Source of the DNA: Oscillospiraceae bacterium
GTDB taxonomy: Bacteria; Bacillota; Clostridia; Oscillospirales; Ruminococcaceae
Assembly: GCA_018434245.1 (NCBI GenBank)
Contig: JAHDPQ010000003.1
Location: 10,972-74,971 of the forward strand
Direction: 5' to 3'
DNA: 64,000 bases
This document shows, one piece after another, positions 1 to 64,000 of this stretch. The position numbers and the translations under genes are program-made. Positions within the stretch are counted from its first letter, which is position 1, and every line of letters begins with the position of its first letter. The notes under the pieces were generated by a model, which made no database searches, was not told the DNA's origin, and saw nothing but the letters and a program-made list of their open reading frames with translations.

Positions 1-1610
1 TCCTGAGAGTAGACCACAGGGCCCAGCTTATCGGAAAATCCATAGCGAGTGATCATGGAGCGGGCGGTCTTGGTAGCCTGCTGCAAATCGCTGGAGGCTC
101 CGGTGGAGATGTCGTCCAAAATCAGCTGCTCTGCCACCCGGCCGCCCATGCTCACCACAATGTCTTCGAACATGCGGGTTTTGGTCACATACATGTGATC
201 CTTGGTGGGCTGGGGCATGGTGAAGCCTCCCGCCGGGCCTCGGGGCACAATGGTGACCTGATGCACCGGGTCCTGAGTGGGACAGTAGTAGAAGCATAGA
301 GCATGGCCCGCCTCGTGATAGGCCGTCAGCTTTCTGTCCTCGGCGGTGACCACCCTGCTCTTCTTTTCCGGGCCCATGGCCACCTTGATGTTGGCCTCTT
401 CAATCTCCCGCATGGTGATGGCTTTCAGGCCCTTACGGGCAGCCAGCAGAGCCGCCTCATTCATGAGGTTTTCCAGATCGGCACCGGTCCAGCCGGGAGT
501 GGTTCCCGCAATGGTTCTGAGATTGACATCGGGACCGATGGGCTTATTTTTGGAATGAACCCGCAGAATCTCCTCCCGGCCTCTGATGTCGGGGTATCCT
601 ACGGTAATCTGGCGGTCAAAACGGCCGGGGCGCATCAGAGCCGGGTCGAGAATATCCCGGCGGTTGGTGGCTGCCATAACGATGACGCCGGAGTTGGCAG
701 AAAATCCATCCATCTCCACCAGAAGCTGGTTGAGTGTCTGCTCCCGCTCATCGTGACCGCCGCCCAGGCCGGCTCCCCTCTGACGGCCCACTGCGTCGAT
801 TTCGTCGATGAACACCACGCTGGGCGCACTCTTCTTAGCCTGATCGAACAGGTCGCGGACACGGCTTGCGCCGACGCCCACAAACATCTCCACGAAGTCG
901 GAGCCGGAGATGGAGAAGAACTGGACCTCGGCCTCCCCCGCTACCGCCCGGGCCAGCAGGGTTTTACCGGTTCCGGGAGGGCCCATCAGGATGACACCCT
1001 TGGGAATCCGTGCTCCCAGAGCGTTAAACTTGGCAGGATTTTTAAGGAAGTCGACGATTTCGATCAGCTCTTCTTTTTCCTCATCAGCTCCCGCCACATC
1101 GGCAAAGGTAACCCGCCTGCCCTCCTGCGCGGAGCGGGCCTTGGCCTTGCCAAAGCCTGCCACGTTGCCTCCGCCCCGGGACTGGCGCATCATCAGCACC
1201 CAGAAAAGCACCATCAGCCCCACCAGAAGCAGGGTGGGCAGCAAGGTAACCCACCAGGGCATTTCCTGCGCGGGCTTGTAGGTTCCCTGAATGATATTGC
1301 CTGGATTCTCCAGGTTATACTCATCAATATAAGCCCGGGTGTCGTTCCAGAACATGGTGACACTGGGCACTTTGTAAAGAATGGGAAGATTTTCTACTTT
1401 CTCTCCATCCAGCTTGGCGATTTCCAAATCTCCGGTTCCCATATCCAAGGTGAACTCCCGCACCCGGTTTTGTTGGAAGTAGGAGACGATTTCGGTGTAG
1501 CTTTTGGATGGAGCACTGGAATCGAAGTTGAACATGGTCATTGCAAACAGCATGAGGGCTAGGAGCACGGCAAGATAGATGCCCAAACCCCTGTTACGCT
1601 TTGGTGGCAA
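1..1610 (-). CDS. ftsH: ATP-dependent zinc metalloprotease FtsH (3' end runs off the window start)
   Basis: Manual translation of the minus strand: TTG start at 1610 after an AAAGGGAG RBS, N-terminal TM ([17 protein letters not shown]), Walker A GPPGTGKT (~960-985), HEAGH zinc motif (~300-325). Missing from the ORF track because there is no stop in the window. Confidence 0.95.
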
Positions 1611-1742
1611 TAGCTTCACTCCCTTTGTGGGTATTAAAAAACGCCGGCGATTAAGCTGCGCGGGATTTTTGGCCTAATTTAATTATTATGACGATGGTTG
1701 CGCTGGTTTGCTGGATTTTTGCGTCGATTGGCTGATATTTTA

Positions 1743-2285
1743 TCAGGCATCCCGACAGGCAGAAGGGTCCAGAATACCGACATAGGGCAGATTGCGGTAT
1801 TCTTCGTCGTAATCCAGTCCGTATCCCACCACAAACTCGTCGGGAATGACAAATCCGCAATAGTCGGGGACAATATCCACCTGCCGGCGCTCAGGCTTGT
1901 CCAGCAGGGTAATCAGCCGCATGCTGTTGGGACCTCTGCTTCCCAAAACCTCCCGCAGGTAGCTCAAGGTCATACCGCTGTCCAGAATGTCCTCCACAAT
2001 CAGCAGATCGTACCCTTCGATAGGATGATCCAGATCCTTGAGTATTTTAACCACACCGCTAGTTTTTACACCGCTTCCGTAGCTGGAAACCGACATAAAG
2101 TCAATCCGTGCCGGAATATCGATCGTTCGCATCAAATCGGCCATAAAAACTACCGATCCCTTGAGTACACTGACCATCAGCAGCTTTTTGTCCTTGTAAT
2201 CCTCGCTGATCTGCTTGCCCAGCTGGGCTACTTTTTGGTGGAGCGTTTCTTCGTCAATCAAAACCTTCAAGATATCCCCGGTCAT
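1743..2285 (-). CDS. hpt: Hypoxanthine phosphoribosyltransferase
   Basis: VLKGS and VEDILDSGMTL PRPP-binding motifs, FVVGYGLDY; tilS-hpt-ftsH synteny. Confidence 0.95.
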   Translation of the reverse strand: MTGDILKVLIDEETLHQKVAQLGKQISEDYKDKKLLMVSVLKGSVVFMADLMRTIDIPARIDFMSVSSYGSGVKTSGVVKILKDLDHPIEGYDLLIVEDILDSGMTLSYLREVLGSRGPNSMRLITLLDKPERRQVDIVPDYCGFVIPDEFVVGYGLDYDEEYRNLPYVGILDPSACRDA

Positions 2286-3657
2286 GGGTTCCCTCCGTTA
2301 CTTCTATGATCAAAATTCTTTTTGTTTCATCACCGACAGCCGCGCTTTCGTCGGGGCCGATGCCCTCTACCCAGAGAGCCTTGCCACCGCATTCCAGCAC
2401 CACCCGCCGCGTCCGCTCCGGAGCAGGCACCCCTGCTTCCTGAAACAGGTTTTTGAGGGTTTTGGAACACCCCCGCCCCGGTAGTCGCAGCCGATCCGAT
2501 GGCAAACGCTGCCGTAAGGTTGTGATTTTACCTATTCTATCATAATCAAGACAATAGGTTAAGACCTTTTTATGAATAATTTGACTTTTTATCAATTTTT
2601 CCTTGGATTTTACCCGCAGTTTGACTTCTTTACCATAAGAAAGCATAATATCGGCACCTTGCTCCATCTCCTGGGACGTGACCTCCACCGAAAAAAACGG
2701 CTGGGGAAGGAGCACCTGCTCCAGCCAAAAAGCCTTGGTATCACACCGGAACATCACCTGGGCGGTCAGCTGTCGGGCACCTGTTCCCTTCTCAATCATC
2801 TGGGAAAGGCTTTGGACAGTAAGACTGTCCGCCTCCACTCCCCTTTGCCGCAGAAGCAGCACCAGCACCCGCCCTTTGATAGCCCGGGGCAATTCCAAAA
2901 AGCTGCTGCGGTCTATGACACCATTGGGACTGAGCAGGATTTCCAGCACTGTTTGGGCCTGCTCGTCCAGATAATCGGCGTCGTCCCGCAGGATATGGGA
3001 CATCCGGGCAAAGCTCTCCACCAGCCGGGGATTTTCCTGTTCCAGCAGGGGAAGAATGTGCCGCCGAATCCGGTTGCGGGTGTGGGCGTCGCTATGGTTG
3101 GTGGAATCGGTGACATAAAAAAGATCATGCTGGGCGCAGTAGGCTTCTATCTCCCCCCGGGTGCAGTGGATCAGGGGACGGATATATCTTCCCCGCACCG
3201 GTGCGATTCCCCCAAGGCCCCGCAAAGCAGTGCCCCGAATCAAATTGAGAAGCACCGTCTCGGCACTGTCGCTACTTGTGTGGGCGGTGGCTACTTTTGT
3301 CTGTCGTCCCCTTGCCTCCCCCTCGAAAAACTCGTACCGGCAGCGGCGGGCTGCAACCTCTAAGCTCTCCCCGGTTTGGGTGGCCTGTCCCGCCACATCG
3401 GCGGACTGAACCGTCAGGGGAATCTGCCAGTCCCGGCAAAGCTCCCGGACAAAGGCTTCGTCTGCGTCGCTTTCTTCCCCCCGCAGGTTGTGGTTGAGGT
3501 GGAGCGCCCTTAGTGTCAGCTTCCACTCCTGCGCCAGTCCCCGCAAAAAATGGAGCAGGGCCACAGAATCCGCTCCGCCGGACACGGCGACAAGCAGAAC
3601 TGCTCCCTGCGCAAACATGTTGTGCTGCTGTATGGCCTTTAAGGCTTTACTCCTCAT
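2254..3657 (-). CDS. tilS: tRNA(Ile)-lysidine synthetase
   Basis: PP-loop AVSGGADS, TAHTSSDSAET, RPLI, DSTN..TRNRIR. Start set at the ATG at 3657 overlapping the dnaB stop (ORF track start 3699). Confidence 0.93.
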   Translation of the reverse strand: MRSKALKAIQQHNMFAQGAVLLVAVSGGADSVALLHFLRGLAQEWKLTLRALHLNHNLRGEESDADEAFVRELCRDWQIPLTVQSADVAGQATQTGESLEVAARRCRYEFFEGEARGRQTKVATAHTSSDSAETVLLNLIRGTALRGLGGIAPVRGRYIRPLIHCTRGEIEAYCAQHDLFYVTDSTNHSDAHTRNRIRRHILPLLEQENPRLVESFARMSHILRDDADYLDEQAQTVLEILLSPNGVIDRSSFLELPRAIKGRVLVLLLRQRGVEADSLTVQSLSQMIEKGTGARQLTAQVMFRCDTKAFWLEQVLLPQPFFSVEVTSQEMEQGADIMLSYGKEVKLRVKSKEKLIKSQIIHKKVLTYCLDYDRIGKITTLRQRLPSDRLRLPGRGCSKTLKNLFQEAGVPAPERTRRVVLECGGKALWVEGIGPDESAAVGDETKRILIIEVTEGTHDRGYLEGFD

Positions 3658-5008
3658 CGCGATACATCTCCAGCCCGGAGAATTTGGTGTGCTCTCCATC
3701 CCAGCCTAGTTTGACGGTGCCGGTTTCTCCATGACGGTTTTTGGCTACAATACATTCGGCAATATTTTGCTCCCCGCTGTCCCGGTTGTAGTAGGCTTCC
3801 CGGTATAGAAAAAGCACCAGGTCGGCGTCCTGCTCGATGGAGCCAGATTCCCGCAGGTCGGAGAGCATGGGCCTGTGGTCGGCCCGGGATTCGGTCTGGC
3901 GGGAAAGCTGGGACAGCACAATTACCGGAACATTCAGCTCCTTGGCCATTACCTTGAGAGAACGGGTGATCTCACTGACCACTTGCACCCGGTTTTCTCC
4001 CCGGCCGCCTCCGCTCATCAGCTGGAGGTAGTCGATAATCACAAGGCCCAAATCCTTGACTCGGCGCAACCGGGCCTTCATCTCGTGGACGGTGATGGAG
4101 GCTGTGTCATCCACCAAAATAGGAGCCTTGGCCAACTCCTTGGAGGAGACCGCCAGGCGCACCCACTCCTCGGGAGCAAGCTCTCCCGTGCGCATTCTGG
4201 TTCCCTGCACCATGGCATCGCTGGAAAGAATCCGCTCCACCAGCTGTTCCCGGCTCATTTCCAAGGAGAACACGGCCACGGTTCTGCCCGCCTTCATGGC
4301 TACATTGGTGGCGATGTTGAGGGCAAAGGAAGTCTTACCCATGGCAGGACGGGCGGCCAGCAGAATCAGGTCGGATTTGTTGAGCCCTGTCATCATCCGG
4401 TCCAACATGCCAAAGCCGGTGGGAATTCCCAGATACTGATCCCGGTCATCCCCCGAAAGCTTTTGCAGCCGGTCGTAAATATCCAGCAGAATATCCCCGA
4501 TGGGAAGTAGCTTGGAGGAATGGCGGTCGGAGCGGATGTCAAAGATTCGCTGCTCCGCTCCATCGATAATGGTTTGTGCGCTCTCTCCCGAATCCCGGGA
4601 GTTTTCGATGATCTCGTGAGCGGCGGCAATCAAAGAGCGCAGGTAGCTTTTTTCCCGTACAATGTTGGCGTAGGCGTCCACATTGCGGGTGGAGGGGACA
4701 ATCTCCACCAGCTGGCTGAGATAGACCTTGGCGTCCGCCTCATCGGGAAAGACGTTTTCCCGGCACACCTGCTCCAGTACGGTGACAAAGTCCACCGGTT
4801 GGGCCGTGGTGAAAAGCTGCAGCATAATCTCAAAGATTTTTTGATGCTCTTCCCGATAGAAGTTGCCCGGGCGCAGGCTGTCCAGCACTACGCTCAGGCA
4901 TGAGGCATCTACCAGAACGGCTCCCAGCACGCTCTGCTCCGCTTCTAGGCTATAAGGCAGAGTCTGATCTAACAGATCGGTTGTCCGATCGGTAAACTGC
5001 TGTGACAC
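3647..5008 (-). CDS. dnaB: Replicative DNA helicase
   Basis: PYSLEAEQSVLG, AARPAMGKT Walker A, IIDYLQLM, DLRESGSIEQDAD; no intein. Confidence 0.96.
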   Translation of the reverse strand: MSQQFTDRTTDLLDQTLPYSLEAEQSVLGAVLVDASCLSVVLDSLRPGNFYREEHQKIFEIMLQLFTTAQPVDFVTVLEQVCRENVFPDEADAKVYLSQLVEIVPSTRNVDAYANIVREKSYLRSLIAAAHEIIENSRDSGESAQTIIDGAEQRIFDIRSDRHSSKLLPIGDILLDIYDRLQKLSGDDRDQYLGIPTGFGMLDRMMTGLNKSDLILLAARPAMGKTSFALNIATNVAMKAGRTVAVFSLEMSREQLVERILSSDAMVQGTRMRTGELAPEEWVRLAVSSKELAKAPILVDDTASITVHEMKARLRRVKDLGLVIIDYLQLMSGGGRGENRVQVVSEITRSLKVMAKELNVPVIVLSQLSRQTESRADHRPMLSDLRESGSIEQDADLVLFLYREAYYNRDSGEQNIAECIVAKNRHGETGTVKLGWDGEHTKFSGLEMYRDEE

Positions 5009-5116
5009 GGCTTATGCTCCCAAACTTTTGGATTGATGGCTATATTGCATTGCTAAAAGGCTTTTTAACTTTGGCTTCAAACCTTTCTGCACTTTCTGCA
5101 TGGATGATGCAGGCTT

Positions 5117-5560
5117 CTATTCGCCTACCTTGATGTTGATCTGAGCGGTGATTCCCGAATAGAGCTTGATATCGGCAGTGTAGTCCCCGTGGGCCTTGAT
5201 TTCACCCTTCATGGAAATCTTGCGTCGATCCACGTCGATATCAAAATGCTTCTTAATTTCGGCGGAAAGCTCCTTGGAGGTGATGGAACCGAACAGCTTG
5301 CCGCTCTCTCCCGCCTTGGCGGAAATGTTCAGGGTTTTGCCGCTGAGTTTGTCGGCGATTTCCTGAGCAGCTGCCTGCTCCGTCTCTTTTTTGTGGGCCT
5401 TGCTGGCCTGTTGGGCCTCATATTCTGCCAGAGCCTGAGGGGTTGCCTGAATGGCCAGACCCCGCTTGAGTAAAAAGTTGCGGGCGTACCCGTCGGATAC
5501 GTTTACCAGCTCACCTTTCTTGCCGCTGCCCTGAACATCTTCTTGTAAAATAACTTGCAT
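5117..5560 (-). CDS. rplI: 50S ribosomal protein L9
   Basis: [34 protein letters not shown]; ATG at 5560 with RBS. Confidence 0.96.
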
Positions 5561-5650
5561 GGAATCTCTTCCTTTCATAATATACTGCCACTTTGGAGCA
5601 ACATTTGCTCTCTGCGTAAGCGTTCTAATTCCATTCCCAGCCGGAACGTT

Positions 5651-7630
5651 TCAGCTGACCGGCTTGCGGACTTCGGCGTAGTAATCGTCAATGGCCTCCA
5701 TCAGTTTGCGACGCACTGTCTCCACGTCGGTGTTGGGGAACTGAGCCGCCGCCATGGTTTGGTGGCCGCCGCCCCCCAGCCGTTCCATAATCAGCTGGAC
5801 GTTGATGGCGCCGAGAGACCGGGCCGAGACATTGACCTCGCCTCCATAGACGAAGATGACAAAGGAGGCATCCATATTGGCGATGGTGGTCAACTCATCC
5901 GCCGCCTGAGGGGCCACCACCTTGACGCCCTCAAAGGTCTCGTCGGAGACGGCGATGGCGCAGCGCTGATAAATCTGGGCGGTGGCGATAAAGGAAGCCT
6001 TTTGCTGATAGGCTTCCATGGAGGAGGCAAACATCTTGCGCACCTCCACCGTATCGGCTCCCATCCGGCGCAGCCATGCGGCAGCCTCGAAGGTTCTCAC
6101 TCCGGTACGCAGCACAAAGTTCTTGGTATCCAGCATGATGCCGGACATCAGAGCCTCCGCCTCCACCCGTGTGAGGGTAGGACGGCTGGGGAAATATTGA
6201 AGCAGCTCCGCCACCATTTCGGCGGTGGAGGAGGCGTAGGGCTCGTGGTAAAAGATCACGGCATTGTCGATATGCCCCACCAACTTGCGGTGATGGTCGA
6301 TGACCACCACATGTTTGGCTGCCCGGTAAATGGCTTCCGACTCCACCACATGGGGCACATGAGTATCCAGAATGATAACCACTGTATGGGGGTTCACCAG
6401 CTCCAGAGCCGCCTCGGGAGATAAGAAATCGTCGTCGCTGTATCCTGCCTGCAGCAGCTTTTCGATGAGGGGCTTGACCAGATTTTTGTCCCGGTCTATG
6501 GCGATATGCACCGGCTTGTTCATGCTGCGCACTGCCTTAAACATGCCGATAGCCGCACCCATCGAGTCCAGGTCGGCAAAGCGGTGGCCCATCAGAATGA
6601 CGTTGGAGGCGCTTTCCATCAGCTCCGAAAGGGCATTGGCAATAATGCGGGTTTTTACCTTAGTTCGCTTCTCGATGGCCTTAGACATGCCCCCGTAAAA
6701 TTCGTAACCGTTGGCGGTTTTGACCGCCGCCTGATCTCCTCCCCGGCCCAGACACATATCCAGAGCCTGTCGGGCGCTTTGCTCGGCTTCGTATAAGCTG
6801 CCAGCTTCTCCGGCCACGCCGATGGAAAGGGTCGCCGACATCCGGTCTCCGGTGGAAAGGCTGCGGACCTTGTCCAATAGCTCGAATTTTCCCGCCAGCA
6901 TGTTGCGCACGCCTCGGGTTTCGATGATAGCGATGAACCGGTCCTTGGCAATTTTGGTGACAAAGCCATGGTGATCCACGATATATTGCTCCATGGCCTG
7001 TTCGATTTCGCTCATCAGCTGAGCCCGCTCGCTGTCCTTGTAATCCTGAATTAGCTCGTCATAGTTATCCACCATCACCAAAGCCACGCTGGGCTTGGTT
7101 TCGTGATACTCGTTGGCGTAGTATTTCAGGCTGGTGTTATCCACCAGATAGATCACCGAAGCAAGGCCTTCTTTGATCTCCACGGCGGCCACAAAGGCCG
7201 TATAGGAGCGGTTGCCATATTTTACATTGTAGCCCTCGGGGGGAGAGGAACCAGCAAAATCAATGCCGGGGAGTAAATCACCAATGTCTTCCCCCAGCAT
7301 TTCCCGGCCGCCGAACACCAGATCGGCACACAACTGGTTATACCATATGATTTCGCGCCCGCCCAAAACAGTGATAACCGGTGTGGGTAACTCAGTAAAA
7401 GCACCGCCCATGGCATACCGGACACTGTCTCCTACCTCTTCCAGCAAGTTTTTCATCCGCTGACTGAGGGTGTGCAGCATGATCAGAACCACGATGAACA
7501 CGACAATCACCATGGAGGCGTAAATCAAAAACAGCCTGCTGTCATAGAAAAAGGTGATGCCTGCCAAGGCAGCAGAAAGCAGCATCAAAGCCGCTACAAT
7601 GGGGGTAAAGAGTTTGAGTCGGTTCTGCAT
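5651..7630 (-). CDS. gdpP: DHH/DHHA1 c-di-AMP phosphodiesterase (GdpP/YybT family) with N-terminal TMs and a degenerate GGDEF-like domain
   Basis: Two N-terminal hydrophobic helices, RGGDQA, MGH..ADLDS, IDHH, GGGGH; position upstream of rplI-dnaB. Confidence 0.9.
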   Translation of the reverse strand: MQNRLKLFTPIVAALMLLSAALAGITFFYDSRLFLIYASMVIVVFIVVLIMLHTLSQRMKNLLEEVGDSVRYAMGGAFTELPTPVITVLGGREIIWYNQLCADLVFGGREMLGEDIGDLLPGIDFAGSSPPEGYNVKYGNRSYTAFVAAVEIKEGLASVIYLVDNTSLKYYANEYHETKPSVALVMVDNYDELIQDYKDSERAQLMSEIEQAMEQYIVDHHGFVTKIAKDRFIAIIETRGVRNMLAGKFELLDKVRSLSTGDRMSATLSIGVAGEAGSLYEAEQSARQALDMCLGRGGDQAAVKTANGYEFYGGMSKAIEKRTKVKTRIIANALSELMESASNVILMGHRFADLDSMGAAIGMFKAVRSMNKPVHIAIDRDKNLVKPLIEKLLQAGYSDDDFLSPEAALELVNPHTVVIILDTHVPHVVESEAIYRAAKHVVVIDHHRKLVGHIDNAVIFYHEPYASSTAEMVAELLQYFPSRPTLTRVEAEALMSGIMLDTKNFVLRTGVRTFEAAAWLRRMGADTVEVRKMFASSMEAYQQKASFIATAQIYQRCAIAVSDETFEGVKVVAPQAADELTTIANMDASFVIFVYGGEVNVSARSLGAINVQLIMERLGGGGHQTMAAAQFPNTDVETVRRKLMEAIDDYYAEVRKPVS

Positions 7631-7719
7631 ATTCGGCTCCTATCTGAACTCTAGGTCAATTGTATGGTTGCCCTTGGGTGGACGAGCCGTTCGCGGTTCA
7701 TAGGGCGGTGTAACTTAAA

Positions 7720-7748
7720 ATCATATCACTTGAATGCAAGCTTTGCAA
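7720..7748 (-). promoter_or_regulatory. SigA-type promoter for the gdpP-rplI-dnaB operon
   Basis: Minus strand TTGCAA-17 bp-TATGAT. Confidence 0.6.
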
Positions 7749-7764
7749 GGGTAAGACCGGAGGA

Positions 7765-8600
7765 GGGCATTTGGCAGCCTATGGCATGGATGTAGGCTTC
7801 ACGTGAATGCCCATTTTTCAGCGGCGGCTAAAGCAAAGGTTGTCGCTGCCGCGACGGGCGTTACTTTTCCCCACAGAAAAGTAACCAAAACGTGTATTAA
7901 GACCTATGCAGGGAGGCCTGGCCGGCCCCCCTCGCACCCCCCCGCGTCAAAGAAGCATCGTGCAAGGTTACCTTCTCCCGACTGTCCTCGCCTTAGGTGA
8001 GCGGGCCGTAAACGTCGCTTCGCGACAACGGCCACTGGAAGAAAGGGAACTGTAAAAGCGTCACATTTCTCCGCCGCTCGTCATCCTCGTCCCTCGGACT
8101 CCTCGCTGGGGCAAAGCAAAGGCACACATTGCTCTTTCCTTTTGTTCGCACCTACGTACCCAAGCATTGATGTCGCTGAGGAATACAACCCTCCAGCAAA
8201 CCTTTAACAGGAGTAGCATCTACAGCTTTGCAGCTACGGAACGCGGGGTTGCAAAGGGGTGTCAAACCCCTTTGAGAGGGGATTGGGGAAACTTCCCCAA
8301 CGGGAGTACAGAGGGCGGCGCCCTCTGGCGTGTTTTGCCTCCTTTTGCACGAACAAAAGGAGGGGCCCTGCCCCGGCCTGAGGGGCAAACTAACGCCGCG
8401 ATGTCCTTCGCGGAAGGAGAAGCCGCTTTGGAAACAGAAGAAGCCACTGCTTGGACAAAGCACGCTGCCGCAGCTTGAGCGGCAAGCGCGGCTACAATGC
8501 CCCCGGAGAAGCCGCTGTGTAGTAGAGGAAGCACAAGCACCCCCGCCGTGGCCTGAGGGGCAAACCGGGCTCATCCGCTTTTCGGATATTATACCATAGA
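7765..8600. repeat. Palindrome-rich non-coding element (REP/REPIN/MITE-like) with two inverted modules
   Basis: Hairpins at 7842-7855, 7860-7885, 8252-8274, 8283-8300, 8310-8326, 8338-8363; 16 bp direct repeat GGCCTGAGGGGCAAAC at 8375-8390 and 8550-8565; no convincing ORF. Confidence 0.55.
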
Positions 8601-8671
8601 ATTCCACTTCAGTACAGAGATAAAGGCAAAAAGAGGTTCCGGATGAGCAGCACCCGGAACCTTGTTTTGCC

Positions 8672-10777
8672 TTATTCGTAAACTTCCTGAATCACCGGCA
8701 GAATCATGGGACTGCGCTTAGTCACCTGCCAGAAGTAATCGGAAAGATCATCTCGCACTTTCTGCTTTAGGGTTCCCCACTCCCGAGTGTTTTTGTTGAT
8801 GCACCCTTGAATGGAAGCCTTGGCGATGGTCTCGGCCCTGTCGATCATATCCTCCGACTCCCGGACATAGACAAATCCCCGGGACACAATGTCGGGTCCG
8901 GCAAGAATCTTACCCGAGCGTCCATCTACTGTGGTGACCACTACAATCAGCCCGTCCTCGGCCAGATGCTTGCGGTCCCGCAGCACCACGCTGCCCACAT
9001 CGCCTACGCCCAAGCCGTCCACCAGCACCTTACCGGAGGTCACGGTGTCCACAATGCCGATGCTGTCGCCGCTAATCTCAATCACCTTGCCCAGATCCCC
9101 GATGAGGACACACTTGGGATCCAGCCCCATAGAAACCGCAGTTTCCGCATGCTTCTTCAGATGCTTAAACTCCCCGTGCATGGGCAGGAAGAACTTGGGC
9201 CGGGTGAGAGCCAGCATCATCTTCTGCTCATCCTGACAGGCGTGGCCCGAAACGTGAATATCGAACATCTTCTCATAAACCACCTGAGCTCCCAGCTTAA
9301 GCAGCTCGTTGATCACCTTGGTGACCAGCTTTTCGTTGCCGGGAATCGGGCTTGCGGAAATGATGATGCAGTCCTGTTCCCCCACCGTCACCTTGCGGTG
9401 ATCGCCCATGGCCATCCGAGTCAGAGCGCTCATGGGCTCTCCCTGACTTCCGGTGGTGACAATCACCATCTGTTCGGGAGGATACTTGTTGGCGGCGTTG
9501 ATGTCCACCAAAATCCCCGAGGGAATGTCCAGATAGCCGATTTCCAAAGCCTTGTTGATGACGTTTTCCATGCTGCGGCCCTGGACCGCCACCTTCCGCT
9601 TGTACCGGACGGCAGCGTCCAGAATCTGCTGCACCCGGTGAACGTTGGAGGAAAAGGTTGCCACAATGATCCGCTTGTCCATGGCGGAGGCAAAGAGCTT
9701 GTCAAAGCTGACTCCCACCGTCCGCTCGCTTTGGGCAAACCCGGGGCGCTCCGAGTTGGTGGAGTCTGACAGCAGTGCCAGTACACCCTTGCTGCCCAGC
9801 TCGCCAAAGCGGGCAAGGTCGATAATCTCCCCCTTGATGGGAGTAAAGTCCACCTTAAAGTCTCCGGTATGGATGATGACACCCGCCGGAGTGTGAACGG
9901 CCAGAGCGCAGGCATCGGGGATGGAGTGGTTGACATTGATAAACTCCACGCTGTTCCAGCCCATCCGCACGGTGTCCCCCGGCTTTACCACATTGAGCTG
10001 AACCCGGCCCAGCAGGTTGTGCTCCTTGAGCTTTCCTTCAATGAGGGCAATGGTCAGCTTGGTGGCATAAACCGGAAACCTGGCCTGCTTGAGCAGGTAG
10101 GGCAAGCTGCCGATGTGGTCCTCGTGTCCGTGGGTGATGAAGATACCCTTGATCTTGTCCTTGTGTTCCAGCACATAGGAAAAATCGGGAATCACCAGAT
10201 CCACGCCGGGCATGCTTTCGTCGGGGAAGGTAAGGCCACAGTCGATGATGAAGCTTTCCCCCGCCGATTCGATCACAGTGATGTTCTTTCCCACTTCCCC
10301 AAGCCCGCCCAAAGGAACGATCCGCACGCTGGGACCTTTCTTCTCCGTCTTGCGGCCCCGGGTCTTGGCTGCAGTCCCACCGGACGCAGTCGTCTTCTTC
10401 TTGGTCTGGGTTTTGGCAGCGGTCTTTTTAGGAGCAGGCTCCGCCTTCTTCTGAGTCTGAGCCGGGCCTTCCTTCTTTTTGGCTGCCGACTGCTTCTGGT
10501 TGCGGGAAGCCTGCTTTTTGGCCTGCTCCTGCAACTTCTGCTCCGCCTCCTGTGGAGAGGTCTGTGTCTGAGCTTGGGCAGGAGTGGTTTTTCTGGGTCT
10601 GCCCCGCTTTTTGGGAGCCGCCTCCGCCTTGGGAGTTTCCTGCGCCTTTTGCTGTGCAGGCTGAGTCTGTACCTTTTTGACAGCCCCCGCCCCGCCTTTT
10701 GCAGCCCGGGCCTTGCCCTGACGTCCTGTCCCCTTGGGGGTGGACTCCGGCTGCTTGTTGTCGTTTTGATTCGGCAC
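8672..10777 (-). CDS. rnj: Ribonuclease J with ~150 aa basic low-complexity N-terminal extension
   Basis: PLGGLGEVGKN, THGHEDHIG, HTGDFK, DSTN, HVSGHA, PMHGE motifs; GTG start after GAGG. Confidence 0.93.
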   Translation of the reverse strand: MPNQNDNKQPESTPKGTGRQGKARAAKGGAGAVKKVQTQPAQQKAQETPKAEAAPKKRGRPRKTTPAQAQTQTSPQEAEQKLQEQAKKQASRNQKQSAAKKKEGPAQTQKKAEPAPKKTAAKTQTKKKTTASGGTAAKTRGRKTEKKGPSVRIVPLGGLGEVGKNITVIESAGESFIIDCGLTFPDESMPGVDLVIPDFSYVLEHKDKIKGIFITHGHEDHIGSLPYLLKQARFPVYATKLTIALIEGKLKEHNLLGRVQLNVVKPGDTVRMGWNSVEFINVNHSIPDACALAVHTPAGVIIHTGDFKVDFTPIKGEIIDLARFGELGSKGVLALLSDSTNSERPGFAQSERTVGVSFDKLFASAMDKRIIVATFSSNVHRVQQILDAAVRYKRKVAVQGRSMENVINKALEIGYLDIPSGILVDINAANKYPPEQMVIVTTGSQGEPMSALTRMAMGDHRKVTVGEQDCIIISASPIPGNEKLVTKVINELLKLGAQVVYEKMFDIHVSGHACQDEQKMMLALTRPKFFLPMHGEFKHLKKHAETAVSMGLDPKCVLIGDLGKVIEISGDSIGIVDTVTSGKVLVDGLGVGDVGSVVLRDRKHLAEDGLIVVVTTVDGRSGKILAGPDIVSRGFVYVRESEDMIDRAETIAKASIQGCINKNTREWGTLKQKVRDDLSDYFWQVTKRSPMILPVIQEVYE

Positions 10778-11258
10778 GTTATATAACCTCGTTTCCCGGG
10801 TGCTTTCCGCACCCTAAAATTCAATAGTAGATGAGACCATGCCCCTTCTGACAGATGCCGGAATCTATTCCCGACGCGGACTGCAGGCACAGTCAGGGAG
10901 CCGAATCAGCACCGGAAAAAAGCCCCGGTCACCGCCGGAGGGCCCCCGCTTTTCCTGATTCAACCAAACCCTATGTATAGGACGACCACCCTTTCGGCTG
11001 CCGCCCTTCAAGCAGGAAAACAACGCCCAACGCCACGATGGAATACGGCGGCGCGAGCTGCTTTCCGCAATCATGCAATTGTAATATCCGTACATGCCCT
11101 GGCGCGCAAAGTCGCAAGTTCTTTGCAGGCAGGTTTCCTGGTAATTTTCTCCTCACACCGCCCTGGAGAAAAACAGGCTGACCACCCTACGCCAATGGCA
11201 TCGTATCCGCAACTGATAGGCACACAAGGGCCTATCATTACAGCTGCATTATTATACT

Positions 11259-11287
11259 AATTGTATAGCACCTGCATTTTTTTGTCA
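11259..11287 (-). promoter_or_regulatory. SigA-type promoter ~480 nt upstream of rnj
   Basis: Minus strand TTGACA-17 bp-TACAAT, followed by a second TATAAT; the -35 overlaps the stop codon of the upstream gene. Confidence 0.55.
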
Positions 11288-13615
11288 AGAGATTCCCTTG
11301 GGGCCGGAGGACTCTGCCCCATTGGCAGCCTGCTGCTTCATGGCCCGGCGGAGCAGTTCTTCCATGCTGTCGCAAAGCTCCCGGGCTGTCTCGCTGCTGG
11401 CCGCCTCCGCCAAAATCCGCACCCCGTCTCCTCTTTTCAAAGGCTTGAGGAGCACAACCCCCCGCTTATCCTCTACCAGAACCCCTTCGGTGATGACGCC
11501 GGGCTGGTGTCGGCTCACCTGCCGCAGCAGAGCGGCAGAGCCTCCGGGCTTCGTTTCCAGTGTACGGCTGGCCACATCAAAACCTTTGTATCGCTCCAGC
11601 AGCTTGGAGACCCCTCCCCAGCGCTGGGCCAGATGGAGAAACATCACGGTCTGCATCAGAGCATCCCGGTTCCAAAGCTGAGTTTTAGCTAGCTTGCGGG
11701 CTTTTTCGTCGCTGTTGTCCGCCGGAGTGTCCAGATAGCGCAGAACCTTTCGGCCCATCTCCGCCGCCATGGAGTCAATGGTTCGGGGAGCATCGTAGGG
11801 CAGAGCCACATCCAGGCCCCGTTCCATTTCCCCGGCAGCACACATCGCCAGAATCGTATGGCCCCGCACCGTCCCCGCCGAAGGCTCGAAGATTCGCAGC
11901 CGGTCCCCCTGCTCGGAAATTTCCACCGTCAATTCTCCTTCTCCGCAGCCCAGCTTTTCCAGGGTCTCCCGCAGCAGGGATTGGATGGCCACATTCTGGC
12001 TGCGAACCCGCCCCTCCAGCCCGGATAATCCCCCGGGAGCCAGGCGCATGAGATGGGAGCGGTAGAGGGCCCCCACCCCCGACATATCCACCCGGTCTCC
12101 CATGCCGTCGTAAGAACAGCGGACAAATTCTCCCCGGGCCAGCATTCCTTCGATGTTGCGCTCGATCTGCCGGGTGGCAGGCAGCCCTTCAGTCAGTACC
12201 TGCAGGCAGGCCCGGCTATCCCCCCGGATAAACACGCCGACTTCGATGGCGCAGAAGTTCATGGAAAACTCAAACTGGGAGGCAAAATTGGAGCCGAAGT
12301 CCACCACATGGGCTCCGGTGGAGCGAATCCCCGCTGTCAGAGCATCCTTGAGCACCTCGGAGCTGCGGTGAGTACTAGAGCCTACGGCAATGCGGGCTCC
12401 GGGATTGAGGCTTCCCACCGCCGCCCCCACCCGGGCGCAGAATTCGGGGGTAAGCTCCACCCCCACCTGCCCCGAAATGCCATCGTCGCCAAAGAAAAAG
12501 CGGCTATCGCCCCCCACCTTGACATGAAGGGTCGCCCGGGAGAAATCTGCCACCTTTTTGCCCGGCCAGATTTTAATCCCGGCGGCTACGCTGGCCTGTT
12601 CTCCCACCACTGCCCCCGCCCCCACAGTAGAGCCTTCAAAGAGCATGGCCCCCGCCTTGACGGAAGCTCCGGCGCAGACAAGGCTGCCGGTGAGGGTGGC
12701 TCCCCGGGCGATGTGGGCTCCCTGCAGTACCACGCTGCCGGTGATTCGCGCTCCCCGGCCCACGGTGCAGCCGTCGTCCAGAACGCTTCCTGCTTCAATG
12801 AGAGCATCGTCCTCCAACACCACGTTTTTGCCGATGTAGACCGGCTGCTGAATTTTCACCCCTGTGGGACGGCCTGTCACCGGCCCCATTTCGGGAAGGC
12901 TGCACTTTACCCTGCCGTGGAGCATATCCCGCTGGCAGGAGATGTAGGTGTCCAAATCTCCGATGTCGCACCAGTAGCCCTGCCCCTCCCAGCAGTGAAG
13001 TGTTTCCCCTCGGCTGAGGAGGAGGGGGAACAGGTCCCGGGCAAAGTCGAAGCTTTCTCCATGGGGAATCAGCGCCAGCGCCCGTTTGGAAAGCATGTAG
13101 ATGCCGGTGTTAGCCAGATCGCTCACCGCTTGGGAAAAGGCTGGCTTCTCGATGAATCCGGCCACCTTCCCCGTATCATCCACGTCAATCAACCCGTATT
13201 CCCGGGGATCCTCCACCTGTTTTCCCAGAATGGTGACGGCGGCTCCCCCTTTCTTATGGTAGGCGGCAAAGGCTGCCAGATCAAAGTCACAGAGGGCATC
13301 TCCGCTGATGATGAGGATGTTGTCGTCCTCGGGTTGGCAGGCGTTTTTTACGCCCCCCGCCGTCCCCAGAGGGGAGGTTTCCTCTACAAAATCGAGCTTG
13401 ATTCCCTTGTAAGTTCCCTCGGGAAAGTGTTCCACAATCTGCCCCGGCAGGTACCGCAGGGTGAGAGCGGCTTCCCGGATACCGTGAAGCGCCAGCAAAT
13501 CTAAAATATATTCCAGCATGGGGCGTCCGCACAGGCGGGCCATGGGCTTGGGCATATCACAGGTGAGGGGACGCAGGCGGCTGCCCTCTCCTCCCGCCAT
13601 AATGACCGCTTTCAT
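11285..13615 (-). CDS. Sugar-phosphate nucleotidyltransferase (mannose-1-P guanylyltransferase-like) with hexapeptide repeats, fused to a degenerate phosphohexomutase-like region
   Basis: MKAVIMAGGEGSRLRPLT, PLGTAGGV, EKP, GYWCDIG, LbH repeats, then FFGDDGISG at the start of a PMM/PGM-like region. Confidence 0.85.
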   Translation of the reverse strand: MKAVIMAGGEGSRLRPLTCDMPKPMARLCGRPMLEYILDLLALHGIREAALTLRYLPGQIVEHFPEGTYKGIKLDFVEETSPLGTAGGVKNACQPEDDNILIISGDALCDFDLAAFAAYHKKGGAAVTILGKQVEDPREYGLIDVDDTGKVAGFIEKPAFSQAVSDLANTGIYMLSKRALALIPHGESFDFARDLFPLLLSRGETLHCWEGQGYWCDIGDLDTYISCQRDMLHGRVKCSLPEMGPVTGRPTGVKIQQPVYIGKNVVLEDDALIEAGSVLDDGCTVGRGARITGSVVLQGAHIARGATLTGSLVCAGASVKAGAMLFEGSTVGAGAVVGEQASVAAGIKIWPGKKVADFSRATLHVKVGGDSRFFFGDDGISGQVGVELTPEFCARVGAAVGSLNPGARIAVGSSTHRSSEVLKDALTAGIRSTGAHVVDFGSNFASQFEFSMNFCAIEVGVFIRGDSRACLQVLTEGLPATRQIERNIEGMLARGEFVRCSYDGMGDRVDMSGVGALYRSHLMRLAPGGLSGLEGRVRSQNVAIQSLLRETLEKLGCGEGELTVEISEQGDRLRIFEPSAGTVRGHTILAMCAAGEMERGLDVALPYDAPRTIDSMAAEMGRKVLRYLDTPADNSDEKARKLAKTQLWNRDALMQTVMFLHLAQRWGGVSKLLERYKGFDVASRTLETKPGGSAALLRQVSRHQPGVITEGVLVEDKRGVVLLKPLKRGDGVRILAEAASSETARELCDSMEELLRRAMKQQAANGAESSGPKGIS

Positions 13616-13946
13616 TGATCAACCATCCCTTCCAGCAAATTCTGTTGAGATTATTGGCATAATGGGTGGGCTTTAGTCAGCAAAGCGGGAGGCTGCCCCA
13701 TCCCGACGGGATTCTTTTATAGAAAAGCAGCGCAGGAGAACACGGGGGAACGGAAGGGCCTTTCCCCTATAAAAAGGCACTCGAAACAGGTGAACATTCT
13801 CGCCAGATAGAAAAGTATGTAAAGTATGTAGGATGTAACAAAAAATCAGCTATTTTAATTGATTTCGTTTGGTATTTTTAATAGTTTTTATAGTGTTTTG
13901 GCATCGAAAAAAATAGAATTTTGGAAATATTAACCTTTTTTCTAAA

Positions 13947-13975
13947 TTGACAAACCAATCAGCCCTGTCTATAAT
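13947..13975 (+). promoter_or_regulatory. Consensus SigA promoter
   Basis: TTGACA-17 bp-TATAAT, 63 nt upstream of the G5/3D gene. Confidence 0.8.
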
Positions 13976-14038
13976 GACCTTGCTTTGGTAAGCATGGGTT
14001 TTGACCATTGTCCATCCCCATGCCAAAAGGAGAGTTTT

Positions 14039-15073
14039 ATGTCAAGTAAGAGACGACACGCTCTGCGGGAAGCTCTCACCTCTCGCAGAGGACGTATCGC
14101 AATTGTGGCTCTGCTCCTCGTATTGGGAACGGCAGTAGGCGTTAGCGCCTACCGGGGTAAGCTGAACAGCACTGCCCCCTCCAAGCCGGTCACTTTGGAG
14201 GAAATGGAGCGTAGCGGTCGAATCGTTCTCGCCTACGACCACGACGAGGATGATCTGGGCACCATGCTGGACCTGCAGGCAGAGCGGTACTATACCGTCG
14301 CTGTAGTGGCAGATGGCCTGGAGCACGAGGTGCGGGTAACCCGCACCGATACGGTAGACGAAATTTTAAAGCGGGCCAAGGTAACACTGGGCCCGGAGGA
14401 CGACATGAGCCACTTCCCCGGCCGGACGGTAAACCCCGGGGACCGAATCGTAGTGGAGCGCTGGTCCCGGGATACTATCACCGAGGAAAACGTGGTTCCC
14501 TTCGAAACGGAAGAAATTGCTTCTTCTCTGCTAAAGCCGGGCAAGAAGCAGGTGGTTTATGAAGGCAAGGACGGTCTGGCCCTGCAAACCTATGAGCGGG
14601 TTCTGCGAGACGGTGTGGTGGTAGAACAAACCCTGACTGAAGAAACCGTATTGCAGCCTTCCGTTCCCCAGCGGGTTCTGGTGGGAACCAACCGTGCCCC
14701 CATTTCCCCCCTCGACTTTGAGTGGGAACTGGACGAAAACGGCGTGCCTGTGGACTACCAAGCCGTGCTGGAAAAACAGCGGGCAGCAGGCTACAGTGCA
14801 AAGCCGGGAGCAGGCACTGCCTGTGGCTACCTCAAGGCGGCGGTGGGGCATGTGGCGGTCAATCCCAAAGAGATTCCCTACGGCTCCAAGCTGTACATTC
14901 GCAGCGCCGACGGCCGATTCGTCTACGGATACGCCATTGCGGCAGATACTGGTACCGGTCTGATGCAAGACATCATCGACGTAGACCTGTTTTACCAAAC
15001 CTATGACGAAAGTTGCCTTAACGGTATGCGTCAGGTGGAGATCTACATCCTGGAATACCCCAAGCAAAAGTAG
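14039..15073 (+). CDS. Membrane-anchored G5 + 3D domain cell-wall protein (YabE/Sps-like)
   Basis: N-terminal TM, G5-like EENVVPFETEE..GKDG, C-terminal 3D motifs VAVNPKEIPYGSKLYI, AIAADTG, DVDLF; ATG at 14039 after AGGAG. Confidence 0.8.
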   Translation: MSSKRRHALREALTSRRGRIAIVALLLVLGTAVGVSAYRGKLNSTAPSKPVTLEEMERSGRIVLAYDHDEDDLGTMLDLQAERYYTVAVVADGLEHEVRVTRTDTVDEILKRAKVTLGPEDDMSHFPGRTVNPGDRIVVERWSRDTITEENVVPFETEEIASSLLKPGKKQVVYEGKDGLALQTYERVLRDGVVVEQTLTEETVLQPSVPQRVLVGTNRAPISPLDFEWELDENGVPVDYQAVLEKQRAAGYSAKPGAGTACGYLKAAVGHVAVNPKEIPYGSKLYIRSADGRFVYGYAIAADTGTGLMQDIIDVDLFYQTYDESCLNGMRQVEIYILEYPKQK

Positions 15074-15114
15074 TTATTTCTTATCATATAGTCATAATAT
15101 GTACGCCAAAGCAT

Positions 15115-15147
15115 AAAAGAGCGCAGAACAAAGTCTGCGCTCTTTTT
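15115..15147 (+). terminator. Rho-independent terminator
   Basis: AAAAGAGCGCAGA-6 nt-TCTGCGCTCTTTT followed by T. Confidence 0.8.
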
Positions 15148-15297
15148 CTATTGGGCGGTGAGCTGCTTTACAAAAGCAACTGCAAACCCGCTATTGTTCC
15201 CCGGGATAAAACATGCTATAATGACTAAAAATTCGGGCCGGGCGGCACAAGCTCTACCAGAACATCCTCTGCCCAAGGCCCGGTTGGGACGTACTAT

Positions 15298-16080
15298 ATG
15301 TCAAAGATGAGTTCTGCCGCCCCATTTTCCAACCTGATCCGCCTGCTGTTTACCCTCGGTTTTGGGCTTTGCCTTTTGTTTGGGCTAACTCCCCCTTTGC
15401 TCTACGGCATCTGGAACAGCGGCGTGGCGGCCTTGCTGTTGACCGCACCGCTTCTGTTATTCCTTTCCCGAATGTGGAAGGTTCTGCCCTGGGGAGTCCG
15501 GCGGGGAATCGCCCTTTTTTTATTGCCGTTGGTGGTCGCTGCTACCATCCTTTCTATGGCCATGGCCCATCAGGCATGGTTTTCCCCTCCGCCACCGTCA
15601 CAGTCTTTGCCGGTGGTGGTGCTGGGCGGGGGCATCCGTGGGGACCGACCCTCTCTCATGCTGGCCCGAAGGCTCCGCGCCGCCGCCCTCTATTTAGAGG
15701 AGCACCCTCAGGCCATCTGTGTGGTCAGCGGAGGGCAGGGACAGGATGAGGATTACCCCGAAGCTCAGGTGATGGCCGCCTATCTGGAGGAGCTGGGAAT
15801 CCCCTCTCAACGGATTCTGCAGGAGGTCTGCTCCTCCAACACCCAGGAAAATCTGACCTTTTCCTGGGAGGTGCTGGAAGAAGTTCTGCCTCATTTGGAG
15901 GAAATATCCATTGCCACCGATGGCTTTCATCAGCTGCGGGCAGCCTTTTATGCTTCCCATATGGGGCTGAAAGCCTACTCTATCCCTTCTCCCACCCCTT
16001 GGGGGCTGCTGCCCAGCTACTGGCTACGGGAATGGATGGCCCTTCCGGTGGCGTGGGTTACCGCAAACTTTGCAAAATAA
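15298..16080 (+). CDS. YdcF/DUF218 family membrane protein
   Basis: N-terminal TMs, VVLGGG, VSGGQG..EAQVMAAYL, SSNTQENL, IATDGFHQLRA, YWLRE. Confidence 0.85.
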   Translation: MSKMSSAAPFSNLIRLLFTLGFGLCLLFGLTPPLLYGIWNSGVAALLLTAPLLLFLSRMWKVLPWGVRRGIALFLLPLVVAATILSMAMAHQAWFSPPPPSQSLPVVVLGGGIRGDRPSLMLARRLRAAALYLEEHPQAICVVSGGQGQDEDYPEAQVMAAYLEELGIPSQRILQEVCSSNTQENLTFSWEVLEEVLPHLEEISIATDGFHQLRAAFYASHMGLKAYSIPSPTPWGLLPSYWLREWMALPVAWVTANFAK

Positions 16081-16100
16081 CCATGGATAAGGAGAGCCTT

Positions 16101-16625
16101 ATGAAGGGAAATACAACCTTTGTCTTCACTCTTTTGGTAGACAATGAATTTGGTGTTCTCACCCGCATTACCGCCCTGATTCGCCGGGCGGGCTGGAACA
16201 TCCGCTCTCTATCGGTGGCGGAGACCAAAACAACGGAGGTTTCTCGGCTGACCATCTGTCTGGAATGCCGCCACTATACCTTGGAGCAGGTGCTGGACCG
16301 TTTGAGCCGCCTGGATTGTGTGCGGAAAATCCTCCCTTATTCCAAAGAAACACAGGTGGCCCGGGAGCTTGCGCTGCTTCACCTTGAGACAACGGATGAA
16401 GCCGTTTTGCAACAGATTTGCCGGGAGCTGAGCGCCACCCCGCTGGAGCATAAGGGCGGCCACGTCATTTTGTCGGCGGTCTGCGAGGAAGGGCTGTTGG
16501 ACCAGATGCTGCCCTGGCTAAGGGAGCAGGGACTGGTGGACATTGCCCGTACCGGCGCCATTTCTTTGCGCCGCAGCTTAGATTGCAAGGAGGAAGCTTC
16601 CCGTGAAACAGCCTGTTCCCAATAA
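16101..16625 (+). CDS. ilvN: Acetolactate synthase small-subunit-like ACT domain protein (divergent; no large subunit in window)
   Basis: LLVDNEFGVLTRI..GWNIRSLSVA, SRLTI, RELALL, IARTGAISL; ATG at 16101 after AAGGAG. Confidence 0.75.
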   Translation: MKGNTTFVFTLLVDNEFGVLTRITALIRRAGWNIRSLSVAETKTTEVSRLTICLECRHYTLEQVLDRLSRLDCVRKILPYSKETQVARELALLHLETTDEAVLQQICRELSATPLEHKGGHVILSAVCEEGLLDQMLPWLREQGLVDIARTGAISLRRSLDCKEEASRETACSQ

Positions 16626-17691
16626 AATCTACCGCATTCTTGTCATCAATCCCGGTTCCACCTCCACCAAGCTGTCGGTGTATGAAAACGAGGAAGAGGT
16701 GGTGGGCCAAAGCTACCGCCATTCCCGCTCCGAGCTGGACGCCGCCGGAAGTGTCTCCAAACAAAAGACCATGCGCGCAAACTACGCCTACAATATGCTC
16801 AACGAGCACGGCATCTCTTTGGACAGTCTGGACGCCGTGGTGGGGCGAGGCGGTTTGGTTCAGCCCATCGATAGCGGAACCTATCTGATCAGCGAGCGGA
16901 TGCTGGCGGATTTGATCAGCTCCACCGCCGAGGTTCACGCCTCCTCCCTGGGGGGAATCATCGCCTACGAAATCGCTGCTCAGGCCGGAGTGCCCGGCTA
17001 CGTGGTGGACCCCATTGTAGTGGATGAGTTGGAGCAGGTGGCCAAGCTCACCGGGTTCCCCGGTATCGAGCGGAGAAGCGTCTTTCACGCCCTCAACCAA
17101 AAGGCAGTGGCCCGGTGCTGCGCCGCCGATATGGGGATGAAATACGAGGATTGCCGCTTTATTGTGGCTCATATGGGTGGCGGTATCACTGTAGGTGCCC
17201 ACCGCTATGGCAGGGTCATTGACGTCAACGACGCCATTGCGGGAGAAGGCCCCTTTACTCCCGAGCGGTGTGGTCAGGTTCCCATCAGTCAGGTAATTTC
17301 CATGTGCTTTTCTGGTGCCTATACGGAAGAGGAGCTTCAGAAGATGACCAGCGGAACCGGAGGAATGTATGCCTATTTGGGCACCAACGACCTGCAAAAA
17401 TGCGAACGGCTCATTCGGGAGGGGGACGAGTACGCCGCTCTGGTACTGGAATCCATGGCCTATCAGGTTGCCAAGGAGATCGGGGCCATGTCCGCCGCTT
17501 TGGAGGGCCGGGTAGACGCCATTATCCTCACCGGAGGCCTTGCCTACTCCACCCGGTTTACCGGAGTGATCAAACAGCGGGCCGGACTGATCGCCCCCAT
17601 CAAGATTTACCCCGGCGAAAATGAAATGCTGGCTCTGGCTCAGGGTGCTCTGCGGGTGCTCCGGGGGGAAGAGCAGCTGCTGACCTACTGA
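16603..17691 (+). CDS. buk: Butyrate kinase / branched-chain carboxylic acid kinase
   Basis: ILVINPGSTSTK, VVGRGG, HASSLGGIIA, HALNQKAVAR, HMGGGITVGAH, GEGPFTPER, YPGENEM; GTG after AGGAGG. Confidence 0.92.
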   Translation: MKQPVPNKIYRILVINPGSTSTKLSVYENEEEVVGQSYRHSRSELDAAGSVSKQKTMRANYAYNMLNEHGISLDSLDAVVGRGGLVQPIDSGTYLISERMLADLISSTAEVHASSLGGIIAYEIAAQAGVPGYVVDPIVVDELEQVAKLTGFPGIERRSVFHALNQKAVARCCAADMGMKYEDCRFIVAHMGGGITVGAHRYGRVIDVNDAIAGEGPFTPERCGQVPISQVISMCFSGAYTEEELQKMTSGTGGMYAYLGTNDLQKCERLIREGDEYAALVLESMAYQVAKEIGAMSAALEGRVDAIILTGGLAYSTRFTGVIKQRAGLIAPIKIYPGENEMLALAQGALRVLRGEEQLLTY

Positions 17692-17727
17692 CCCTCCTGA
17701 TCCGGTTCAGTCTAAAAACGGCATAAC

Positions 17728-17761
17728 AAAAACCACAGGAGCAGTGTTCCTGTGGTTTTTT
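17728..17761. terminator. Bidirectional terminator between buk and rimO
   Basis: AAAAACCACAGGA..TCCTGTGGTTTTT. Confidence 0.75.
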
Positions 17762-17884
17762 GTTGGCTCTGATTCAATATGTGTAATCCAGATATTGGAT
17801 ATGCCCCGGCAGATTGCTTTGGATCGAATTCTTCCTCTTCTTGCAAAGGGGCAGGGGTCCGCTGCATTGGGCAGTCACTTTTCT

Positions 17885-19204
17885 TCAGTTGGCAGATGCC
17901 GCCGCTTCTCCGGTTAAATCGTAGCCTTCGGCTCCGGTAATCTTGACCTGCACAAACTCGCCGAGGCGGGCGCTTCCTGTAAAGGAAACCCGGGTGTCGA
18001 TATCAGGAGCATCGCCGGGACCACGGCCCCACCAGCGCTGCTCTTCCTGATTCCAGCCCTCGCAGAGGACTTCTATCTGGCGGCCCACCATTTCCATAGC
18101 CAGACTACAGGCAATCTCTGCCTGCATCCCCATGATAATCTCGGCCCGGCGGGCCTTTTGCTCCTCGTCAAGCTGATCCGGCAGGTCGTGGGCCGGGGTG
18201 TCCTCCTCCTGGGAGTAGGCAAAGCAGCCCAGCCGCTCGAAGCGGACATCTCGGATAAATTCGCAGAGGGTTTCGAAGTCCTCCTGGGTCTCCCCGGGGA
18301 ATCCGGTGATAAAGGTGGTGCGCAGCACAATACCTGGCACCTTTTCCCGGATGTGGCGGCAGAGAGCCAGCAGGGATTTGTGATCCCCCTTGCGGTACAT
18401 GGCCTTTAGAATCCGCCCCGATGCGTGCTGCAGGGGCAGGTCCATATAAGGGACGATTTTGGGCTGGGCTGCCATGACATCCAGCAGCTCGTCGGTGACC
18501 CGGTCGGGGTAGCAGTAGAGCACCCGCACCCAGTGAAGCCCTTCGATCTTACAAAGCTCGGTCAGCAGCTGTGGAAGCATCAGCTTGCCATAGAGGTCCT
18601 CCCCATACCGGGAGGTGTCCTGGGCCACCACATTCAGCTCCCGCACACCGTCGGCCACCAGCTGGCGGGCTTCCTCCAAAACCTTCTCCATAGGGCGGCT
18701 GCGAAAGCGCCCCCGAATATCGGGAATGGCACAGTAGCTGCACCGGTTGTCGCAGCCCTCGGCAATTTTTAAGTAGGCAAACCAGGGCTCATTGGCCAGC
18801 ACCCGGCCCCCTTCCAGAGAAAGGGCTTCCTTTTCGCCAAAGGCGGAGCCACCTTTGCCCTCCAGCAGGGATTGGACCGCCGCCACAATGTCGGCGTTTT
18901 TTCCAATTCCCAAGGCAACGTCTACCTCAGGCAGCTCCCTGACAAACTCTTCCCGGTAGCGCTCGGGCATGCAGCCGGTGACTACCAGACCCTTGAGTCT
19001 GCCTTTGCCCTTTTGGGCGGCAAATTCAAAGATGGTGTCGATGCTTTCTTTTTTGGCGTCTGCTATAAAGGCGCAGGTGTTGATGATGACTACGTCGCAG
19101 TCCTCGGTATTGCCGCTCAGAGCAAAGCCTGCCTCCTGCAGGGAGTAGAGGAGCCGCTCCGCATCCACCTGATTTTTGCTGCACCCCAGAGACACCATTC
19201 CCAC
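17885..19204 (-). CDS. rimO: Ribosomal protein S12 methylthiotransferase RimO (start uncertain)
   Basis: SLGCSKN, INTCAFI, GCMPERY, radical SAM CxxxCxxC (CDNRCSYC), C-terminal TRAM domain with APDID; the ORF track start at 19336 lies inside recX and is too long. Confidence 0.9.
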   Translation of the reverse strand: MGMVSLGCSKNQVDAERLLYSLQEAGFALSGNTEDCDVVIINTCAFIADAKKESIDTIFEFAAQKGKGRLKGLVVTGCMPERYREEFVRELPEVDVALGIGKNADIVAAVQSLLEGKGGSAFGEKEALSLEGGRVLANEPWFAYLKIAEGCDNRCSYCAIPDIRGRFRSRPMEKVLEEARQLVADGVRELNVVAQDTSRYGEDLYGKLMLPQLLTELCKIEGLHWVRVLYCYPDRVTDELLDVMAAQPKIVPYMDLPLQHASGRILKAMYRKGDHKSLLALCRHIREKVPGIVLRTTFITGFPGETQEDFETLCEFIRDVRFERLGCFAYSQEEDTPAHDLPDQLDEEQKARRAEIIMGMQAEIACSLAMEMVGRQIEVLCEGWNQEEQRWWGRGPGDAPDIDTRVSFTGSARLGEFVQVKITGAEGYDLTGEAAASAN

Positions 19205-19214
19205 TGTGGGCTTT

Positions 19215-19835
19215 TTATTCCGTATCGTCGTAATAATCCTCGTCCTCTCGCAAATGCCGGATAACCGTCCGAATGACATCGTAAGGGTAACCCAGACGGG
19301 CCAAGGCATTCTGTGTCCGGCGCAGTCCTTTTTCATCCTCCAGACTGTTCCGGTATTTTTTTTGTATCACCTGTGCCGCCGCAGCCTCCAAATCCTGAGG
19401 CTCTTCTTCCAGAACCTCCTCGGCCAGTTCCCGGTCTATGCCTTTGGCTATCAGCTCCCGCAGGATTCTGTCTCGGGCCCGTCCCTTGCGGACCAGCTCT
19501 CTGGCGTATCGTGCGGCATAATCCCGGTCGTCTAAGTATCCCAGCTCCAACATCCGGCTCACCGAGGCGGCGGCAGCCTGTTCCCCCCAGTTGGCCGAGA
19601 GTTTTTTATACAGCTCTTGACAGCCATGGGGGCGGATGGAGAGAAGGCGCAGGGCCTGACTTTTGGCAAACAGCAGGTTGGAGCGGCTTTGCAGCTCCTC
19701 CAGACGGGTGTCTCCCACTTCATCGCCGGGCTGAAGCTCCGCCGCCACATCGGGATGCAGGGCGCAGACAAAAGAGCCTTCCAGATGCAGGCCCACTCTG
19801 CCCCGGCGCAGAGCGGTGAGAGCGGTTACCGTCAC
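19215..19835 (-). CDS. recX: Regulatory protein RecX
   Basis: Directly after recA; ALRLLSIRPH, GYLDDRDYA, ELIAKGI, LARLGY. Confidence 0.85.
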   Translation of the reverse strand: MTVTALTALRRGRVGLHLEGSFVCALHPDVAAELQPGDEVGDTRLEELQSRSNLLFAKSQALRLLSIRPHGCQELYKKLSANWGEQAAAASVSRMLELGYLDDRDYAARYARELVRKGRARDRILRELIAKGIDRELAEEVLEEEPQDLEAAAAQVIQKKYRNSLEDEKGLRRTQNALARLGYPYDVIRTVIRHLREDEDYYDDTE

Positions 19836-19838
19836 CGG

Positions 19839-20978
19839 TTAGTCCTCCACCTCAATGTCCACATCCACCGATTTTTTGGAGGAGGGAGCCGGTTCATCGT
19901 CGGCAGCCGCGGCCTTGGCAGCCGCCCTGCTTAGCTTTTTGCCCCCCTTGGGAGGGTCCAACAGCTGCTCTTTGTTTGCCAGAATTTGTGCGGCAATCTG
20001 CTCGGCAAACTCCGGGTTTTCCCGCAGATAGTTTTTGGCGTTATCTCTTCCCTGCCAGCGGTGGTCGGTGTCATATTGGAACCACGCGCCACTTTTCTTG
20101 ATGATCTCCAGCTGGGTAGCCATATCCAAAATCTCCCCTTCCCGGGAGATTCCCTGTCCGTACATGATGTCGAAGTGTGCCTCTTTAAAGGGAGGAGCCA
20201 CCTTGTTTTTAACCACCTTGACCCGGGTGCGGTTACCCACCACCTCGCTGCCCGACTTGAGCTGCTCGGAGCGGCGAATATCCAGCCGAACCGAGGAGTA
20301 GAACTTGAGGGCCCGGCCGCCAGGGGTGGTTTCGGGGTTGCCGTACATCACTCCGATTTTTTCCCGCAACTGGTTGATAAAGATGACCACGCAGTTTGAT
20401 TTGGAAATGGCGCCGGTGAGCTTGCGCAGGGCCTGACTCATCAGACGGGCCTGCAACCCCACATGGCTGTCTCCCATATCCCCTTCGATTTCCGCCTTGG
20501 TGACCATGGCGGCTACCGAGTCCACCACCACCACGTCCACTGCACCGGAGCGGACCAGAGCCTCGCAAATTTCCAGAGCCTGCTCGCCGGTATCCGGCTG
20601 GGAAACCAGCAGGGTGTCAATATCCACTCCCAGAGCTTTGGCATAAACCGGGTCCAAAGCATGTTCTACGTCGATAAAGACCGCTTCACCCCCGGCCTTT
20701 TGTGCTTCCGCCACAATATGAAGGGCCACTGTGGTTTTGCCCGAGCTTTCCGGCCCAAACACCTCGATAATCCGTCCCCGGGGCACCCCCCCGATTCCCA
20801 GAGCCATATCCAATGCAAGGGAACCGGTGGAAATTGCCTCCACATTCAGCACGGAATTTTGGCCCAGCTTCATGACTGCGCCCTTGCCATAGGCCCGCTC
20901 GATGTTGGCAATGGCTGTTTCCAACGCCTTTTGCTTGTTCTGTTTATCCGCGGGCTGTACGCTTTTTTTCTCCGCCAT
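19839..20978 (-). CDS. recA: Recombinase RecA
   Basis: [43 protein letters not shown]; no intein. Confidence 0.98.
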
Positions 20979-21025
20979 ATTACCCGTTTCCTCCGTCCCT
21001 GATGTTGTAGTTCCTACCGTTCTTT

Positions 21026-21054
21026 ATTATATACGAAATTTCGTTCAAAGGCAA
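21026..21054 (-). promoter_or_regulatory. recA promoter with a LexA(SOS)-box-like site in the spacer
   Basis: Minus strand TTGCCT-17 bp-TATAAT; GAACGAAATTTC (21035-21046) has one mismatch to the Gram-positive GAAC-N4-GTTC box. Confidence 0.6.
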
Positions 21055-21185
21055 TCAAACTCCAGAATATCCAGGTTGAAAAATAGCGGAAAGCCGTGCC
21101 CTGGAAAGAGTCTCTTCCCCCTCAAACATAACAAAAAGCCTCCCGGCGGGAAGGCTCTTTGGGCAAACAGCGGGATAGGATAGGG

Positions 21186-22481
21186 CTACGCCGCAGGCAG
21201 GGAGACGCGCAACAAGGTTCCGCCGTCCTCCTGCAGGGCCATGGAATCCTGTGTTTCCTTTCGGCTGGCTTCGAGAGCTTGCTGCAGCAGGGCCGCCCGC
21301 CGGGCCCGCTCCTGTGCTCGCTCCTGTTTGAGAAGCTCTGCGCTGGCCAGATCCTCCGCCAGCTTGGCGTCCAGCTCCGCCTGATACTCCATGATGTCCC
21401 GGCCGGAATTGCCGTAGGTGCCTTCCGGGAACAGCATCAGGTGATTGCCAAAACTGTCCTTGCAGTACCAGCCACCCAGACTGGGAAACCACACCGTATT
21501 CCTCTCGCTTACATAGAGGCTTTTGAGAAAGGTGAGGGGAATGGTGCGGGGTTCGGGCATGTTGATAAACAGAAGATGGAGCCCCGAAAGTCGCAGCCCC
21601 GCCGCACTGGCCGAAACGGGAGTGCTGTACACCAGACGGAAATTGTCCAGCATCTCCAGATTATCTGGCATGGAAATCCGCAGCATCCGCTCTATATAAG
21701 CCACCTTTTTGCCCAGAGAGGTGGTGACGGTGCCCTTTCCCTCCTTCCGGGACAGACGGTGGGAAATACCAAGGCCCGCCCGGTTGCAGACAAAGGCATG
21801 GGCAAAGGTTTCGGCAAAATCCTCGTCGTATTCGGTGGAGGCGTATTCGGTGATGAACACCCGGTCATCCACATACTCCGGGGCGAAGGAATTACCTTCC
21901 ATCAGTTCCAACCAGCGCCTTTCCATAGCGGTGTAGCCGTACCGGTCGGTGAGCATGAAGTGAAAGGCGTGGGCAAACTCGTGGATGATGGTGAGGGGGT
22001 TATCCCCTGTAGCCACCCCCTGCTCCTGCATATCCGGGATGTAAAGCTGAACCCGGGAGGTATGGCGGAAAAAGCTCCCCACCTGCACTTCTTCCTGGTG
22101 GGTATCGCTGTAGGGACCCCGCATATCGGCGTTGACATATTCAAAGGTAAGTCTGCGCCCGTTCAGATCATAATAATAGCAGGAAACCTTGCGGACCAGA
22201 CGGGAAGTCACCGAAGAAAGAGCTTCATCCAGTGTCCGCAGGGTTTCGGGAACAATGGTGGCCAGTTGCCGAGAGTCCTCCCACGTCATGGTGGGGTACA
22301 GGATAGTGATGCCATACTTTTCTTCCAGCTCTTGGGCCAGCTCTTCAATTTCCCGGTTGTTCTGCTCCAGGTCGCTTAGGGCATAGGTTTTGGAAGGGGC
22401 GGCCAGAGCGGTTACCGTCATGCCGCTCCATAGCAGCAAAACAGTCAAAACCAGTCCCAGAACTTTTATTAACAGTTTCAT
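21186..22481 (-). CDS. Secreted protein with zincin (HExxH) metallopeptidase motif
   Basis: Signal-like MKLLIKVLGLVLTVLLLWSGMTVTALA, IIHEFAHAFH, EYAST..EDFAETFA. Confidence 0.65.
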   Translation of the reverse strand: MKLLIKVLGLVLTVLLLWSGMTVTALAAPSKTYALSDLEQNNREIEELAQELEEKYGITILYPTMTWEDSRQLATIVPETLRTLDEALSSVTSRLVRKVSCYYYDLNGRRLTFEYVNADMRGPYSDTHQEEVQVGSFFRHTSRVQLYIPDMQEQGVATGDNPLTIIHEFAHAFHFMLTDRYGYTAMERRWLELMEGNSFAPEYVDDRVFITEYASTEYDEDFAETFAHAFVCNRAGLGISHRLSRKEGKGTVTTSLGKKVAYIERMLRISMPDNLEMLDNFRLVYSTPVSASAAGLRLSGLHLLFINMPEPRTIPLTFLKSLYVSERNTVWFPSLGGWYCKDSFGNHLMLFPEGTYGNSGRDIMEYQAELDAKLAEDLASAELLKQERAQERARRAALLQQALEASRKETQDSMALQEDGGTLLRVSLPAA

Positions 22482-22688
22482 CCAGTTTACCCCGCACCGG
22501 TTGGTTTCATCACGATAATTTCTATACGATTCATTGTTTTTTCCAATAGCTTTCTAAAAAAAGTCGCCTTGTTAAGTGTAGCCCGAAAAGGGGATCAAGT
22601 CAATACAAAAGGCTAACAAATCCGCTCATCTCTTGCATTCTTATAGCAAAAGCCTTATACTGACTTCAAAATGCAAAGGAGGCTTCTT

Positions 22689-23051
22689 GTGAGCGTATTG
22701 TTTCTTTGTTATCCCGGCTGCTCCACCTGTGCCAAGGCCAGAAGCTGGCTGGAGGAGCATCAGATTGCCTATACCGAACGAAACATCAAAGCCCAAAACC
22801 CCACCGCCGCCGAGCTGGAAGAGTGGATTTCCAAAAGCGGACTGGACAGCGCCCGGTTCTTTAACACCAGCGGAATGCGGTACCGGGAGCTTGCTCTTAA
22901 AGATAAGCTCCCTGCTATGGGCCTGCAGGAGCGGATTTCCCTGCTGGCCACCGACGGCATGCTGGTCAGGCGCCCCTTGCTGATCGGGGACAGCTTTGTG
23001 CTGGTGGGCTTCAAGGCTCCCCAATGGGAGGAAGCACTGGCCACTCAATAA
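22689..23051 (+). CDS. ArsC/Spx/MgsR family thioredoxin-fold protein
   Basis: CSTCAKARSWL, FFNTSGMRYREL, DGMLVRRPLL; GTG at 22689 after AAAGGAGG. Confidence 0.85.
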   Translation: MSVLFLCYPGCSTCAKARSWLEEHQIAYTERNIKAQNPTAAELEEWISKSGLDSARFFNTSGMRYRELALKDKLPAMGLQERISLLATDGMLVRRPLLIGDSFVLVGFKAPQWEEALATQ

Positions 23052-23265
23052 ACGCAATGCCCACAAGTCCCGGCCTGCACAGTTCCCAACTGGCTTTGCT
23101 TTTAAGGCAGCCGGTTTTTTTAATTCAAAAAGCTTCCTGCCCGATTGGCGTTTAAAACCGAATAGAATCCTTCTTTCTTGCGGACAATACCGATAAGGCA
23201 ATTTTTATGCCATCAATGACAGGCAGGCCCCATCGCGGGCCTTTTTGAAAGGAGGATATTTCGTG

Positions 23266-23553
23266 ATGAATCAGATCAATCAAAATCTGCCGCCCAACAT
23301 CAATCAATACACCCCCACGCCCGACGCTTCCGCTCTGGATATTGTCGGGTTGGTTAAAAAATCGGGAAAAATCTCCGGTTATCAGCTTTCCAATGGCATG
23401 AAGGTGACCAAGGCCCAAGGCGTAGAGCTGGCCAAGGAGAACAAAATCCGGGGAGTTGCCGTAGCGGTCAATCAGGGTACCGAGTACCTTCGGGCCCTTC
23501 CGGACCCGGCTCAGGGCAACAATTTGAGCAATTTACCCTCCATTTCTGAATAG
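23266..23553 (+). CDS. DUF3892-family small protein
   Basis: GYQLSNG..TKAQGVELAK...EYLRALPD...NNLSNLP pattern; AGGAGG RBS. Confidence 0.75.
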   Translation: MNQINQNLPPNINQYTPTPDASALDIVGLVKKSGKISGYQLSNGMKVTKAQGVELAKENKIRGVAVAVNQGTEYLRALPDPAQGNNLSNLPSISE

Positions 23554-23568
23554 CAGCTGCGTTAATAG

Positions 23569-23600
23569 AAAGAAGCCGCCCCAAGAGGGCGGCTTCTTTT
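23569..23600. terminator. Bidirectional terminator
   Basis: AAAGAAGCCGCCC-5 nt-GGGCGGCTTCTTT. Confidence 0.8.
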
Positions 23601-23629
23601 GATGCGCTGCTATTCCAGTGCAGGCAAGA

Positions 23630-24622
23630 TCATTTTGTGGGTTTGTAGCGGTCCGCAAGGCCGGAGCTGAGCAGGGTTTTGCCGTCTATGGTCAAAAAAA
23701 CAGCCTCGGTGTCCTCCATATCCTCTACCAGCTTCATGGCTTCCTCGGGCCCCAGCAAAAAACACAGGGTGCTCAGGCCGTCGGCACGGGTAGAGGAGGA
23801 GGAAAGAATGGAAACCGACAGCAACCCGGTATGGGCGGGCATGCCGGTGGTAGCGTCGATGATGTGGTGATAGAGCACGCCGTCCTCTCCGGTGAAGCAG
23901 CGCTCGTACAGCCCGGCCGAAACCAAAGACTGATTGGTGACTTCCAAGGTACCCACGGTTTCCTGACGGTCGGCAAAGGGCTTTTGTACCCCGATGACAA
24001 AGGGCTTATTCCCCGGTTTTTTCCCTACGGCAATCACGTTTCCGCCCAGATTGACAATGGCTCCCGGAACCTTTTGCTCTCGGAGATACCAGGCCATCTC
24101 ATCGGCAATAAAGCCTTTGGCTATGCTGCCCAAATCCAGCTGTACGCCCTCCAGAAGCTCCACCTTATGGTTTTCCAGCAGCCGAACGTTTTCCTGCCCC
24201 ACCAGAGCAAGAGCCTGCTCCAGAGCGTTCTGCGACGGCACCTTCCTGGTATCGCCCTTAAAATCCCACAAATCCATCACCGGCGCAATGGTGATGTCGT
24301 ACCGCCCTTGGGAAAGAGCACCCAACTCCAGCGCCGTTGCCAGCATATCGTACAGTCTTGGGTCGATCTCCACAGGTTCTTGGGCGCTGTTGAGCCGGGA
24401 GATCATGCTCTTGGGGTCGTGGCGGTTCAGGACGCCATCATAATACCGGCAAAGCTCTATAGCGCCGTCCAGAGCCGCCTCGTCCTTGCTGCCGTAAAGG
24501 GTAACAGTGACAAAGGTATCCAGCAAAAATTCGGTTCGGCTGATGGGCTTAGCGGGTTTTATCATGGAACATCCGGTCAGCAGCAGCAGAACTATTCCAA
24601 CAATGGCAATGCTCTTTCGCAG
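23630..24622 (-). CDS. apbE: FAD:protein FMN transferase (ApbE), lipoprotein
   Basis: LLDTFV, YDITIAP, DLGSIAKGFIAD, NLGGNV, HHIIDATTG, ADGLST; in-frame extension to a CTG at 24622 gives a signal peptide ending LLLLTGC. Confidence 0.88.
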   Translation of the reverse strand: MRKSIAIVGIVLLLLTGCSMIKPAKPISRTEFLLDTFVTVTLYGSKDEAALDGAIELCRYYDGVLNRHDPKSMISRLNSAQEPVEIDPRLYDMLATALELGALSQGRYDITIAPVMDLWDFKGDTRKVPSQNALEQALALVGQENVRLLENHKVELLEGVQLDLGSIAKGFIADEMAWYLREQKVPGAIVNLGGNVIAVGKKPGNKPFVIGVQKPFADRQETVGTLEVTNQSLVSAGLYERCFTGEDGVLYHHIIDATTGMPAHTGLLSVSILSSSSTRADGLSTLCFLLGPEEAMKLVEDMEDTEAVFLTIDGKTLLSSGLADRYKPTK

Positions 24623-24757
24623 AAGAACTCCTTCTTTCGGGATGGTTTGTTTTGTTATTATGACTCAAGTAAGAAAAAAAAGCAAGGCGGGCAATTTGAA
24701 TTGAAAGAGTACTCAATCAGTGATATAATAAAAATATTAACATAAGGGGGTGCGCTT

Positions 24758-25057
24758 GTGCCGGTATTTGCACACCAATCAGACGAAAGCAGCAATTATG
24801 TCGTTGTCAACGCTTATGAAGAACTGGTTAAGCAAAATGTTCTGATGATGATTGATTATATGGATATGTGCGCTTGTGAAAAATGCGTTTCCGACGCCTG
24901 TGCTCTGGTCCTCAATCAACTGCCTCCCCTTTACGTCACCACCCGCAAGGGTGAGCTGATCACTCAGGTCAACCAGACCATGCGGGACCAGCACATCGAC
25001 TTAACCGTCAAGGTAGTTCATGCGCTGCAAATGGTCAAGGAATCCCCCCGCCACTGA
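24758..25057 (+). CDS. comFB: ComFB family protein
   Basis: VNAYEELV, CACEKCVSDACALVLNQLPPLYV pattern. Confidence 0.8.
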   Translation: MPVFAHQSDESSNYVVVNAYEELVKQNVLMMIDYMDMCACEKCVSDACALVLNQLPPLYVTTRKGELITQVNQTMRDQHIDLTVKVVHALQMVKESPRH

Positions 25058-25182
25058 TCAAACCTCAAGGCAGGGGTGTTTATTAAAAGATTGAGGGGCT
25101 TTCGGCCGTAAGACGGACAAGCTTCTGATCATAGAGCTCCCCCATTGGGAAGCTCTTTTTCTTTTCACAAGGGGGAATTTGT

Positions 25183-26259
25183 ATGGAACGCTGGATGGCA
25201 GACCTCTGCCGTGCCATGCCAAAAGTAGAGCTGCACCTGCATCTGGACGGTGCGCTGCGTCCCAAAACCGCTCTGGACCTTAGCGCCGCCCGGCAGTGGC
25301 GGGATTTTGAAACACCTTTATCCTACCGGCAGATGCACAGCAAGCTGGTAGTTGGCCACCCTCTTGCCTCTCAAGGAGAGCTCCTCTCCTACTTTGAGAT
25401 TCCGGGGCTGCTGCTCCAAACCGAGGAAGCCCTTCGGCGGATTACCCGGGAGCTTGTTTGGGAAAAGGCGGCGGACCATGTTTGCTACTGTGAAATTCGC
25501 TGGGCTCCCCAGCTGCACACCGCAGAGGGGCTGACCACCCGGCAGGTGGTGGAGGCTGTTCTGGAGGAAAGCGCATCCGCTTCCCGGCAGGCCGGAGTCA
25601 TCGTCCGGCTGATTGCGGTGGGGATGCGCACCCATTCCCTGGGACAAAACCTAAAGATGTTGGAGGAAATCGCACCTTTTAGGGGAAAAGGACTGGCGGG
25701 AGTGGATTTTGCCGGCCCCGAAGCCAAGGCTCCCGACGCCTTAGAGCAGGAGGCCTTCTTTCTACGGGCCCGGGAGCTGGGCTTTGCCATCACCCTTCAC
25801 TGTGGGGAGATGCCCGGCAGTGCCCCCCGACTGGCAGAGCAAATTCGGCAGCTTCGCCCCGCCCGGGTGGCCCACGGCCCCGGTTCGGCAGAGGATCCCG
25901 TACTCTGCGCTTTTTTGCGGGAACAGGACGCGATGCTGGACCTCTGCCCTACCAGTAATCTTCAGGCGGGACTGTACCCGGATTACGAGAGCTATCCCCT
26001 GCGCCAGCTGGTGGAAGCCGGTGTGCCGGTCAGCATCAGCACCGACGACAGCGTCCTCTCCAACCTTACCCTCTCCGACGAATACATCAACCTGCTGCAG
26101 GTGGGGCAAGTGGATCTGTCCACCCTGTGGCGGCTGAATCTGAATGCCTTGGGTCACGCCTTTTTAGAGCCGGAGGAAAAGGCCCGGCTTCTCTTCCGGC
26201 TCAATAGCTGGGCTTCCAACATCCCCGAGCTGCAAAGCCCTCCGGCAGAGCTCCAATGA
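25183..26259 (+). CDS. add: Adenosine/adenine deaminase
   Basis: PKVELHLHLDG, YCEIRWAP, DFAGPE, TLHCGE, HG, CPTSN, STDD. Confidence 0.88.
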   Translation: MERWMADLCRAMPKVELHLHLDGALRPKTALDLSAARQWRDFETPLSYRQMHSKLVVGHPLASQGELLSYFEIPGLLLQTEEALRRITRELVWEKAADHVCYCEIRWAPQLHTAEGLTTRQVVEAVLEESASASRQAGVIVRLIAVGMRTHSLGQNLKMLEEIAPFRGKGLAGVDFAGPEAKAPDALEQEAFFLRARELGFAITLHCGEMPGSAPRLAEQIRQLRPARVAHGPGSAEDPVLCAFLREQDAMLDLCPTSNLQAGLYPDYESYPLRQLVEAGVPVSISTDDSVLSNLTLSDEYINLLQVGQVDLSTLWRLNLNALGHAFLEPEEKARLLFRLNSWASNIPELQSPPAELQ

Positions 26260-26268
26260 TAAAACGTC

Positions 26269-26307
26269 AAAACGGCCCCGCCTTCCATGGAAGGCGGGGC
26301 CGTTTTT
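26269..26307. terminator. Bidirectional terminator
   Basis: 18 bp inverted repeat AAAACGGCCCCGCCTTCC/GGAAGGCGGGGCCGTTTT. Confidence 0.85.
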
Positions 26308-26337
26308 CTCCCTCACAAGGCTTGATGCCGCCTTGTT

Positions 26338-27285
26338 CTACACCACTTTAATGGCCCAGGCCGGGCAGGTGGAGGAACAGTAGCCGCAGAGAATACAGCG
26401 GCTATCGTCGCAGACGGCCTGCCCATTCTGCAGGGAAAGCGCCTTTTGGCCGCAACGTTCCACACAGATGCCGCAGCCTTCGCACCAGTCGTCGATGTGT
26501 AGGCGGCGCACCTTGCCCTCCAGCTCGGCTTTGGCTTGGGGGGAAAAGGCCCCCGTCTCATAAAACTCCAGATTGGCCTTAAGCTCCCCCACGCTTTGCA
26601 TCCCCAGAGCCACGCTGTCCACGCCGGGCAGGGAGAAAGCATACTGAAGGCAGTCCTGAGCGGAGCGGAACAGGTTGCCGCCCCCCAGCGGCTTCATGGA
26701 AAAGATGCCCACCCCCCTGCTGTGAGCCCTTTGGATGGCCTGCTCCATGTCGGCACGGGTTCCATCCATGATTCCAAGCCCTGCTTGGTTGATCAGGGGG
26801 TGAATCACATCCAGCCCCATTTGCAGAGCACCTTCCACCGCCGCCACCCGATGCATGGAGGCTCCCACTGCCCGGATGACCCCCCGCTGCTTTTGTTCCA
26901 GCAGATATTCTAAGGCATCCCGATGACCCCGCAACGTGTGGATGCTCTCCTGCTCGTGGAGCATAAAAACATCAATGACGTCCCGGTTTAGTTCCCGGCG
27001 AGCCTGCTCCAGAGCCTCCCGGGCCAATTCCCGAGAATAAGCATAGGTTTTGGTGGAGATCACCAAATCCCTTCGGCCGGCCAGCTCCATGGCCCGGCGC
27101 AGATAGGGGTAGGTATCGTAAAGCTGGGCGGTATCAAAAAAATTAATGCCCCGCTCCACCGCTTCCGCCATCAAAGCGGCCCCCTGCTCCAAGGGAAGGT
27201 TGGCCTGCATAGGCCCTGCCGTCAGGGTACCGAAGCAGATTCGGCTTACCTTGATCTGTGTATTGCCCAACAATGTGTACTCCAT
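26338..27285 (-). CDS. Aldo/keto reductase with C-terminal 2x[4Fe-4S] domain
   Basis: LGNTQIKVSRICFGT, FFDTAQLY, STK, MLHE, SMKPLGGG, CEGCGICVERC and CILCGYCSSTCP; start at the ATG at 27285. Confidence 0.88.
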   Translation of the reverse strand: MEYTLLGNTQIKVSRICFGTLTAGPMQANLPLEQGAALMAEAVERGINFFDTAQLYDTYPYLRRAMELAGRRDLVISTKTYAYSRELAREALEQARRELNRDVIDVFMLHEQESIHTLRGHRDALEYLLEQKQRGVIRAVGASMHRVAAVEGALQMGLDVIHPLINQAGLGIMDGTRADMEQAIQRAHSRGVGIFSMKPLGGGNLFRSAQDCLQYAFSLPGVDSVALGMQSVGELKANLEFYETGAFSPQAKAELEGKVRRLHIDDWCEGCGICVERCGQKALSLQNGQAVCDDSRCILCGYCSSTCPAWAIKVV

Positions 27286-27350
27286 AAGCTGCCTCACAAT
27301 CGAAGCGCCGGATACCAAATAGGTATCCGGCGCAGAGTATCTTGGTTGTA

Positions 27351-27608
27351 TCAGTCCTTGCCCTCGTTCAAATAGCTTTTGACCAGAGCGTGGAGCAACT
27401 CGTCCCGATCGATACGGCGAATCAGGCTCCGGGCATTGCTGTGGGTGGTAATATAGGTGGGGTCCTCCGATAGGATATACCCCACAATCTGATTGATAGG
27501 GTTGTAGCCTTTTTCCCGCAGTGCATCATAGACCTGAGTGAGCAGGTCCTTCATCTGCCGCTCTTTATCCTCGTGGATAGAAAAACTAATGGTCGGTTCC
27601 TGTTGCAT
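27351..27608 (-). CDS. ireB: IreB family regulatory phosphoprotein (UPF0297)
   Basis: [42 protein letters not shown]. Confidence 0.93.
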
Positions 27609-27732
27609 CCAATCACCCCCAAAACTATCTTTTTTTATATCATACAACAGATTTTACCTCTTTGCAAGTCCTGCGGCAATGCCTCTTTTTTCATTATAGG
27701 TCTGTTCCCATAAAACTATTCCCGCCCAAGGC

Positions 27733-27761
27733 TTGACATAGGTTGCATTGTGTGTTAATAT
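27733..27761 (+). promoter_or_regulatory. SigA promoter of the tRNA
   Basis: TTGACA-17 bp-TAATAT. Confidence 0.65.
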
Positions 27762-27788
27762 AAATAAGCGCTTTCGAGAAACACATAT

Positions 27789-27865
<77 letters not shown>

Positions 27866-27867
27866 AC

Positions 27868-27906
27868 AAAGAGTGGTTTAAACCTTAGGTTTAAACCACT
27901 CTTTTT
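27868..27906 (+). terminator. tRNA terminator
   Basis: AAAGAGTGGTTTAAACC-TTA-GGTTTAAACCACTCTTT followed by TT. Confidence 0.8.
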
Positions 27907-28020
27907 ATATGTTCGGTGCAAATTTTTTCTAGCTTTTGGGATGAGCTTTTAGCTTTCCCCTAGTAAGGCAGTAAAACGGCAGGAGGATTCTCGATCATCC
28001 CCCTGCCATTTGATGACACG

Positions 28021-28503
28021 TTATGATTGTGCAAACTCTTTCAGCGTATCGCCGGAAAGCCGGTAGACTGTCCAGTCGCTCATGGGCTGGGCCGACAGGG
28101 ACAGGTAAAAGTCAATGCTGGGCTGGTTCCAATCAAGGCAGGACCATTCCAGCCTGTCGCAGCCCCGCTCCACGGCAATTTGGGCCAGCTTGCGCATCAT
28201 CCCTTTGCCAAACCCTCGGCCCCTGTATTGAGGCTTTACGTACAAATCTTCCAGATAAAGGCCTGCCCGTCCCAAAAAGGTGGAAAAATTGTGAAAAAAC
28301 AGGGCAAAGCCCACCTCTGCGCCATCTATCATTCCAAAAATGACCTCTGCCTTTTTCCGCTGGAACAGCCATTCCTCCAGCAATGCTTCCGTTGCCACCA
28401 CTTGATCCGCCATTTTTTCATAGTCCGCCAAGCTTTTGATCATTTGCAGAATCAGCGGTACATCTTTTGGCTGTGCATATCGAAAGGTTAGATTCTCTTT
28501 CAT
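28021..28503 (-). CDS. GNAT N-acetyltransferase (diamine/spermidine acetyltransferase-like)
   Basis: GFALFFHNFSTFLGRAGLYLEDLYV..YRGRGFGK, EWSCLDWNQPSIDFY. Confidence 0.88.
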   Translation of the reverse strand: MKENLTFRYAQPKDVPLILQMIKSLADYEKMADQVVATEALLEEWLFQRKKAEVIFGMIDGAEVGFALFFHNFSTFLGRAGLYLEDLYVKPQYRGRGFGKGMMRKLAQIAVERGCDRLEWSCLDWNQPSIDFYLSLSAQPMSDWTVYRLSGDTLKEFAQS

Positions 28504-28601
28504 TCCGCTCTCCTTGTCTCTTGATTGAACTATGATACCACAATCACTCCCAGAAGCAAAGCTCCCATGAACACCAAGGTTCACGGGAGCTTTGCTGCGT
28601 T

Positions 28602-29255
28602 TTACTGCTCATCCGCCCTGTGCTTTCCGGTGAGGGAAAACTCTACCCATTCGGCGATGTTGGTGGCGTGATCCCCAATCCGTTCAAAATATTTTGCAAT
28701 CATCAACAGGTCGAGAGCCTGCTCCCCATGCTCGGGATTATTGGCAATCAGGGCAATCAACTCCCCCCGTACCTTATCGAAAAGGGCGTCCACCACATCG
28801 TCGTGGTCGATGGCGGCATAGGCCTGCTCCAAGTCCCGGTTGACATAGGCGCTGATACTTTCCGTCACCATTTTGATGGTGTGCTGGGCCATTTCCTTGA
28901 TAGAAAGGGCGGGCTCCACATGCTGCAAGTTCACATACCGGGTGATCTCGGCAATATCCCGGGCCTGATCCCCGATCCGCTCCATGTCGGTAATCATTTT
29001 CAGGGCGGAGGAAATCTGCCTAAGGTCCCTGGCCACCGGCTGCTGCCGAAGAAGCAGCTTAAGGCAAAGAGCCTCGATCTTCCGCTCCCGGTTGTCGATT
29101 TCGTCGTCGGCCCGAACCGCCTCCTGAGCAAATTTGCCATCCCCTTCAAAAAGGGCCTGAGCGGCGTTTGCAATGGCAGTTTCGCACAGGGCACCCATTT
29201 CGGTCAACTCGTCCCCCAGCTCTCGCAGCTGTTCGTCAAAACTTTTGCGCATCAT
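28602..29255 (-). CDS. phoU: Phosphate signalling protein PhoU
   Basis: [35 protein letters not shown]. Confidence 0.95.
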
Positions 29256-30001
29256 CCAAACCTCCCAGTAATGTAATCCTCCGTCCGCGGGTCGGCAGGA
29301 ACGGAAAAGAGGGTTTCCGTATCGGTGTACTCCACGATTTCCCCCATGAGGAAGAAGGCGGTCTGATCGGAAATTCTGGCTGCCTGTTGCATATTATGAG
29401 TCACCATCACAATGGTATACTCCTTTTTGAGCTCCGCCACCAAATCTTCGATCTTCAGGGTGGAGATAGGGTCCAGAGCACTGGTGGGCTCGTCCATCAG
29501 CAGCACCTCGGGACCTGCCGCCAGAGCCCGGGCAATGCAAAGCCTCTGCTGCTGCCCTCCCGAAAGCCCCAGTGCGCTCTTTTTCAGCCGGTCCTTTACC
29601 TCATTCCACAAGGCGGCGGAAATCAGCGACTGCTCCACCAGCTCATCCAGTTTGGCCCGGCTTTTGATTCCATGGGTGCGGGGGCCATAGGCGATGTTGT
29701 CGTAAATGCTCATGGGAAAGGGGTTGGGCTTCTGAAACACCATGCCCACCCGCTTGCGCAGCAGGTTGACGTCCATGTTGCCGTAGATGTCCTCCCCATC
29801 CAGCAGAATCTGCCCTGCAATCCGGCAGCCCTCCACCAGATCGTTCATCCGGTTGATGCTCTTGAGGAGGGTGGACTTCCCGCAGCCGGAAGGTCCAATA
29901 AAGGCCACGATCTGCTTTTCCTCAATGGCGATGGAAATATCCTTGAGGGCGTGAAATTCCCCGTAATATAAATCTAAATTCTTGACCTGAATCTGCTCCA
30001 T
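29252..30001 (-). CDS. pstB: Phosphate ABC transporter ATPase
   Basis: [46 protein letters not shown]. Confidence 0.96.
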
Positions 30002-30858
30002 TACCCTCTGCCTCCCCGGCCGATAAACTTTGCGATCAGTGAGGCGGCGCAGTTGATCAGCACCACCAGAAAAATCAGCACCACACCGGTGGCGTAGCCC
30101 TTATCCATGTGCAGGCCCTCGCTGTAAAGGGCGTACATATGAACCGCCAGAGTCCGCCCTGAGGAAAACATCCCCTCGGGAATGGCCGCCACCGTACCGG
30201 CGGTGTAAATCAGAGCCGCCGTCTCCCCCACAATCCGGCCAATAGCCAGAATCACGCCCGAGACGATGCCGGGCATGGCGGCAGGTACCACAATGCGAAA
30301 GACGGTGCGCAGTTTGCCTGCACCCAGCCCAAAGCTGCCCTCCCGGTAGCTGTCCGGCACCGAGCGCAGTGCCTCCTCGGTGGTGCGCATAATGAGGGGC
30401 AAAATCATAATCCCCAGTGTAAAGGCTCCCGCAATCAGGGAATAGCCCCACTTCAGGGTGGTGACAAAGAACAGCATCCCAAAGAGGCCGTAGACGATGG
30501 AGGGAATCCCCGAAAGAGTTTCGGCTGCAATCCCCACCGCCTTGACCAGCTTGTTCCCCCGCTTGGCGTACTCCACCAGATAGACGGCGGAGAGAATCCC
30601 CACCGGCACGGCCAGCAGCAGCGAAAACAGCGTCATGGTTACGGTGTTGATGAGAGCGGGAAACAAAGAGACGTTCTCCGATGTATAGAGGGGGGAAAAT
30701 AAATCCCAGGAAAGATGGGGCAGACCCTTGATCAACATATAGCCTAAAAGGCAACAAAATATACCCAGAGTAATCATCCCGGCGGCCCAAACCAGAATCC
30801 GTAGCAGCAGAGAAAGGCCATAGCCTCCCCGGGATTTGCGGGACGCCATTGTTTTCAT
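30001..30858 (-). CDS. pstA: Phosphate ABC transporter permease
   Basis: [36 protein letters not shown]. Confidence 0.92.
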
Positions 30859-31706
30859 TCTCTACGCCCCCTTTTCAGCAGGGAAAAGAGCAGGTTGGTC
30901 AGCAGGATAAACACAAACAGCACCACTCCGGTGGCAATTAGAGCCTCCCGGTGGAGGTCGGCGGCATAGCCCATTTCCAGCACAATGTTGGCAGTCAGGG
31001 TCCGCACTCCCCGCAGAAGTCCTGCCGGCAGTCTGGCCTGATTGCCCGCCACCATCACCACCGCCATAGTCTCTCCCACGGCCCGGCCAATGCCCAGCAC
31101 CACGGCGGACAAAATCCCCGATTTGGCGGCGGGAACCACCGCCCGAAATACGCTTTCCTCGTGGGTGGCTCCCATGGCAAGGCTGCCCTCGTAGTAGGAC
31201 TGGGGCACCGCCCGCAGAGAAGCTTCGCTCACCGAGATGATGGTGGGCAATATCATGATCCCCAGCAGCAGGGAGGCAGTGAGAATGCTGCTGCCATTGC
31301 CTCCAAAAAGATTCCGGGTGAGGGGCACCAGCACCATCAGGCCAAAGAATCCGTAGACCACCGAAGGAATCCCCGCCAACAAGCTGACGGCAGGGTATAA
31401 AATCCGGTAGAGGGCAGGAGGACAAAACCGGGCCATGTAGATGGCGGTGAGCACCCCTATGGGCACTCCTACCAAAATGGCCCCTGCCGTGACGTATAGG
31501 CTGCCTAAAATCATGGGCAGAATGCCAAAAATCTCGCCATCGGGTCGCCAAATCGTCCCTGCAAAAAACCGGAAGGGCCCAATCTTTGCAATGGCAGGCA
31601 CACCGCTGATCAGCAAAAACAGGCAGATCAGCAGCACCGCTACAATACATACGCAGGTGGAAATTAAAATTACCACCTGCATGATGGCTTCTTTCTTTTT
31701 TTCCAA
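30855..31706 (-). CDS. pstC: Phosphate ABC transporter permease
   Basis: GIPSVVYGFFG, MILPTII, GRAVGETMAVVMVAGN, TLTANI. Confidence 0.92.
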   Translation of the reverse strand: MEKKKEAIMQVVILISTCVCIVAVLLICLFLLISGVPAIAKIGPFRFFAGTIWRPDGEIFGILPMILGSLYVTAGAILVGVPIGVLTAIYMARFCPPALYRILYPAVSLLAGIPSVVYGFFGLMVLVPLTRNLFGGNGSSILTASLLLGIMILPTIISVSEASLRAVPQSYYEGSLAMGATHEESVFRAVVPAAKSGILSAVVLGIGRAVGETMAVVMVAGNQARLPAGLLRGVRTLTANIVLEMGYAADLHREALIATGVVLFVFILLTNLLFSLLKRGRRE

Positions 31707-31791
31707 GCTTTGTCCTCCCTACGATGACACAATCCCTCTATGCCGTTGTGTGACGATTGCTATCGGTTTAACTCAAGAGCACCCTCTGCCT

Positions 31792-32655
31792 TCACCCCTG
31801 CACCTGACTCCAAAACAGAGTGCTACCCCGGAACAAATCGCCAGCCTGCCGGGCGGTAATCCCTGTTAGGGGATTGTCGTTGTGAACAATGATAGCAATG
31901 CCGTCCAAGGCAATAACGGTGGATTTCAGTCCCTTTTGGCTTTCGCTTTCTTTGAGACTGCGGGAGGCCATTCCAATATGGCTAATCCCCTCGGCCACGG
32001 TGTTGACGCCGGTGGTAGAGTCGCTCTGTTGAATTTCAATGGCTGCCCCGTGGTTTTGCTTCCCATAGGCTTCCGCCAGCTTTTCCATCACCGGGGTGAC
32101 GGAGGAGGAGCCGGATACCGCCAATCTACCCTGAGGTTGGGGGGCCGCCGGAGCAAAAGCTTGTCCTTCCAGAGCGGACACGTAGCCGTTTGCTTCCACC
32201 ACCGCCTGCCCCTGGTCGCTGAGGATAAAGCGGATAAAATCCTGAGCCAAGGGGGTGAGAGCGTCGCCAGTGACGATGTTGAAGGGCCGCGCTACCGGAT
32301 AGGTTCCCTCTTTGACGCTTTGTATGGTGGGGGATACGCCGTCTATGGCAAGAGCCTTGACGTTCTCGGACAAGGAGCCCAAAGAAACGTACCCCACTGC
32401 GTTTGGATCCCCCGACACCAGAGTGAGCATCACCGAGGTGCTGTTGGTGATCACCGCTTCCAGTGTGGTTTGGTCTATCTTTTCCCCGTTTTCATCCGGA
32501 CCCTGAATGCCCAGCAGTTCCACAAAGGCCCCCCGGGTTCCCGAGCCGTCCTCCCGGGAGATGACGTTGACAAGATCCTTCGGTTCCCGGTCGCATCCTG
32601 TTATCCCTACCAGCAGCAGCACCGCTGCCGTCAAAATCCATAGCCTTTGTTTCAT
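31792..32655 (-). CDS. pstS: Phosphate-binding lipoprotein
   Basis: Lipobox ITGC, SREDGSGTRGAF, GSSSV, QSDSTTG, ALDGIA; ATG at 32655 after GGGGAGG. Confidence 0.92.
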   Translation of the reverse strand: MKQRLWILTAAVLLLVGITGCDREPKDLVNVISREDGSGTRGAFVELLGIQGPDENGEKIDQTTLEAVITNSTSVMLTLVSGDPNAVGYVSLGSLSENVKALAIDGVSPTIQSVKEGTYPVARPFNIVTGDALTPLAQDFIRFILSDQGQAVVEANGYVSALEGQAFAPAAPQPQGRLAVSGSSSVTPVMEKLAEAYGKQNHGAAIEIQQSDSTTGVNTVAEGISHIGMASRSLKESESQKGLKSTVIALDGIAIIVHNDNPLTGITARQAGDLFRGSTLFWSQVQG

Positions 32656-32675
32656 GAAACCTCCCCTATGCTGAT

Positions 32676-33527
32676 TCAATTGCTGTTAAAGCCGTCGCCA
32701 AAGATTTGATGGCCTTCGGTGACGATTAAAAAGGCGTTGGGGTCGATGCTTTCGATAATGCCCCGCAAGGCGCTCACCTGCCCCCGCTTGACAGCACAGA
32801 CCACTACTTTTTTGGGACTCAGGGTGTAGCCGCCCTGTGCCTCCAAATAGGTGATGCCCCGGCCCAGCTGTTCCTGCAGAGCGTCCCCGATTTCCCGATA
32901 TCGGTCGGAGATGATATAGGTAAGGGTGGCGATATCAAAGCCGTAGAGGATAGCATTCATCACCTTGCCGCAAAGGGTGAGCCCGATGAGGGCGTAGACC
33001 ACAAGGGAAAAGTCCCGGAACACAATGGAGGACAGGCAGACAATGGCTCCGTCCACCACCATGACAATCTGCCCCATTTTCAGGTGAGGGCGGGCCACCT
33101 GCAACAGCTTGCTGACAATATCGGTGCCGCCGGTGGTGGCCCCCATCCGCAGGATAAAGCCAAGGCCTGCACCAATTAGCACCCCTCCACAGACTGCCGC
33201 CAACATCGGGTCCCCCACCGGTGTGGGCATCCACGCCGTCAGGTCGATGAGCAGGGAGGACAAAACGGTGGCGATAGCCGTGCCGATGATAAAATTGGCC
33301 CCCAGTTTGAGGAAGGCCAGGATCAGCAGGGGAACGTTCATGAGGATGATGGAGATACCTGCCGGGAATCCGGTGAGGTGGCCGATGACCATGGCAAGAC
33401 CGCTAACTCCGCCGGGAGATATTTTAAAGGGGTCCAGAAACAGATTGTAGGCCAGAGCATACAACAAACAGCCCACGGCAATCAGTCCAACCTGCCGGAT
33501 TATTTTCCTTCTTGCAGCGGTAGCCAT
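32676..33527 (-). CDS. YitT family membrane protein (DUF2179 C-terminus)
   Basis: GGVSG, NVPL, TTGGTDI, GITYL..GGY, IDPNAFL. Confidence 0.88.
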   Translation of the reverse strand: MATAARRKIIRQVGLIAVGCLLYALAYNLFLDPFKISPGGVSGLAMVIGHLTGFPAGISIILMNVPLLILAFLKLGANFIIGTAIATVLSSLLIDLTAWMPTPVGDPMLAAVCGGVLIGAGLGFILRMGATTGGTDIVSKLLQVARPHLKMGQIVMVVDGAIVCLSSIVFRDFSLVVYALIGLTLCGKVMNAILYGFDIATLTYIISDRYREIGDALQEQLGRGITYLEAQGGYTLSPKKVVVCAVKRGQVSALRGIIESIDPNAFLIVTEGHQIFGDGFNSN

Positions 33528-33765
33528 CTTCGGGAACCTCCTTCTTTTCCAAAACATCCCATTATAGCCTACACTCCAATGACTCTCCTGTCAATATCTT
33601 GTCCCATAATGTTCCGGTCTTGCAAAACAGAACTACCCATCCTTTTTTATTATTTCTGAGAGAATGTACCGATTGTATTCCTAACTAGAATTTAGATTTG
33701 ATTATAAAAGCCGACCAAAGGCATCCGGCTACCGAATTTCCAAAAATTACTATACCCATTCACAC

Positions 33766-34926
33766 TCACGGCCGGAGAAGGTAAAGGAGTAGCAGCAGAG
33801 TCTTGGGCAACGCCCCCGGCAAGGGCGGGTCCTTGTGGAGCTTTGCCAGAAATTCAGCAGGGTTTTGTTGCTGCAGCAACCCCGCTCCATAGGCTACTAT
33901 AGCGGAAGTTTTTGCTCCATTCTGAGCCAGATGGCGGTTGAGATAGTGGCTTGCGTTTTCCAGAGCGGCTTTGCGGCCTGTGGGCCCATCGGGGGAAGTG
34001 TAGATGGCGTCCAGCATCAGCGCCATCAGCTCCTTGCGCAGGGGCAGCGGCAGCGTAAGCAGCATGTCGGTCAGCCCATGGACCAGATGGCAGAGGGGGC
34101 TTTTGTTCCCGTCGGCATCGAGAACCATCTCTCCGGCTTCGTCGGTCTCAAACATAAAGTTGGAGTGGGGATACATCACATCTGCGATGGTTGGGTTCTC
34201 CTGGGCGGTGGGATCGAACCGGGAGGCGACAATCTGAGCCTCGGCCGGGTGGTCCAGCAGGGAGGAAACAATGTCGTACCGATTTTGAAAGAGGATCAGC
34301 CGCTCCCCCAGCTCCCCGATGGGAGTTTGGTATTGCTTTAAAAACTCCTTGCAAAATCCGGGAGCGTTAAAGGTAACGGCGCTCTGAACTCTTGAGCGTA
34401 CCGAGTCGGGGGCGGCCATGGCTGCATAGGCCGCCAGATTCCCACCCAGTGAGTGTCCGGTTACCCAAATTTGTCCCGGCCGGTGGCCGTACAGGCTCCA
34501 GTAGCGGTCCACCATGGCCTGCTGGGGTGTCTTGCCGCAGAGGATCAGGGAAAAATCGGTGACGTAATCGTTTTTAAAGTTAGGGTTACCCAGCATTTCA
34601 CTACCCCGAAAGGCCACCACCCGCTCCCCTTGGGGGGAGAGATAGGTGCAGCCATAGAATCCTGTTTGCTGGGGAGCGTTGTCGTCCAGCACATCGGTGA
34701 TCTGCCAGTCCAGCAGCTCCTTTGGTGCCGACTCCAGCATCCCCTTCCACAGCTCGTATTCCCTTGGGGTGTTGCCAAAGCGCTTTTCCAGCAGCCGCTG
34801 CCCCGCCTGAGTGTGAAGGTAAAAGTTTACAGTATCTCCCACCGTTGTGATTTTGCCCTGCCGTGGCGGCAGGTTGAGATACACAAGCTGCGAAAAAAAA
34901 TGAATGGCATCGGTTGTCACTCTCAT
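33766..34926 (-). CDS. DUF2974/Mbeg1-like alpha/beta hydrolase (lipase-like)
   Basis: VVAFRGSE, nucleophile elbow GHSLGGNLA, FNAPG, DIVS, conserved His in PHSN. Confidence 0.75.
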   Translation of the reverse strand: MRVTTDAIHFFSQLVYLNLPPRQGKITTVGDTVNFYLHTQAGQRLLEKRFGNTPREYELWKGMLESAPKELLDWQITDVLDDNAPQQTGFYGCTYLSPQGERVVAFRGSEMLGNPNFKNDYVTDFSLILCGKTPQQAMVDRYWSLYGHRPGQIWVTGHSLGGNLAAYAAMAAPDSVRSRVQSAVTFNAPGFCKEFLKQYQTPIGELGERLILFQNRYDIVSSLLDHPAEAQIVASRFDPTAQENPTIADVMYPHSNFMFETDEAGEMVLDADGNKSPLCHLVHGLTDMLLTLPLPLRKELMALMLDAIYTSPDGPTGRKAALENASHYLNRHLAQNGAKTSAIVAYGAGLLQQQNPAEFLAKLHKDPPLPGALPKTLLLLLYLLRP

Positions 34927-34988
34927 CCCTCCTTTGTATCTATGCCAGTTTATGCAAAGATGCAAAAAAGGGGATTCATCTTGTGGGG

Positions 34989-35020
34989 AAAAGAAGAAAA
35001 GCCGCCCTAAAGCAGCTTTT
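34989..35020 (-). terminator. Terminator downstream of sigG
   Basis: Minus strand AAAAGCTGC-6 nt-GCGGCTTTT followed by CTTCTTTT. Confidence 0.6.
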
Positions 35021-35077
35021 CGTAAATTTACTCTGTCAGCGGGTGCCTACTGCCGGGCAGGACTGCAACCTCCACCG

Positions 35078-35845
35078 TTAAATCTGCTTTTTGATGCGGG
35101 TGAGGGCCGCCTTTTCCAGACGGGAAACCTGCGCCTGAGAAATCCCTACCTCTTTGGCTACCTCCATCTGGGTTTTTCCCACAAAAAACCGCAGGGAAAG
35201 AATCTTCTTTTCCCTTTCCCCCAGATTTTCGATGGCTTCCTTGAGGGCGATTTCGTCCAGCCAGTCCTTGTCGCTCTGCTTATCCCCCACCTGATCCATG
35301 ACGAAGATAGTGTCGCCGCCGTCGTTATAGGCGGGCTCGTAAAGGGAGATGGGCTCTACAATGGCTTCCAGAGCCATCACCACATCCTCTTTTTTCATCC
35401 CCATCTCTTTGGCGATTTCCTCCACGGTGGGCTCCCGATCACTTTGGGCCGTCAACCACTCCTTGATCTGCATGGCTTTGTACGCCGTATCCCGCAGGGA
35501 ACGGGACACCCGGATGGAGTTGTTGTCCCGCAGATAGCGTCGAATCTCCCCGATGATCATGGGAACGGCATAGGTGGAAAACCGAACGTTGAGTCCGGTA
35601 TCGAAGTTATCGATGGACTTAATCAGTCCAATGCAGCCAACCTGAAACAAATCGTCTAGGTTTTCTCCCCGGTTGGTAAACTTCTGCACCACCGAAAGCA
35701 CCAGTCTCAGGTTGCCGTTTACTAGCTGCGTGCGGGCCTCCATGTCTCCTTGTTTGATTCTGTGGAGCAGCTCCAGTTTCTCGCTTTCTTTGAGCACTTT
35801 GAGCTTGGACGTATTCACGCCGCATATCTCAACCTTGTTGATCAT
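35078..35845 (-). CDS. sigG: Forespore sigma factor SigG
   Basis: MINKVEICGVNTSKLKVL, GNLRLVLSV, DDLFQVGCIGL, FSTYAVPMIIGEIRRYLRDNN, GKTQMEVA..GISQAQVSRLEK; ATG at 35845 after GGAGGAG. Confidence 0.95.
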   Translation of the reverse strand: MINKVEICGVNTSKLKVLKESEKLELLHRIKQGDMEARTQLVNGNLRLVLSVVQKFTNRGENLDDLFQVGCIGLIKSIDNFDTGLNVRFSTYAVPMIIGEIRRYLRDNNSIRVSRSLRDTAYKAMQIKEWLTAQSDREPTVEEIAKEMGMKKEDVVMALEAIVEPISLYEPAYNDGGDTIFVMDQVGDKQSDKDWLDEIALKEAIENLGEREKKILSLRFFVGKTQMEVAKEVGISQAQVSRLEKAALTRIKKQI

Positions 35846-36020
35846 GCAAACTCCTCCCATTGGCCAATCTATTCGATCAAAGTATTGGCCCGGGAGAATT
35901 GACTGATTCATTACTGGGACTGGGAATTTTTTACGGTTCCCTTTTTTGCGAATGCGAAGCTCATTAATACGATAAAAAAACAGCGGAAACCGGATTGAAA
36001 TCCGATTTCCGCCTGTTTTA

Positions 36021-36896
36021 TCAGCCAACCGAAATATCGATGAAAAATTCTTGGGTGCTTTGAGGTGCCAGAGCTGTCATGGCGTGCTTATTTTCCAGAG
36101 CACCGATACCGCCCTCCCTCCCGGGAGTGCTGCTCCATGGTTCGATGCAGACAAAGGGCGCCCCGGCAAAGGGCCTCCACAAAACGCAGTAGTCAAAGCC
36201 GCGAAAGGCCACGGCGGTTCTGCTCCCGGTTTTGAGGTTCCCAAGGGATACCTCATGTCCCTCAGGCCGGTGATGGCACTGGAGCAGCAAAGAGCTGGAA
36301 TCCAGCCCATCCAGAGATATGCCCTTTTTGTGGTCAAAGGGAGCCGTCTGTCCGCTGAGCATCCCATCTTTTAGAAAAAGCTGGGTAAAGGATGATTCCA
36401 GCGAAAATCTAAGACGGACATCCTGCTCCGATTCCTCCTCCAACACCGGCACCCGGTAGGTGTAGTGGCTGCCCACCCCAAAGAGCATGGACTCATAGGC
36501 AGAAAGGTTTTCCACCCGATAAGTAACATGGAGCCCCCCCTCCCCCAGCCGGTAACGAATCTGAAAAGAGTAGAAAAAGGGATACATCACTAGAGTTTCG
36601 GGAGTGTAGCGGTGCTCCAGCCAAACCTCCTGAGGCGTTTGCAGAGTCACCTCAAAGAGCTGATCCCGCAAAAAGCCGTGCATGGGCATCTGGTAAGTTA
36701 TTCCCTCATAGGTGTAGGTCTGCCCCGGAATCCCTCCACAGATAGGAAAGCAAACGGAGGTTCGGCGAGACCAGACCGCCGGGTCGTAGGGCCAGTAATG
36801 ACTGCCGCCTCTTCTTTTATCAGCGATTTCTTCAATATGCCCTCCGGCGGTGCTGATCACCACCCGGAGGGCAACGTTTTCCATTACAATCTCCAT
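36021..36896 (-). CDS. Aldose 1-epimerase family protein (LacX-like)
   Basis: FPICG, HGFLR, YPF, GSHYTY, PFVCIEPW. Confidence 0.82.
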   Translation of the reverse strand: MEIVMENVALRVVISTAGGHIEEIADKRRGGSHYWPYDPAVWSRRTSVCFPICGGIPGQTYTYEGITYQMPMHGFLRDQLFEVTLQTPQEVWLEHRYTPETLVMYPFFYSFQIRYRLGEGGLHVTYRVENLSAYESMLFGVGSHYTYRVPVLEEESEQDVRLRFSLESSFTQLFLKDGMLSGQTAPFDHKKGISLDGLDSSSLLLQCHHRPEGHEVSLGNLKTGSRTAVAFRGFDYCVLWRPFAGAPFVCIEPWSSTPGREGGIGALENKHAMTALAPQSTQEFFIDISVG

Positions 36897-36942
36897 CTAA
36901 GCTCCCTTGGCCTGCCCCACAGGACTGTGGGCAACGACCAAA

Positions 36943-37683
36943 CTAAATCGCAAACAAGCCGGAGGCAGATGCGTCATCCAGGAACAGGTTCCAGTTGGGA
37001 TGGGTTTTGAGGATGGTGGCAGGGATCATGGGATCCACCGCGGTAGTCAGGGTACTCCGCACCGCCTCGGCCTTGGCTGCATGAGGCACCGAGGAGACAA
37101 TGTGCTCGCAGGCAAGAATCTGCTTAACGCACATGGTAATGGCCTGCTTGGGCACGTCGTCGATGGTGGCGAACCAACCTTCGCCTACCTGCTGCTGCTT
37201 GCAGCGGTCGTCCAGATTCACCACCATGTAGGCAGCGTCGGTGTCAAAGTTAGCGGGGGGATCGTTAAAGGCGATGTGGGCATTTTCGCCAATGCCAATG
37301 ACGCCTACATCCACAGGTGCGCGGCGCAGCTCCTCTGTGAGAGCGCGGATGTTGGCTTCCACATCCCCTTCACCGTCTACAAAGTGAGCGGCCTTGAGGG
37401 AAAGCTTGGAGACAAAGCGCTCCTTGAGGTACTTGCGGAAGCTGGCAATATGGCTTTCCGGCAGGTCCACATACTCGTCCAGATGGAACATCTCCACCTT
37501 ATCCCAGGGTACATCAGCCTTGAGCAGGGCATCGATGGTCTCAAACTGGGAAGCACCGGTGGAGAGAATGATTCTGGCGGAACCCTTTTTCTCCACAGCG
37601 CCGCGCAGAAGCTCTGCAATTTTGTCGGCCGCTGTTTGTCCCAGCTGCTGGGGAGTCGGGGATACAGAAATGGTAAAGTTCAT
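36943..37683 (-). CDS. nagB: Glucosamine-6-phosphate deaminase-like protein
   Basis: LSTGASQ, FHLDEYV, GIGENAHIAFNDPP, AITM, PATILKTH. Confidence 0.75.
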   Translation of the reverse strand: MNFTISVSPTPQQLGQTAADKIAELLRGAVEKKGSARIILSTGASQFETIDALLKADVPWDKVEMFHLDEYVDLPESHIASFRKYLKERFVSKLSLKAAHFVDGEGDVEANIRALTEELRRAPVDVGVIGIGENAHIAFNDPPANFDTDAAYMVVNLDDRCKQQQVGEGWFATIDDVPKQAITMCVKQILACEHIVSSVPHAAKAEAVRSTLTTAVDPMIPATILKTHPNWNLFLDDASASGLFAI

Positions 37684-37696
37684 AAAGTACACACTC

Positions 37697-38875
37697 CTAA
37701 TGGGTTATTTGATTGCCCTTCACGTAGACAGACTGAATGGCAATCATATCATCAAACAAAACAAGGTCGGCATCCTTGCCTGCCTCCAGAGAGCCTTTGA
37801 TGTCCCCGAATCCAACCAGCTTGGCGGGATTGAGGGTCATCATCTTCACGGCTTCCCAAACGGGCAGGCCGGCTTCATACACCATCACCCGCACCAGCCG
37901 GTCGGTGGTGGCCACACTGCCGGCAAAGCAGGAACGGTCGGGCATCAGGGCGATGCCGCCCTCTGAGACAACTTCCTGTCCGCCGCTGCGGGACCCAAGA
38001 ATGGAAGGGCCGTCCGGCAATCCCGCCGCCCGCATGCTGTCGGTGCAGAGGATGATCTTATCGTGATCCTTGCACTTGACAATCAGCTTGAGGAGATCGG
38101 GGGGCAGGTGCATGCCGTCTGCAATAATCTCGATATACATATCGTCCAGCAGATAGCCGCTTTCCACCGCTCCCAGTACCCGGAAGCCGTTTTTCCGCAC
38201 AATGGTGGACATGGCGGAATAGAAGTGGGTCAGCAGGCGAACACCGTGACGGAAGGCTTCCTTCATCTCATCCAAAGTGGCAGTGGTATGAGCCGCCGAA
38301 ACCAGAATGCCCTTTTGAGTCAGCCAGTCGGCCATCTCCAGAGCGCCGGGCAGTTCGGGAGCCAAGGACCAGCGCTTAATCGCACCATCGGCATACTCCA
38401 CAATCTTCCGGTAGTGTTCCGGCCTGGGTGAAGAAATGTACCGGGCGTCCTGTGCCCCTTTTTCGGCAGGGGCAAAGTACGGGCCTTCCAGATGCAGTCC
38501 CAGCAGATGGGGCATGTCCCCCGTCATCTTCTGAGCCTCTTTGAAAACATCAATCACCCTGAAAAGTTCATCGTCGCTGCTGGTCAAAGTGGTGGGCATC
38601 AGGCTGGTGGCGCCATGGGACAAATGCATTTTGGCAGCACCGGTGATGTCCTCCAGTCCGCCGTCCATATAGTCGTGTCCCCCGCCGCCATGACTGTGCA
38701 GGTCCACAAATCCCGGGGAGAGATACATCCCCTTACAGTCGATGATTTCACCCTGCAGGCTTTGGCCTTCCGCCATGGAACCCACCGCTGTGATGACTCC
38801 GTCTTCCTCGGTGAGATAACCTTGACGAATCACGCCATCCGGCAACAGAACCCGGGCGTTTACAAATGTTTTCAT
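37697..38875 (-). CDS. nagA: N-acetylglucosamine-6-phosphate deacetylase
   Basis: PGFVDLHSHGGGG, PTTLT, GLHLEGP, AHT, THFYSAM, IIADGMH, TDSM, FAGS, TLNPA. Confidence 0.9.
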   Translation of the reverse strand: MKTFVNARVLLPDGVIRQGYLTEEDGVITAVGSMAEGQSLQGEIIDCKGMYLSPGFVDLHSHGGGGHDYMDGGLEDITGAAKMHLSHGATSLMPTTLTSSDDELFRVIDVFKEAQKMTGDMPHLLGLHLEGPYFAPAEKGAQDARYISSPRPEHYRKIVEYADGAIKRWSLAPELPGALEMADWLTQKGILVSAAHTTATLDEMKEAFRHGVRLLTHFYSAMSTIVRKNGFRVLGAVESGYLLDDMYIEIIADGMHLPPDLLKLIVKCKDHDKIILCTDSMRAAGLPDGPSILGSRSGGQEVVSEGGIALMPDRSCFAGSVATTDRLVRVMVYEAGLPVWEAVKMMTLNPAKLVGFGDIKGSLEAGKDADLVLFDDMIAIQSVYVKGNQITH

Positions 38876-38948
38876 TAATCAAACACCCCCTAACTAAAGT
38901 ATACTGCATTCAATATACCTTAAAAATCTAATGAATACAAGTTGACCT

Positions 38949-40247
38949 TTAGATATACCCCAGCACTTTGGGCAAAAACAGGCTGACGGCAGGGACAAAG
39001 ATGATGATGGCCAACACCGCCAAATAGGTAAAGTAAAAAGGCAAGAAGCCTTTGAGAGACTTTTCGATAGGAATATTGGCGATGGCGCATCCGGCCCACA
39101 AGGAGGTTCCTACAGGAGGGGTGAGAAGCCCCAGTCCCAGAGTCAGAACCATAATCAGGCCAAAGTGGTAGGGGTTGTAGCCGATGGACATGGCAACGGG
39201 ATACAGAATGGGAGTCAGCAGGATAATGAGGATACCCATGTCCATAAAGCAGCCCAGCGCAACCATCATCAGCACCATCATCAGCATAACCACAATGGGG
39301 TTATCGGAAACGGCGGTCAGAGCCGTCGCCACCCGGATGGGCACCTTGAGGTAGGAAAGCACATAGCTAAAGGCACTGGAGGTGGCGATAATGGCCATAA
39401 TGGTGCTCAGAGTTTTCAGGGATTTTAGCAGACAGCTCACAAACTTTTTAAAATTCATGGTCTTGTAGAAGAAGGTGGTGATAATCAAAGCATAGACGGC
39501 GGCAATGGCTCCCGCCTCGGTGGCGGTAAACACGCCTGCCGTAATACCCACCGCCACAATCAGAATGGTGACGAGACCCAAGATAGCTTCCCGCACAATC
39601 TGAATGTTCTCACGCCAGGAGCGTTTTTCGGAGATGGGGTACTTCTTTTTCACCGCAATCACATAGGAGCAGATGGAAAGGGCCAAGGTCAGCAGCACGC
39701 CGGGGATGTAGCCGCACATAAACATGGTGCTGATGGAAAGGCCGCTGCTGGCCGCCACGATGTAAAAGATCATGTTCTGGCTGGGTGGGATGATGACTCC
39801 CTCCACCGAGCTGGTACAGGTGACTGCCACGCTGTAGTCGGCGTCGTAGCCTTCCTTGACCATGGCGGGAATCAGAAATGCACCGATGGAGGAGACGTCG
39901 GCGATGGAAGAGCCGGAGATTCCGCCAAAGAACATAGAAACCACGCAGTTCACAATGGCGGTGCCTCCCCGCATTCTGCCCACCAGAACGTTGCAGAAGC
40001 GGGTCAGGCGGTCCGAAATGCCGCCATCGGTCATAATCTGTGCCATGATGATGAAGAAGGGCACACACATAAAGGTAAAGCTGGTAATACCGGTGGACAT
40101 CTTCTGGAACAGGTTGAGGAAGGGGATGTCCAGATAGATGGCGGTAAACAGCGCAGAAATTCCAAGGCTGAAGGAAATAGGCACCCGCAAGCACATCAAA
40201 ATAATCAAAGAGGCAAAGAGGATGGTGGTTCCAACGGCGATGTTCAT
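38949..40247 (-). CDS. dctM: TRAP transporter large permease
   Basis: VPFFI, GGISGSSIADVS, IIPPS, TATEAGA, TPPVG. Confidence 0.92.
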   Translation of the reverse strand: MNIAVGTTILFASLIILMCLRVPISFSLGISALFTAIYLDIPFLNLFQKMSTGITSFTFMCVPFFIIMAQIMTDGGISDRLTRFCNVLVGRMRGGTAIVNCVVSMFFGGISGSSIADVSSIGAFLIPAMVKEGYDADYSVAVTCTSSVEGVIIPPSQNMIFYIVAASSGLSISTMFMCGYIPGVLLTLALSICSYVIAVKKKYPISEKRSWRENIQIVREAILGLVTILIVAVGITAGVFTATEAGAIAAVYALIITTFFYKTMNFKKFVSCLLKSLKTLSTIMAIIATSSAFSYVLSYLKVPIRVATALTAVSDNPIVVMLMMVLMMVALGCFMDMGILIILLTPILYPVAMSIGYNPYHFGLIMVLTLGLGLLTPPVGTSLWAGCAIANIPIEKSLKGFLPFYFTYLAVLAIIIFVPAVSLFLPKVLGYI

Positions 40248-40804
40248 ACGGTCCCTCCCCTTTCCACATTTAAGTCGTCGATGGTTTTTTCTTTAGAAGC
40301 TTCTTCCTCGTACTCGGAAAGAGGCTTAATGAGGGCAGCGATAAAATTAAAGGCTGCGTACAGCACCATAAAGATTCCCCCTACCACCAGCGGAGCGAAC
40401 AGCCAGCCCTGAGAAAACCGGGTGGCGGGCTGAGGCTTGGGAATATTCATCTTTGTGATGGTAGAACCGTAGATGGTCATTTGCACAAACAGCCAGCCCA
40501 GCAGTCCGTGGCGGAGCAAATCTGCCCCTTTGCGTAAGGCGGGAGGCATCTTGTTGTACAAAAAGTAAAGAGCCGCGTGACCGTCGGTGTAAATATCAAT
40601 GGACATACAAATATAGCCAAACCATACCAAAAACATCAGGGTAGCTTCTTCCGACCAGCTAAAGGGCGCCCGGAATACAAAGCGCATCACCACCTGAACG
40701 AATGTAATGGCAAGCATAATGGTCAGCAACAGGGCACAGATATGGCGTTTGAACTCTACCAGCTTATCAAGAGCATGTCGGATTTTATTAACAGCATTGC
40801 TCAC
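40244..40804 (-). CDS. dctQ: TRAP transporter small permease
   Basis: QVVMRFVF..WSEE, four TMs; GTG at 40804 after AGGAGG. Confidence 0.88.
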   Translation of the reverse strand: MSNAVNKIRHALDKLVEFKRHICALLLTIMLAITFVQVVMRFVFRAPFSWSEEATLMFLVWFGYICMSIDIYTDGHAALYFLYNKMPPALRKGADLLRHGLLGWLFVQMTIYGSTITKMNIPKPQPATRFSQGWLFAPLVVGGIFMVLYAAFNFIAALIKPLSEYEEEASKEKTIDDLNVERGGTV

Positions 40805-40827
40805 CAGCTTACTCCTCCTTTGCGAAA

Positions 40828-40874
40828 ACGAAATCACCGTATTCCCATATGGCAGCGAAATACGGTGATTTCGT
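40828..40874. other. 16 bp-stem inverted repeat between dctP and dctQ (candidate mRNA-stabilising or partial-termination hairpin)
   Basis: ACGAAATCACCGTATT-15 nt-AATACGGTGATTTCGT. Confidence 0.6.
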
Positions 40875-40897
40875 CAGTCTATGCTAGATTTTTTCCC

Positions 40898-41947
40898 TTA
40901 AGCAACAGCTTGAATCTTTGCAATGACGTCGGTGTATTGAGGGTACATGGCATAGATGTCGGAAACACTGTTCTGGAACTCTTTTGCATCTACTTCATAA
41001 ACAGTGCAGCCAGCTTCTTCTACCTTGGCGCGGGCTTCGTCCTGATAATCCTGCATGGCTTTTCTCTGCCAGGCGCAGGCTTCCTTTGCGGCTTCCCGCA
41101 CAGCTTCCTGCTGGCTGGGGCTCATTTTGTCCCAAGAGGTTTTGCTCATCAGCACCATGGCAGGCGGAGCCATGTGGCCGTCCAGCGTGTAGTAGGGAGC
41201 AACCTCGTAGTGGCCGGAGGTGTAGTAGGAGACAAAGTCGTTCTCGGCGCCGTCGATCACGCCGGTCTGCAGGCCCTGATAAACCTCACCGTAAGCCATG
41301 GGAGTGGCAGCGCCGCCCAGCAGCTCTACCATCTTGATAGCCACGTCGGACTGCTGCACCCGCAGCTGCATGCCCTTCAGGTCGGCTACGCTCTGCACAG
41401 GCTTCTTCACGGTGTAGAAGTTGCGGGAACCGGCCTCCCAGTACTCCAGGCCGATCATGTTGTACTCTACTAGGCTATCGCTGACTTCCTGTCCAATTTC
41501 GCCATCCAGAACCTTGTACTTGTGCTCGGTGCTGGTGAAGATGTAGGGCAGGGTGAAGACACCAACCGCATCAGCGGTGGAAGCAAGAGCAGAGGTATTG
41601 ATGCGGGCAAAGTCAAGGGTTCCGGCCTGAACCTGATCGATGGTCTCGTTTTCGTTGCCCAGCTGTGCATCCAGATACACTTCGATGGTAATGTTGCCAT
41701 TCGTCTTTTCCTTCACCAGTTCGGCGAACATTTCAACACCCTGAGAAACAGGGTTGTCCTTGCCCTGGTTTTCGGCAAGCTTAAAGCTGAGAACGGGTTC
41801 GTCCGCTGCGGGGGTGCTTTCGCTGGCGGCGCCTTCACTTCCGCTGGCAGCAGGGGCTGCCGGGGATTGATTGCCGGAGTTGCCACAGGCAGTCAGGGGC
41901 AACGCCATCATGAAAATAGTTAAGATAAGAGCAATAGATTTTTTCAT
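40898..41947 (-). CDS. dctP: TRAP transporter solute-binding lipoprotein
   Basis: Lipobox LTACG, LGNENE, GSRNFY, DLKGMQLRVQ, TPMAYGEVYQGLQTGVIDGAEN. Confidence 0.92.
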   Translation of the reverse strand: MKKSIALILTIFMMALPLTACGNSGNQSPAAPAASGSEGAASESTPAADEPVLSFKLAENQGKDNPVSQGVEMFAELVKEKTNGNITIEVYLDAQLGNENETIDQVQAGTLDFARINTSALASTADAVGVFTLPYIFTSTEHKYKVLDGEIGQEVSDSLVEYNMIGLEYWEAGSRNFYTVKKPVQSVADLKGMQLRVQQSDVAIKMVELLGGAATPMAYGEVYQGLQTGVIDGAENDFVSYYTSGHYEVAPYYTLDGHMAPPAMVLMSKTSWDKMSPSQQEAVREAAKEACAWQRKAMQDYQDEARAKVEEAGCTVYEVDAKEFQNSVSDIYAMYPQYTDVIAKIQAVA

Positions 41948-42059
41948 AACATTTCCTTTCACTTTCTCAATATGTTTTATTGATCTCTGAAGCCGAAGGC
42001 CCCAAAGATGAATACGGTGTTGGTAGGTGGCCAGTTGCGCTGCAGATTTCTATCCCTGA

Positions 42060-43127
42060 CTAGATAAAGTCTTGGAAAAAGTGCAGGTTATTTTTCATGA
42101 TAACGCTGATGGGTACGGTCATTTTGTCGTTTTCCGGCAGGATATTCTTAATCACGTAGGAAAACAGCACTTCAAAACCCAGATGTCCCTTATCATAGGC
42201 ATTTTTATAAATCAGCGCCTGCAAAATGCCCTGCTTTAAAAACACGGCATTCTGTGGGAACAGGTCGCTGCCCACTCCCCGCAACTTGCCCGCCAGCCCG
42301 CAGTCGATCACCGCTTGAGTGAGGGGGACAGTGTCACGGGCAGTCACCGAATAGAACGCCACAATGTCGGGATTGGTTTGCAGTAGCGCCATGGATTCTT
42401 CGTAACACTTTTGGTAATCGCCGTAGTTTTGCATCACCAGCAGCTCAAAATCCCCTGCCGATTCCTCCAGATACTCGGTAAAGCCCTGCAGGTTGTGCAT
42501 GTGGGCCGCATGGGCCGCGCTGCCGCTGGCGATAAGAATTTTACCCGGCTTATGAGTGATGGACGTTAGAATTTCGGCTCCCAAACGCCCTGTCAGCTGG
42601 TCGTGAGGAGCAATGCAGCACAAACGGCCGCTGTCCTTCAGGTCGCTGTCGATCAGCACAACGGGAACGCTTTTATAGGAAAAGCGCTCCACCGCCTGCC
42701 GCAGGTCCTCATCGTTCTGAATCGGCATGGTCAGCAGACCGTCGTACTCAGTGTTGCCGTTATCAAACAGCTTATCCAAAATTTGAATCTGATGATTTTT
42801 ATCTTCTTCAAAGGGAAAATACTCAATCTGAACATTCAGACTGCTGGCTTCGGCTTGATAGGTCTCGATGGCATCCCAAAAATACTTGTGATAATATCGC
42901 CCGTTCCCTTCCCTTTGAGGCAAAACCACTGCCAGCCGCTTGGTTTTGCGCTTTAAGGAAGAGGCGATGTAGTTGGTAGTGTACCCCAAGGCATCGGCAC
43001 GGGCCAAGACGGCCTGCCGCAGCTCTTCGCTGATGCCCTCCTTACCGTGAAGGGCGCGGTGTACCGTGGTGCGCGAAACATTCATATCTGCCGCTATTTC
43101 TTTTAGCGTCACCCGATTACTCCCCAT
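42060..43127 (-). CDS. LacI family transcriptional regulator
   Basis: VTLKEIAADMNVSRTTVHRAL HTH, NYIASSLK, periplasmic-binding-protein-like C-terminal domain. Confidence 0.9.
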   Translation of the reverse strand: MGSNRVTLKEIAADMNVSRTTVHRALHGKEGISEELRQAVLARADALGYTTNYIASSLKRKTKRLAVVLPQREGNGRYYHKYFWDAIETYQAEASSLNVQIEYFPFEEDKNHQIQILDKLFDNGNTEYDGLLTMPIQNDEDLRQAVERFSYKSVPVVLIDSDLKDSGRLCCIAPHDQLTGRLGAEILTSITHKPGKILIASGSAAHAAHMHNLQGFTEYLEESAGDFELLVMQNYGDYQKCYEESMALLQTNPDIVAFYSVTARDTVPLTQAVIDCGLAGKLRGVGSDLFPQNAVFLKQGILQALIYKNAYDKGHLGFEVLFSYVIKNILPENDKMTVPISVIMKNNLHFFQDFI

Positions 43128-43152
43128 AAACCTTCTTCTTAATCCTCTCTTT

Positions 43153-43170
43153 ATCGGTTACGTTACCGAT
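43153..43170. promoter_or_regulatory. Candidate LacI-type operator
   Basis: Near-palindrome ATCGGTTACGTTACCGAT with central CG, between a TTGAAT-17-TAGATT promoter candidate and the lacI-family start. Confidence 0.55.
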
Positions 43171-43548
43171 TCCGTAATCGTTATCTTTAATCTATCACAT
43201 CAATTATTAGGATTCAATAGTCAGATTCCTTAAAATACGAAAGATCAAATTTTCTATTTTTGTAGGTATTAGATTTTTCTACAAGAAACTTCCACGGACT
43301 ATGGTCAACATCCACGATTGTTTTGTAACTGAAATAACATAATTGATACAGAGCTGTCTCCAGCATCATTTTCTCTGCCTGCCGATAAAATGCACTCTCC
43401 CTTGAATTTAAGTGCCATATTTTAAATCATTAATCTGACATATCTGTGCAATCCGCTTTAAATTTGCCCGGAAACATGCTATACTGGGTGCAACAAAAAC
43501 GGCAGCGGCAGCCAAGACACACAGTCCGCTGCCGGCAGGGAGACGTCT

Positions 43549-44286
43549 ATGAATCAGAACACCAAACGGTTCTTGGGAATTGCTTTTGGATGGAGTTACC
43601 TCTGCTTTGGCATTGTAATTGCCTCCCGCCAGCCCTTTTCAGCCCTGAGCACGCCTATGTTTGCTTTGTTTTTGCTGGGCTGCCTCGGCCCCTTGGTGGG
43701 GGCGGCGGGGGTGTACCTTCTCGACCGCAAGAATTTTGGGGGCCTTGGCGGGATATGGCAGGATGCTCTCCAGACGGAAAACGGCTGGCGCAGCCTACTG
43801 CTTGCCCTGCTCTTTCTGCTGCTCCATTACGGGCTTGCCATTCTATTGGGGGCCGTCGGTGCTTTTGGCCCAGTGCAAAAACTGCTGGTCTATCTGCCCA
43901 CGATGCTGGTGCTGTTTGGCACCGGAGAAATTGGCTGGCGGGGCATCGTTCAGCCCAGCATCGAGGCGGTACGGGGCGGATTCTGGCGCTCCTCCATCAT
44001 CACCGGACTGCTGTGGTCCCTGTGGTTTCTTCCCATGCTATTCATTCCGGGATTTGTCATCCGCAGCGATTTTTACATGCAGTTTACTGCCTATCTGATC
44101 GCAGTCGGCCTGCTGCTGACCACTCTGTTTAAAAAGTCCGGTCTGCCCGGCTGCATTTTGTTTTCCACCCTTTTCTTTTCCCTGTCTGCCGTGGTAATCC
44201 TGCGGCAAAGCAACTACCTTCTTGCGGTGGCGGCTGTGGACCTTGTGATTGCCATGGTCTACAACAGCAGGCTGTTCCAATCATAA
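43549..44286 (+). CDS. CPBP (Abi/CAAX) family intramembrane metalloprotease-like protein
   Basis: GTGEIGWRG (family motif EExxxRG reduced to GE), GLLWSLWFLP, multiple TMs. Confidence 0.7.
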   Translation: MNQNTKRFLGIAFGWSYLCFGIVIASRQPFSALSTPMFALFLLGCLGPLVGAAGVYLLDRKNFGGLGGIWQDALQTENGWRSLLLALLFLLLHYGLAILLGAVGAFGPVQKLLVYLPTMLVLFGTGEIGWRGIVQPSIEAVRGGFWRSSIITGLLWSLWFLPMLFIPGFVIRSDFYMQFTAYLIAVGLLLTTLFKKSGLPGCILFSTLFFSLSAVVILRQSNYLLAVAAVDLVIAMVYNSRLFQS

Positions 44287-44304
44287 TCCCTGTACCTGTG
44301 AAAA

Positions 44305-44347
44305 AGCCACCTTTGGTTGCAGTGTTCCGCTACAACCAAAGGTGGCT
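44305..44347. terminator. Hairpin between convergent genes (probable terminator)
   Basis: AGCCACCTTTGGTTG..CAACCAAAGGTGGCT. Confidence 0.7.
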
Positions 44348-44368
44348 ATATTTTGTTAGGGGAAGGTT

Positions 44369-46063
44369 CTACGCAATCTTGCCGCTTTTGTCCTTTTCCT
44401 GCCGGGCCAGCTGCTTGATAGCCCATTCCCGGAGTTTGTACTTCTGGATTTTTCCGCTGGCGGTCATGGGGAACTCCTCCATAAACTCCACGTAGCTGGG
44501 CACCTTGTGACGGGCCATGTTATCCCGTACAAAATCTTTGATTTCCTCGCCGGTACACTCCTTGACAAAGTCCCGCAGCTTGATGCAGGCCATAATTTCC
44601 TCGCCGTAAATCTTGCTGGGAATCCCAATCACCTGAACATCCTTGACCTTGGGATGGCGGTAGAGCAGCTCTTCGATCTCCTTGGGGTAGATGTTCTCGC
44701 CCCCCCGGATGATCATATCCTTGATGCGTCCGGTGATGCGGTAGTTTCCGTTTTCGTCCACGGTGGCCAAATCTCCGGTGTGGAGCCAACCGTCCTCGTC
44801 AATGGCCTGACGGGTGGCCTCTTCCATCTTGTAGTAGCCCTTCATGATGTTGTAGCCCCGTGCGCAGAATTCACCCTGACCCTCTCCCGGGCCGATCTCC
44901 TCTCCGGTTTCGGTGTTGATGATTTTGCACTCCACTCCCGGCAAAGCTCGGCCAACGGTGTTAACTTTGGTTTCGAAGTCATCGTCGCAGGTGGTCTGGG
45001 TGCAACCGGGGGAAGATTCCGTCTGGCCAAATACAATGGTGATGTCCTTCATCCCCATCTTTTCGATGACCAGCTCCATAGCCTTAGCAGGGCAGGGAGA
45101 CCCGGCCATAATGCCAGTGCGCAGCTTGGGGAACTTGTACTTTGGGAATTCCGGGTGTTCAAAGACGGCGATAAACATGGTGGGAACCCCGTGAACAGCG
45201 GTGCACTCCTCATCCTGGCAGGCCTGCATAAACTTGATGGGGTTGTAGTATTCCAAAGGGACCATGGCGCTTGCGTGGGTGACGCAGGCTGTGATGGACA
45301 ACACCATGCCGAAGCAGTGGAAGAAGGGAACGGGGATGCAGAGCTTATCCTCCTCGGTGAACTTCATCCGGTCCCCGATGGACATGCCGTTGTTAATGAT
45401 GTTGTAGTGGGTGAGCATGACTCCCTTGGGGAACCCTGTGGTGCCGGAGGTGTACTGCATGTTGATAATATCGTGGTGATGGAGGCTGTCCCCCACCATA
45501 TGGAGCTGACGGTCGGGGATGACCCGGCCCATTTCCTCCACCTGCTCCCAGGCAAACATCCCCTTAGGGGTCTTGTGGTCGCCTACATAGACAACAGACT
45601 GGAGGCAAGGGAACTCGTTGTTGTGATAGGTGCCGGGGTAGTATTCCCCCAGATCGGGCAGAAGCTTGTAAATGGTCTCCACATAGTCCACGTCTTTAAA
45701 GCCCTGGGTCATCACCAGCACCTTGCTATCGCTCTGTTTGAGCAGATACTGGAGCTCAAACACCTTGTAATTGGTGTTGACGGTGACCAGCACCGCCCCG
45801 ATCTTGGCGGTGGCAAAGAAGGTGATAAGCCACTCGGGAACGTTGGTAGCCCAGATGGCTACCTTGTCGCCTTTTTTGACGCCCATTTTGATAAAGCCCT
45901 TGGCCACCTTGTCACATTCCTCGTTAAACTCTTGCCAGGTGCGCTCATAGTCCCGGTCAATATACTTGACAGCCTGCCGGTCGGGAAAGCGGGAGGCGAT
46001 ATCATCCAGCAGCTTGCCAAAGGTAATCTCCATAAACGGCTTGGTAATCGGTGTGGTAGTCAT
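44369..46063 (-). CDS. AMP-forming acyl-CoA synthetase (ANL superfamily)
   Basis: YTSGTTGFPKGVMLTH, VFGQTE, LHTGDL, GRIKDMIIRGGENIYPKEIE, TASGKIQK; ATG at 46063 after AAGGAGGAG. Confidence 0.9.
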   Translation of the reverse strand: MTTTPITKPFMEITFGKLLDDIASRFPDRQAVKYIDRDYERTWQEFNEECDKVAKGFIKMGVKKGDKVAIWATNVPEWLITFFATAKIGAVLVTVNTNYKVFELQYLLKQSDSKVLVMTQGFKDVDYVETIYKLLPDLGEYYPGTYHNNEFPCLQSVVYVGDHKTPKGMFAWEQVEEMGRVIPDRQLHMVGDSLHHHDIINMQYTSGTTGFPKGVMLTHYNIINNGMSIGDRMKFTEEDKLCIPVPFFHCFGMVLSITACVTHASAMVPLEYYNPIKFMQACQDEECTAVHGVPTMFIAVFEHPEFPKYKFPKLRTGIMAGSPCPAKAMELVIEKMGMKDITIVFGQTESSPGCTQTTCDDDFETKVNTVGRALPGVECKIINTETGEEIGPGEGQGEFCARGYNIMKGYYKMEEATRQAIDEDGWLHTGDLATVDENGNYRITGRIKDMIIRGGENIYPKEIEELLYRHPKVKDVQVIGIPSKIYGEEIMACIKLRDFVKECTGEEIKDFVRDNMARHKVPSYVEFMEEFPMTASGKIQKYKLREWAIKQLARQEKDKSGKIA

Positions 46064-46104
46064 AGCGCTCCTCCTTGATACAAATAGATTTATTTGCATT
46101 TTAG

Positions 46105-46390
46105 GGGAAAACAAAACAGCCTTCGTCTTCCCAAAAGGAAGACGAAAGCTGCAAATACACTTCCGCGGTACCACTTCCATTGACATGTTACCATGCCCGC
46201 TCTGTCACGTCTTATGGCAAAAGCCTTTTCAACGCGCTCCCCTTGTATCGGTGGGGAAATCCGTCCTCGCCTACTTTGTTCAGCTTGGCTGCTCAGGGGT
46301 GAGTTCTTCCGCCGCGGACCTGCCGCATCTCAGCTACCGCGGCTCTCTGAAAGGTCCTTGGACAGGGTACTATTCCCCATCAACGCATTG
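46105..46390 (-). ncRNA. T-box riboswitch, Leu (CUC) specifier
   Basis: Minus strand: GCGTTGATGGGGAATAGTA start, AGAGAG and GCTGAG boxes, GAA-CTC specifier (46303-46301), stem II GAAC/AGTA, antiterminator GGAAG-TGGTACC-GCG..CGT-CTTCC (core 46165-46178), terminator hairpin with T-tract 46108-46150. Confidence 0.9.
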
Positions 46391-46413
46391 ACACTATTAA
46401 TATCTTGCCATTC

Positions 46414-46442
46414 ATCATAGCATGGCAAAAAGCCTTTGTCAA
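46414..46442 (-). promoter_or_regulatory. SigA promoter feeding the T-box leader
   Basis: TTGACA-17 bp-TATGAT with a TG extended -10. Confidence 0.8.
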
Positions 46443-46521
46443 CTGCAAAAAAGCTTCCGCTTGCTTTTAATTGAATCTGCCCAAAAAAACCCTGCCCGGG
46501 CAGGCTTTGGCCTGTGGAAAT

Positions 46522-47028
46522 TTATGGGAGCATGTCGCCGTAGTCGGCCATTTCCTGCCCTACCAGCAACTTGGAATCCAGTAGCAGCACAATCTTGGGG
46601 CCGATTTTTCCGATGCCATTGATATAGCTGGCACTTTGAGCTCCCATGGCGGGACGGGGAGAAATATCTGCGGGGGGGATTTCCAGAACCTCCTTCACCG
46701 CATCCACAATAATGCCCACCTGCCCCTGCTCGGTTTCCAGGATGATGATGCAGGTGCGCTCGTTGTAGACTTGCTCCGCTTTGCCAAACCGCAGGTTGAC
46801 GTCGATGATGGGTACCACCATCCCCCGCATGTTGATGATTCCCTTGACATGAGCGGGCAGCTCGGGTACAGGGGTAATCTCCTGCATTTGGATGATGCCG
46901 TTGACATTGCGGATGGAAAGCCCAAAGGTTTGGTTTTCCACCAAAAAGGTCAGGTATTTGTTGGCGAGGTCGGCATTGGAATCCTCTGTCTGCAGCAGTT
47001 GTGCGATTCCGGTAAAATCGTTGCTCAT
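46522..47028 (-). CDS. cheW: Chemotaxis adaptor CheW
   Basis: KYLTF..FGLSI, ITPVPELPAHVKGIINMRG.VVPIID, GIIVDAV.EV. Confidence 0.88.
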   Translation of the reverse strand: MSNDFTGIAQLLQTEDSNADLANKYLTFLVENQTFGLSIRNVNGIIQMQEITPVPELPAHVKGIINMRGMVVPIIDVNLRFGKAEQVYNERTCIIILETEQGQVGIIVDAVKEVLEIPPADISPRPAMGAQSASYINGIGKIGPKIVLLLDSKLLVGQEMADYGDMLP

Positions 47029-47090
47029 AGTAGCCTCCTTGATGAATTTAAGTTCTGTTTGTATCGGCTTATAACTTTTGATTCCAACGA

Positions 47091-47399
47091 TTACAGGGGG
47101 GGCTTTACGCTTTGGGAGGCGGTGAGGATGGCCAGATAGACATCCACCACCATTTGGTACAGCTCGGGGGGAACCTCCTGCCCCAGCCTAAGCCCCGCAA
47201 GAAGGGTGGCGGCGGTATCGTCGTGGTAGACGGAAATCCCGGCCTCGTCGGCGATTTCTACAATCTTCTGGGCCACATAGCCGCTTCCAGCGGCCACCAC
47301 CACCGGGGCGGCGTTGTGATCCGCGTTGTATTTCAGGGCGGCAACCTTCATGCTGCGAATGTTGTCCTGCTCTTTTTTGCCTCGATTAGATTCGGACAT
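47091..47399 (-). CDS. FlhB C-terminal-domain-like protein (YlqH/FlhX type)
   Basis: AALKYN..APVVVAAGSGYVAQKIVEIA, GQEVPPELYQMV. Confidence 0.85.
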   Translation of the reverse strand: MSESNRGKKEQDNIRSMKVAALKYNADHNAAPVVVAAGSGYVAQKIVEIADEAGISVYHDDTAATLLAGLRLGQEVPPELYQMVVDVYLAILTASQSVKPPL

Positions 47400-48993
47400 C
47401 GATGCCTACCTTTCTGTCCAGCAGCTTGGGAAACACCTGGACGATACTGTGATGGCTGACCAACTCATCCACCTCAAAGCCGGTGAGGGTGTAGCCATGA
47501 ACCAGCATTAAATCTGCCAGAGAGCGCTTAATCCGGCGCAAGGGTTCCACCAACCCTTCGGCACACCACATGGAAAACTCCACCTTGTGACCGCTTTCCA
47601 AAAACTGCAGCTCCATAGATCCCACCGATTCCGCTTCCACCGAAAGGAAGATCTTTCTCGCCCGCTCCTCCTCGCTGCCGCCCCGGGGACGCTCGCCGCT
47701 GTCGGGGTCCACATACATTTCAGAATAAATCCGGCCGTCGGGGGTTTCCATAGGCAGGATAAAGTGGAGCACGTTCATCATGGAGCTTTGATTTTGCAGT
47801 AGGGACAAAAGAAGGCTCTCGGCCTGACGCAGAGCCACTGGAGTGGCCTCGGAGTTGTGCAGGGTCTGAGAGACCACAGAGGCCAACTTTCCCAGCACCT
47901 CGTTTTCGGAGAATCTGGCCTTGTTGGCTCCCCGCACCAGAGATTCGTGGAGGTTGGCTTCAAAGTGTTCCCCCAGATTGGCCACCCGGGACAGGGTATC
48001 GATCAGGCGGCCCACCGCATCCTCCAAGGATTCGGGTGTGCCCTTATCCACCCGGACAATGTTGTGAACCACCACCATCACTAAATCCCGGATACCCTCG
48101 CTCTGGTGGTACTTGACCACCACCTCCCCCAACAGGGGAAGAAGATTGTTCTTAAGCACCTTGGCGGCTTCGGAGGGCTCTACTCCCAAGCGGTTGTCGG
48201 AGTAGGCGGAAAGTCCCGGGTCCCGGCGCAGCTGGTCCAGCAGAGCCAGCTCCTCCTCGGTGAGGGGCTGGCCCGTAGCCGGATGAAGGCCTGGTCTGTC
48301 GGGGTGGGGAAGCAGCAGGTTGCCCTCTCGGTCCAGCAGTCCGGCAGTTGCCAAAGCGTGACTAGTGGGGCTGTGATTCGGCATCAGCATATCTGCCAGT
48401 TTCTCCAGATATTCCCCGAACTGGGCCCGATCTCCAGAAAACATATAGTCCAGCAGGTTTTCGCACTGGTAGAGTATAGTCTTGACGGAGTGATCTAGAT
48501 TGACGTTGTACTCAAACACCTTGAGCAGATTGGTCACCGCATCCCGAATGGCGGGATTGTCGGGGAACTTGCCCAAAATATCCCGCAGCACATCAAAGGC
48601 TTCTCCCTGAAAGAGAATGCCGGTTTCGTCCTGTTGCAGCAGCAAATCCAGCAGGCGGTCGGGGGAGACAAACAGAGCGTTAAGCAGCTCCCGCATGGGA
48701 TTGGTGGCGATAATATCGGAGGTAGCAAGGCCCATCTCCAGCATGGCCACCATCTTCTGAATCTGCGCAATGCCGTCGTTGGTCCCCCGCAGCAGTGGAG
48801 CCACTGCGGTTCGGCCCAGGGTTTCCCGCAGAGCCTGACCTCCCGCCTCCCGATCCCGCACATCCCGATCCTGCTCCGCCTTGTTGACCTTGCCCGGATG
48901 GTGCAGGTGAAAGGCCTGCTCGGTCACAGGACGATTGGACCCCAGGTTTTCCTTTGGAATCATGGGGGTTGTTATTTTGGTGATTTCTGCCAT
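47386..48993 (-). CDS. Hypothetical protein with a probable FliK-like C-terminal domain (YlqG-like)
   Basis: Overlaps the FlhB-C gene as in ylqG-ylqH pairs; C-terminal beta-rich segment FLSVEAESVGSMEL..VEFSMWC..LADLM..GYTL. Confidence 0.5.
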   Translation of the reverse strand: MAEITKITTPMIPKENLGSNRPVTEQAFHLHHPGKVNKAEQDRDVRDREAGGQALRETLGRTAVAPLLRGTNDGIAQIQKMVAMLEMGLATSDIIATNPMRELLNALFVSPDRLLDLLLQQDETGILFQGEAFDVLRDILGKFPDNPAIRDAVTNLLKVFEYNVNLDHSVKTILYQCENLLDYMFSGDRAQFGEYLEKLADMLMPNHSPTSHALATAGLLDREGNLLLPHPDRPGLHPATGQPLTEEELALLDQLRRDPGLSAYSDNRLGVEPSEAAKVLKNNLLPLLGEVVVKYHQSEGIRDLVMVVVHNIVRVDKGTPESLEDAVGRLIDTLSRVANLGEHFEANLHESLVRGANKARFSENEVLGKLASVVSQTLHNSEATPVALRQAESLLLSLLQNQSSMMNVLHFILPMETPDGRIYSEMYVDPDSGERPRGGSEEERARKIFLSVEAESVGSMELQFLESGHKVEFSMWCAEGLVEPLRRIKRSLADLMLVHGYTLTGFEVDELVSHHSIVQVFPKLLDRKVGIDVRI

Positions 48994-49262
48994 GAGGCAT
49001 CCCGCTCTTTCTCCCGGATGGCCACCGTGTCGCCGTCAAATTGCTTGCAGCAAATTACGGCTGTCCCCACACTATATTGGTATGAGATAAAGGGCCGATG
49101 GGTACTGTATTCATATTACTTCATAATCTACAAAAAAGTCAACGCAGCACAGCCACAGGTTTTACCAGATAGATTTTTGTCGAAAAAAATGTTACACTGT
49201 AAAGGTATCATAATATATATCGGTAGGACTCCATACAATCTTTATGGGAAGGAGGAGCTAAC

Positions 49263-49475
49263 ATGAACGAATTATTCGGCAACCGCATTCAGCCTGCCTG
49301 CCGCCACTGCGAAAGCGCCTATCCCACCGAAAGTGAAGGATTTCGCCACTGCTACAAAAAAGGAATCGTCAAGGAAGATTTTTCCTGCCGCTCCTTCCGG
49401 TACGATCCCCTTTCACGGGTTCCCCGCCGCCCCTTGGAGTTGGAGCGGCTGGAAGCGGAAGATTTTTCCCTGTAA
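49263..49475 (+). CDS. Small Cys-rich hypothetical protein
   Basis: AAGGAGGAG RBS; CRHC..C..C then FRYDPLSRVP. Confidence 0.65.
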   Translation: MNELFGNRIQPACRHCESAYPTESEGFRHCYKKGIVKEDFSCRSFRYDPLSRVPRRPLELERLEAEDFSL

Positions 49476-49522
49476 CCTGCAGGCCATTCATACATACGCT
49501 TGAAATAACCTAGGAGAATGCC

Positions 49523-51577
49523 ATGATGAAAGTTCCATACACTAAATTAATATCCGCCTTTTGTTTGCTGCTGGCCGTCCTTCTGATGGTGAGCGCCTGT
49601 GCTCCCCGCACCCAGCCCAGCCCCTCTGCTGAGGCGTCCCAGGCTGTCAGCGCATCAGAAGAGCCGGTGGAGCCGAAGCAGTCCCCTGGAGGAGAACACG
49701 AGCCTTCAGAACCGGAATCTTTGGAGCCTGAGTCTGAATGGGCCTTCTCTGAGGAAGAGCCCTTTCCCGGGGACTTGCCGGAAACCGCCGATACTCCAGC
49801 GATCCAGCCTTCTTCCACCCAAGAGGGAGCTGGTGTCTACTCCCCGGCGGCACAGTCGGTTGTTCCCCTCTCCCTCAATGGAGGGGCGGTCACGCCGCAG
49901 TTGAACCTGACCATCCCCCAGACCTTTTCCGTCAGCCGTCCCCAAAAGGCTATCACCACCACCTTAGCCGCCTATTATATCATGGGGACCTCCAATCCCT
50001 CCGCCCCCCTCTACTTTGACGGGCAGGAGGTGGAGCGACTGGGAACCAAAGGCGTCTGGGGTGTCTACGTTCAGCTGGCTCTGGGAACCAACAACTTTTC
50101 CGTCCGTCAGGGGGATCAGACCGTCACCGTATCCATCACTCGCCGGGCCGTGCCGGGAGTTCAGCCCATCAGCATCATCACCGCCGGCTCCATGTACCCT
50201 GCCGTACAGGGCGGCGTCAAAGTAGGAGAAAATCTGGCGGTGGAGTGTGTGGCTCCCTCCGGAGCAACGGTAACCGCCACCTTTGAAGGCAAAACTGTCA
50301 CCCTGCAGCAGGTCGCCAACGCAAATTCCGGCGTTCCCGCCACCTTTAAGGGAGAAATCCCCGTGGGAACTGATTATCCCGCAGGAGTCACCACCAAGGT
50401 GGGCAAGGTGAGCTATCAGTTGACCTGGGGCGGCAAAACAACCAAGTACCAGTCTCAGGGAGATGTGTTTGTGGCGGGATCGGGAAGCTACATCGCCGTT
50501 CGGGTGACAGCCTATCAGGGCCTTGTCTACGATGACCCCAAAATGCCCGGCGTCTTCCGGGAAAAGCTGCGCACCGGAGCCGCCGATTACGTCTACTCGG
50601 AGGATAACGCCTATTACCGCCTTTACTCGGGAGGCTATATCCCCAAAAGCCTGTGCGAAATCGTGGAGGGTGAGGTGCGGATCGGCAACAAGATCACCTC
50701 TGTCTCCACCTCCATCCACGAGGACGGAGAACGCTACACCTTCCACGGCATTGCCACCCCCGCCTACCGGGTGGGCCGGGGAGAGGGCCACACCTTTGTC
50801 CTCACCACCTACAACACCAACGGCACCCAGCCGGTGAACGTGTCCTCCTCCCGCCTGTTTTCGGGAGTGCGGTCCACCGCCAACCAGAACAACAGCGTCA
50901 GCTATGTGTTCGATTTTAAAGACACCGGACGCTATTGGGGCTATCTGGTGCAGTTTGACGGGAACGACCTGGTGCTGAGCTTCCAGTATAAGCCCACACT
51001 TTCCGGCGGTTCCACCCCCTTAAAGGGAGTAAAGATCATGCTGGACCCCGGTCACGGGGGACATGACCCGGGTGCGTTGGGCTTTTCCGGTACCAAGGGC
51101 CCCGACGAAAACACCCTGAATCTGGCCAATGCCTATGCGGTGCGGAACAAGCTGACCGCTTTGGGGGCGGAGGTTGTTTTTACCCGCAGCCGACTGGATG
51201 AGTACCTCTCTCTGGACGAACGGCTTCAGTCCTTTGAAGAAAGCGGCGCTCACCTATTCCTGTCCCTGCACCACAACTCTTTAGGCGAAAGCAGCGACGG
51301 AAACAAGACTACGGGAACCGAAATCTACTACCACACCAACCAGTCCGCCACGGCTGCCGCCCGCCTAGTCGAGGCCTATACCACACAGGTGAACCGCATT
51401 AACCGAGGGGCTAAAAATGGATACTACCGGGTGACACTGCTGCCCCAGTCCCCCTCCATGCTGTTGGAAATGGGCTTTATTTGCCATCCGGTGGAGTACG
51501 AGAATCTCACCAACCCCGCCGTCATTGAGCAGTCGGCTCAGGGAATCGCCAACGGCATTCTGGCGGCGCTGCGGTAA
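49523..51577 (+). CDS. N-acetylmuramoyl-L-alanine amidase (Amidase_3), lipoprotein
   Basis: Lipobox-like VSAC, P/E/S-rich linker, IMLDPGHGG, E (DENTLN), SLHHN, LLEMGF. Confidence 0.87.
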   Translation: MMKVPYTKLISAFCLLLAVLLMVSACAPRTQPSPSAEASQAVSASEEPVEPKQSPGGEHEPSEPESLEPESEWAFSEEEPFPGDLPETADTPAIQPSSTQEGAGVYSPAAQSVVPLSLNGGAVTPQLNLTIPQTFSVSRPQKAITTTLAAYYIMGTSNPSAPLYFDGQEVERLGTKGVWGVYVQLALGTNNFSVRQGDQTVTVSITRRAVPGVQPISIITAGSMYPAVQGGVKVGENLAVECVAPSGATVTATFEGKTVTLQQVANANSGVPATFKGEIPVGTDYPAGVTTKVGKVSYQLTWGGKTTKYQSQGDVFVAGSGSYIAVRVTAYQGLVYDDPKMPGVFREKLRTGAADYVYSEDNAYYRLYSGGYIPKSLCEIVEGEVRIGNKITSVSTSIHEDGERYTFHGIATPAYRVGRGEGHTFVLTTYNTNGTQPVNVSSSRLFSGVRSTANQNNSVSYVFDFKDTGRYWGYLVQFDGNDLVLSFQYKPTLSGGSTPLKGVKIMLDPGHGGHDPGALGFSGTKGPDENTLNLANAYAVRNKLTALGAEVVFTRSRLDEYLSLDERLQSFEESGAHLFLSLHHNSLGESSDGNKTTGTEIYYHTNQSATAAARLVEAYTTQVNRINRGAKNGYYRVTLLPQSPSMLLEMGFICHPVEYENLTNPAVIEQSAQGIANGILAALR

Positions 51578-51602
51578 CCCTTGTTTTTCACGATGAATAC
51601 AG

Positions 51603-51638
51603 AAAAGCCCGGAATCTTCTTTGAAGATTCCGGGCTTT
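51603..51638. terminator. Bidirectional terminator between the amidase and groEL
   Basis: AAAGCCCGGAATCTTC-TTT-GAAGATTCCGGGCTTT. Confidence 0.85.
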
Positions 51639-51663
51639 GTGTTGCGGTAAAATGGTTTGGCGA

Positions 51664-53289
<1,626 letters not shown>

Positions 53290-53335
53290 TTATACAACCT
53301 CCATATCGTTAGTAAAGTAAAGAGCAGTGGGAAGA

Positions 53336-53635
<300 letters not shown>

Positions 53636-53692
53636 TTAAAAATTAATATGGGCCGCGAATGCATCCTTTTTAGCAAAATGCCGCCCGGCCTG

Positions 53693-53719
53693 CTAGCACT
53701 CGCAGCCTTTGAGTGCCAA
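53693..53719. promoter_or_regulatory. CIRCE operator (HrcA site)
   Basis: CTAGCACTC-N9-GAGTGCCAA versus consensus TTAGCACTC-N9-GAGTGCTAA, upstream of groES. Confidence 0.9.
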
Positions 53720-54050
53720 ATACTATTTTATCCATTTTTAGAGAAAAATCAAGGGGGTATCCAAAAAATTTAATATCTTTATAAATTATTCACAATTTAT
53801 CCATGATTCTTTGTAAACCCTTGATGGAATGCGGGTTTGGTAAGGATGTATTCCATCTCGAACCGAAACCCTCTGGCCCGGCTCCGAAAAATCGCCGAAA
53901 AATAAAGTGTCTGCCGTAAATTTTTAAAGTCAGGTTTCGGCTTGCCTCATCCAAGATGGACACCAACAAGGAACCATGCTCTTTTGCAGAAAAGAGCATG
54001 GTTCCTATTGCAAATCTACCGACAATAGAATATAGTAGGGAGCGCAGTCA

Positions 54051-56384
54051 TTAGTTTCTGCGCAAAGCCATCCCCAGCACGGTGATATCGTCCTCATGAC
54101 CGTCGGTACGGCGCATTTTGGCAGTGACGGCCAGTTTTTCGCACAGCTGCTGCACATCATCGTTTTTGAGGGCGGCAAGCTCCGACTTAATCCAATCGGT
54201 TCCGGTTCCCGTCACTCCATCGGACACCATCACCACCATATCCCCTTCGTGAAGGGTGACGCCGCTTTTTTCAAAGCTGACCCCGTGCAGAATTCCCGCG
54301 GGCAGGGAGGCGGATTCCACATAGCCCGCCTTCCCCGCCTTGATGAGAAAGGTGGGAGCAGCCCCTGCCTTGTAAAAGCTGGCCCGCCCGGTGAAGAGAT
54401 CTAAGGTACAGACATCCACCGTGGCCAGGGATTCATCCCCCGACTTGACCAGCAGGGCTGAGTTGACCAGCTTGAGAGCCGCCTCGTACCCCACCCCCAC
54501 CGAAATCAGCCGTGCCAGAAGGTTACAGGTCATGGTAGAGTCCACGGCGGCGCTGCCACCACTGCCCATGCCATCGGACAGGATAAAGTGGGCGCAGCCT
54601 CCCCGGTTGGGAAGGAACTCGTAGGCGTCGCCGCAAAGACGGCTGCCGCTATGGGATAGCTGATAGGCTCCAAATTCCACCGAGTAGGTGGCCTTTTCGC
54701 AGAAGGAAAAAGTGGTGAGCTTGTCCCTAGGGATGATCTCCGGGGCATCAAATTCCGCCTCTAGCAGAGCACAGAGGTCCAGGGTGGTTTTGTTGCCCAT
54801 AATTCGGGCCACCTGATAGCTGGGAACCACCAGCACCACTCCCAGCCGCCCAAAGCGGTCCACGGTACAGCTCAACCGGTGAGGAGTGATGTTCTGCCGG
54901 GTAAAGTAGTCCCGCACCCGCTCACTTTTCTGAAAGTCAATGGGTTTGGCGGAACAAAGCTCCTCCCCCAGCTCTTCCAACATCATGGACATCCCCTCAA
55001 ACTGATCCCCCAGCACTGCTCTTACCTTGGCCACCTTCCGCTGGACCCCATCCCGGGCTAGGTAGGAGCTAAACTGGGTGTTGAGCTCCGATGTGAGGGC
55101 GTCCATGCGGCAACAGTGCTGCTGAAAGTGGCGGGGCAGCTGATCTTGAGAAAGGCTTCCGTCCCGGCGCAACCGGGCAATACACTCCTGAAAGGCTTCG
55201 GTCACCACGGAGTGGCGCAGCTGCCAGCAGTTGGTTTTCATGCCGCAACCCGAGCAGACCCGCTCGGCTACGCGGTCGGCAATCTGGGCCGGGCTAAGGT
55301 CCTCCCGGGCGCCGAGCTTTTCGCTGACTGCGCGGGTGGTGGAGCCGATCTCCCGTAGGGCGGCGGACATATCCCCCAGCCGTTCCGACAGAGCCGCCTG
55401 AGGGGAGGCATCGCAGTGAGGCGCTCCTCCCAAGTCGTGAAGCCGCAGCTTGATGGCCACACTTCCCGGAATGGCCACAAAGCAAAGACTTGCCACAAAT
55501 ACTTCAAAGATCGCGGTGTTCACCTGCTGAAACTCCATGGTCAGCAAGGCGGTGACGGTGTTGATCACAATAAAGGCGGCGGCGGTGGCAATTCGCCCCA
55601 CCTGCCCCAACAGCCCGGCAGTCAGACCGCCAAAGGCGTAGGCTGTGATGACATAGGCGAAGTCCCCTCCGGCCAGCCCCACCGATATTCCGGCAGCCAC
55701 ACCGCAGATAGCGCCTCCCGCCTCCCGTCCATATCGGGCGCAGAGGAGAATGCAGAGCACCGCCAGAATGCGCCCCACAGAAAGTCCCCCCACCTCAATA
55801 GAGGTCAAGCCGATGAGAAGGACACAGGCAGAGATGGCAACGCAGCTCAGGTCGCTCCGCCCCACCCCGTGAATCCCCATGGGAAGCACTTCCAGAGAGC
55901 GGGCTAAAAAATAGGTGGTTCCGCATCCCAGAAACAGCTCGGCAAAGGTGAGGATGGCATCGTAAGGGGTTCTGTCCCCCAGAAAAAAGGAAGCCGCGCC
56001 GCAGATACCTAGGCAGGCCAGACAGGTGAGCACCGCTGCCGCCGGCTTCCACCCCTCCTGAAAGCGGTCCCCAAAGAGCCACTTGACACAGACGACAAGA
56101 CCCGCCGCTAGTATGTATTTAAAGTTTGCCAGCAAATTTCCGCTCAAAAGGTATCCAATCACCGCCCCAGCTGCCGCCCCCATGGCATCTGTCCCACCTA
56201 GGGCAGAGGCAAGGGCCACGGCAAAGGGAGAGACCCCCCCAAACAAAAAGCAGTTGGCCATGACAAATCCCGCGGCGGCAGCGCCCAGCATCCGCAGCCA
56301 CTTTGCATAAACATCCGCCATCTGCCGCACCCACCGAAGAATCGAGATCTTTGCTACGTCCGTTCTGTTTTGCATTCCACTCAC
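54051..56384 (-). CDS. spoIIE: Stage II sporulation protein E (membrane PP2C phosphatase)
   Basis: About 10 N-terminal TMs, Cys cluster (C.GC....CW), CGDAY, LSDGMGSG, ATVD, MVSDGV, DDITV; start may be the ATG at 56375. Confidence 0.88.
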   Translation of the reverse strand: MSGMQNRTDVAKISILRWVRQMADVYAKWLRMLGAAAAGFVMANCFLFGGVSPFAVALASALGGTDAMGAAAGAVIGYLLSGNLLANFKYILAAGLVVCVKWLFGDRFQEGWKPAAAVLTCLACLGICGAASFFLGDRTPYDAILTFAELFLGCGTTYFLARSLEVLPMGIHGVGRSDLSCVAISACVLLIGLTSIEVGGLSVGRILAVLCILLCARYGREAGGAICGVAAGISVGLAGGDFAYVITAYAFGGLTAGLLGQVGRIATAAAFIVINTVTALLTMEFQQVNTAIFEVFVASLCFVAIPGSVAIKLRLHDLGGAPHCDASPQAALSERLGDMSAALREIGSTTRAVSEKLGAREDLSPAQIADRVAERVCSGCGMKTNCWQLRHSVVTEAFQECIARLRRDGSLSQDQLPRHFQQHCCRMDALTSELNTQFSSYLARDGVQRKVAKVRAVLGDQFEGMSMMLEELGEELCSAKPIDFQKSERVRDYFTRQNITPHRLSCTVDRFGRLGVVLVVPSYQVARIMGNKTTLDLCALLEAEFDAPEIIPRDKLTTFSFCEKATYSVEFGAYQLSHSGSRLCGDAYEFLPNRGGCAHFILSDGMGSGGSAAVDSTMTCNLLARLISVGVGYEAALKLVNSALLVKSGDESLATVDVCTLDLFTGRASFYKAGAAPTFLIKAGKAGYVESASLPAGILHGVSFEKSGVTLHEGDMVVMVSDGVTGTGTDWIKSELAALKNDDVQQLCEKLAVTAKMRRTDGHEDDITVLGMALRRN

Positions 56385-56463
56385 TCCAAGCCCAGATCAG
56401 TTTTTATAGCGCCGAAATGATTGATAAAGCATCTTCTTTCCATTGCTATTTACAACTAATCCC

Positions 56464-56497
56464 ATGATACTCGGGAGCGGGCCTGTAATTTGTCGAA
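56464..56497 (-). promoter_or_regulatory. Candidate Spo0A-activated spoIIE promoter
   Basis: Perfect 0A box TGTCGAA at 56491-56497 overlapping a -35-like TCGACA, 21 bp spacer, TATCAT. Confidence 0.6.
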
Positions 56498-56614
56498 GCG
56501 TTGCGCCTTTGGACGCAGCTGGTCAAAGAGGTTAAATATTTCCTTTTATGCATAACGGGAGCCCAAACGGCTCAACATTATAGTGTTAAGTCCAAGAACA
56601 AGGGGGACTATGTC

Positions 56615-57490
56615 TTGCAGTATCCTAAGCTTTTATCGGCTCTGCTGATTTTCGCGATTTTGTTGGCCGGCTGTATGGGACAGGATCGCCTGAAGAAAGA
56701 GTTCTCATCCATTGCGGAAGCATGGGAGGAAGAATCATCTTCAGAGGCTGAGCCTTCTCGCATCACTTTGTCCCAGCCCTCTTTTCCGGAAGAGAGAGAG
56801 CTTTCCGACCAGCCGCCGGAGTCTTCCTCCATTGTGATACCGGAAAAGCGGGAGCCCCCAGGCCCAAGTACCTCCCGGCCGCCAGGCCCTCAGACGCCGA
56901 CGAATTCCAGGGAAAGCGCCCCTACTTCCCAAGCTCCATCGACTTTACAGGATACTCCCCCTGCCGATTCCCGGTCCGGCGGCGGCTCCGGTGCCGTCAT
57001 CTGGCCGTCGCCTCAGGCCGAGACTCCAAAGGCACCGGAAACAGCCACGGCGGCGGAGGGAATCGACACCCAGCAATTTGAAACTGAGCTGATTCGTCTG
57101 ATCAATGCCGAGCGGGAAGAACACGGCAGGCAAGCTTTGTCTTTGGAGGACAACATGCGCTGGGCCGCCCGCATCCGGGCTGCCGAAGTGCTGGTCAACC
57201 TTTCCCACACCCGGCCCGACGGCACCTCCTACTACACCGCCTTTGACGAAGCTGGATTTGTGTATGCCGGCAAATGGCACGGGGAAAACATCAGCTATAT
57301 GGAATTTTCGGGGATGTCCTACGACACCGCTTCCGCTGCCCGCTACATGTTCGATGAGCTGCGGAGCAGCCCCGGACACTACACCAACATGCTCAACGAA
57401 AACTTTGCTCAGATCGGCGTGGGAGTAGAGATGGAGTCTATCAATGGCCGGGTAAGAATCGGTTCGGCTCAGATGTTCGCCGGGCTGTAA
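56615..57490 (+). CDS. CAP/SCP domain lipoprotein with S/P/T-rich linker
   Basis: TTG at 56615 after AAGGGGG, lipobox LAGC, LINAERE, SHTRPDG, GENI, SPGHYTNML, IGVG. Confidence 0.8.
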   Translation: MQYPKLLSALLIFAILLAGCMGQDRLKKEFSSIAEAWEEESSSEAEPSRITLSQPSFPEERELSDQPPESSSIVIPEKREPPGPSTSRPPGPQTPTNSRESAPTSQAPSTLQDTPPADSRSGGGSGAVIWPSPQAETPKAPETATAAEGIDTQQFETELIRLINAEREEHGRQALSLEDNMRWAARIRAAEVLVNLSHTRPDGTSYYTAFDEAGFVYAGKWHGENISYMEFSGMSYDTASAARYMFDELRSSPGHYTNMLNENFAQIGVGVEMESINGRVRIGSAQMFAGL

Positions 57491-57552
57491 CCAAGGGCAA
57501 GGCCCACCGCCGGTACCCAATGGACAAACGTTTTCCATTTGCATCGCAGCGA

Positions 57553-57588
57553 AAAGCCGGAGCGCAATCAGTCGCGCTCCGGCTTTTC
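57553..57588 (+). terminator. Rho-independent terminator
   Basis: AAAGCCGGAGCGC..GCGCTCCGGCTTTT. Confidence 0.7.
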
Positions 57589-57659
57589 GTTTATTCCGAT
57601 GCCTTTGTGGCCACCGAAGCCCCCTTATCCCCTGCCTTGGGAAAAAGTATCCGGCGGTA

Positions 57660-57688
57660 TTGCGTCCTCTCCCAAGATGGTCTATAAT
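57660..57688 (+). promoter_or_regulatory. SigA promoter for mscL
   Basis: TTGCGT-17 bp-TATAAT. Confidence 0.65.
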
Positions 57689-57830
57689 GTAGAAAGTTCT
57701 GGCAAATGGATGGGTGCAAACTCACTTTCATTCCGATGAACCGGGATCGGAAGCACCCCCGGGCCTCTGCCCCCAAAGCAGTTGCGGTGGACGGGGACAT
57801 GGCCCTAAAAAGCATGCAGGAGGAAGAAAT

Positions 57831-58241
57831 ATGAAGAAGTTTTTGCAAGAGTTCCAGACGTTTGCCCTCAAGGGCAACGTGATGAATCTGGCGGTAGGCG
57901 TCATCATCGGCGCAGCGTTTCAGGGAGTGGTCACCTCCCTTACCGACAACATCCTCTCCCCCCTTATTGGTTTGTTCGCCCGCCAAAACTTTGACGACAA
58001 AGCGGTGGAGTTTTTGGGAGTTACCCTGCGGTACGGAGCATTTCTCACCTCGGTGATCAACTTTTTGATTATGGCCTTTGTGGTGTTTTTGTTGGTGCGG
58101 GCCATGAACCGACTGATGCCGGAAAAAAAGCCCGAGCCTACCGCCCTCAAGCCCAAGTGCCCTTACTGCCTCACCGAGATTCAGGAGGGAGCCACCCGCT
58201 GCCCCGCCTGCACCTCCAGCTTGGAAGTAGTACAGGCGTAG
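57831..58241 (+). CDS. mscL: Large-conductance mechanosensitive channel with a C-terminal zinc ribbon
   Basis: FLQEFQTFALKGNVMNLAVGVIIGAAF, YGAFLTSVINFLI, CPYC..CPAC. Confidence 0.93.
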   Translation: MKKFLQEFQTFALKGNVMNLAVGVIIGAAFQGVVTSLTDNILSPLIGLFARQNFDDKAVEFLGVTLRYGAFLTSVINFLIMAFVVFLLVRAMNRLMPEKKPEPTALKPKCPYCLTEIQEGATRCPACTSSLEVVQA

Positions 58242-58405
58242 CAGTACATCTTAAAATCGCAACATCCACCGCTGACGGCAGGGCACACTGCAGCCGGCGG
58301 TGGATGCTTTTTTATGCCAAAACAGACCGGGCGAAGCCGGCTATGCAGCTTCGCCCGGTTTATCGAATGCCCGGGAAAGGGTTCTCTCCCGTCGGCAGGC
58401 GTCCA

Positions 58406-59746
58406 TTAGAAAGCAATCTGCTTAAACAGAGCGATGAGACAGAGGATAATGGCCAGGGGCACGTAGACAAAGCGCCCCACGTTATACCAAAGAGCCCCAT
58501 GCTTTTTCTCTACACCCTTGTTGACTTCCTCCATCAGATCCTCTTTCTTCATCACCCAGAACCAGGAGATGGCCCCCAGAGTAGCGCCAATGGGAATGAT
58601 GTAGATAGAGATCAGGTCCATCCAGGGTCCCCAACGGAAGATAGGCTCCATGTGGAGGCCGATCCCCAGACAGATGACGCACAAAACCACCAGCATCACT
58701 TTGCGGTTGAGCTTTTTAAATTTGTGCAAAAGGGATTCGCCCACTGCCTCAAACATGTTTTGCAGAGAGCTGACTCCCGCAAAGACCATGGCCGTATAGA
58801 GAATAATGGCAAATACGCGACCCAAAGGAATGTCCTGCAGGATTTTAGGCAGGGTGACAAACAAAAGTCCCGGGCCAGCATTTACGTCTACATTATAGGC
58901 AAAGCAGGCGGGGATAATCACCATAGCCGCCACCATCGCCGCAATGGTGTCGAAGAGCGCCGTCTTTTTGGCAACGCCCACTACATCCTCGTTGTCGTCC
59001 AGATAGGCGCCGTAAACAATCATACCGCTACCTGTGACGGACAGAGAGAAGAAGGCCTGACCCATGGCCCAGATCCACACCATGGGGTCCCGGAGCATCG
59101 ACCAATCGGGAGTAAACATAAACTTGTAACCCTCGACGGAGCCGGGAAGCATGGCCACACGAATGGCCAGAATAATGAAAATCCCAAAGAAGACGGGCAT
59201 CATCACTTTGTTGGATTTTTCAATGCTGTCCGCTCCCAGAAGCAGAGTCAGCAGGGTTCCCACCACCACAATAATATGGTAGGGAATCACCGAGTAGTTG
59301 GTCAAAGCAAAGCTCTCGAACCAGGCGCCGGTATCCACCGTCATCAGCGCACCGGTCATGGAGTTGGTAAAGGCTTTGAGCACATAGGCAATGATGACCG
59401 CATAGCCCAGGGCAATACACATGGAGCCCGCCAGAGGCAGCCAGCCCACATACTTGCCGACGCCTCCCTGCCCCCTGCTTTCCCACGCCTTTTGGTAAGC
59501 GCCTAATGTTCCGGTTTTGGCCCGGCGTCCCACGGCATATTCCGCCGAGAGGCCCACAAACCCAAAGATTACAATAAAAATCAGGTACGCTACAATAAAT
59601 GCCGCTCCGCCATATTGCCCTACCTTGTACGGGAACCCCCATACGTTGGCCATACCCACTGCTGATCCTACCGCCGCAAGAATGAACCCCCACTTTGACT
59701 TAAACTGCGATGTGCTGTTAACTGTTGTCTTTTGCGAACTACTCAT
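58406..59746 (-). CDS. Sodium:neurotransmitter symporter (SNF/NSS) family amino acid transporter
   Basis: GSAVGMANVWGFPY..GGAAF, AMGQAFFSLS, GPGLLFVTLP; ATG at 59746. Confidence 0.9.
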   Translation of the reverse strand: MSSSQKTTVNSTSQFKSKWGFILAAVGSAVGMANVWGFPYKVGQYGGAAFIVAYLIFIVIFGFVGLSAEYAVGRRAKTGTLGAYQKAWESRGQGGVGKYVGWLPLAGSMCIALGYAVIIAYVLKAFTNSMTGALMTVDTGAWFESFALTNYSVIPYHIIVVVGTLLTLLLGADSIEKSNKVMMPVFFGIFIILAIRVAMLPGSVEGYKFMFTPDWSMLRDPMVWIWAMGQAFFSLSVTGSGMIVYGAYLDDNEDVVGVAKKTALFDTIAAMVAAMVIIPACFAYNVDVNAGPGLLFVTLPKILQDIPLGRVFAIILYTAMVFAGVSSLQNMFEAVGESLLHKFKKLNRKVMLVVLCVICLGIGLHMEPIFRWGPWMDLISIYIIPIGATLGAISWFWVMKKEDLMEEVNKGVEKKHGALWYNVGRFVYVPLAIILCLIALFKQIAF

Positions 59747-59945
59747 AATAAAGTCTCCCTCCTCAGTAAATAATGTTTCAACGAATACCACCTTAAGCTA
59801 TCGTGTTGTAAGGAGTGCGGGAAGGGATGGAATGAGTGCGGGGGAGAAAAGTATCGAGTGGTCCGATATGGCTTTTCTCCCCCATGGGTATTACAACGAT
59901 ATTATCAGAATGCCGGTTGACTGTCAAGGTCAAAGCCGTTTACAC

Positions 59946-61331
<1,386 letters not shown>

Positions 61332-61403
61332 CTACCTCCTATAATTTCTGCTGATTGGTTGTTTGTCATCTTAGTGATGCATGATGCATTACCTTTTAAT
61401 GCC

Positions 61404-61432
61404 ATAATATCATATGTGTTTTAAATAATCAA
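61404..61432 (-). promoter_or_regulatory. Candidate SigA promoter for tpl
   Basis: Minus strand TTGATT-17 bp-TATTAT with TG extension. Confidence 0.55.
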
Positions 61433-61565
61433 TGGTATTGTTCACTAAATTATATAATTTTGTTTTATGATTGTGTGCATTATATTGTAATGGAAATTAC
61501 GTTTCACAAGTGTTATAATAAATCTGATTGTTCAAAATACTACAAAAGCAGAAGAGGTTCCCTTC

Positions 61566-62213
61566 ATGATAAAGCGCATCAGTCTCAACGAGCAGATTTA
61601 TCAAGCCTTAAAAGCCGATATTCTGGATCAGCGAATTGGGTTTGGCGAAAAGTTAACCAACCGGGAGCTACAGGAACGTTTTGGCGTCAGCTCCACGCCG
61701 GTGAGGGACGCCATCAATCGTTTGTGCAGCGACGGGCTGCTGGAGAACATCACCAACGTAGGCGCGCGGGTTATCCCCTTTGACGCTCATATGGCCCTGG
61801 ATATCAACGAGATCATTGCCGCTCTCCACCGGGAAGCCGTTGCTCTTTCCCTCAAAAAGGGGCGGCAAAACGAGTTGATTCCCGTGCTGCGGCTCTGTGT
61901 CTACCGCCAAACCCAGACCATGGGAACCCCCGATTACTTTGTCCACGACCGCTCCTTTCATCAGGCGTTTTTCGACTATTGTGACAACGAATACCTGAAG
62001 AAAATCTATTTTCAGCACAGCGTGTTGTGGGAACTGCTGGTTTTGTATTACCATAAGGATCAGGGTAGCGACCGCGCCCACGCCATCATCGACCACCAGA
62101 ATATTTTGACCGCCTATGAGGAGGGCAACGTCTCCACCGTGCAAATGTATGTGGAAGCCCATTTTCAGGGAGCCATCAAGCCTTTGGCCAAAATGGCGGG
62201 GCAAAAGCTCTGA
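61566..62213 (+). CDS. GntR (FadR/FCD type) regulator, divergent from tpl
   Basis: SLNEQIYQALK, LQERFGVSSTPVRDAI, HDRSFHQ, NEYL, DHQNIL. Confidence 0.9.
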   Translation: MIKRISLNEQIYQALKADILDQRIGFGEKLTNRELQERFGVSSTPVRDAINRLCSDGLLENITNVGARVIPFDAHMALDINEIIAALHREAVALSLKKGRQNELIPVLRLCVYRQTQTMGTPDYFVHDRSFHQAFFDYCDNEYLKKIYFQHSVLWELLVLYYHKDQGSDRAHAIIDHQNILTAYEEGNVSTVQMYVEAHFQGAIKPLAKMAGQKL

Positions 62214-62421
62214 TTACAACCCCATGGCCGCCAAATTGGCCCAAAGGTATAAGCTTTACCAGAAGGTGTATTCTATCATGGAACACACCTTCTTTTTATG
62301 CAAAAAAGCAAGCTCTTATCCCCTTTTGTTTCTTTTTGAAACAAATTCACTGGTTTGAGTGGTGAATCCTACCATGATCCAAATGAATATTTGGTAAAAT
62401 TAAATAATATTTCCTTTCTAA

Positions 62422-62509
62422 AAAAATGACCATTAGTCATTTTTGGGATTGACTAATAGTCATTTTCGTATATAATTAGATATCGAAGCGAAAAATGACC
62501 GATAGTCAT
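62422..62509. promoter_or_regulatory. Three TGAC-N5-GTCA palindromes overlapping a SigA promoter (candidate TetR operators)
   Basis: AAAAATGAC-CATTA-GTCATTTTT 62422-62444; TTGAC-TAATA-GTCAT 62449-62463; ATGAC-CGATA-GTCAT 62495-62509; TTGACT-16-TATAAT 62449-62476. Confidence 0.8.
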
Positions 62510-62522
62510 AATGGAGGCGAAC

Positions 62523-63092
62523 ATGGCATCTGAAAAGAAAGAAGCAAAGTCATCCTCTATGTTGGAAGCAGCTCACGAGCTGTTTACCAGCAAAGGCGTA
62601 AACGAAACATCCATCGATGATATTGTCAAAAAAGCCAAGGTGGCCAAGGGTACCTTTTATCTGTACTTTAAGGACAAATACGATCTGGTGGACCGCATTG
62701 CATCCAAAAAGAGCACCGCAGTGATTCTGGAAGCCCTCAACGAGCTGGATCGTGCCTGCCAGCAGAACCCCATGCCCTTTACCGACAGAATCATCTTTTT
62801 TGTCGACTACATCATCGAATACCTGCAGGACAATAAGCAGTTGTTCCGCATTCTCTACAAGAATCTTTCCAAGGGGCTGTTTGCCACCGAGGAGGCCAAA
62901 GCAGCCGCTTCCAGATTCTGCGACGGCTATGTGGCCGAGGGCGGGGACCCGGCTACCGCCAAGCAGATGCTGTTTTTGCTGGTGGAAATGGTAGGCGCTA
63001 CTTGCTACAGCGCCATTGCCGAAGAGCGGCCCTACACCATGGATGAAATACGGCCTGCTCTTTACACTGCGCTAAAACAGATCGTCAGCTGA
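62523..63092 (+). CDS. TetR/AcrR family regulator
   Basis: AAHELFTSKGVNETSIDDIVKKAKVAKGTFYLYFKDK. Confidence 0.93.
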   Translation: MASEKKEAKSSSMLEAAHELFTSKGVNETSIDDIVKKAKVAKGTFYLYFKDKYDLVDRIASKKSTAVILEALNELDRACQQNPMPFTDRIIFFVDYIIEYLQDNKQLFRILYKNLSKGLFATEEAKAAASRFCDGYVAEGGDPATAKQMLFLLVEMVGATCYSAIAEERPYTMDEIRPALYTALKQIVS

Positions 63093-63124
63093 CCACTTGA
63101 ATTTTCACAAAGAAGGTGTTGCCT

Positions 63125-64000
63125 ATGCTACAGCGTGTAGCAAGATTTCTAACCCGCAAACCGGCAATCATTGTTGCGGTGGCGGTGTTGCTGTTGATTC
63201 CATCTGCCATTGGAGCGGTGGCTACCCGCATCAACTACGATACCCTCTCCTACCTGCCACAGGAGTTTGAATCTGCTCAGGGGGAACGGGTGTTGGAGGA
63301 AGTGTTTCAAAGTGCCGCCACCACTATGCTCATGATAGAAGATATGCCGCTGCGCTACGCCGAAGAGCTGTACACCGCCATCGAAGAGGTTCCGGGGGTA
63401 AGCAGCGTTACATGGCTGCCCAACATGACAGATATCAGCATCCCCAAGGAGATTTATCCTTCCGGCATGCAGGATATGTTTTTTTCGGAGCGATCTACCC
63501 TGATGATTGTCCAGTACGATCAGCCCGGTGCCTCTGATGAAACCATGCAAGCCATCGAAGAAATCAGAAAGATTTGTAATAAACAGTGCTTTCTGGCCGG
63601 TTTTTCCGTCATCATCAAAGACACCCGGGATCTGGTAGACCGGGAAATGCCTTTGTATGTGGGCATTGCCGTCCTGCTCTCCCTGCTGGCCATGTGGTTT
63701 GCCATCGAGCAGTGGCTGCTCCCCCTCACCTTTATCGTCAACATCGGATTCGCCATAGCCTATAACTTCGGCAGCAATATTTTTCTGGGGGAAATCTCCT
63801 ACATCACCAAAGCCATTGCCGCCATTCTGCAGCTGGGCGTATCCATGGACTACTCCATCTTTCTGGTGCACCGCTATCAAGAAGAAAAAGAAAACTACTC
63901 GGATAAGCGGGACGCCATGGCTCAGGCGATACAGTCTGCCTTTGTCTCCCTGTCTGGCAGCTCCCTGACCACCGTTGCGGGCTTCCTTGCCCTGTGCTTC
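63125..64000 (+). CDS. MMPL/RND family membrane transporter (partial, runs off the window end)
   Basis: Manual translation MLQRVARFLTRKPAIIVAVAVLLLIPSAIGAVATRINYDTLSYLP.., later LQLGVSMDYSIFLVHRY and TTVAGFLALC. Confidence 0.85.
   Translation, partial: MLQRVARFLTRKPAIIVAVAVLLLIPSAIGAVATRINYDTLSYLPQEFESAQGERVLEEVFQSAATTMLMIEDMPLRYAEELYTAIEEVPGVSSVTWLPNMTDISIPKEIYPSGMQDMFFSERSTLMIVQYDQPGASDETMQAIEEIRKICNKQCFLAGFSVIIKDTRDLVDREMPLYVGIAVLLSLLAMWFAIEQWLLPLTFIVNIGFAIAYNFGSNIFLGEISYITKAIAAILQLGVSMDYSIFLVHRYQEEKENYSDKRDAMAQAIQSAFVSLSGSSLTTVAGFLALCF

Follow-up and report, generated by a model that had tools for sequence, protein, structure and literature searches.

T-box riboswitches usually control aminoacyl-tRNA synthetases, amino acid biosynthesis or amino acid transport, and the leucine-responsive ones in front of leuS, leuA and the ilv-leu operons combine a CUC specifier with tRNA-Leu(GAG) and transcription attenuation. 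It has been known since the 1960s that anaerobes of the rumen, the gut and digesters can use branched short-chain fatty acids to make branched-chain amino acids, which is why ruminants are fed isoacid supplements. For leucine, synthesis by carboxylation of isovalerate in rumen bacteria is ascribed to Allison et al. (1966), as cited in PMC7356843, and the reading of a leucine T-box by tRNA-Leu(GAG) has been described for the leuA leader of Geobacter (PMC2700814). Two AMP-forming enzymes that scavenge branched short-chain acids are also described, MbcS of Staphylococcus aureus and Macs of Methanosarcina acetivorans (PDB 3ETC). Assays with purified MbcS showed activation of 2-methylbutyrate and of isobutyrate, with isovalerate as a poor substrate (PMC10026030).

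The locus studied here places a leucine T-box in front of an acyl-CoA ligase gene. It lies in a window of 64,000 nucleotides, the whole stretch of DNA that was analysed, from an Oscillospiraceae bacterium (GCA_018434245.1, contig JAHDPQ010000003.1). The sequence-only reading of this DNA had described a consensus promoter, a complete T-box with a leucine specifier and a bulge matching A73 of tRNA-Leu, an antiterminator/terminator pair, and a single acyl-CoA ligase gene followed by a terminator. Each of these elements was recovered, at the following window positions:

46414-46442, reverse strand: sigma-70-type promoter, TG-extended, TTGACA-17-nt spacer-TATGAT, 11 of 12 consensus matches
46135-46392, reverse strand: T-box leader RNA, RF00230, full length (model positions 1-219), 103.3 bits, E 1.1e-21
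46300-46302, reverse strand: specifier codon CUC (Leu), in the context GAA-CUC-A-CCCC of the covariance-model alignment
46162-46168 (approximate within 1-2 nt), reverse strand: T-box bulge UGGUACC in the antiterminator, from alignment and folding
46116-46152, reverse strand: intrinsic terminator of the leader, a 17-bp stem followed by UUUGUUUU (U tract)
44369-46063, reverse strand: AMP-forming acyl-CoA ligase P0001, 564 aa, ANL superfamily (PF00501 and PF13193)
44300-44347, reverse strand: intrinsic terminator 3' of the ligase gene, 18-bp stem and U5, -31.6 kcal/mol, z -7.25

The leader comprises Stem I, Stem II/IIA-B, Stem III and the antiterminator, and its score exceeds the gathering score of the Rfam covariance model (93 bits). 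The leader sequence GAA-CUC-A-CCCC aligns to the RF00230 consensus GAA-a-uuc-a-CC, with the conserved purine after CUC, and since CUC takes the place of the model's 'uuc' specifier, the codon is read as leucine. The conserved T-box sequence with its UGGN bulge is present (AAGUGGUACCGCGG); the UGGU of the bulge is complementary to the ACCA at the 3' end of a tRNA whose discriminator base is A73, and the genome encodes a tRNA-Leu(GAG) (G000:C80:2966-3051) that ends in ...CATCTGC-A-CCA, that is, in A73-CCA. The 86-nt stretch holding the terminator (46190-46105) folds at -34.1 kcal/mol (z -4.58), a stability reached by none of 200 shuffled sequences, and the antiterminator with its 7-nt bulge folds at -13.2 kcal/mol. 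Both folds draw on the same strand, UUCGUCUUC, and are thus mutually exclusive. With all its sequence elements in place the leader is confirmed as a genuine T-box, and chance is excluded as its origin because the score lies above the curated cut-off and the arrangement is kept in dozens of genomes.

The ligase coding sequence (46063-44369) is preceded by an AGGAGG site. Its product shows the domains of the ANL superfamily, AMP-binding (PF00501, 305.9 bits) and AMP-binding_C (PF13193, 66.6 bits), together with the motifs YTSGTTGFPKG, GQTE and a C-terminal SGKIQK, read in the translation. The best NCBIfam match is NF009233/PRK12583, a generic model named 'fatty acid CoA ligase family protein', with 756 bits over residues 7-555 and a curated cut-off of 832 bits; P0001 is therefore nearest to the PRK12583 subfamily, yet not a member of it by the curated threshold. 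YngI of Bacillus subtilis, from the leucine-catabolic yng cluster, may be a member of this subfamily. MbcS (NF047394, cut-off 850 bits) is absent from the 25 best families of P0001 in the NCBIfam profile search, the PDB sequence search returned distant ANL enzymes as best matches and no close solved structure, and no close characterised relative appeared among the family and structure matches. The P0001-type enzyme is widespread and currently carries only the name 'AMP-binding protein'. Given the strong terminator behind the gene and the convergent orientation of the next gene, the unit is monocistronic.

With moderate confidence, we propose that this leucine-gated ligase performs the isovalerate activation step of an isovalerate-to-leucine salvage route. 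When leucine is short, the anticodon of uncharged tRNA-Leu(GAG) would pair with the CUC specifier in Stem I, and its free A73-CCA end would pair with the UGGU bulge, stabilising the antiterminator and allowing readthrough into the ligase gene; this response is predicted from the established T-box mechanism and the sequence features above. The ligase, for which we infer isovalerate as the substrate, would then use ATP to convert exogenous isovalerate into isovaleryl-CoA, a VorB-type oxidoreductase would turn the latter into 4-methyl-2-oxopentanoate by reductive carboxylation, and IlvE would transaminate this to leucine. The locus was found in wastewater, sludge and digester metagenomes and in no RNA sequencing run. 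Isovalerate is plentiful in such anaerobic-digester and wastewater habitats.

The association of the T-box with this ligase is conserved. Among 80 orthologous loci, on contigs taken from one genome per species, a T-box precedes the ligase in 32 (33 leaders when the window is counted), and all of them carry CUC. A second set, 151 genomes sampled evenly across the order, yielded one ligase orthologue in 89 genomes and a T-box at 15 of the 29 best loci, again with CUC in every case (15/15). CUC thus fills the specifier column in all 48 orthologous leaders of the two sets, while the remaining leader sequence has diverged. Cultured carriers of the locus include Ruminiclostridium hungatei DSM 14427 and a Christensenella strain. 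These specifiers were taken from the alignments and from Rfam alignments, which confirmed the placement for 10 diverse leaders; regular-expression scans were too noisy for this purpose. About half of the ligase orthologues have no T-box, and together with the generic NCBIfam and Pfam names this could be read as a sign that the T-box is a relic, or stands by chance beside a general fatty-acid ligase with no link to leucine. Such an explanation appears very improbable to us in view of the invariant CUC within otherwise diverged leaders, the intact promoter, antiterminator and terminator, and the parallel isoleucine and valine cases described below. As a clue to the substrate, the neighbours of the orthologues in Desulfuromonadales, EF-G and a peptidase, were uninformative.

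Ten T-boxes were found in the genome of this organism, and the search for paralogous ligases under isoleucine or valine control suggested by the sequence-only reading was successful. A GUA (Val) T-box is followed by a ligase of 584 aa, and an AUC (Ile) T-box by an HTH-cupin gene and a ligase. For the Val- and Ile-gated enzymes the best family is MbcS (447 and 457 bits, below the cut-off of 850) and the best PDB match is 3ETC (661 bits). A search of the genome with NF009233 found only these two ligases and P0001, and all three are T-box-gated. AUC or GUA/GUC T-boxes recur on MbcS/Macs-type ligases in relatives. The poor activity of MbcS on isovalerate explains the need for a ligase of a different family for leucine; P0001 would complete a trio as its leucine enzyme, with the Ile- and Val-gated ligases presumably serving 2-methylbutyrate and isobutyrate. 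Two further T-boxes of the same genome, for Tyr and Trp, precede a tyrosine-phenol-lyase-type enzyme and a stand-alone TrpB-like enzyme, respectively. Tentatively, and with somewhat less than even confidence, these arrangements may be extended to a modular regulon for remaking amino acids out of their own fermentation products, in which CUC/isovalerate, AUC/2-methylbutyrate and GUA-GUC/isobutyrate ligases would all supply the same VorB-type oxidoreductase and IlvE, the specifier acting as a label of the substrate for enzymes that otherwise escape annotation. The Tyr and Trp T-boxes would belong to the same picture, and a TIM-barrel protein that often accompanies the ligase (see below) would represent an extra activity of the leucine branch.

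Candidates for the later steps are present. A search for vor/por-type oxidoreductases, proposed as a check on the salvage route, returned a VorB-type 2-oxoacid:ferredoxin oxidoreductase with delta, alpha, beta and gamma subunits in the organism's own genome (C30:1023-3591), whose alpha subunit reaches 543 bits against NF005507 (VorB, cut-off 399). IlvE is encoded at C26:5026-6090 (471 bits on NF009897, cut-off 307). Both are unlinked to the ligase, and neither carries a T-box. In another genome (G139), one strand carries in succession an Ile T-box with a ligase, a Val T-box with a ligase, a C-N hydrolase, IlvE (442 bits, cut-off 307), VorB alpha (535 bits, cut-off 399), beta and gamma, a LeuA-like gene, and an orthologue of P0001 fused to a TIM barrel. 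The alpha subunit and IlvE of our organism are 61% and 49% identical, respectively, to those of this cluster. According to their coordinates, the three ligase types lie at most 12 kb apart in at least 18 genomes, and in G001, G002 and G003 the orthologue heads an operon of ligase, TIM barrel and oxidoreductase gamma, delta, alpha and beta genes, although this direct linkage of ligase and oxidoreductase was observed in a single lineage. The presence of IlvE and the clustering of the ligase with IlvE and VorB-type genes in relatives support the salvage route that had been suggested from the sequence.

The same neighbourhoods bear on another fate of the product. Isovaleryl-CoA could be a starter of iso-odd branched-chain fatty acids when leucine is scarce, so that leucine would be spared rather than made. 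MbcS, the best family of the Val- and Ile-gated paralogues, feeds FabH with scavenged branched acids in Staphylococcus aureus (PMC10026030), a T-box would report exactly a fall in amino-acid-derived primers, and one acyl-CoA could serve both fates. Yet the ligase genes cluster with IlvE, the VorB-type oxidoreductase and a LeuA-like gene and not with fab genes, one lineage joins ligase and oxidoreductase in an operon, and T-box-controlled genes generally restore the charging of their cognate tRNA. We consider a supply of lipid primers unlikely as the main role.

Salvage of isovalerate would run alongside de novo synthesis of leucine. The presence or absence of leuABCD had been raised as a check, with a mixed outcome: leuA is present and has its own CUC T-box (G000:C131:18774-19042), and leuB gave no match by tblastn in the fragmented assembly of this organism, as was also the case for ilvC, but the nearest relative has both leuB and ilvC. 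In the same assembly, contigs break off at leuA and at a fragment of ilvB. Because of the complete pair in the nearest relative and these contig-end positions, we rejected the reading of the organism as a branched-chain amino acid auxotroph; the de novo leucine route is probably present too, so the ligase would be an auxiliary entry for salvage and not a replacement. The CUC T-box on leuA likewise places salvage beside de novo synthesis.

The main caveat on the isovalerate reading is a partner protein that none of the proposed models explains. A gene for an AP_endonuc_2 TIM barrel, xylose-isomerase-like, directly follows the ligase in 21 of the 80 orthologous loci, and in about 16 further ones the TIM barrel is fused to the ligase N-terminus, with a length of 843 aa for the fused form. 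The ligase had been called stand-alone from the window, which is accurate for its own genome, where a homologue search found no close copy of the TIM barrel, but does not extend to the roughly 46% of orthologues (37 of 80 loci) in which a TIM barrel lies next to the ligase or is joined to it. No function emerged for the TIM barrel from sequence searches against Pfam, NCBIfam and PDB (best PDB match at E 6.5e-06; best NCBIfam match fructoselysine 3-epimerase, 40 bits). An isovalerate route has no need of such a protein, and the true substrate of the ligase family could therefore differ: ligase and TIM barrel may form an undescribed pathway of two steps, linked to leucine, that starts from a different precursor than isovalerate, with the stand-alone copy using that other acid. 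This would fit the frequency of the pairing, the nine fusions preceded by CUC T-boxes, the Amidohydro_2 gene that comes next downstream in four loci and the lack of an informative TIM-barrel relative in PDB and NCBIfam. On the other hand, the genome studied here keeps T-box and ligase without a close TIM-barrel homologue, so the ligase can work alone; the fused form shares the G139 cluster with IlvE and VorB; and we see no other precursor of leucine that would have to be activated with CoA. A different substrate thus seems improbable to us, if only a little less so than the primer role, and isovalerate remains the acid that we favour.

For the activation step of the isovalerate route we found no gene assignment in the literature. 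Acid-CoA ligases are not mentioned as T-box targets in Wels (2008), in Sun (2013) with its supplements or in the TBDB preprint; they may have been noted earlier by Vitreschak (2008) or by Gutierrez-Preciado (2009). In the accessible literature we found no published description of a T-box-controlled acid-CoA ligase regulon. The activation of precursor acids would add a new class of target to the T-box regulon, and as the codon of a tRNA-sensing switch names its amino acid, the specifier predicts the substrate of a widespread enzyme directly and in a way that is cheap to test. If the prediction is true, cross-feeding on isovalerate, isobutyrate and 2-methylbutyrate would be controlled by amino-acid starvation and not by the availability of the acids.

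Compared with the leucine T-boxes of leuS, leuA and the ilv-leu operons, the leader described here belongs to the same RNA family and shares their specifier, tRNA and mode of attenuation, but its target is an acid-CoA ligase instead of an aminoacyl-tRNA synthetase, a de novo biosynthesis gene or a transporter. Compared with MbcS and Macs, which are likewise AMP-forming, the leucine-gated ligase comes from another ANL subfamily, nearest to PRK12583; MbcS, for which no T-box is mentioned, serves lipid synthesis (PMC10026030). The rumen route of isovalerate carboxylation has the same proposed chemistry of activation, reductive carboxylation to 2-oxoisocaproate and transamination, in an equally anaerobic habitat. 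That route is known from labelling data, whereas the present locus contributes, from its sequence, a gene candidate and a control logic, and suggests that anaerobes begin the rebuilding of leucine from isovalerate with this ligase.

The leucine T-box and the acyl-CoA ligase gene behind it form a complete transcription unit in the window, with the following parts:

44300-46442, reverse strand: complete unit (promoter, T-box, ligase gene, terminator)
46442-46414, reverse strand: promoter TTGACA-17-TG-n-TATGAT (11 of 12 matches)
46392-46135, reverse strand: T-box leader, matched end to end by the Rfam T-box model (103.3 bits, gathering score 93, E 1.1e-21)
46063-44369, reverse strand: ligase gene, ATG at 46063 preceded by an AGGAGG site, 564 amino acids

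Promoter, T-box and single ligase gene had all been called in the sequence-only reading and are borne out here, as are the finer details of the leader. In the covariance-model alignment, GAA-CUC-A-CCCC falls on the consensus GAA-a-uuc-a-CC, and the specifier is therefore CUC (Leu), as proposed, followed by the usual purine. The T-box sequence is AAGUGGUACCGCGG, and its UGGU bulge is complementary to the ACCA end of a tRNA with A73, and the tRNA-Leu(GAG) detected by aragorn in the same genome (contig C80, 2966-3051) indeed ends in CATCTGC-A-CCA. Both halves of the predicted antiterminator/terminator pair fold (-13.2 kcal/mol for the antiterminator versus -34.1 kcal/mol, z -4.6, for the 86-nt stretch with the leader terminator), and they have the strand UUCGUCUUC in common; the leader terminator consists of a 17-bp stem followed by UUUGUUUU. 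The terminator-like hairpin noticed behind the gene corresponds to an 18-bp terminator 3' of the stop codon (-31.6 kcal/mol, z -7.3) with U5. The unit is monocistronic, flanked downstream by a convergent Rce1/CPBP-like gene and upstream by a cheW-like gene with its own terminator. About 1.2 kb past the 3' end of the ligase gene, on the same strand (40244-43127, reverse) and beyond the CPBP-like gene and two terminators, lie genes for a LacI-family regulator and for a TRAP transporter of the DctP type (DctP 251 bits, DctQ- and DctM-sized ORFs); no sign was found that this system transports branched acids. Elsewhere in the window (15999-17691, forward strand), the gene of an IlvN-like ACT protein (107 bits, acetolactate synthase small-subunit family) runs into the 5' end of a butyrate kinase gene (502 bits), with no ilvB in the vicinity; this pair may offer another way of activating or releasing short-chain acids, perhaps controlled by amino acids.

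The ligase carries AMP-binding and AMP-binding_C domains, and among curated families it best matches NF009233/PRK12583 ("fatty acid CoA ligase family protein"), over its full length and with 756 bits, short of the 832-bit cut-off. Matches among solved structures are confined to distant ANL enzymes (for example feruloyl-, malonyl- and oxalyl-CoA synthetases and FadD13) and cover mainly the C-terminal two thirds. Homologues of at least 65% identity are plentiful in Oscillospiraceae, Anaerotruncus, Ruminiclostridium and Acetivibrionales, named just "AMP-binding protein" or "fatty-acyl-CoA synthase". The substrate is not readable from the protein sequence alone.

Scanning a single genome of each species, we obtained 80 orthologous loci (56-94% identity), 32 of them with a T-box motif directly 5' of the ligase or its fused form. 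When these 32 leaders were aligned with that of the window (MAFFT), the specifier column read CUC in all 33, and the rest of the leader had diverged; Rfam alignments of ten diverse leaders, including those of a Marvinbryantia MAG, Ruminiclostridium hungatei, a Christensenellaceae MAG, a Mahellales MAG and Pelotomaculum propionicicum, confirmed this placement. Exactly one orthologue is present in 89 genomes of an even sample of 151 from the window's order, and a T-box was found at 15 of the 29 best orthologous loci of this sample, with CUC in 15 of 15. Such conservation rules out a chance association of T-box and ligase, and predicts that in anaerobic Clostridia the ligase recurrently belongs to the leucine T-box regulon. 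An unrelated partial glmS ribozyme (L058:1-105, forward strand, 44.4 bits) lies upstream of T-box and ligase in one Oscillospiraceae MAG.

Ten T-boxes were found in the window's own genome. Ordinary targets are tyrS, pheST, thrS, cysE-cysS and leuA, the latter also with a CUC specifier. Ile and Val T-boxes on paralogues, which had been suggested as a check, are present before ligases resembling the short branched-chain acyl-CoA synthetase MbcS of Staphylococcus aureus and its Methanosarcina acetivorans counterpart Macs:

C20:22157-22402, reverse strand: Val (GUA) T-box, before a 584-aa MbcS/Macs-like ligase (C20:20315-22069; L011:6316-8070)
C181:18817-19071, forward strand: Ile (AUC) T-box, before an HTH-cupin ORF (L012:5132-5749) and a 551-aa MbcS/Macs-like ligase (L012:5812-7467)

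The best match of both is MbcS (447 and 457 bits for the Val- and Ile-gated ligases, below the cut-off of 850), and the Val-gated one matches PDB 3ETC at 661 bits, the M. acetivorans Macs enzyme, for which a preference for 2-methylbutyrate is reported. Searching the genome with NF009233 detected just the Leu-, Val- and Ile-gated ligases, so that all three ligases detected are tRNA-gated. Purified MbcS activates 2-methylbutyrate and isobutyrate, isovalerate being a poor substrate (PMC10026030), which offers a reason for a different ligase subfamily in the leucine branch. MbcS/Macs-like ligases occur in 104 of the 151 genomes, mostly in two copies, and their readable leaders carry AUC or GUA/GUC. 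The open frame upstream of the Ile-type ligase is ~200 aa longer in relatives (~760-800 aa in total), suggesting a fusion of HTH-cupin module and ligase in those genomes. A UAC (Tyr) T-box (C121:34093-34350, forward) stands before the gene of a beta-eliminating lyase of the tryptophanase/tyrosine phenol-lyase family (L014:2432-3898; 576 bits with PRK13238, 436 bits with the tyrosine phenol-lyase model, below that model's cut-off), which suggests that tyrosine could be made from phenol upon tyrosine starvation. Another, with a UGG (Trp) specifier (C67:18298-18546, reverse), precedes a stand-alone TrpB-like PLP enzyme (L007:48-1436, reverse; NF009057, 664 bits, cut-off 366), presumably another salvage-type target that makes tryptophan from indole and serine.

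Comparison of coordinates shows at least 18 genomes in which the genes of the Leu-type ligase and of two MbcS-like ligases are no more than 12 kb apart, and in all three such clusters examined an Ile (AUC) T-box comes first and a Val (GUA) T-box second. One cluster, in the related genome G139, spans ~15 kb on one strand:

L178 (G139:C8:97500-115500), 17122-2290, reverse strand: T-box(Ile)-ligase first, TIM-barrel-fused Leu-type ligase last

Its genes are, in order, T-box(Ile) and ligase, T-box(Val) and ligase, a C-N hydrolase, IlvE (442 bits, cut-off 307), a 218-aa unknown, VorB-type alpha (535 bits, cut-off 399), beta and gamma subunits, a short LeuA-like gene (469 aa), and the fused orthologue of the window's ligase. 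Three related genomes have the orthologue as first gene of an operon that continues with the TIM barrel and with gamma, delta, alpha and beta subunits of an oxidoreductase from the pyruvate/2-oxoisovalerate family. Since AMP-forming ligases run towards thioester formation, this operon argues that the ligase would turn the acid into acyl-CoA, and the oxidoreductase the acyl-CoA into the 2-oxoacid. The search for a vor/por-type oxidoreductase proposed earlier succeeded in the window's own genome, with a VorB-type enzyme on contig C30 (543 bits, cut-off 399; 61% identical to the G139 alpha subunit); IlvE is found on C26 (471 bits, cut-off 307; 49% identical to that of G139), and neither is linked to the ligase. 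The all-CUC leaders, the Ile/Val paralogues and the IlvE/VorB clusters of relatives thus give the salvage interpretation comparative-genomic support, and we consider it fairly probable that, upon leucine shortage, the ligase converts isovalerate to isovaleryl-CoA, from which the VorB-type oxidoreductase and IlvE would lead via the 2-oxoacid to leucine. The ligase could also, like MbcS, supply primers for branched lipids, a role compatible with this model, although its gene neighbourhoods speak for amino-acid synthesis instead.

Whether leuABCD is present had also been raised: tblastn and HMM searches of the own assembly recovered leuA, leuCD-like genes, ilvD, ilvA and an ilvB fragment, but neither leuB nor ilvC. 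We reject a real gap and read the missing leuB and ilvC as an assembly artefact: the assembly has a completeness of 91% and consists of 185 contigs, leuA and the ilvB fragment lie at contig ends, and because the nearest relative (ligase 94% identical) has both leuB and ilvC on the same contig as the ligase (G154:C20:95472-99752), gaps in the assembly have probably swallowed a portion of the ilv-leu cluster. Salvage and de novo leucine synthesis probably coexist, both under CUC T-boxes.

What does not fit is a TIM barrel of the AP_endonuc_2 (xylose-isomerase-like) type, encoded directly 3' of the ligase in 21 of the 80 loci and fused to its N-terminus, as an 843-aa protein, in ~16 more:

L086:1625-4153: TIM-barrel example, Pelotomaculum propionicicum
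L116:2885-3697: TIM-barrel example

Nine fusions have CUC T-boxes, and an Amidohydro_2 gene follows in four loci. Pfam, NCBIfam and PDB sequence searches gave no informative relative of the barrel. Its presence, adjacent or fused, in 37 of the 80 loci (L015-L094), though the isovalerate route needs no such step, would agree with a different substrate, which ligase and barrel may handle jointly, and the chemistry of the family may be richer than simple isovalerate activation. However, only weak matches (24-34% identical) and no close copy were found in the window's own genome, so here the ligase evidently works without the barrel. It is mainly for this misfit that our confidence in isovalerate-to-leucine salvage is not higher.

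Neither the T-box mechanism nor isovalerate carboxylation as a pathway is new, the latter being known from Allison et al. (1966), as cited in PMC7356843. In the literature searched, with Wels (2008), Sun (2013) and the TBDB preprint as its T-box surveys, we found neither a description of T-box control of acyl-CoA ligases nor a gene assigned to the isovalerate activation step. The unit would extend the reach of a known class of riboswitch to a new class of targets, the acyl-CoA ligases, and offers a specific, testable gene assignment for this old pathway.
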